Made by a program: the position numbers and the translations under genes
Part shown: in pieces, positions 1 through 64,000 of the stretch
Numbering within the stretch: the first letter of the stretch is position 1
Layout: each line of letters opens with the position of its first letter
Source: the human T2T-CHM13v2.0 reference genome, Homo sapiens
Reading direction: 5' to 3' (one strand)
Assembly (NCBI RefSeq): GCF_009914755.1
Contig: NC_060934.1
Length of the DNA stretch: 64,000 nt
Notes under the pieces: generated by a model
What the model saw: the letters and a program-made list of their open reading frames with translations, nothing else
Databases searched by the model: none
Told to the model about the DNA's origin: nothing

Positions 1-2913
1 AAATGCTGGGTTTCCTAACCCTCCCATCGGGTAATAGGAAAATTCACTCAAAAAACGGGAGACTCCTTCTGGGAAACTCTGCCAATCCACTTTTGAGGGA
101 TGTTCACATCTATTTAGGACACCTTCTGTGAGTGATAAAATGTGGCCACTACTTGGTACAATCGTGTCTTTGCTGTCCACGGGGACAGCGGGAATCCCCT
201 GCGCTGCATCGCAGGGGGCACCTGTGTATCTGTCCGCTAGGGTGGGATCAACACCAACCAGAAAGAAATTGCCACTGGGAGTGTCACGTGACTCTATTTT
301 CTCAAAACTCACCTTAGCATTTCCCATAAAACCCATTTCACCATTTAAAGTCGACTGTGTAAGAGTGGACTTGGCGTTTCCTTCTTTGAAATGGTGTGCA
401 CGTTCACTCGTCCCACATGGACCCAGGCAGTCAGTAATTCTGGGGTCAATACTATCTTTCTCCAAATAAAGTCTCTCTTCCTCTTCTTTACATGTTAGTT
501 TTGGTTTACTCAACCCTGATGTATTATTACCAAAGATACCAGAAGCTTCTTCAATTGATTCAGAGGAAATTCCCTTCCATTTTGGGCTTTTACCACCACT
601 AACAGAATTCTCTACTATTTCTGACTTCTGTATAACTGGATTAACACTTGGACTGAAATGTGGTAACACACTAAGAACATTATATTTGCAGTCGTATACT
701 CGGTGTGTTTCATAACTTTTTTCTATTTGATTAGTTTCAAAATCAGCGTTCTCTGTTGCACTAGAACTAACACAGGAGAGTACATCCTGACTTGGCACTG
801 CCTCATGTCTTTGTGTACCTGTTTCCCACTCATAGGTTGTTTTAGAATCTGACTTGACAGTCTCTATGTCATCTTCACTTGTCTCACTATACTTTGCTTG
901 CAGTGATTCTTTTTCACTACCTTCTAACCTTTGAGGGTCACTCAGCTGGTCTCGTGACACACTGACTGAACTCTTCACACATATTTCACCCTCTGTTTTG
1001 TCACCTGGGCTTGTTTCCCTCTCTTCTTCCTCTGTGCAGGTGAAAATAAATGCGGAGGAAACACAGTTACTGTGAAGAGATCTGGAGTGACTGGGAGACT
1101 TGCCATCGGGGGGCACTCCTTGTGCCATGCTAAGCTTTAGGCCATCTGTCCTCTGCACCGTCCCCTGCGTGTCCACCACACGCTCCACACAAGTTTGGTC
1201 ACAGGTCTGTGTTGCAGCCTCATCTGCTTGACACCAAGATTTTGACTCAAAAGCCCTTACACCATGACCCTCAGCCTTCCAAACGCCAATTCTGTCCTCT
1301 TCTTGGTAAAAGGCACTATTTTCAGATTGCAGAGACACCTCACCTCTGTCTGGCAGCAGGGGACTTCTGGCCTCCAGGCTGCAGTCCCCTCTGCGCTGTG
1401 CCTTCCTGACTTGTCTGGGGACAGGTTCCGGCTCCCAGCAGTCATCAAGCTGGCTTGGGGCTGCTTCTCTTGAATTAGCGTGACCTGAGAGACACCCACT
1501 TCCAAATCTTACTGCAGTGATAGGCCTCTTAGGACTTAAATCAATTCTATCTAGACCAACAGGAAGGATACTATCTGCTTTGTTAACGTCCAAGTAGAAA
1601 TCATCGTTGTCTCTTAGTGGTGTGATAGAGTTATTTTCTCTCTCCTTTTTAGAATGTAAACTCTGGTCGACAACAACTGTTACCACCTCCGGGTCATCAC
1701 TCCCTGCAACACATGCAGTGTCAGTACAAAAGCTACCAGGTGAATGTGCAGTGTCAGTACGGAAGCCACCAGGTGGATGATCCATCTCACTTCCTACTCC
1801 TGAGTTACAGCTCTCACTTTCTCCCAGGACACACGCATGACTTAGTGAGTCACTGTCCATGTTGTTATTTAATTCAGGGAGTAGGTCAATACCATGTAGT
1901 GCACTACTTTCTGCGTAATTTTTAGGGAATTCAGTGCAAGCTTCTGCCTGTAAAGCCTCCATCTGCACGTTATCAGTGTTTGCTTCACAAGGTGCATGGC
2001 TGAACGCCACAGGCTCAGGGCAAGGCTTGGCTTTCCCACTGCATTCCCCTGTCCTTTCACCTGGACCCAGCGTGTCCCAAGGCGAGAGTTCTTCCTGCCG
2101 TGGCTCTGGCTCGCCCGCCCCTGACATGGCACGCGAGGCTGAAGGCACTGAAGAGCAACACTCTCCTCTTGCAGCTACTGTGTCTACCCAGGTGCCCAGC
2201 TCCTCTGCCACGCTTGGGCAGGCAGAGTCGGCAACACAAATGCTGTGAAACTTGCACTCTCCTGAATCCTGACATTGCTGATCATCAATACCAACAGGGT
2301 TTCCATCTTTCCTCTCCCTATCGGATAGGTCTAAAGACTTACTCTCATCACCACTGCTGAGGTGAACGCTGACCACCATTTCTTTCTCTACTAAAGAGTT
2401 TTTACAAGTAGCTGGGTAACAGTGCAGATGGCCACTCACAAAGGCTTCCTCCTGCAGGCCTCGGTCAGAAGGCACCAGCACACATGAGAAAAGCTCCTCA
2501 TCTTCCCAACAACCTTGTCGGCTGCCGTTACCCACACACAGTAGATCACAGACCCCCTCAGAATTCTGCTCATTAACAACAATATCTGAATTCTTGTCAT
2601 TCTCACCCAAGTTTTCATACCTTGTTGAGAATGTATATATAAAAGAGGAAAGAGGGTTCAATGACTGCTTGGGTCTATGACCCTGTTTGTGCCCAGACCC
2701 TGCGAAAATCCTTGTCCGCGCGCTAACGCCAGCTACACTGCTGGCTCCACTGCCAGTACGGTGAACCTCCTCACCTTTGACGGTATCAAATAATGAAGAC
2801 AAAGTTTTACTTATCTTGTTTTCTGGTTCCTTTTCCTCCACAGATTTTTGTAACAGGCCAGTTTTTTCACTGTCATTGTCACTACTTAGTTCTCTGCTGA
2901 AGCAGCAGCCCAT
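1..2913 (-). CDS. Uninterrupted ORF of >=971 codons, open at the window edge, in LARP4B intron 3 on the same strand; candidate giant alternative first coding exon starting MGCCFSRELSSDNDSEKTGLLQKSVEEKEPENK and reading ...WQSFPEGVSRFLSEFSYYPMGGLGNPAF at the edge
   Basis: I checked every in-frame triplet from 2913 to 1 by hand and found no stop. Kozak context is aaacATGG, there is an in-frame upstream TAG at 2986-2988 and an acceptor ggcttctcctcag| at 2994. No transposon remnants are visible in 1-3000. The product is Ser/Cys/Glu/Asp-rich. Confidence 0.85.
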   Translation of the reverse strand, partial: MGCCFSRELSSDNDSEKTGLLQKSVEEKEPENKISKTLSSLFDTVKGEEVHRTGSGASSVAGVSARTRIFAGSGHKQGHRPKQSLNPLSSFIYTFSTRYENLGENDKNSDIVVNEQNSEGVCDLLCVGNGSRQGCWEDEELFSCVLVPSDRGLQEEAFVSGHLHCYPATCKNSLVEKEMVVSVHLSSGDESKSLDLSDRERKDGNPVGIDDQQCQDSGECKFHSICVADSACPSVAEELGTWVDTVAARGECCSSVPSASRAMSGAGEPEPRQEELSPWDTLGPGERTGECSGKAKPCPEPVAFSHAPCEANTDNVQMEALQAEACTEFPKNYAESSALHGIDLLPELNNNMDSDSLSHACVLGESESCNSGVGSEMDHPPGGFRTDTAHSPGSFCTDTACVAGSDDPEVVTVVVDQSLHSKKERENNSITPLRDNDDFYLDVNKADSILPVGLDRIDLSPKRPITAVRFGSGCLSGHANSREAAPSQLDDCWEPEPVPRQVRKAQRRGDCSLEARSPLLPDRGEVSLQSENSAFYQEEDRIGVWKAEGHGVRAFESKSWCQADEAATQTCDQTCVERVVDTQGTVQRTDGLKLSMAQGVPPDGKSPSHSRSLHSNCVSSAFIFTCTEEEERETSPGDKTEGEICVKSSVSVSRDQLSDPQRLEGSEKESLQAKYSETSEDDIETVKSDSKTTYEWETGTQRHEAVPSQDVLSCVSSSATENADFETNQIEKSYETHRVYDCKYNVLSVLPHFSPSVNPVIQKSEIVENSVSGGKSPKWKGISSESIEEASGIFGNNTSGLSKPKLTCKEEEERLYLEKDSIDPRITDCLGPCGTSERAHHFKEGNAKSTLTQSTLNGEMGFMGNAKVSFEKIESRDTPSGNFFLVGVDPTLADRYTGAPCDAAQGIPAVPVDSKDTIVPSSGHILSLTEGVLNRCEHPSKVDWQSFPEGVSRFLSEFSYYPMGGLGNPAF

Positions 2914-3010
2914 GTTTGAGAGCTCACAAGCACACGACAGGCGTGCTGGTCCCAAGCCTCCACAGACGCACCTCACAGTAACTTGCTATAATTTCTGAGG
3001 AGAAGCCAAC
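2914..3010 (-). other. Putative 3' splice site and 81-nt ATG-free leader of the giant exon (exon starts at 2994)
   Basis: Minus strand reads ...tttttggtctctgggtgttggcttctcctcAG|AAATTATAG...ctctcaaacATG; the AG is at 2996-2995. Confidence 0.6.
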
Positions 3011-3718
3011 ACCCAGAGACCAAAAATAACCCCTTGCACAGCGGTCACATGTTCCTGCCACTCAAACCCAAATCCTAATGACAACAGAGCCCGACTGACA
3101 GCCAGCATACTCCGTGTGCCCAATTCCAAACAGGACCAGGATCCAAAAGCTCAGAACAGCAGCAAGAATGCTGCGCTGTATTTTTTCTTACTCTCATAAA
3201 CTCAATAAAACATAACTTAAAATATTATCCCAGCCAGAAAGATTTCAGGCTTCTGGTTTTTCTACAGTGTTCCAGTATTTCCCAAATTATATTTCATGGG
3301 ATGGTGGTAACTAAATAAAATAGTTCATAAATTCCCCCAAAGGAAAACAGTATCAGAATTTTGTTCCGTAAAATATATAGCTACTCACAGTTGTATCTAA
3401 TTTTCTAGCTTTACGAAATGATGTCTGAAATAAATAGCAATTTAAAAAGAGACGAAAAAATCAAAGGAGAGCAAAAAAATAAATAGCAATAAAAAATAGT
3501 ATCTGTAGGTATCAAGAAATTATTACTAATTGTGTCAGGTGTGAAAATGGAATGATGTCAGTTAGAGATGCATGCTGAAGTATCTGGGATAAAGTGACAC
3601 ATTATCTACAATTTGCTTTAAAATGCCCTAGCAAATATAGTAAATATATACACACATATATAAAAGTTAAAACAGTCATGTGCATACAGGGAGGAAAAGA
3701 TTTAAAGACAGTAGTCCA

Positions 3719-4026
<308 letters not shown>

Positions 4027-5299
4027 CAGTAGTCGAATGTGGCGATGGGTAATGTTCAAGTTAATGATGCTGCATTTGGTTCATGGTATTATTCGCTCCA
4101 CTTCTGCAGATGTCTGAGCACTCCAATTAAGAAAAAGGAAGGAACAAGAAAAAAAAGGGAAAATAGATCTACAAGCTCTGGTACCAGAACTAGAAAGTCT
4201 CTTGAAAGTACTTGATGCAGGAACGCACAGCCTGCCATCTGGTGAAAAACAGGCGTTGTCCACAACTAAGCAAGTTGCTCATGTACTATGTGGTCCAGTC
4301 CCTAACTGTGGACTCACATAATGGGTCTTGTCTTACATTGACATCTGTGATGTTTTGCTTTTAGTATAAGTAATTCTTTTTCTTATTATGGTTCTGACAG
4401 GCTATGTGAAAAACAAAATAATTCTTTTAGTTCCTCTGCAAGAGAGATTTTGTTGTTTCTTTAACCTATGAGTTATGACTGGTGTCCTATTAATGTTTTA
4501 CTTTTTAAAAATATTAACATTTTTATGATAAAAAGTTTAGGAATTACACTTAAACATAAAGGTAACAAGAACACTTATGAATATACTAAAATTCAAGTAC
4601 TGAAATCATCATAATGATTATGATGATAATGGTAGTCAACACTTTATATAGCACTATGTTTCACAAAATATTAATTACATCTATGCATCCATTTTGTCAC
4701 ACGTCTTAATTTGCACCCTTAACAACCCCCAAGGTAGATACTACTAATTCACTGTACAGATAAGGGAAATGAGGCACCAAGAACTTTAGTAGCAGCTTCG
4801 AATGACAAAACAAAACTCAGACCATACATTGACCATACTGTTATGCTACTCAAAGAGAATTAAACATCTACATGGCAAAAACGTTCTGCACTAAAGACAC
4901 AAACGATTCATACCAGCTGTAAAATGAAAGGACATAGTAAAGCAGAGAAGCTCACGAGATCACCTGCCTGGCTTTGAGTCTCAGCTCCATTTTTACATGT
5001 GTCATCTCTGGCAAATTATTTAACCTCTTTGTCTCAGTTTTCTCATTTGTAAAATGGAGCCAACACCGACATCTATTTCAAAGAGCTGTTAGGCAGACTT
5101 TAAGTAGTTGGAATAGAATCTCAGAGTCCCACTTCAAAGTCCCCCATAATCTGGCCCCAGCCTACCTCTATGATCTCGGCTTCTAAGATACCATTCCCCC
5201 GACCTCTTCTATCTCATACTAACCAATGCCAGCACACTGCCTCAATGTTGTTTCTTTCTCCAGTCTCCTCCCCACACTTTTCAAGCCTTGAAGTCCTTT

Positions 5300-6950
<1,651 letters not shown>

Positions 6951-6982
6951 AGCCTCGCCAACACAGCAAGACCCCATCTCTA

Positions 6983-7147
<165 letters not shown>

Positions 7148-7274
7148 CTAAAAAAACAAATGAAACAAAACAAACAATTCTGAAAAGCCTTTCAGATGGC
7201 TGAAAGAGCTGAGTGTTTTAAATTATTTCCTTCTGGTTTCTCTTTTTAAATGAAATAACGGTGCCAAATACAAA

Positions 7275-8160
7275 GTATTTCCTCTTGAGTTTGGACTCTG
7301 AAGCCAGATTGCCTGGGTTCAAATCCTGGTTCTACCACTTTTTAGTCCAGTAATCTTGGGGATAAATTACTTAAACCTCTTTGTGTCTCAGTTTCCTCAT
7401 TTGTAAAATGGGGATAACAGTACCTAGGGGTAAGACAGGTGTAGGGCTAACAGGAATTTATGAGTAAACGGAAGTGTTAGGAGAGTGCACAGTAAGAGCC
7501 ATGAGAGTCTGCAGTGATTACCACCATATGTGATATATTCTTTTACACTGGAGACATTTATGGAGCACCTACCTGTCAGGAAGACACTGGAATACATCAG
7601 TAAACAAAACTAAACCCCAGATTTGATGGAGCTTGCATTCTAGTCCAGGGAGACAAACACTAAATCTAACAAATACCTAACATTGTTAGAAGGTGCTAAC
7701 TGCTACACGTAAAGGGTCTGAGGCAAGCCAGAAGTGAGGAGACGGATGCGGATAGATGGGGCTCGCTGAGAAGGTGAGGCCGAGACTGAGAAAGGTAAGA
7801 GCATAAGCCTCAAAGACTTCTGGGAAAGGGGCACACCAGAACCAATTGAGGCAGAGAGCCCTGCGGTAAGGTGATGCTGGAATGGTCAAGGGTCAAGAGC
7901 CCACTGGGGCTGGAGCAGCGTGCCAGAGGAGAGCCAGTGGGCAGCAGAGTCAGAGAGGACAGGTGCCAGACTACGAAGGCTAGGGACCTGCCAGAACTCA
8001 GGCTAACTGTGATGTTGAGCACAGGAGTGGCAGGTTCTGACTTGGCCTTCTCGAAGGGATCCTCTGGCCACTGTGTTAGAAAGGAAGGGTGGGTTGGGGA
8101 CACCAGTGAGGAGTGACTGCAGCTGTCCAGGTGAGAAGCACTGGCTCCATGAGATGAGAA
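7275..8160. mobile_element. MIR plus L2 fragments
   Basis: MIR core (ctgggttcaaatcctggttctaccact...ctcagtttcctcatttgtaaaatgggga) followed by L2-like sequence. Confidence 0.6.
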
Positions 8161-9186
8161 GTCCAAACAAAAAATGAAGCAGCCTGACCATCTCAGAAAC
8201 TCTGACACCCCTGCGTGACTCATGTATCTCATCTACACAAGTTCCCTGATTTGAAGATACACGTTTCTCCTACTTTCACAATTTCTATAATTGTGACATG
8301 TCTTCGAATTGCTGCCAAAACTGAAAATTGCTGTTTCAGGATCTGGCAGTGGATTACCTACGTGTGTTTATTTTGCAGAAATACACTGAGTTGTACTTTT
8401 ACGATCTGTGCACATAGCTGTATGTGTTGTATTTCCACACACATGTAAGGACACCGGGGCCTAGGAAGGCAGCCAGTTGCCAGGCAGCGGACTCCGACAC
8501 ATCTGTCGCTTCCTCCCAGTGATGTGACTATTCTCTCAGTACAACTGTTTGCATGGTACTGCCACACAAAGTTGATTTATAAATCTACTATTGAACAAAA
8601 TGCCTTAATAGCAATTAAACTGAATCCTAAAATGAAAAAGAGTTTGCAAAAAAACTATTTGTCATATTCTAAATGATGCAAATACTAAGCAATAAAATTA
8701 CTAATTTTTTTAAAGAAATTACAAAATGTTCTAAGTTGAGAGATGTTTTTACTGATCCCAGTGCCTTGAAAGACTACTATTACATCTGTCACACTTCCAC
8801 AACAAGAGAAGTTTTAGCAGCATGTAAATCATTTACACAAGGATACAACTAAGAATAGTAAGCCAAACAGAGAATGAAGAAATCCCTCTATTTTTAAATA
8901 TGCCTTGGAGCTGAAAAGATCACGGGTATGTGTTATAGAAGGCATTCCTTCTGTCAGTGGCCAAAATGCTACAATCAAAATGTTACAATACTATGTCATC
9001 AAAAAGAAATATCCTACATTAAAAAGGATCTACTCCGTCTCAGCACGAATACATTCTAAGAGGAAAAGAGGGCATCTGGTCAGAGTATCCCCCATCCTGG
9101 GGCAAGTTCTCCGAAGTACCAGGAGACCAAGAACCGTGCATACACTCTGGGGGTAAATGGATTGTTTTGTCACTAAATCATGCTGA

Positions 9187-9877
<691 letters not shown>

Positions 9878-10186
9878 TGACAAGGTGGTAACAACCTGCC
9901 AAAAGGTCTAACCTGCAAGATTAACATACCAAGAGCAGCCACGTGTCACTTGCGTACAAATACAGGAGTTGGATATTTTCATAGAAATTCAAGCTTTCTG
10001 ATTGCTAAGCCTACTCTTATTCAAAATATAGGCCTGCAATAATTAATCTGAATTGCTAATTAATAGTTATTCATTCAGAAGCTGTGTCATCAAAAGGCAA
10101 AGGTGGTTTTTTGAAAACTGATAAAGGAAGGGACTAAAGTTTTTTGGTATTACCATCTGTAAAGGAGTTTAAAAAAAAAAATTCTG

Positions 10187-10482
10187 GGCCGGGTGCAGTG
10201 GCTCAAGCCTGTAATCCCAACACCTTGGGAGGCCAAGGCGGGCAGATCACTTGAGGCCAGAGTTCGAGACCAGCTTGGGCAACATGGCGAAACCCCATCT
10301 CTACGAAAAATACAAAAATTAGCCAAGCATGGTGGTGCATGCCTGTAATTCCAGCTACTCAGAAGGCTGAGGCACAAGAATAGCTTGAACCCGGGAGGCA
10401 GAGGCTGCAGTGAGCAGAGATCGCACTACTGCACTATAGCCAGCCTGAGTAACAGAGTGAGGCTGACTCAAAAAAAAAAAAA
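10187..10482 (+). mobile_element. AluS
   Basis: Full dimer with poly-A. Confidence 0.93.
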
Positions 10483-12172
10483 TCATTCTGATATAGATGT
10501 TTTGCTGAATTGTACATAGAGTTTAGTATGAGGATGAGTTAGATTTCCAATTTCAGCTTTCCAGTTTCACACTATGATTAGAAAAGACTTGCTGTGACTT
10601 TGCATCTTTCTTCTGAGGAGGTAATTTAACATAAACACTTCTACCTAATATTACCTGTCCCTTAAACATCATCATTCACTCACATTCCTCTCTCAAACCT
10701 GCTGTTGATTTATGATAAAACACAAGAGGATCATTTCAACAGAAAATGGTTTCCAGGCTGATGTAGTGTCTCCAAGGGAAAAGCAGGTACTTGGCTGGTC
10801 GCACACAGGAGTAAGAACTGGAGTCCCTGAGTGGGCTTCAGGAGGGGCAAAAAGCCGCTGAGAATGATGTTTGCTATAGATGAAGTTTGTGGCGCTAACA
10901 GGGAAGGTAAAGAACCTTTAACCAAACGACACTGTTGCTGAATACCAGTGGTCAGATATTTTTTCTTCCTCAAGAAGGAGAACCCATCGCTGTGGCCCAC
11001 TGCCAGTGGTCACTCTTCATCATAAACACCCTCAAAACCCTTTCAATCCCCTCTCGCCTTCTATCACCTTACCTTCAAAGCCAAGATCTTAGGAGGAATG
11101 TCACCGTCTAAGTTGTGTCTACCACTCCTGTCTCTCACCCACTGCAATCTGGCTTTTGCTCCTATCAGTCCTGGGAAATACTCTTGCTAAGGTCACAACT
11201 GACCCCTCGCTTTGTTACCTTACTACACTTCACTTGAGTCAGCCTCCCTGCCTCTATCTCCACCCCACACTGTCCTCTGGTTTTCCTCCCATCCCTCTGA
11301 CCACTCCGCGTCCTAGATTCCTTCCTGTTTCTGATATATTGAGGGAATCGAGAGTTTCATCACTGTCCCTGCCTGGAACTCAGGTAAACTTAATGCAAAG
11401 TACTGTAATCATAACTATTGGTACGATATACTTCAAAATCAGTAGATCCTTATGACCTCAAGGTGAGAACATTCAAAATGACCTTGCTTGACTAGGGGCA
11501 AGATAAAGAGTGCTTCTTCTAGACTCACCTACGTCTCAGTGCCTCCCACCTCCAGGTGTACGCTCATCTTGTACCTAAGGCTCACACACAATGTGATCAT
11601 GCAATCTTGCATGCTGTGTTAGGGCTCCTCGAAGACGTGTATCTCACGCTCATCTGAACAACCTCTCCATAGAAAATGTCTTAGCCATCATGATCACTTG
11701 CACTCAGTTTTGATGAATGGATGGATACTCAAATTTTATGCAGGCAGTACTAGCTGCTTGCCTACCAGACACAATGCATTGAGCTGGCCACAGAAGGGAA
11801 CAGAATGTGGAGACACAGAGCATGTTTGTGCCTGCCCAAGGATGCTCCCATCCTTAGAGACAGGGCCTAACTATAAGTGGGCCTGGGGGTGGGCTGGGGG
11901 TTTAATGGGGTAATGTAAAAGTTCTAAGACTACATTATGGTGATGATTACACAACTCAGTAAATCTACTAAAAATAATTCAATTGCATACTTTAAATGGG
12001 TGAGTTTTACAGAATGTAAATTATACTTTAATAAAGTTTTTTTTTTTAATGAACAGAACACAGTACCAGAAGTTTACAGTTTAGTGGAGAAAACATGTAC
12101 ACAAATTTGAGTAATTCTGACAATCATGTCACTCATTATAATATATTGTTCTCATACTAAATAGGGAAACCA

Positions 12173-12397
<225 letters not shown>

Positions 12398-13012
12398 GGG
12401 AAACCATATTCTTACAGTCTAATAGAGATCACTTTTTTGTGTTCTTTGGCTAACCCTGTAAATAGTTACTAGCTCAGTAAGCTTTTTGGAGAGGGCAGGA
12501 AGCTGTCTAATAAATACAACTAAATAGTACCAGTGGATAAATGCAAATCTGCTCCTGAATTATTCATGTATTTCTTTGGGTATCTCTATTGCACGTCTCC
12601 TCCTACTCAACTCTGACAGAATGGCTAAACTGTAAATAGCCTGGTTCCTCAACCCTGACTGCTAAATGTATTCACTTGCCCATCATAACAACTGGCTGAG
12701 CACTGCCACCTAATCACTAAACCAATGCAAACTCCTGGTCAACTATGAAGCATGTAACTCTCCACACCTTTAGGTGCACTATGAACAATGCTAATTAGAA
12801 AACATTCATAGCAATGCCTACAATAGGTTTCTAAAGATGTCTGAATATTATGTTGGACTGAAAGTCAACCACGGAGAGAACAGGAACTTGTTGAAGCAAA
12901 CAAACTCCCTTAAAGATTTATACTCAAGGGATATCTACTTTATGTCTTATATAATTTTCTTCTTAGACTACCAAGCGTCTTATATTTGGATATTTTTAAA
13001 AAATCAATGTGC

Positions 13013-13567
13013 ACCGGGCACGGTGGCTCATGCCTGTAATCCCAGCACTTTGGGAGGCCGAGGCAGGCAGATCACCTGAGGTCACAAGTTCAAGACCAGC
13101 CTGACCGACATGGTGAAACCATGTCTCTACTGAAAACACAAAATTATCCAGGTGTGATGGCGCATGCCTGTAATCCCAGCTACTCGGGAGGCTGAGGCAG
13201 GAGAATCCCTTGAACCCAGGAGGCGGAGGTTGCGGTGACCAAGATCGCACCATTGCACACCAGCCTGGGCAACAAGAGGGAAACTCTGTTTCAAAAAAAT
13301 AATAATAAAAAAATAAATTAAAAATCAATGTAAAACAGAATACATAAAAATTTTACATAAATAATATATTTATAAAATATAATAATTTAGAAGGTGTCTT
13401 TTGTTTTTTTAAAATTCTTCTTTGTTACAAGCTGGCCAGGCATGGTGGCTCACGCCTGTAATCCTAGCCCTTTGGGAGGCCAAGGCGGGAGGATCACTTT
13501 GAGTTCAGAAGCTCGAGACTAGCCTGGGCAACACAGTGAGACCTCGTCTCTATTTGAAAAAAAAAAC
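13013..13567 (+). mobile_element. AluS (13013-13320) and an Alu monomer (13434-13567)
   Basis: Alu consensus. Confidence 0.9.
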
Positions 13568-14228
13568 AATTGGATTAACAATCCAACTCCTCAATTCCTA
13601 CGTGAACTGCTTATAATGGGGGGGGAATAGATGAGATTTATGGTAATTTTTATTTTTTACATAAAATATTTTTACTTTTTAAATTTTATGCAATTTATAA
13701 GATCCTTTGATCAAACTGAATTTCCAGTAGTAGCTCTCTGAAGCACTTTATATATGCATATGCAAATGATGAAAGGTAGGATTTAAAAACCAATGAATTC
13801 TACTTCCTTATTCTTTCATTAATCACAGCTAAAATGTGAAACAAATTTTCTGAGTAAAAGCTTACTATTCAATTTGTGTGGTTTAAGGAACACAAGCTAC
13901 CAAAATGTAAAGCTACTCATCCGCATATAACAGATTATCAATGATACAATAAAAATTTTGTAATATTTGAAAATAAATTAATCTAAATGGTATGCTGCTG
14001 TTGGCAGAACTGCACACAAAACAGACACGCACAGAAGCTAGAAAGGACATACAGTATTGACAGTTACCATACCCAGGGGTTGTGGTGATGAATGGATCCC
14101 CTACCACAACTTTTTGAGAAATATCTACATTTTCTAATTTTTGTTACAATAAACATTTTTCTTAAGGAAGTATCTCTGAGCCTTGACTGTGATTAAAAAA
14201 TCTGTGATTAATCTCAAAATTGAATTAC

Positions 14229-14288
14229 CTGACTCAAAGGTGGGATGGAACTTGTCTGAGAAGTGGTTTGAGATATAGGACCATTCAT
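14229..14288 (-). CDS. LARP4B: LARP4B coding exon 3 (MNGPISQTTSQTSSIPPLSQ), 60 nt, phase 0/0
   Basis: ttttacAG acceptor and CAG|gtaatt donor; the translation matches residues 28-47 of LARP4B as I recall the sequence. Confidence 0.95.
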
Positions 14289-14798
14289 CTGTAAAATTGA
14301 AAACAAAGACAACATCAGTACAATGTTTAAAAAGAAACAACATATTTTCAAACCACAGTAATTAGGCAAAACTAAACCCACCAAGAAATGCACATTTCAC
14401 ATGACAAATTCATGAATTCATAAGATATTCAGAATGTAGGAGGCTTAAAATTTTTAAATTCTGAATGAACATCATAGATAAAGTTCTTTGTAGATTCAAT
14501 GGGGAAAACTAAGAAAAGCTACTTTGCTCAAAGCCACTTTGGAACTTTAAATATTACTGCTTGACATAAAATGTTTAAATGAACAAAAGTAGTCAAAAAA
14601 ATGTATATTAAAATCCTAACTCTTTAAATACATCCTACTATAGTGACTATAATGTTATTAAACTATTTACAAATCACTACATATCCTTGATTTAAAAAAT
14701 AAATGGATTTGAGTATCTAGAGCTATAACAATTTTGTTTTTGTTATCATCTACTACTTATAGTTTCCTCTACTAAGCTACCTCTACATTTTTCAGACT

Positions 14799-15290
14799 GA
14801 TGGGGCTCAGGACTTTCTCCCCAAAAAATATGGCACATTGACATTTGAGGAAACAGCAGAATCAGGCCATGGAAACTAGAAAGAATTCTCCTTGCCCCTT
14901 CTCCCTTGAAGCAGGCCATAAAACACAGCTGACATTCCCCTGAAGACCCTTCCAGAGGGGCCCTGCTCTGTACCAGGAGCAGTAACACACAGGGATGTCA
15001 AGAAAAACCTGAACACAACAGCCTTGCTAAGCTTCTCCAGTTTATTAGCTCTAGGTCACATCCCTTTTGTCCAATCATGCTTCTCCACAACTGTCAACAT
15101 CTGCATTAGACTTCGCAAAAAAAAAATACAGTTTTCCCTGTTTCTTTGGTTCTTCCTTTGTGGAGGCTCCCATGTCACATACAACTTATTACTAAATAAA
15201 TGTGTATGCTTTTCTCTTGTTCATCTGTCTTTTGTTGCAGGGGTCTCAGCCATGATCCTCAGATGGGTAAGAAATCTTTTCTCCCCTACG
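14799..15290 (+). mobile_element. Solo ERV1 LTR (MER39/MER34-like) in intron 2
   Basis: Starts tgatggggctcagga...ccccaaaa.atatggcac; has ataaatgtgtatgcttttctcttgtt and ends tttctcccctac. Confidence 0.65.
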
Positions 15291-15422
15291 AGACTCTAAT
15301 ATCTGTATGCAGATCCTAAGATGTGCCAGTGTTCCTGTTTAGAACTCCTTACTAACTCCAATATAGAGTCCTTTATCAAAAAAAGCAATGGACTCCCCAC
15401 CACCCCATTCGACAGCACCCAC

Positions 15423-15503
15423 CAGATGAGCGCTGTCCTTGCCCTCCTGGACTCTCTGCGTCTGCGGTTCAGCCACAACCTTAGCGTCCTGATCAGAAGT
15501 CAT
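15423..15503 (-). CDS. LARP4B: LARP4B exon 2 coding part (MTSDQDAKVVAEPQTQRVQEGKDSAHL); whole exon is 15423-15542 with 39 nt of 5'UTR
   Basis: ttttacAG acceptor at 15544-15543, ATG at 15503-15501, CTG|gtgggt donor; matches the LARP4B N-terminus and is in frame with exon 3. Confidence 0.95.
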
Positions 15504-15849
15504 GGGCTCCACTGGGAGAAGTGTAATGCTAACCTCAGGATGCTGTAAAATGGCAAAGACATTAAACAGGTCATTTGAAGGGCACAGTATGATTATTTAA
15601 ATAAAATTAAAATCCTCAAGTTTTCCAGGACACACGTTTATCCCTCTGAATTCAAAAAAGTTTAAAGAAGTCTTCCCATATGCATACCTTACTCACCAAG
15701 AAGTGATACTTAATTTTTTAAATAAGTAAGTTTCTTCTTCACACCATTTTGGTGAAGATGGCCACACTCTAAAACTTGGAAACTCATGTGCTGACACAAA
15801 TAAACCCATTTGTGCCTGGAAACTCAAGTCTTTTAAAAAACAGAAAATT

Positions 15850-18165
<2,316 letters not shown>

Positions 18166-18229
18166 ATTACAAAGTTAATAGGACTCCAGAAATAAAAACA
18201 GTTGTTGATGAATGCTAAATTCAGATATA

Positions 18230-19390
18230 TTTAAGTGTCCTCACTTAACATCATCAACAGGTTCTTGGAAACTGACTTCAAGCGAAAGGACGTGAAGCAA
18301 AATCAATTGTACCACAGGCACAAACAAGTGTTAAGCTCCTACAGCATATTTCCAGTCACAAAAATATCACCAAACTTCTAATTAAAGACCCAAAACTCCT
18401 TCTAATATTTAAAATGGCAATAAATATGAGCCACACACATTTTTAAAAGATTAACAAGAAAGACAATTACGTACCTAATTTTGGGTGAGTCAGAAAGTGA
18501 CAGTGGTCATAGTGGTGGTATAACCACCACTGGATTTAACCAATCAAGGAATAAATGTTTGCAAAGTGAAAACTGTAAGAATATTACGGCAGGGCGCAGT
18601 GGCTCGCGCCTATAATCCCGCACTTTGGGAGGCTAAGGCAAGCAGAATGCTTGAGCCCAAGAGTTGGAGACCAGCATGGACAACATGGCGACACTCATCT
18701 CTACACAAAATACAAAAATTAGCCGGGTGTGGTGGCACGTGCCTGTAGTCCCAGCTCCTTCGGAGGCTGGGATAGGAGGACCACCTGAGCCCAGGAGGTG
18801 GAGGTTTCAGTAAGCCGAGATCGCACCACTGCACTCCATCCTAGGGAACAGAATAAGATCCTGTCTCAAAAAATAAAAACAAAAATAAAAAAAGAATATT
18901 CCTACCACCAAGTAGTTAAAAAACAAACTATGATAACCAATAGGGCAGGCTCACTGAGCACTATTTGTTGTGCATTTATATTATTATAGTAGACTTTATG
19001 AATTTTTGTTTCACAACAATTTATATTGATTCATTCATTTCTCAACCTGCTTATTCCAGTTCAGGGTAACAGGTGGCCACAGCCTATCCCAGCAGCTCAA
19101 GGAGCAAGGTGGGAACCATCCCCGAGAGGACACCATCCCATCACAGGGCCGCTCACACACACACCCACACTCACTCACTCAGACTGGGACCAGGAAGACA
19201 TGCAAATCCACCGAACATGCACACCTTTGGGATGTGGGAAGAAACTGGAATACCCGTAAGAAAACACGCAGACATGGAGAGAACGTGCCAACTCCACACA
19301 GACAGTGGTCCTGGCCAGGAACTGACTTCTTTCTCATCATGTTGAAATGACATTGAAAGAAATGATGTTTTTCAAAGTGGTTCTTCATGA
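18230..19390 (+). mobile_element. TcMar-Tigger element (MER82-like), interrupted by Alu 18588-18895
   Basis: gtcctcacttaacatcatcaacaggttcttggaaactg.. start and Tigger-type internal segments. Confidence 0.6.
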
Positions 19391-22310
19391 AGCATTTACT
19401 CAATCCAATGTCTAGACACTAAACTTCACATGTAACATCTCACTCAATTTTCCCAAACAACGTAAGAAGTAACTGGCTCACCAACACTTTGGGAGGCTGA
19501 GGCGGGCGGATCACCTGAGGTCAGGAGTTCAAGACCAGACCGGCCAAAGTGGTGAAACCCCATCTCTACTAAAAATTAGCCAGGTGTGGTGGCGGGTGCC
19601 TGTAATCCCAGCTACTCAGGAGGCTGAGGCAGGAGAATCACTTGAACCCATGAGGCAGAGGTTGCAGTGAGCCGAGATCGCCCCTAAACATACTCTAGCC
19701 TAAGCGACAGAGTGAAACTCTCTCAAAAGGATCAGAAGGGATAACTGTAACAATCCCGTATCCTGAGGATTCCTAGACATCCAGGTCTGACTTCAAGGCA
19801 TTTCTTTTTACTGCAAGCTACACTGCTTCCCAAACAAGATAAATATTGTTATTTAACCCAGGTATCTTTTTAGGTACATCTGAAAACATACATCAGACTG
19901 TCAGAAAAAATACCTTTAAAAGTGTAACTATTTTTGTCTTACTAGGTAGCCATACAGGTTTTTCATGGTATAGTGGAGCTCCCTATTCGCAATAATCTGC
20001 TTGTGATAAATTCTCAAAAACCTTGTTAATGAAATAATCTGATGATCAAAGGCAATCTCATCCAATTGTGTAAACTGTATCATCAATCACAAAAACATCT
20101 AAATGCTATCAAAAAGAGCTGGAAATAAATGTAAGCTAGCAGAGAAAAAATGCTTGAAATAAATACGGGATGTATGACAAATGTTACACTTTAACAGATA
20201 TATTTCATTTTAATGTATATGTATCTTCTTTTTATGTCTGTGTAGTACCAACGTCTTCTTATTAAACAAAGAAAAGAGTGAATCAATTTAAATAAATATA
20301 TTAAGTACTAGTATAAATGCTATCGGGACTCAAAAAGATCTTGAAAACAGAATGTGAGTAACTAACTTGTAGAAGACACAGATTTCGGGAACATCTGGAC
20401 TGAGATTCTAGGTCCTTGGTTCTCAGGCCTCGGATGCAATGAAGAATCCCTGGAGCAAATTGTGATTTTGCAATTTTGTAGTTTGGACTTTTTTATTATT
20501 ATTATTATTATTTTTAACTATGTAGATGATTCTGAAAAACCTGAGCAAATACTTCCAGGTGATGTTGAAGTAACACACGAGGGGAGTAGCTCCCACTCCC
20601 TGAGGGGGTTTTCTACGAGAGAACAGATGGATTCCATTGTAAAAGAAACCTACATGTCATTAAACATCAATTCCCACACAACCACGAAATCCAGAAACTA
20701 AAGACATATTAATAGTTTAGCAATCAAATGGGCAAGTCATAGAAGGCGCTGTGGATGCTTTTGCCAACATTAATTTCCAGATTTTTAAGATTCTTATGAT
20801 AGCCAAAGGGAAAAATAAAAATCAACTAAAATAACACTTTATTTAATACCTGTATTTTTTTAGACAATTGGAATTTATATACCTCCTGACGGAAATACCA
20901 ACAATACCATATATGAAGTGGTCTTGCAAAAAAAAAAAAGATAACAAAAACCAACATGTGATCATGACCCTAAATCTTATTACGAACTAACCGCAAATAC
21001 AAGAGCCAGGGGACCACCAAGGGATTCCACACAGTGGAAAGTTTCGGAACTGGCTTCTTCAACACAAAAGGAGACGTAAGACACACGCTGGTCAGTCAGA
21101 CTATGGCTTTACTTGGATAAAGGAAACAAACCAACTACTAAAAAAGAAAAACGATAATCAGAGAAACAACAGTAAAAGGACAACTGATAATACTAAAAAA
21201 TGATTCTAGTTTCTCAGATGTGATAACGATGTGGTTATGTTTAATAAAAAGGAAACCCTATCTTTTAGAGATGTATATTGAAATATTTACAGGGAAAATA
21301 ATACAATGTGTGAAATCTTCCTCAAAGTACTATGTGGGGCAGAGACCCTGAGGTTCATCGTTATTCTTCCACCTGAGAGAAGGAAGTTCACTATACTATT
21401 CTGTCTACCTTTGTACATTTGAAATTTTCTATAATAAAAGGTTAAAAAAGTAACCATGCCACAGTCTCAGCACAACACAGTGATCCCGATTTGAACACTC
21501 TGCATCCTACCTATTAAAAAAAGTAACCTTTACACCAATATATCTCTTAATTACTAATCTGACAGTTTTTCAAAAAAGGCTTATAAAGTTTTCCAACAGA
21601 AGGGATTACTGATAGTCACCTCATTTAAACAGTTAATAACGTATCATTTTAATGCTTTTTTAACTTACCTAATGTGTGAATCTAAAATGAGATTTAAAGA
21701 ATGATACAAGTATTGACAGCTGTTTCAATAAATAACAAATATTTTGTTACTGGTTCAAGAGACCTAAAATATTTTGAGATTTAAAATATATCAACTATTG
21801 CCTCCCGGCATGGCCTAAAAGCAGATCTCTAGATTGTAAAGGGAAATATTCAATGGGAGAAAAGAATCCTCCAGCCAAAGCAAAGTACTTCCACACAGCC
21901 GACCAAGGAGTTGAAGGCGGGCTCCGCACTCGCCAGTGCCTTACACCACTCGCAGGCCTTACTGAATTGGACAGGAGGATTTTATTTAATGTCTCTTTAT
22001 GTAAAAAGCAGAGAGGATAAGTCCAAGTGTTCTCCCTTCCTATCTGTGGCCTCTATGCTAGTAACACATTTTTAACCTCATCTGTCAAAGCTACAGTCTA
22101 AAAAAGAAGTTTTATCAACCTTGTTCAACACTTGGGAGACCATAACTCTCTTAAATCAGTTTCTAAAAATTTCTTTTCATGTACACCAGAAATGTTTATT
22201 GCATGATTAAACAGTTATTATGGTCTTTCTAGACACACAAGACAATCTTAAAAATACAACACCATCTCAAATAAACAACTATATGTCAGGTTGGTGACAT
22301 AATGATTTAG

Positions 22311-23025
<715 letters not shown>

Positions 23026-24668
23026 TAGGCTTGTTCTTTGAGGTAAATGTTGGTATTATTATTTTGAAGCTATTTTATTTTACATATTGTATATATACAT
23101 GCCTACACATATTCACACTGAACAGGATAAAGTTGATAAGAATTTCCTTAATGTTAGGTACACAGATTTTCAACATAAAAGGAGATATGAATACAAAATT
23201 AAAGAAGCTAAGTAAACTCCACGTGGTCATTTTTTAAAATTGGAAGTGTAACTTTTTAAACTACAGTACAGGCTTCCTTTGCAATACACCACTATTACCA
23301 CTGATATCCTTTTCCTATTCTGGGCTCTGATCTTGGACCTCATGCTGTACTTAGCTGTCCTTCCGTTGAGTCTCCTTTAAACTGCAGCAGTTCCTCAGTC
23401 TTGCCTTATTCATCTACGCTTTTCCAGAGCACTAGTTAATTACTTTGTAGAATGTTCCTCAATTTGAGATGAGCCTGGGACATCTTACCATGAAGCAGGA
23501 AGCCATGAAGACAACTGGTCCCATCAGGAAGACACAGAGGCCACAGCAAACTAAGGGAGGGATTCCCAATAGCCATGCACGGAGCCACATCAGGATCAGG
23601 AAGAATGAACGGAAAACAAGTCGGCAGCAATCATGAGAGCTACCACCACCACAGTGCTCGCCTTGGGACTACAGGACACCCACTTATTATTCCCAAGATC
23701 ACTAAAGGACAACAGTTATTTCAAGCTGCTGTTCCTCGATGAACTGCATTTCTGAATAACCAAAAAGCTGATCAGGGCAAGAACCACAGTCAATGGGGAG
23801 TGAATGACAGGATCGGAAAAATCAAAATATCCCAATATCTAATACAATAATAAAGTCAATAATCATTGATGTCTGCTGAAATTATCAAGTGAAGAACGTG
23901 ATGGGAGGTTTCCAAATGGTTAAGTGAGACATTGACTGAAGCTATTTTTCAGTATTATCATTAAAACTGGGCCTCTAGGCATTTTATTTTTGACATGATC
24001 AAAGACTACCATCCACAAAGTAGTCGTGCCAAAAAAAGAGCCTGTATTTAATCATACCTCTAGATCTTACTCCCAATTTAAAGGGAATTCTAGGGAAATA
24101 CATGTTAAATCACACCAGCACAAAGCCATCATCTAAATCCAAAATGTAGGCAAGAAAGACGACCTCATTTCTATAGCAAATAAAAGATATTTAAAAGGAG
24201 AGCTATTTTTATTGCCACAGAATTAAAAAGCCTTAACCAAAATAATCCAATGTGATGTAAGAACTGTGTTTGGATCCTGAGTCAAATAAATTAGGTTTAA
24301 AATGACATAGAAAAACTTTTAAGGTTGCCTAGGTAATAAAGACAGAGAAAACTTTTTGACATAGAAAAACTTTTAAGGTTGCCTAGGTAATAAAGACATG
24401 ATAAAATTACTATTAATTTTATTGAGTTCCAACCATAGTATTGTTATATTTATTTTAAAAGATCTTCTTTATAACAGCTAGAAACTAAAAGACTCATGAA
24501 TAAAGATATATGTCTGGAATTTGCTTTAGAATATGCCAATTTTTTTGGTAAGTTTAAGGGAAGAGAAGAAACAAAAATATATGAATGGTGGCAAGCTGAT
24601 GGTAGCTAAAGCTAGATGACTGGTGAACTGAGGATCACTATAGTATCCTCTCTACTTCTATGTGTTTA

Positions 24669-25581
<913 letters not shown>

Positions 25582-25947
25582 TTATAAAAATTCAAATTTT
25601 ATAAGTACGTAAAAACAAGAAACTAGAAGAAAATATGCCAAAAGACTAACAATGTGTGATTAACTTATTGACTTCATCTCCCAGAGTCTCAGTTTTTTAA
25701 ATAACATATTATTTTTATTACACGTCTTCATAAAACATCCAGCTTGCTGATTCCATCAGTTGCTGAGTCCAAGGTCCCCTGCCATCTTTCCCACAGAAAG
25801 GGCACTGCTGCCCACGCAGGAGAAGCTGCCCATGCAGGAGAAGCATCTAAGTCACTTTGCAGTTGTTTTTCAATACAGATTAATCAAGTGCAATTCAGTG
25901 AGCAAATTTTCTTGTGAAACTACACTGCTCAGTCCTGTTCACTAAGA

Positions 25948-26570
25948 TAATGGTTCTCAATGTGTGGTGTAGGCATAGTCCAGAGTCCCAGAAACACTTC
26001 CAGTGGGGCCACAAAGTCAAACCATTCTCAAAATAATGCAAAGATGTTCTTTGCTTTTTTCACTCTTATTCTCTCCTCACAAAACCACAGTGGAGTTTTG
26101 GTATAGCATCAAAGAATATTCAATATTCATTTATATGAAATGACTACCAAAATAATAAAATAAATTACCTGAGGCCAGATTTCCTTCACACACTTCAACC
26201 AAAATAACACAGTACTAAGAGATGAAATGCAAAAGCAGACAAGAATCCAGCCAAGATTCTATTAAGTCAGACATTAAAGAGATTTACAAAACATGAAAAA
26301 ACAATGCCACTCTTCCCACTGAATTATTTTTTGTTTTGGAAAATACTACTACCTTTCATAAACAATGTTATTTATATTACCTAATGGGTTTGTTATTATT
26401 AAAAATGTATATTTATAATATTAATTGATTCTTGATACTTAACATAGTAAATACAGACAGAGATAAACCACAGATGGAGACAAACCATATAATAAACTCA
26501 AGCTTTTAGGCATCTTCAGTAATGTTTAACAGCATAAAGACGTCCTTAGACCAAAAGCTTGAGAACCACT
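25948..26570. mobile_element. hAT-Charlie fragment
   Basis: tggttctcaa... and ...ttgagaaccact inverted termini. Confidence 0.55.
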
Positions 26571-26609
26571 CCACTAATACAAACCCTTAAAACCCAGTTC
26601 TCAAGGACA

Positions 26610-28280
<1,671 letters not shown>

Positions 28281-29844
28281 ACTAGGTTAAGACCCTCCCT
28301 TTTGTATGTGTGTCTGGCATAACTCATTGGATTTTCACATAATAGCAAAAATCATAATTTCAGAACTTGATAATTTCTAAGAAAATCAAAATAAAGAGGC
28401 ATTTCCTAAACAGCAGGTAATTCTTTTCTGGTACGAAAGGGTAATGTGAAAACACAAATTATTTGTCTCTGAATCAGAAACCTGGAAAGAAAAAGAATGA
28501 GTTTGGTAAGGATTATTCTAAGTGCTTTCTCCACGTTACCAAATAAACTTAATTCTGTTAATTAGGTTCCATGCCTATTTAGCACAGCAGGAAATTAAGA
28601 TCAGGGATAATTTAAGGTCACAAAGCTACTAAGTTCAGTGAGGCTATATTAATGCACATATAATTTTGCTATTCAACTATATGTGCCTGGAGATCATTTA
28701 ACAGGCAATTCACTCTATCAATCCCTGCATGTGGGTGAATGTCACATCGTAACATGACCTCAGAGAAGTGCACCTACAGTTTCCTTAGCTCGTCTTCATT
28801 CCTTCTTCCCTTTTACAGTAATATTCACTGCACCAATGTACAGATCATGATTTTAGCATGTAAAGATAAGCATCTTTTTTCTTACAATATGGTACTTAAA
28901 TATAAGCTAAATATTTCTCTTTTTATACAACAAAAACAGTGATTTGATTCAATGCCAGACTAAAACTGGTATTGGATCAATTGTATCAGTGATAATATTA
29001 AATACATTGTACCTTACACGGGGATCTTCAAGTATATTGATGATTTTTGCATTATGGGTTGACCTTAGAACAGACATTTCCCATGAGAGTGTGCTGTATG
29101 GGAGCCAAATATAAAACCTCTCTCCTGAATCTAAAAACATTATTCTGAAGTCAGGAACTCCCTACTCACAACAGATTACTCCCTGTTCTATTTGCCATGT
29201 TCTGCACATTCTATTGCCTTTTCCTGGAACACAGGTATCCCTGTGTTTTATCTTCTATCTACACACAGTGATACTGAGAACAGGACAGAAATACATATCC
29301 CACCAATGATATATTACAACTTACCTTGATCTTCTTCCTTTTGTTAGTAACATTCAAATATATGCAGTTTTACTACAGTGTTGTCTAAGTACTCCATTTC
29401 TTTATTTGTAAAGTTTGCTAAGTTACCTTCTAACTCTAATTGTCTATGATTAGGAACAATGAGTTAAGGGATGACGCATGAACAGAGATGGACAGCACAA
29501 GATGCTCCTAGACAGACATGTGTTCCAAGAACTCCAACATAATTTTATTTTACAGACCATTTTACAAAAATCAGTAAATGAATATTCAACTAGATAAGTA
29601 AACAGAAATTTACCTAAATAAGGAAAAAGGGCTAAGAACTTTAGAGATTGCCTTAATTAAGTACTATATAATCTCCTTGGGAATCAATTAGAAAAAATCA
29701 AAATGTGTTACTTTCAATGTCCAAACAAAATTTGTAGAAAACAGTTTACCACCCAGACTTTGATCCCTTTGAAGCTACATAAATTGATCAGAAAAAAAAA
29801 AAAATGATCACAGAAGCTAAATCAAATCATCAGAAGCACAATCA

Positions 29845-31003
<1,159 letters not shown>

Positions 31004-32427
31004 GAAGGATATATTTCTTAACAGAAATTTTCATTATGATTCCCACGTGCATATCTAAATAGAGAAGTGCAGAAAATAAAATACAATAGGAATTCTAGTT
31101 CCTCATCCATCTGCCTTGTGCTGTTAGTTGGATGATATGGTTTATCTCACGGCTGCCAGCACCACTCTGTAATATTTGAAATGCACATTTTTATCTTACA
31201 ATAGAATAATGTGAGAGCACCTTAGGGCAGATTATTTTATGTTCCTTCCATGTACCTTATACACATCATATACTCAAGTGAATCTGTAAGCTTGAATAGT
31301 GGGAACATTTACAGAGCAACAGACTGCTGCTTCCAACAAAACTGTTATTTTAGTCTTTTGTTTTTTTCAAGATTCAGTATCTCTATGATATTCCATTCTT
31401 TTCGTTTCATGTTCTTATAGTAAGTGTGTCACTCAAAGATACTGACGGATAAAAGAAATGCGTCCAATCTCAGTAGAGTAGTTGTTTATACATTTAAACT
31501 GGCACTCAGCACTGGAGTATTCCTAAGGAGATGTTGCCAATAAATTTCAAGACTAATTTTGTAAAATGTCCTTTATATGTGTACATCGGTGCTTCTACTG
31601 AAAAAAACAGCAGTGAGAAAATGTGAGTTTTATTTATAGTTTGAGTTGGTTCTCCTCCTAAGGAGGACATAATCAGACACAAGATACAAAAACTTATTTG
31701 TTAGCAAGATCTGATTGAAAAAGTACCTACATGAGAAGACCACCAAATAATATACTTTCAAAATCTTCCTGATTTTAAATTTAGAACGTGTCTACTAAGT
31801 CGACACACAAAAAAAGGACAACGGTCCCCTCCACCGTTAAAGCCTGTGACTGGGTCTACGACATTATCTTCTGGAGAGTACAATCTTTTGAAAAGACCAT
31901 TTTAGCTAGGATTCTTACTAAAACATAATACAAAACAACCACCGAAACTGGAGTTTAGATCATCTCATTAACCCTCTGGCTAGGAGAGCATTTTACTCAT
32001 TAAACCTTTGACGAACTCAAAAACCACCACTCTAATACTTGGTTGTAAAGAAGCTGAAATAAAGTATCTGAACCAAATGCACAGAACATTGTTTTGCACA
32101 AGCCCTAAGCTGCAGCAGTGCGAATCATGGCCCTCGGAGTACCACTTCTTGCTTTTATCCCGTGCTACACCTTTCCCAGTAAAGAGCTTCTTAGGAAGGG
32201 TTTCCACACCTTTTCACACACTTTCACAAAGGGAAAAGCAAATGGAAAAGTTGACAACTACATTAGGAGTATCTTTTTAGGACACAAGCTTAGCTAATTC
32301 ACACAGCTTCCTTTGTCAAATACTGGACTACCAAGAAGCATCAAAACCAAAATCTGCAGTCTAAGCAGGGCACAGCTGCAGCACGTTCACTTCATTTAAC
32401 CTCAAGTTGAAGCAGAAACATAAAATC

Positions 32428-32731
<304 letters not shown>

Positions 32732-33794
32732 TAAAATCTTTTTAATACAGATGTTAAATTACCTGGTTGAAAAGCTAGTTGTCTCTTTTGTCTAGTCTGT
32801 TTAGAATATATTCTAACCTCCATTTTTCTGTCCATCAGCATTTTATTCCATTAGAAATTACTTCTCATGTTGAGAATGTCAACCTGGACAAACAAGATTC
32901 AACCTAACCTGGCAGGATGTGTGCTGGATGCCCAGGAAGCCTCTCCTGACTTGCAAGCGTCCCCTACTTCCACTCTTCCACATCCTTCAGACCCACCTGC
33001 TCACTGCTGCACTCAGGCTCACTTATGCCATCTCTCAGCCATGGACTGATCTCGCAGATGGCAAACAAAGTATACCCAGAGTCCAGAGGAGGAAAAGGCA
33101 ACTTCCTGTTGATGTTTCACATGCAATCTTACCTTTTGGACAAAGAGCAGAACTGCCTGATTCAATCTTTTATAATTTACTTTTACCTTAAGGAATTGCA
33201 TATATAAACTTATCTTACTGCACGGCTTTAATTCCATTTTGAATATGTATTTTCTTGAGATTATTGATAGTCTCCATAAAAATCTTTGCTTCCTCTCATT
33301 TACATCTGAAAACAAAACAAAACAAAAATGCTGATGGACAAACGTAGTAGCATGGGCATACACCTGAACTGAGGAAAAGCCAGAATTGGCAGCACAGCAC
33401 ACAGGGCCTTCCTCGTCAGGAATGCACCTTGTAGAGTACACCGCTTCACTCTGATGGGTGGAAAAGGTCTCTCTCCACCTCATTTCCAGTGGATCCTGCA
33501 TTTCTTCAAGGAATACAGATCATGTTCTATTGAGCTTTCCAATTCATCATCACAAAACTACAGTTTTCAATTGAAAATACATAATACTCAAAGAGTAAGA
33601 TGGGGAAGTGGTGAGTAAACTCATTTTTTAGAATGGCAAAATGTCAGAGCTGGGAAGCAGCTCGGAGCTGCTTTAATCCTGTGCGGCTCAAATGGGAAGG
33701 CATATTTGTCCCTAACAATGAGTCAGAGAACCATGAAATGATACATAAATTGATTTTGTTAAAAAAAAACCTTGACACGCAACACTGACAGAAT

Positions 33795-34960
<1,166 letters not shown>

Positions 34961-37384
34961 TAGTTATAAAAATGTCTTCCTCAAGTTATTAATACAGCCC
35001 TGGAGGCACTCCCTAAAGTCTTATTATCTGAACCTGCAAATTACCTTCCTTAATAATTAAATGCCATTTAACAGTGTTATAAGTGGTGATAAAATACACC
35101 TTATTTTACACATGCATTAATGTGAAGTCCTCCTTTCTTGAATTTAATATTCCTAATATATACGTATTTCTTAGCATTTCAGTGAAAGGGAAATATTCCA
35201 TAACAATTATAATCCTATATAGCTCTTGAAAATCACACCTCAGAAGTCAAGACAAGGAATCTAAATAGAGCAGACATAAAACACTTGACCGAAGTCAGGA
35301 TCCTATCTTCATTAGTCCCTCCATGCCCAGTCTAGATCCCATTTACTCCTGTCTTTGCAATTATGTTTTTTTCCATTATGTTCAATCCTTCCCTGTCACT
35401 GTTTCAACAGCTTATTCTGTCGCAAAAAAAAGAAAGTGAACGTGGGGAGGGGAGGAGCTGAGGAGCAAGGGAGGAGCTGAGGAGCAGGGAAGGAGGGCAG
35501 AATCAGCAGGACTGGACGTCCTCCTGGCCTCCTGCTGAAGAGGCAGCTCTCAACTGTTTCTATCTCCAACCTCCCAGAAAACTTTCCTTCTACAAGAACC
35601 AGCCTCCTGCTTGCTGGTGGACAGGGAGGACCTCTCACAGCACAGTGGAACAGACCAGCCTTTCCCTTGAAGCCCACTCTACCCTCTTCCACTTCGTCAC
35701 CTGCTTTCTCAGCCTCTTGGGAATGCTCTTCTGCACTAAGTAGGGCAAAAGCTCTCTTGCCCTGTGCAATCAAAAGAAATAGTAAATCAAATGGGCAATC
35801 ATAAAGATGAATACATAAATCTTTAGCTATTTTATACATCTTCATTCACACGGGCCTTTTTCTGAGACTTGGTCAATTAGATATTATTTCTTTCCCACAT
35901 AAACTATATCCATAATGCATCAACAAAGATCTTCATTGTTTTTTAAAGTGCAGCTGAGAGACAGGAAAACCCTCTGAATAGTACAATGCTTCTATGACTC
36001 TTCTTCAGTTTTTATCCTTATTTTCATATCTAATTCATCAGCAGTTTCTCTGTGATTTGTTTTTGAGATACTCCAAAGTTTTCAAATGAGTAACTGCTTT
36101 TACACTATTTTGATCAATTTATATTAATTAAATCACACAGCTGCACGAATGAGTATGATCGATGAACAAGTTTGGAAGCTGACCTGGCTTTGGTAAGCAC
36201 ACAACTCCACTGGTGGGAAGAGGGAACAGCCCTGCTGAAGAGAAGCCCAGCGCCAGTGTGGTGCAACCCACAAGTATGCATGGATCCACAGACAGCGTTG
36301 ATCCTGGTGACAGGCCACGGTATGTGTGCAAAGGAGTCTACCTCCTTGTCTCCTTGAGTTATGCTCCTGTGCTCCCAGTTTCTCATGGCTTCTGTTCACA
36401 ACCATATGCTCAGTTTCAGCACAAAATTATCTAAGTGAATGCCCAGTGAACACCTTATGATCCTGCAGAGTTCTCAAAATCAATTCCCTACTTCTCATTT
36501 AAAACAAATACGAACTGATAACCAATCTCTCTTATTGAAGGACATATCATTGACTCAGGTGCCCAAGGCAGAAACTTGCAAATACAGCTTTAACTTCTGC
36601 TCAAGTTTCTATCCCTGTCATGAAACTGTGCAGAAAACCACCAACTGAACTGAATTACCACCCAGTTTCTTAAAGCATCTCCCTTCTTCCCACCTCCCCA
36701 AACTCCACAGATTCTTCCAGACTGCCCTCCCTAAAGCGAGGGACTCGCAACTGAAACCTTCTGACAGGCTGCACCAGGATAAAGTGAAAAGAACCACAGC
36801 TACTGAGATGCTCTCCCCATCCTCCCACAAAGCCTTGGTTGGTTATTCTATGTACTCCTGCAAACCTTTACACCCAGGAATACAGCATATCAAATTATCA
36901 TCCTCACTCCAACACAAAAGTTTTATCACTCGGAGGTCAGAAATATGTCTACCCTGTTCACTGTTGTATCCCTAACACAGTACCTAAACGAGTAAAATCT
37001 CAGTAAATACATTAATAATTTATTATCTTGTGGCAACAAATGTGGGAAAAATTAACTAGCATTTAAAATATGAAGCCCAGAAAATGGGATGAGTCCAAAG
37101 AACGGCCTCTGCTGGTGCACATTCCAAGTGGTGTAATAAGGGAAAAGGCAATATTCACAGCTGAGGGCAAAATTACTTTGAGTTAATTTTCATTTTCATT
37201 TTATTTTATTCTCTAGACTTTGTATATGCATACATGCATGTCCGTTTAAGTGTGCACCTGGGATCTAAACATACAAAGGAGTTAAATACAAAGTGATGAC
37301 TAAAAATTTTTATTGTATTATCAAAACAAATCACTAAAGAAGTTCCGAAGTGGCAAACACATACTGAAACAATTATTTGTATTG

Positions 37385-38490
37385 GGGGATGTGAGATCGT
37401 GAAATATATATATTTGGTTTTCCTCCCATTTCATGGCATAGAATTCTTAAAATCCCTGGAATCTCCCAAGTAATAAATGTCTTTTTGTATACTAATGATA
37501 TGACTGGGCTGGCAGTCCTAAGGTGTTTTCAGGATGGGAACTAGTCACCAGAAAGACCGAGGCAGAATTAGACTGTTGGGACTTTCAGCCCACTCCCAAT
37601 CTCCAGGTAGGGGAAAGTGGCAGAAGGTTGATCATCAATGGCCAATGATTTCAGCAATCATGCCTATGTAACGGAGTTTCCACAAAAACCCTAGGCTGGG
37701 TGCGGTGGCTCACGCCTGTAATCCTAGCACTTTGGGAGGCCGAGGCAGGTGCATCACCTGAGGTTAGGAGTTCAAGACCAGCCTGGCCAACATGGTGAAA
37801 CCCCATCTCTACTAAAAATACAAAAATTAGCTGGGCCTGGTGGCGGGCACCTGTAATCCCAGCTACTTGGGAGGCTGAGGCAGGAGAAATCACTTGAACA
37901 CGTGAGGTGGAGGTTGCAGTGAGCCTGAGCCAAGATCATGCCACTGCACTCCAGCCTGGGTGACAGAGCAAGACTCCGACCCAACAACAACAGAAAAAGG
38001 ACTCGGTTTGGGGAGCTTCCAGATAGCTGAACACATGGAGGTTGTTAAAGAGTGGCAGCCCAAAGAGGGCATGGGAGCCCCTTGCCCTTCCCCCACACCT
38101 TGCCCTACACATCTCGTCATCTGCATCCTTTGTAATATCCTTCAAAATAAACCAGGAAACATGTTTTCCTTACTTGTGTGAGTCTGTCAAGCAAAGTAAT
38201 GGAACCCAAAGAGGGGGCCATGGGGATCCTAGGAAGCATGGGTAAACAACCTGTGGCGTGGGAGTGGCATCAGAAGGGGCAGTCTTGTAGGGATGAGCCC
38301 TCATTCTGTGCCTGACACTATCTCCAGGTAGAGTGTTGAGACTGAAGGGGAGGGTGCCCCACTGGTGTCTGCTGTAAAACTGATTGGTTGCTGGTGGGGA
38401 GAAATCCCCGCACATTTCTTGGTGACCAGCGGTCACAGAATTCTTCTGGGTTGATTGTTGTGACGCGAAAGCAGGAGAAAAACCGCTTTT
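37385..38490. mobile_element. LTR element (MER21-like) with Alu insertion at 37694-37990
   Basis: MER21-type segments (ggtcaccagaaagacc..ggcagaattaga..gttgggactttcagcc; gagcttccagatagctgaacacatggagg). Confidence 0.65.
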
Positions 38491-38779
38491 TCTTCAGGAG
38501 GGAAAGGTCAAAAAATCCTTTCCAAAATATACTGAAAGCTATGAAACAGAATTCAGAAGTTCCAGGACTCCTCCAAGTTCATCTACAAACAAGAAAAGGA
38601 AACGTCAAGGAGTGCAGGCTGCAGCACGGGGGGGGCCTCCCTTGCCAGGTGGTGAGGGGCCGACCCACCTCTCCTCCTTTGGGGGACACCTGAAACAGAT
38701 AGCACAATGCCTGGCACACAGCATGTGTTACACACCACAGCCAAACGGCAGGCGTGGGAGCTATGAAATTCCAAGTTGC

Positions 38780-39624
<845 letters not shown>

Positions 39625-41958
39625 TTACCTAAGACATAGCAGTACCATCTCCATCCTATAAACAAATTGGATTACAATTACAGGCCAGTTATGGTTATAT
39701 GCCTACTTCAATAGACAATGTGACTGAGAAAAGAAAAACAGCTTAGTGCAGTTGAGCTATGTGAGGTATGCAGGCCCAGAGAGCCGTGAGTGTGGGACTT
39801 CTGTCATGCCTCCCGCCCCAGATCCATGCTGAGCAGAATTGTTTAGTCATTTTGTTCCTGACTGGCTGCCTTACCCTTATCTTCATGTTCCTGAAATCTA
39901 TGACAACGATGAACAATGTACAGCCAATCAATAGCTTATGTTATTCTGATGTACATTTTTTGTAAACAACTCAGGAACTGCCTTTTTTCCCTTTAAAAAT
40001 CTACTTCCAACTTCTGCTAATGGGGTGTATACTCAGAGCAACCTGAATCCATACACCTGGGCTGCAATCCTCAGGCTTGGCCCAAATCAACTCTCTACTT
40101 ATATTAATTTTGCCTCAGCTTCTTCCTTTTAGGCTGACATACGTGATGTAAGACAGCAGGATTCAGAATGTCTCCCCTCAATCACCTGGTTTTTCTGAGA
40201 GTGGCGCTGGGAACCAGTGTGACACTTTCCATCTTCAGAGGTCTCATGTGGTGTTTTGTGTGAGGTCTCCTGAAATTGGAACTCCCATTCTTTGGCTGAA
40301 CATCTAGATTTTACTTGGACTGTTTTTCAAACTCCCTCTTTCCTTTAAGAGTGAGGGCTTTGCTGTCTTTGGACAAGAGACTGGGGTGAAGAGTTCCGCA
40401 GACAACTGCCTTCTTTCTGCCTCTGCCTCAGGGCCAGGATTTTGGGTCAAGGTTTTTCCACCTCTGCTCATGGCAGAGGTTTGGGATAAAGGACTGGCAG
40501 ATACTGGTGGTTACGTTTTATAGAGCATGCTTTTAAGATTGCAGCTGTTTTCTATCATTTGAAAATCTGGGCTTAGCCTTTCATTTGTGACCAACTCCTG
40601 TTAGTTTCCTACTGAAAAGCACACAGCCCTTTTGCTCCTCCAGATGGGTGTGAGGGTCTGGTCCCCCGTACCCTGCTTGAGCACTCCCGTCCCCTGGCAG
40701 TTAGGGACAGTCCAAGTCACATCACACTTAGACCCTAAACACATTCCCAGCCATTTGTCACTTTTCAGAAGTTAGTAAATTATACAAAATTGGACTTTAC
40801 AATCTGAGCAGTCTTTGTGGAAACATCAGCTGGATGTGTGTGCACTTAGGGGGCACTCTCTTACATTTAGAAAGTGGAGCCGCCTAACACAGGACAGTTG
40901 TGAGCAGCAGTAGCCAAAATGAGCATCCTTTAAGTGTCTAAAATAATTAATCTGTGTACCTAATTGGGGGAAAAGTTGGCTTTAGAACCAGAGAAACTAA
41001 ATGGGAAACGTACTTTATGTTTGTGCTGAAATCTGATGATAAGATTTGAAAACATTCTTTTTCAGAGTTCTACGGTCAGAAGTATAAAAAGCTGATACTT
41101 TGGCTATTGTTTTTTTGGAAGGAAAAAAAAAGCCTTTCTGCTTTTTCCTCTTTTGGATCCTGTTTCTGGGAACTCTTTTCAGTCAACTGAAACTCACCTT
41201 AAAATGTGTTTGATCCCTGTTTGCTTCCTGTCTTGTTGGTATGATTTTTGTGGAGGAAAATACAAAACTTAATTTGCCTGTCAGAAAGCTTAAGATCTTC
41301 CTAAAATGGTTCCTCTGAGACTTGTTCTGTTTCCTTCCACACTTCTACTCCTTCTTTTTGCCATATTTGATACATGAAGAAATCTAGAGGACACTTCTAA
41401 TGACTCTGAGACCCGCTTCGGAACACAGGAAGAGGCAACACTCACCCCCTTCTGGAAGGGTCTTCTGTTTTCAGTACGGAGTCTGAAGAGTTGTGAGTAG
41501 TTTCCTCTCAGGTCTAAAGCTCTGCTCCCTTTTGCATTGCGCTGTCCAATTTCGTGGTTTTCGGGGGCTTTCGGGATTACTTTACACTGTGAGAGAGACC
41601 CTGACTTTTGTGTGTGCAATGGCGGACAAGTCACTGGTGAAAGCTGCAGTTTGGGAAGTGGCTGACTGAATAGTTGTTACTGCAGGATGGCTACTGTTTC
41701 TTTACACATTTAGACAGATGCAGTTTGAACACTTGGAGGTTAGGAGAGTGCTCACCACCAAGTGATAAGATTCCCATATGGGATGGGCTGGTCACAGTGG
41801 GCTGACTGGGCCACTCACCAACCTTGAGGGAATGTCCTTGCAGTGAGAAGCACTGTGGAAGCTCTGCGTGGCAGGTGTTATGGCGTTTCCCTCCTTTGGG
41901 GGACCCAAGATTCAGTCTATTAATAAAAGTGGAATCCTTGATTTTTAAAGATGTAGAT

Positions 41959-42183
41959 CAAGGGTGTCCAATCTTTGGCTTCCCTGGGCCACACTGATCT
42001 TGGGCCACACATAAAATACACTAACACTAATGACAGCTGATGAGATGCTTAAAAAAGAGAGAGAGAAAAGAAAAGAAAAAAAAATCGCAAAAAAAAAAAA
42101 TCTTCATACTGTTTTAAGAACATTTACAAATTTGTGTTGGGCCGCATTCAAAGCCATCCCAGGCCGAGGGTAGGACAGGCTTG
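41959..42183 (+). mobile_element. MER30 hAT DNA transposon inserted in the ERV internal region
   Basis: caagggtgtccaatctttggcttccctgggccacac...ggacaggcttg; near-perfect 8-bp TSD atgtagat/atctagat. Confidence 0.8.
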
Positions 42184-42356
42184 ATCTAGATGCTCTGCCT
42201 TTCATCTGTGCCTGCTTTTCAAATTTAAGTATTAGGCCCTAGAAACTGCAAATGTTTTCTTTTTCCACTCATTAAAGTCAGTAATCTAACCAAGAAACAT
42301 CTAGGTTGGAAGACCACCTATCTAACCAGACTGCTCTCCAATATATGACGTTCTAT

Positions 42357-46765
<4,409 letters not shown>

Positions 46766-48100
46766 GTAAGTACTCTTGAATACAAGTTTCTGATAATTTT
46801 GAAGACCATTATCATTGGAGTAAGTAAAAACTTTCAGAACTCTAATAAACTGTTGTGTTCATGATGATTGCTAACTCTGTATATCAAGCAGAATAAAACT
46901 TAATTACATGGGACTGAAATTACAGATGACTGAAATGATTTTTACGACTTTTTGTTTGAAACATTGCTGATTCTTTTCATGTTTTGTTTTCCCAAGTCGA
47001 GGAAGCTTTTTTCTTTCAAGCTTTTTATAGCTTGTAGCAAATGGGTAAAACATAACTTTATGAGCAAGACTGAAACATTCACCTTACTCTCTACCTTATT
47101 TCTCCAAAATGTATAAACTATTCATGAGTACTCTTATTTTATGACAGTCTAATTATATGCGTTTTAAGTTCAATAAAAACCGGTTTATTGTAACAGGACA
47201 CAATTAAGACACTGGTTATTCTACCGACACTCTTGACTGGAATGGCGTATTTTAAGATATGACCAGACTGGTTTAAAGAACAGAGGTTGACTATGTAGAG
47301 CCAATAAAAAGCCTGTTGGAAAGACTAGCCTGGTACCTTGTTTACATGGCTCCTTTACAAGGTTCCTGATGTGCAGCAAGTAAAACAATCTTACTTTCTG
47401 ACAAGCCCAGGAACCTCAAGATATTTTGCGACCTCAAGAAGAGAGGAATTCACCCAATTCATGTAAGTATTACCAGCATAGTCCTTGGCTTGGCTTCCTA
47501 GCCTTGAGGCTTTATAGTTGAATCCAAAATTCCTTATGAAAGTTCCAGCAAAGACAACTTAAAGAACCTATATGGCCAATCATTATTCTTGTTGCATTTT
47601 ATGCAAATAATCAGCCCAAGTATAATACTAAAACTTATTTTGCAAGTAAGCTGGTCCTCCTAAGATTTATATCTTCAGTAAAAATGGGGACTGGAGAGAG
47701 AAAAAATTATGCTTCATAAGAAAACTATAGTACCCATGTTATTAGATTCCAGCCTTAACCATTGTGTTTGAGTTTTTATTGTTTTCCTACAATTTGGATT
47801 GAATCTCCAATGTAATAGGATTTTTACTATGTATTTTATTGTTTTACCTCTAAGAAAACCAAAAGCATGAAATTCAAAGACTACAGAAGATTTAACAAGC
47901 AATGACAGTTACATAAATCAGTGACTTGACTGAGGGCTGAGAATGAGCCTTCCCAGCACCGTCATACATCATCCCATCATAAAAATCCACTTGTAACTGC
48001 CGCTGAGCAACTTGGTCTATGCTCCTGGGTTGCAATCATCATGCTTGGCCCAAATAAACTCTTCACTCAGCTTCTTCATTTTAGGTCAACACTAACATCA

Positions 48101-48905
<805 letters not shown>

Positions 48906-49095
48906 TCAACTATTAAATATTTAAATAATTAAGTTATTAAACTATTAAGTACAGGGCCTGTATCTCTGATGCTGAACTATGATGTGTGACTTAAGCCCCC
49001 AAATACATCATGTTATTTGGATCCAAGGTGCTGCACAGAACGCTGACCCTCTCTAAGAGCTGGGTATTACTTGCAAAAGGCTTATAAGCATCGGT

Positions 49096-49134
49096 GCATG
49101 GGTCGTTCAGTGGTAGAATTCTCTCCTGCCACGC
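49096..49134 (+). pseudogene. 5'-half tRNA-Gly(GCC) tailless retropseudogene with target-site duplication
   Basis: GCATGGGTCGTTCAGTGGTAGAATTCTCTCCTGCCACGC has 2 mismatches to the tRNA-Gly-GCC 5' half; flanked by the direct repeat GCAAAAGGCTTATAAGCA (49073-49090 and 49133-49150). Confidence 0.9.
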
Positions 49135-50259
49135 AAAAGGCTTATAAGCAAGAAGCTATAAAGTTCCCATTTTCTGTTCTTCCTGTATTGGATGATGTAA
49201 AGCAAACTGTCACCAAGACTCAGTTTCCCAAACAGTAAAACAAGTGTTCTGAAGAATAAATGGGGGGAAAAAAGGGAGGGGGCTTTCAATCCTCTGAATT
49301 ACAAGTCCAATACATTGTTGAGGGTGGGAGTTGTTGCAATTTGCTGTAGTTTCTTAAGAGTGTAAGATAGTGTGAAAGATCCTGACACACACCACAGTTG
49401 CCTGAGGACAGTAAACCAAAGGCCAGGAGAGCTCACAGCAAGTCACATTATCTCTAGTGTGAGTTCCTCTACACAAAGGTGACGGGTATGAACACAGGTG
49501 TTGAAGTTGGATCCAAGACTGCACACAGACTCCTGTGTTAACAGCGTGGACGTTAAAATGAACAACTCTCCCTGAATGCTTTAGGAAGAAAACCATTTAA
49601 TTTACATGAATTTCTCTTAGACTATTTCTCAAAGATGAACTGTAAGCTGCAGTCTGATTACACGATACAAACCGGAGGGTGTTAACCAGAACACCAATTA
49701 GCACCTCCCTATTTGGATTAAGGTTAATGGATTATCTAAAATGACAAAACACTTAATTTTCCTGGAGTAAATATATTTCAATCTTTTAAAAAGCACAGTC
49801 TAATAACTGCTTTAAAAATCTACCTCAAAAAGTTAAAACACTTATTTAAATTATCTAACATACATAAAATTAATGCTTTCACCAATTTCTTTTGATATAC
49901 CACAGCGGAGGGTGCGCCTTAACAGCGACCACAGTAAACTCTGCAATTACAGTGCAACGGGATGCTGGACTTAAAGAGGAGGCTCGTTACAGTCCTAGCT
50001 CTGTCACCAACTAGCCAGCTGTATCTCTAATTAATTTTACCTCATGGGCTTCAGTTTCTGAGTCTTCAGAGATCTAAAATCCTAAGACTGCAACTGCAAT
50101 ATTACACTGTTTTTCTGACAATTATTTTCACAAACTAGTTACCAAATCTCAGTTGACAAAATAACGTAGAACAAAACTCACAGTCTTAGAATATAAACAT
50201 CTTACTTCAAAAGTACTATTTAATTCACACCTAACATTTTATGAATTAAGAATTAATCA

Positions 50260-51106
<847 letters not shown>

Positions 51107-51766
51107 TCATATAATTATCTAACACAATTTGTGGCCATATAACGATTTTGGGAAAACATCTAGTCTACAGTTATTTATGTTGAGCTGTAACTTCATGTGA
51201 TTTCATGAAAAACCTATTCTCAATAACAGAATAAAACTACCACTTCTTTCTTTCCTGTAAGGTTGGCAGGGGGACGCGGGGAGGGGGAGGACTACCACAA
51301 TGACCAACACACTTCCAAAATTCTGAACTTACAGGAAATAGTATGCCAAGAATCTGTGTGGCCTTGCCTGAAAGATAATAAAACTTGTGGTCACTCGGAA
51401 TCCTAAGGCACACTGCAAAAGTTTACTCTTCACTGGAATTTCTCCAGGTCATGGAGATTTTTAAGTGCCTCAATGCTTCTACAGTTTATTTGGCAATTCT
51501 ACATCCCATTTCCAGTCCTTTCATGCTTAGGTTTAACTCTCCTGTACTGAGCCCTAAAGAATAATGATTTCAGCAGAAGAGATTAAATTCATCGGTGTGT
51601 ACAAAGAAATGGGAAGAGCAGGGAAAAACTGAAGGCCACGTGCACACGCAGCAACACTGGTAATACTGCTTCCCATATTCATTCTTTGGTCTTCACTGAC
51701 AGCGTGAAGAAGCAACTATTGCTGATTCATCAGTTACTCATTTTCACAATGGTCAGTACTCCAAGT

Positions 51767-52135
51767 CAGCGGTAACCAATCTTTTTTGGCACCAGGGACT
51801 GACAGGTTTCATGCAAGACAATTTTTCCACAGACAGAGCGGAGGGGTCAGGGGGTGGGGGGTGGTGAGGAGGATGCTTTCAGGATGAAACTGTTCCACCT
51901 CAGATCATCAGGCACTAGATTCTCATAAGGAGCATGCGACCTAGATCCCTTGCATGTGCAGTGCACAGTAGGATTTGAGCTCTTATGAGAATCTAGCGCA
52001 ACTGCTCATCTGAGAGGAGGTGGAGCTCAGGCAGTAATGCTCACTCACCCTGCTGCTCACCTCCTGCTGTGCAGCGCAGTTCCTACCAGGCCATGATGGG
52101 TACGGGTCGGACAACCTGGGAGTTAGGGACCCCTG
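51767..52135 (+). mobile_element. MER1B hAT-Charlie DNA transposon
   Basis: CAG...CTG terminal inverted repeats and a perfect 8-bp TSD CTCCAAGT on both sides. Confidence 0.85.
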
Positions 52136-52204
52136 CTCCAAGTGACCCACTGAAAGGCAACCTGAACTAGCAATTTAGCCTGGTAACAACTGTCAATGGA
52201 GCAA

Positions 52205-54013
<1,809 letters not shown>

Positions 54014-55263
54014 ATATTTTTTAAACATACACGATTATATGTAATACAAATTAAAGGGATTTTAAGGAAGCTGGCTGGTCTCATTTAGACTGGGGCTTGG
54101 CCTTTTCAACTATGAAGAGAGGTGTACACAAGAAGAAAGAGATTCCCTACCTTGCCGCCCAGTAACACCCACATGTGACCACTCCCTGCTTCCACACGAC
54201 TCTGCAAAGCAGAATCATTTAAAAAAGACAATTCTATGACATAAAATCCTCCAGCTGCTTCCCACTGGTCTTAGGATAAAGGGCAAAATAATCAACCTAT
54301 ATGGGACCTCCCAAGCTCTGTAAAATAAAACTCTCCACCTACCTCCCAGCCGCGTTCTCTTCCTTCAGCCTTGTTCACACTAGTTCCTTCAAAGCACTCT
54401 GCACCTTTCCCACTTGGGGCACTACACAGGTAATTCTCTCTGCTGACCTCTCACTCCACCACCATCCCTCCAACCTCGGTGCCACCATCACAACCTCAGG
54501 GAAGCCTTCTGATCCCTCCCATCCAGGCCGGATGTCAGTGCACTGCACTTTCTTATTGGATTATGTGATTGTCCACCTGTCTCAATGGACACCAAACTCC
54601 AAGAGATGGCAATCTATCCCTCTTGTTCACCATACTGGGATCTACTCATCAACTATTTAGCGCATGCTACCTACCAGATATTGTTCTAAGGCTTAGGTTC
54701 ATACTGAGGAGCAAAATATAAATCTTGATCTCATAAGAGTTTACATTCAAGTATGAGAAGACGGGCCATACATAAATTAGTAAGTAAATTATATGGTATG
54801 TTATAGTGTCATAAATACTATGAAAAAAGTACAGCAAGAAGGGGAGACAAGGAGAGTGCAGGGCAGGATACACCATAATATATGTGACTGTTGTAGCAGA
54901 CTATCCAAAGAAGCATGCAGCTGAGAGCCAGCCACTTCCAGAGGCCAGTCTCTATGGCTTTACATAGAACAATGCACTTTCCTATTCCTGCTGGATGACG
55001 GGCCTTACAGAAAAATCCTGTTGCCTTTCATCTTTGCATCCCTAGTGTTCAACTGGTCAGAACACCTGCCACAGGAAGAAAATGAACCCTTTTCTTACCG
55101 TAATCTCAGTGGCCCTCCTTTATGCCAGGCCCTTTAGCAATACTTAACAGAAAATAAAAAATGGAAAAACATCCACTAAAGTTTAAAAGATACATTTTCA
55201 ATATTGCAATTGTTTCATTTTGGGTTAACATGATGTTTTTATTTTAAAGCAAAATAAAGGTAA

Positions 55264-59383
<4,120 letters not shown>

Positions 59384-60859
59384 TCAGTAATAGTGAAAAT
59401 AGCAAAACCAGACAACATTTCCATGTTTGTGTTACAACAGTCCTAAGAAAATGAGATTATCATCATCCCCCTGTTACAATTGAGAAAATGTAGGCAACAC
59501 GAGGGTAACTTCTAATGAATAAGCCATGCCTTTGTTTCATATAAATAAGTCAACTCAACTCACATTAACTTTTCAAAATACCGGATAAAATTTATTTCTA
59601 ACCAATGCAAGTTTCAAAGATAAGTACACAAATTAAATTTATGATTAAATAATAAGCTTGTTAATCTGATGCCTTTCGGAACGCATTTCACTTAGCAAAC
59701 CTCAATTAAGCTATTTCTTATATGGTTTGATTACAAAACTGCCTTTCAGCATATTAAATACAAGGAGAAAAAACTGAAAAGCCACAACGATTTCAACTTC
59801 TGTAAATTACCCTGACTGTAATGAGGGGCGCCAGGCAGGTTGGGGAAGTATGGAAATTGCACACTGCACACACCACCTGACCACCAAGAAAAAAGAGGAC
59901 ACCACTCTTCCCCACTGTGGTCTTCACAAACTACAACTCAGCACCTATTTCAAGTGCATTTAAATATTCAAACAACTGAAACTAAGAGAAAAAAACTTTC
60001 GAAAGGGAAAATAACTTGTCTGTCCCCTTCAATGTTCACCTTGGAGTTGCTCTCATCTCTAGAAAAAGGCCTCACGCATACTGTTTATACTTACAAACTC
60101 CACTGCCCTGTCAAGGAAAACCTTCCTGTTTTCTCAGTTATCCAAAACTTCAAACTTCCAATTTACTATTAAGACAAGTTATTGGGCATCCACTTAGAGA
60201 ATCTCAAACGAAAGCCAGATAGGAGGTAGTTTTCTACAGCTAGGTTTCTCAAGTTTCATCTCAGCCAAGTTTTAAGAACGTTTTACGTAAAAATAAGGGG
60301 AAAAGCAAAATTACATTCGCATGAAGTTTCGACGCACAACGGCACTGAAACGGAAAGACTCTTCACGTTCCCAAGCGCACCCTGAGAGGCAGGTGCAGCA
60401 GCTTTCCGATGGCTTCTCTGCCGCCCATGTATCCCAGCCCCAAGACCAACACAGGCAATCTTCACATCTGACTTTATTTTTTTAACTCCTTCAGATCCAC
60501 CTCTGCTCAAGTCTATCAACAGGAAAACAGGAGCGTTCCAAACACACACCGAGCAACAGGATCCCAACTTCCTGGTTCTAAAGGAATGCGATGCCCTGAT
60601 GACCCGTCCCGCCCCGCACCCGCACGGCCGCCTATCCGGGCTCCGGCGGGACCGAGGAGCGAGTGGCAAGGCTGGCGCCGCACTGCGGGTGCCGGCGCCC
60701 GCCCGGCCTGGGGGCGCTCGCGGCCCGCGACCCCGGCCCCGCCCAGGCCCTGCCCGACCCCCGTCCTCGCCGGCCTTCGCCCAACCCCGGCCTCCCGACC
60801 CTGACCCCGGCCCGGTCTTCCGGGCACCCAGCTCCGTCGACTCCCGCCTCGCCTCAACG

Positions 60860-61090
60860 GGTCCTCCTAAGCCCCGGCCCCGGCCTTCCCCTGCCCCGGC
60901 CTCGGCCATCCTCAGCCCCAGTTTTCCCCTGCCCCGGCCCCGGTCCTCCTCAGCCCCGGCTTTTTCCTGGCCCTGACCCCGGTCCTCCTCAGCCCTGGCC
61001 CTTCCCGTGCCCTAGCCCCGGTCCTCCTCAACCCGGCCCCGGCCTTCCCCTGCCCCGGCCCCGGCCCCGGCCCAGGCCCGGCCCTGCCCG
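60860..61090. repeat. Degenerate CCCCGG(CC)-rich tandem repeat at the 5' end of intron 1
   Basis: Repeated ccccggccc / cggtcctcctcagcccc units. Confidence 0.8.
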
Positions 61091-61195
61091 CCGCGGCCGC
61101 GTCCTCCGGGAAGATGGCGGCGCAGTGACAGGCGGCGCGGCGCGGGTCCGAGCTGGGCCGGGAGGGACCGCCCGCCGCGGCCCAGGGTGCCTCAC

Positions 61196-61470
61196 CTGTC
61201 AGCGCCGCCGCCCCGCCCGACCGGCCGCCCGCGGGCTCCTCGCCTCAACCCCGGGGCCCGGCGGCCGCGCCACACGCGGGGACGGCGAGGAGAGAGACGG
61301 CAGGGAGAGGCGGCGCGGCCGGGCCGGGCCGGGCCGGAGGTAGGGGAGAGGGCGGGCGCGAGCTGGCGGCGGCGGCGGCGGCGGATTCTTCCCCTTTCGG
61401 GCCCGAAAATGTCTCAACCCCGGGACTCCAGATCCCCAACGCTCCTTCCCGTTCGCATGAGAACACACAG
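61196..61470 (-). other. LARP4B: LARP4B non-coding exon 1 (5' end approximate)
   Basis: CAG|gtgagg donor at 61196/61195 inside the CpG island; GC-rich UTR with a (CCG)6 run; ETS sites immediately upstream. Confidence 0.75.
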
Positions 61471-61899
61471 CTCCCACTTCCGGGGCCCTGCGGAAGTCCC
61501 GCCCCCGCGCGGACCCGCGCCTCGCGCCCTGAACTCGCGCACTCACCCGCCGGTCCCGCGGACTGGCGCTCAGCCCCGGGAGAGCCTCACGTCATGGTGT
61601 TGCGGCGCGCTGATTGGGCGCACCCGACGCTCGGCCCGCCCCGCCGCCTTCTTGGCCTCTCCGCGCGTACACCCTGCTCGCGGCCTTGCGATTGGCGCGT
61701 GCGCGCACATCGCCCCGCCCCGCGCACGCCGCACGTCCGCCCCGCCCGCCCCGCCCGCCCCGCCCGCCGTCCCCGGCGCGACCGGAGCGCCTGACGCTGG
61801 GGGGCCGTGTGGGCCCTGACTTCCGGAGGGCTGGGCCCTGGTCCTCCGCCACCGCGTGCGCCCCTTAAAGACCCCTGCCCGCCGCCCAGGACGGATGGC

Positions 61900-62707
61900 G
61901 ACCCCGGCCCTAGCCTGTCCCCAGACCCTGGACCAAGGCCCCGGCCCTGCCCCGAACCCCTCATCCCACCCCCAGGACCCAGGCCCCGACCCTGGCCACC
62001 CAGGACACGCCCTGGCCCTTCCCCGAACTCCCACCCCACAGCTGGGATCAAGGTCCCGGCCCTGCCCGGAACACCTCACCCCACACCCGGGACCCAGGCC
62101 CCGGCCCTGCCCCGAACTCCCACCCCACACCCGGGACCAAGGCCCCGGCCCTGCCCCGAACCCCTCACCCCACCCCCGGGACCAAGGCCCCGGCCCTGCC
62201 CAGAACTCCCACCCCACACCCGGGACCAAGGCCCCGGCCCTGCCCAGAACTCCCACCCCACACCCGGGACCAAGGCCCCGGCCCTGCCCCGAAGGCCCCA
62301 CCGGGGACCCAGGCCCCGGCCCTGCCCCAAACTCCCACCCCACACCCGGGACCAAGGCCCCGGCCCTGCCCCGAACGCCCCACCCGGGACCCAGGCCCCG
62401 GCCCTGCCCCAAACTCCCACCCCACACCCGGGACCAAGGCCCCGGCACTGCCCCGAACGCCCCACCAGGGACCCAGGCCCCAGCCCTGTCCCGAACTCCC
62501 GCCCCACACCTGAGACGAAGGTCCCGGCCCCGAAGTCCCAACCCCACACCCGGGACCAAGGCCCCGGCACTGCCCCGAACCCCCGCCCCACACCCCTAAC
62601 CAAGGCCTCGGCTCAGCCCCGGAATCCCCAACCCCACACCTGGGATCAAGGCCCCGGCCCTTCCCCAAACCCCCAACCCACACCCGGGACCAAAAGGCCC
62701 CGGCCCC
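61900..62707. repeat. GC-rich minisatellite (VNTR), ~44-bp unit CCGGGACCAAGGCCCCGGCCCTGCCCCGAACTCCCACCCCACAC with shorter variants, ~18 copies
   Basis: Direct tandem periodicity is visible; it also produces repetitive Pro/Gly ORFs in several frames. Confidence 0.93.
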
Positions 62708-63574
62708 ACGTTTCCTAGAGGCGCTGGGTTCGGGCCCACGTTGCAACGAGTCAGATGCTCTTGGTAGCTCAGGGAGGTGTTCACACTCCTGCCGTTTCCG
62801 TGAGGATGGTGACGACTCCGAACTATAGCAGCATACTCTACCTACCCCTGATCAGTTTATGGAAGAAAAGGAAACCAAACAAAGTATGTTGCGTTTCCCT
62901 TAAGCTTGCTGCCTGATTTTCTGGTTTCTGCTCTGATTGGCTACATATACACATATTATCAATTATTCCAAATTTTAGGTTTGTTCCCCCATTAAAACGG
63001 CTTTTCAGGGATACCATATTCATGGTTAACCGTGTACCTGTGCTTACAACTGCTTTTTTAATTTTGTTTTTTGATACAGGGTCTTGCTCTATGCAGGTCT
63101 GCACTCTGAGCTCAGAGTGCTGTCTCGGGCCCCCAAAATCTGGGATTAGAGATGGGAGCCGGTGTACCCAGCCTGTGCTTATAATTTTTCGTACTCAGCG
63201 TTCAAATGCTGACAATTCTGCATTTTGGAAGAAAGCCTCTCCGGCTTCCCATAGTGGGTAGACTGTTGACATCAAGGTTGGGTGCCTTCTTTGTGAAACC
63301 TTGTTGCATCCTAGCTTTAAGGGAATTTGCAAGTTAAATAATTATATTCATAGTAATGTTTTTAAAGAACATTTAACGACATAAGACACATTTCCTTTAA
63401 TATTAAAAGCATGTACATATTTCAGAAAACTTGCTTACCTGGACAACCTGCCCTGACCAGTAGGCCATAGTGTCCTTGCTTAGGTGCCTGGTTCCTTTAC
63501 CTCCACGGATAACCTACAGGAGCTTACTCTTGGTTCATAACATTGCTAGGGCCATTGATGTGGTATAAGTCTAG

Positions 63575-63900
<326 letters not shown>

Positions 63901-64000
63901 GTAGGTTAAACTTCAATCTTTTTTGTCTATGTCTACATTCCAGCAGACATCTATGTCTTACCTATTACAAAAGAAAGTAATGGGATGGGTTCAGTGGCTC

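What the first reader, a model, noticed from the sequence alone, without database searches (positions are those of the whole stretch)
2851..2913. N-terminus has the layout of the LAMTOR1/p18 lysosomal anchor: MGCC lipidation plus acidic dileucine motif
Seen: M-G2-C3-C4-F-S6-R-E-L-S-S-D-N-D-S-E16-K-T-G-L20-L21. Known: G2 with S6 is the N-myristoyltransferase consensus, C3/C4 are typical S-palmitoylation sites, and [DE]xxxL[LI] (EKTGLL) is the AP-adaptor endo-lysosomal sorting signal. LAMTOR1 ([23 protein letters not shown]) has the same layout and spacing and is anchored to late endosomes/lysosomes. Inference: the isoform would tether a PABP- and RACK1-binding mRNA-stabilising protein to lysosomal membranes through a long flexible linker. 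That would be a possible system for mRNA hitchhiking or localized translation on endolysosomes.
Basis: partly seen in the sequence, partly recalled or inferred. Interest (0 to 1): 0.9.

Follow-up and report, generated by a model that had tools for sequence, protein, structure and literature searches.

The report
Lipid-anchored long isoform of LARP4B
A giant, little-noticed alternative first coding exon of the RNA-binding protein gene LARP4B begins with a membrane-anchor and lysosome-sorting signal that has stayed almost unchanged from fish to humans, which suggests that one form of this mRNA-stabilising protein works tethered to a membrane.

Summary
Window 2913-2851 (minus strand) encodes MGCCFSRELSSDNDSEKTGLL.

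The ATG opens a frame far larger than annotated. It runs 1,063 codons without a stop, and 1,044 of them form one exon ending at a consensus donor (TTC|GTAAGT) outside the window. That exon joins in frame to the PAM2w exon of LARP4B.

Three protein searches gave 150 relatives, from teleosts, amphibians, reptiles, birds, monotremes, marsupials and placentals.
- 142 carry MGCCF.
- 136 of those 142 carry [DE]xxxL[LI], almost always with the acidic residue at position 16.
- In 36 diverse vertebrates the only invariant columns of the whole exon are M1 G2 C3 C4 F5 E16.

The rest evolves fast and AlphaFold2 predicts no structure.

The layout matches LAMTOR1 read from the genome, and fission-yeast Lam1, where mutating GCC or LL mislocalises the protein. 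MGCCFSK is also the start of the engineered mT/mG membrane tag.

Lipidation, lysosomal localisation, mRNA tethering and expression in humans are all untested. Only Gnomon models use this start, and they draw a 10-kb leader with 159 upstream ATGs. I found no paper describing the isoform.

The parts
2911..2913 (-). Start codon of the long LARP4B isoform (A at -3, G at +4)
   Evidence: first ATG after the in-frame TAG
2902..2910 (-). Codons G2, C3, C4: predicted N-myristoylation glycine and two S-palmitoylation cysteines
   Evidence: Invariant in 36 vertebrates. 142 of 150 relatives carry MGCCF. Same first 7 residues as the mT/mG tag MGCCFSKT in 131 of the 142 (all with S6; K7 in all 142); human has R7.
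2893..2898 (-). Codons S6 and R7. S6 is the small residue expected by N-myristoyltransferase. R7 is K in all 142 other sequences.
   Evidence: position 6 is S 131, R 5, G 3, C 2, A 1; position 7 is K 142 of 142
2851..2868 (-). E16-K-T-G-L20-L21: acidic dileucine signal [DE]xxxL[LI]
   Evidence: Only such motif in the exon. E16 is invariant and L20 at least 90% conserved in 36 species. Present in 136 of 142 relatives, with the acid at position 16 in 131.
2764..2850 (-). Residues 22-50 (QKSVEEKEPENKISKTLSSLFDTVKGEEV): conserved in amniotes, not in frogs or fish; function unknown
2986..2988 (-). In-frame TAG upstream of the start; it prevents read-in from any upstream exon in this frame
2995..3030 (-). 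Possible 3' splice acceptor (pyrimidine tract ending in CAG at 2997-2995) that would leave an 81-nt ATG-free leader (2994-2914); not used by any annotated human model
   Evidence: inference only
1..2913 (-). In-window part (971 codons) of the giant coding exon. It continues 73 codons beyond the window to the donor TTC|GTAAGT at chr10:867782 (window -218).
   Evidence: No masked repeat of 100 bp or more inside. No Pfam family. Predicted disordered throughout.
2227..2250 (-). Residues 222-229 (FHSICVAD): island conserved from fish to mammals as (E)FYSIC(V/I)(V/I)D followed by acids
   Evidence: F222 S224 I225 C226 D229 at least 90% conserved
205..249 (-). Residues 889-903 (DPTLADRYTGAPCDA): counterpart of the island DP.QVD.YAATPSYEI, which is conserved from fish to monotremes and degenerate in placentals
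   Evidence: D894 at least 90% conserved
1334..1353 (-). Donor (CAGAG|GTGAGG, exon end 1344) of the in-frame 1,491-nt internal intron that the Gnomon models remove from the open frame
14229..15503 (-). Canonical start region: coding exons 15423-15503 and 14229-14288 (47 residues, MTSDQDAK...IPPLSQ), which the giant exon replaces

Best explanation
The ATG at window 2913 opens a giant alternative first coding exon of LARP4B: 3,132 coding bases, 1,044 residues. The exon is at least as old as bony vertebrates.

**What it encodes, in order:**
1. A dual-lipidation signal: Gly2 for myristate, Cys3 and Cys4 for palmitate.
2. At a fixed distance, an acidic dileucine signal (E16xxxL20L21).
3. About 1,000 residues of fast-evolving, predicted-disordered chain carrying a few deeply conserved short motifs.
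4. An in-frame junction, five residues before the PAM2w motif, to the ordinary PABP-binding, La/RRM and C-terminal parts of LARP4B.

**Proposed mechanism (inferred).** N-myristoyltransferase modifies Gly2 during translation. The weakly membrane-bound protein is then palmitoylated and becomes stably anchored on the cytosolic face of a membrane. The dileucine signal is read by adaptor-protein complexes and steers the anchor to late endosomes or lysosomes, as in LAMTOR1, fission-yeast Lam1 and budding-yeast Ego1. The RNA- and PABP-binding end then hangs on a long tether and holds polyadenylated mRNPs near that membrane.

**Shown here:** the sequence, the exon structure, the in-frame junction, the conservation pattern and the predicted disorder.

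**Inferred:** lipidation, the destination membrane, mRNA tethering, and production of the protein in human cells.
For: **Exon anatomy.**
- The exact motif is present.
- The frame is open for 1,063 codons, and the exon ends at TTC|GTAAGT in phase 0.
- The next exon reads VPATKVSELNPNAEVWG.

**Same architecture in other species.** In orthologues the giant exon is followed by ..KVSELNPNA.. and the La module (Pfam PF05383).

**Conservation of the N-terminus.**
- 150 relatives were found, spanning teleosts to primates. 139 start with MGCC and 3 more have MGCCF behind a modelled extension.
- Among those 142: F5 and K7 in all 142, S6 in 131, [DE]xxxL[LI] in 136.
- The only invariant columns among 36 vertebrates are M1 G2 C3 C4 F5 E16.
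- Residues 1-30 are 78% identical to non-primates, against 37% for the whole exon. Against marsupials plus sauropsids the figures are 66% and 25%.

**Comparators.**
- LAMTOR1 has the same layout.
- In S. pombe Lam1, GCC-to-AAA makes the protein cytosolic, and L21L22-to-AA spreads it to the plasma membrane as well as vacuoles (PMC5752196).
- Lipidated Ego1 goes to the plasma membrane without AP-3 (PMC8859911).
- MGCCFSKT directs tdTomato to cell membranes in mT/mG mice.

**Other support.**
- AlphaFold2 gives mean pLDDT 36.9 with no residue at 70 or above.
- The frame is unlikely to stay open by chance: P(no new stop) is 0.045 at 3% substitutions per site, not counting indels.
Against: **Weak human transcript evidence.**
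- No curated transcript exists. Only 5 of 16 mRNA models use this start, and all five are Gnomon.
- Those models draw a 10,066-nt leader with 159 upstream ATGs, 28 in good context.
- Their 5' ends (12979-13021) stop at the edge of what looks like an antisense Alu, as read mapping would.
- There is no CpG island and no TATA-like site within 400 nt upstream of the ATG.

**The human models differ from orthologues.** They splice out 497 codons of the exon.

**Exceptions to the motifs.**
- Position 6 is R in 5 pecoran-ruminant clusters, which fails the usual myristoylation pattern.
- Frogs have L-F or nothing in place of L-L (5 of the 6 exceptions).
- Human has R7 where all 142 others have K.

**Alternative models in some species.** Some skip MGCC or place residues before it: P0015, P0019, P0063, P0044, P0140, P0148.

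**Localisation evidence points elsewhere or nowhere.**
- The identical 7-residue tag alone gives plasma-membrane, not lysosomal, labelling.
- Tagged canonical LARP4B constructs are evenly cytoplasmic.

**Recent loss of function in humans is not excluded.** P(no new stop) is 0.54 at 0.6% substitutions per site.
Confidence: 0.55

Rival explanations
1. The N-terminus is a real lipid anchor, but the destination is the plasma membrane, Golgi or recycling endosomes rather than lysosomes. The dileucine would then serve endocytic cycling or some other binding function.
For: MGCCFSKT on its own directs tdTomato to the cell membrane in mT/mG mice. Frogs keep MGCCFSKE but have L-F or no leucine pair, so the anchor is more constrained than the sorting signal. 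Nothing here measures localisation.
Against: E16 is invariant and L20 at least 90% conserved across 36 vertebrates. The leucines sit at 20-21, against 21-22 in LAMTOR1 and Lam1. In Lam1 the LL pair is what restricts a lipidated protein to the vacuole.
Confidence: 0.25
2. In humans the isoform is not made as a protein. The Gnomon models would be assembled from intronic pre-mRNA reads, and the open frame survives because the exon works in other species or lost its function only recently.
For: Only Gnomon models use it. They have a 10-kb leader with 159 upstream ATGs. The model 5' ends abut an Alu-like repeat. There is no promoter-like composition near the ATG. Human alone has R7. Human is 84% identical to Theropithecus, which is low for a constrained protein. 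P(no new stop) is 0.54 for 0.6% substitutions per site. No named human protein appears among the 150 clusters.
Against: All 1,063 codons are open in the human reference. The donor is a perfect consensus. The anchor motif is intact apart from a conservative K-to-R change. The fast evolution is shared by all lineages and fits a disordered tether. A possible acceptor would give an 81-nt ATG-free leader.
Confidence: 0.15
3. The giant exon is normally an internal exon read from the canonical LARP4B start (MTSDQ...). MGCC would then be internal and never lipidated.
For: The Bombina (P0140) and Prochilodus (P0148) models read MTSDQ... in frame into MGCCFSKE. Bat models P0015 and P0019 enter the exon just after MGCCF. 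The codons ATGGGCTGCTGCTTCAG|C resemble an acceptor.
Against: In human an in-frame TAG lies 24 codons upstream of the ATG. 139 of 150 relatives start at MGCC. Invariance of M1 and G2 makes sense only if the methionine is the initiator.
Confidence: 0.05
4. The resemblance to LAMTOR1 is a chance match of short motifs with no function.
For: Short motifs are common. The chance of a dileucine motif near the N-terminus is about 2% per protein.
Against: The motif residues are the only invariant columns over roughly the whole span of bony vertebrates, while the flanks vary freely.
Confidence: 0.02

Closest known systems
LAMTOR1/p18 N-terminal lysosomal anchor (residues 1-39)
   Same: Starts MGCC, then an aromatic residue, then S. 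An acidic, serine-rich spacer follows, then an acidic dileucine with leucines at 21-22(23), against 20-21 here. The literature describes it as myristoylation plus palmitoylation sites plus an acidic dileucine, sufficient for lysosomal targeting. LAMTOR1 is myristoylated at Gly2.
   Different: No similarity beyond the first ~23 residues. A search of the human genome with the first 60 residues finds only the LARP4B locus. LAMTOR1 is a small Ragulator scaffold; this is a 1,044-residue disordered extension of an RNA-binding protein.
S. pombe Lam1 and S. cerevisiae Ego1 (vacuolar anchors of the Rag/EGO complexes)
   Same: The same three-part design. For Lam1 there is mutational proof: GCC-to-AAA gives a cytosolic protein, and L21L22-to-AA gives vacuole plus plasma membrane. 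Lipidated Ego1 reaches the plasma membrane when AP-3 is missing.
   Different: Fungal TORC1-pathway scaffolds with no RNA-binding module. The similarity is one of design, not of descent, as far as can be tested.
mT/mG membrane tag (MARCKS residues 1-8 with Cys at positions 3 and 4: MGCCFSKT)
   Same: The first seven residues, MGCCFSK, are identical to the natural N-terminus of 131 of the 142 orthologues (those with S6); human has R at position 7. The tag shows that this heptapeptide can carry a protein to cell membranes in vivo.
   Different: It is engineered, has no dileucine signal, and labels the cell (plasma) membrane.
Ustilago maydis Upa1 (endosomal mRNA-transport adaptor)
   Same: A membrane-binding module plus a PAM2 motif that binds the MLLE domain of poly(A)-binding protein, linking mRNPs to endosomes. 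The long LARP4B isoform would combine a membrane anchor with PAM2w, whose complex with PABPC1 MLLE has been solved.
   Different: Upa1 binds membranes through a FYVE domain and PI3P, not through lipidation. It has no La module. There is no sequence relationship.
Canonical LARP4B (738 residues)
   Same: Same gene and strand. All residues from VPATKVSELNPNAEVWG onwards are shared. It is known as a PABP- and RACK1-associated factor that promotes translation and mRNA stability.
   Different: The canonical 47-residue N-terminus is replaced by 1,044 residues. Tagged canonical constructs are evenly cytoplasmic.
Annexin A11 as a lysosome-RNA granule tether (recalled, not seen in any call)
   Same: An animal example of RNA granules riding on lysosomes through a protein that binds both.
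   Different: Membrane binding is reversible and depends on calcium and phosphoinositides, not on a covalent lipid anchor.

Membership tests
LAMTOR1/Lam1/Ego1-type lipid anchor with acidic dileucine (a design class, not a homology family) | Glycine directly after the initiator methionine, with residues compatible with N-myristoyltransferase (pattern G-{EDRKHPFYW}-x(2)-[STAGCN]-{P}, recalled from PROSITE) | tested here: met
   Human GCCFSR fits. 137 of 142 relatives fit; the 5 failures all have R at position 6 (pecoran ruminants).
LAMTOR1/Lam1/Ego1-type lipid anchor with acidic dileucine (a design class, not a homology family) | Cysteine(s) next to Gly2 for palmitoylation | tested here: met
   C3 and C4 are invariant in 36 vertebrates.
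LAMTOR1/Lam1/Ego1-type lipid anchor with acidic dileucine (a design class, not a homology family) | [DE]xxxL[LI] about 20 residues from the N-terminus | tested here: met
   E16xxxL20L21 in human. 136 of 142 relatives have it. LAMTOR1 has L21-L22 and Lam1 has L21-L22. Exceptions: 5 frogs and one deleted bird model.
LAMTOR1/Lam1/Ego1-type lipid anchor with acidic dileucine (a design class, not a homology family) | Actual myristoylation and palmitoylation, and lysosomal or vacuolar localisation that depends on G, CC and LL | not testable with these tools
   Needs cell biology. Supplementary tables of myristoylome, palmitoylome and Lyso-IP papers were closed.
LAMTOR1 protein family (Ragulator subunit) | Sequence similarity beyond the anchor | tested here: not met
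   A genome search with residues 1-60 and one with all 1,044 residues find only the LARP4B locus. No Pfam family. It is not a LAMTOR1 homologue.
LARP4B isoform | Exon inside the LARP4B gene on the same strand, joined in frame to the PAM2w exon | tested here: met
   Orthologues carry the giant exon followed by ..KVSELNPNA.. and Pfam PF05383/PF26088.
LARP4B isoform | Curated or experimental transcript and protein evidence in human | tested here: not met
   Only Gnomon models. No paper found. Reads and proteomes were not available.
Endosome/lysosome mRNA-tethering adaptors (Upa1 type) | A membrane-binding module and a PABP-binding PAM2 motif in one polypeptide | tested here: inconclusive
   PAM2w is retained and its MLLE complex is solved. 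The membrane module is predicted only.
Endosome/lysosome mRNA-tethering adaptors (Upa1 type) | Co-transport of mRNA with the organelle | not testable with these tools
   Needs live imaging.

The most novel reading that the evidence does not exclude
Vertebrates keep a covalently lipid-anchored, lysosome-sorted form of a La-module protein. LARP4B-long would be a dedicated tether that holds PABP-bound, polyadenylated mRNAs (and, through the RACK1-binding region, ribosomes) on the cytosolic face of late endosomes and lysosomes, at the end of a 1,000-residue flexible chain. That would make it an animal counterpart of the fungal Upa1 system for mRNA hitchhiking or local translation. The fish-to-human island (E)FYSIC(V/I)(V/I)D, which has the form of an LC3-interacting region (recalled motif), might add a link to autophagy.
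Probability: 0.3. Interest if true: 0.9.

Novelty: new variant of a known kind. Interest (0 to 1): 0.72.

Why it matters
LARP4B has been studied only as a soluble 738-residue cytoplasmic factor. A form more than twice that size, with a membrane anchor conserved for roughly the age of bony vertebrates, would mean that part of its biology has been missed. Antibodies, cDNAs and knock-downs have targeted or expressed only the short form, or both forms without distinction.

How mRNAs are attached to endosomes and lysosomes in animal cells is an open question with few known adaptors. A directly lipidated PABP-binding protein would be a simple, testable candidate. The decisive experiments are ordinary: a 30-residue GFP fusion with three mutants, click-chemistry lipid labelling, and isoform-specific long reads.

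It is also a reminder that a 3-kb open exon can sit inside a well-known human gene without a curated transcript.

Tried and rejected
**Family and structure searches that found nothing useful.**
- Pfam on the in-window 971 residues found no family. On the 92-residue tail piece, which includes intron read-through, it found only a sub-threshold match: PF22906, E 0.1, 12.7 bits against a cut-off of 27.
- The PDB sequence search gave 0 matches at E up to 1.
- The ESM Atlas gave a best score of 0.76, to AMER3. The tool states that shuffled proteins reach 0.8 a third of the time, so I rejected this as evidence.
- I did not run fold search, because the model had no confident residue.

**Paralogue searches.**
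- The first 60 residues and the whole exon match only their own locus in the human genome. One search ran with a stricter first look, so weak matches may be missing.
- The LARP4 locus (80 kb) has no stop-free frame longer than 171 codons and no MGCC start.

**Stand-alone gene idea.** Ensembl-type 'uncharacterized' proteins of 1,026-1,149 residues in monkeys, turtles, crocodile and birds look like a separate gene. I rejected this as the main reading. Their tails (VSMFS.., VSIF..) are read-through of the conserved donor GTAAGTAT, and they differ after that.

**Promoter next to the ATG.** There is no CpG island (observed/expected 0.2-0.6, against 0.95 at the canonical promoter) and no TATA-like hexamer within 400 nt.

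**Literature searches.**
- LARP4B with myristoylation: 5 papers, all incidental by title and abstract.
- LARP4B with palmitoyl: 17 papers, 12 listed, none about LARP4B lipidation.
- LARP4B with lysosome: 34 papers, 20 listed, none with LARP4B in the title.
- Peptide strings MGCCFS, GCCFSK, GCCFSR: 11 papers. Nine concern the mT/mG-type tag and two a fish hormone subunit; none concern LARP4B.
- In the listing, the four LARP4B/LARP4-focused papers (PMC7356810, PMC4478348, PMC10963253, bioRxiv 2024.11.01.621267) contain the word 'isoform' 0 times.
- Passages of the LARP evolution review treat only residues 1-71 of the canonical protein.
- Searches were badly framed: LARP4B was not required as a term. 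They say nothing.
- Supplementary tables were closed, so myristoylome, palmitoylome, Lyso-IP and proteogenomic lists could hold peptides of this exon without my seeing them.

**Not possible here.** dN/dS could not be computed, because no orthologous DNA is reachable.

**Rows left out of counts.**
- One search used 25 of the 38 hits. I left out P0006, P0010, P0015, P0017, P0019, P0020, P0022, P0024, P0028, P0029, P0030, P0037 and P0038 as partial, duplicate-species or alternative models.
- Alignment A2 used human plus 35 of the 150 relatives, picked for taxonomic spread.

Full report
**1. The observation.** The minus strand of window 2913-2851 reads ATG GGC TGC TGC TTC AGC AGA GAA ..., which translates to MGCCFSRELSSDNDSEKTGLL. 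The ATG has A at -3 and G at +4. Upstream in the same frame there is a TAG at 2988-2986, with 24 sense codons and no ATG between it and the start. This is therefore the first start the frame can use. RefSeq uses it in 5 of 16 LARP4B mRNA models: XM_054365320, 321, 322, 331 and 335, all Gnomon. The two curated records (NM_015155.3 and NM_001351277.2) start at window 15503 instead.

**2. What is really there.**
- *The frame is much larger than annotated.* The Gnomon models end the coding part at 1344. The frame does not stop there. It runs through the whole low end of the window and 278 bases beyond, 1,063 codons in all.
- *The internal intron is in frame.* The intron the models remove (1343 to -147) has GT..AG ends, is 1,491 bases long and is in frame. 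The small exon that follows it (-148 to -218) is simply the end of the same open frame.
- *Exon boundaries.* The exon ends at a consensus donor, GGACAGTTC|GTAAGTATG, in phase 0 after 1,044 codons. The next exon, shared with the canonical mRNA, reads VPATKVSELNPNAEVWG..., the PAM2w motif.
- *Predicted products.* The giant exon replaces the 47 canonical N-terminal residues, MTSDQDAKVVAEPQTQRVQEGKDSAHL plus MNGPISQTTSQTSSIPPLSQ. A full-exon product would have 1,044 + 691 = 1,735 residues. The Gnomon product has 547 + 691 = 1,238.
- *No repeats, no paralogue.* No masked repeat of 100 bases or more lies in the exon. For comparison, the 80-kb locus of the paralogue LARP4 has no stop-free frame longer than 171 codons on either strand.

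**3. Relatives.**
- Three word-index searches were run: the human exon (38 hits), a profile of eight stand-alone versions (120 hits) and the frog Ascaphus exon (68 hits). Together they gave 150 distinct protein clusters.
- They come from primates, rodents, bats, a xenarthran, horse, camel, ruminants, pig relatives, carnivores, pangolins, marsupials, both monotremes, many birds, turtles, a crocodile, a skink, a cobra, five frogs, axolotl and four teleosts.
- Most are named 'la-related protein 4B isoform X..' and carry the La-module Pfam families after the exon. Some are Ensembl 'uncharacterized' single-exon proteins whose tails are read-through of the donor.
- Between 4,370 and 6,481 candidates without a named source were left out of each search by the tool. 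No named human protein is among the hits.

**4. Conservation.**
- *Overall the exon evolves fast.* Identity to human is 84% in Theropithecus, 41-50% in rodents, 33-35% in ruminants and fox, 28% in opossum and 24% in a turtle.
- *The N-terminus is the exception.* Against 20 non-primate orthologues, residues 1-30 are 78% identical, compared with 37% for the exon. Against 6 marsupials and sauropsids the figures are 66% and 25%. This is the best of 34 windows (25 of 38 hits used).
- *Start of the relatives.* Of the 150 relatives, 139 start with MGCC. Three have MGCCF behind a modelled extension (Saccopteryx, Bombina, Prochilodus). Eight lack it; these are truncated or alternative models.
- *Positions 5-7 among the 142.* F5 and K7 are universal. 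Position 6 is S 131, R 5, G 3, C 2, A 1.
- *The dileucine among the 142.* [DE]xxxL[LI] is present in 136, with the acid at position 16 in 131. The six exceptions are five frogs (EKTGLF, EKTSLF, ERTGLF, or none) and one pigeon model with a deletion.
- *Distant lineages keep it.* Teleosts read MGCCFSKELNP..ER(T/S)SLLQ and axolotl EKTNLI.
- *Invariant columns.* In an alignment of human plus 35 taxonomically spread relatives, the invariant columns of the entire exon are M1 G2 C3 C4 F5 E16. K7, E8 and L20 are at least 90% conserved.
- *The spacer varies freely.* Between the two motifs it reads LSSDNDS, LTTSKNN, LSNSTNE or LNPNLVS.

**5. The rest of the exon.**
- AlphaFold2, run with the 36-row alignment, gives mean pLDDT 36.9, no residue at 70 or above, and no helix or strand. 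With a shallow alignment this is a prediction, not proof, but it agrees with the composition: 64% polar or disorder-promoting residues.
- A few short islands are conserved from fish to mammals:
  - (E)FYSIC(V/I)(V/I)D followed by acids (human 222-229);
  - DP.QVD.YAATPSYEI (human 889-903, eroded in placentals);
  - GYLW (W988);
  - YPYQLL..(I/V)W(G/E/D)WQ just before the donor.
- Pfam, the PDB and the ESM Atlas give nothing usable.

**6. Comparison with known anchors.**
- *LAMTOR1.* Read from this genome, it is [14 protein letters not shown] (exon 1) followed by [13 protein letters not shown] (exon 2). The first four residues are the same, then an aromatic residue, then S6 and E8. An acid- and serine-rich spacer follows, and the leucines come one position later than here. 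[quoted passage not shown] A review passage states that NMT1 myristoylates LAMTOR1 at Gly2.
- *Fission-yeast Lam1.* GCC-to-AAA disperses the protein in the cytoplasm. L21L22-to-AA spreads it to plasma and vacuolar membranes. The authors align Lam1, LAMTOR1 and Ego1 on exactly these features (PMC5752196, passages).
- *Budding-yeast Ego1.* Lipidated Ego1 appears at the plasma membrane without AP-3 (PMC8859911, passages).
- *The mT/mG tag.* The widely used mT/mG reporter is tdTomato behind MGCCFSKT, which is MARCKS 1-8 with two cysteines introduced. It is described as myristoylated and palmitoylated and directed to the cell membrane (bioRxiv 10.1101/2020.09.18.303743, passages). Nature's LARP4B start in 131 of the 142 relatives, MGCCFSK, is the same heptapeptide.
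- *What this means.* This is the nearest thing to experimental evidence available here that the start can be lipidated. It also shows that the lipids alone lead to the plasma membrane, so any lysosomal address must come from the dileucine.

**7. Mechanism.**
- *Shown:* the anatomy and the selective constraint.
- *Inferred from the named precedents:* co-translational myristoylation, palmitoylation, adaptor-mediated sorting to late endosomes or lysosomes, and a long tether ending in PAM2w, the La module, the RRM and the C-terminal region.
- *Background from the literature:* LARP4B is described as PABP- and RACK1-associated, as promoting translation, and as lengthening poly(A) tails and stabilising mRNA when over-expressed (passages).
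- *Working precedent:* a membrane module joined to a PAM2 motif exists in Ustilago Upa1. There a FYVE domain plus PAM2 links Pab1-bound mRNPs to moving endosomes (PMC9249222, passages).

**8. Evidence against, and what remains open.**
- *Human expression is the weak point.* The Gnomon first exon is drawn as 11.6 kb. Its leader of 10,066 bases holds 159 ATGs, 28 in good context.
- The modelled 5' ends (12979-13021) sit at the edge of a repeat that looks like an antisense Alu. That is where uniquely mapped intronic reads would stop.
- The 400 bases upstream of the ATG have no CpG island or TATA-like site.
- A good-looking acceptor (pyrimidine tract ending in CAG at 2997-2995) would give an 81-base ATG-free leader, but no model uses it.
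- If canonical exon 3 were joined there, the canonical frame would stop after two codons (inference).
- Pecoran ruminants have R at position 6, frogs lack the second leucine, and human alone has R7.
- Human-monkey identity of 84% is about what little or no constraint on the residues would give (recalled divergence). Substitutions alone would leave the frame open with P = 0.54 over a human-chimpanzee-scale distance, but only 0.045 at 3% per site. Long-term selection for an open frame is therefore clear, while a recent human loss is not excluded.
- Tagged canonical LARP4B constructs are evenly cytoplasmic.

**9. Novelty.**
- Automated pipelines have predicted the long isoform in well over a hundred species. 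My searches found no paper that mentions it, its lipidation or a membrane form of LARP4B. Searches were uninformative.
- Supplementary tables were closed, and subscription journals are mostly outside the library.
- I file it as a new variant of a known kind: the LAMTOR1/Lam1/Ego1 anchor design placed on an RNA-binding protein. It is not a LAMTOR1 homologue.

**10. Verdict.**
The anchor layout and its conservation are well supported. The lysosome address, the mRNA tethering and human expression are untested.
- Interest 0.72.

Noticed in passing
window 2227-2250 (human residues 222-229): Island (E)FYSIC(V/I)(V/I)D followed by acidic residues, conserved from teleosts to mammals (human FHSICVAD). 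It has the form of an LC3-interacting region, [FWY]xx[LIV] flanked by acids; that motif is recalled, not tested.
   Followed up: partly
L004:782-900 (chr10:867782-867900, just outside the window) and window 205-249: Two further fish-to-mammal islands: YPYQLL..(I/V)W(G/E/D)WQ immediately before the donor, and DP.QVD.YAATPSYEI, which is eroded in placentals. Their function is unknown. The Upa2 paper notes a GWW motif needed for endosome binding in a fungus, which may be coincidence.
   Followed up: partly
window 2896-2913: The codons for MGCCFS (ATGGGCTGCTGCTTCAG|C) look like a 3' splice acceptor. Bat models P0015 and P0019 enter the exon exactly there (..|SKELSGDND), which would give a long isoform without the lipid anchor.
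   Followed up: partly
window 1343 to -147: The Gnomon models remove an in-frame 1,491-base intron (GT..AG) from inside the open exon, deleting 497 codons. Orthologues of other species mostly keep the whole exon.
   Followed up: partly
window 12979-13575: The 5' ends of all Gnomon models that use the giant exon (12979-13021) stop at the edge of a masked repeat that reads like two antisense Alu elements (identified by eye, from recall). This suggests the 5' end is a mapping boundary and not a transcription start.
   Followed up: partly
window 2893-2895: Human has arginine at position 7 (AGA) where all 142 other MGCC sequences have lysine. I did not check whether this is fixed or specific to this reference.
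   Followed up: no
window 3108-2986: A 40-codon upstream open frame (MLAVSRALLSLGF...) in the same frame as MGCC ends at the TAG 24 codons before the start. It would lie in the leader only if transcription starts further upstream than the possible acceptor.
   Followed up: no
window 61780-62883: LOC124902363, 'keratinocyte proline-rich protein-like', is a Gnomon coding model on the plus strand inside the GC-rich LARP4B promoter region (GC 0.79). It may be a spurious frame in a CpG island. I did not examine it.
   Followed up: no
window 61196-61473: Canonical LARP4B exon 1 (non-coding) holds one ATG, 15 bases from its annotated 5' end, that opens a short upstream frame.
   Followed up: no
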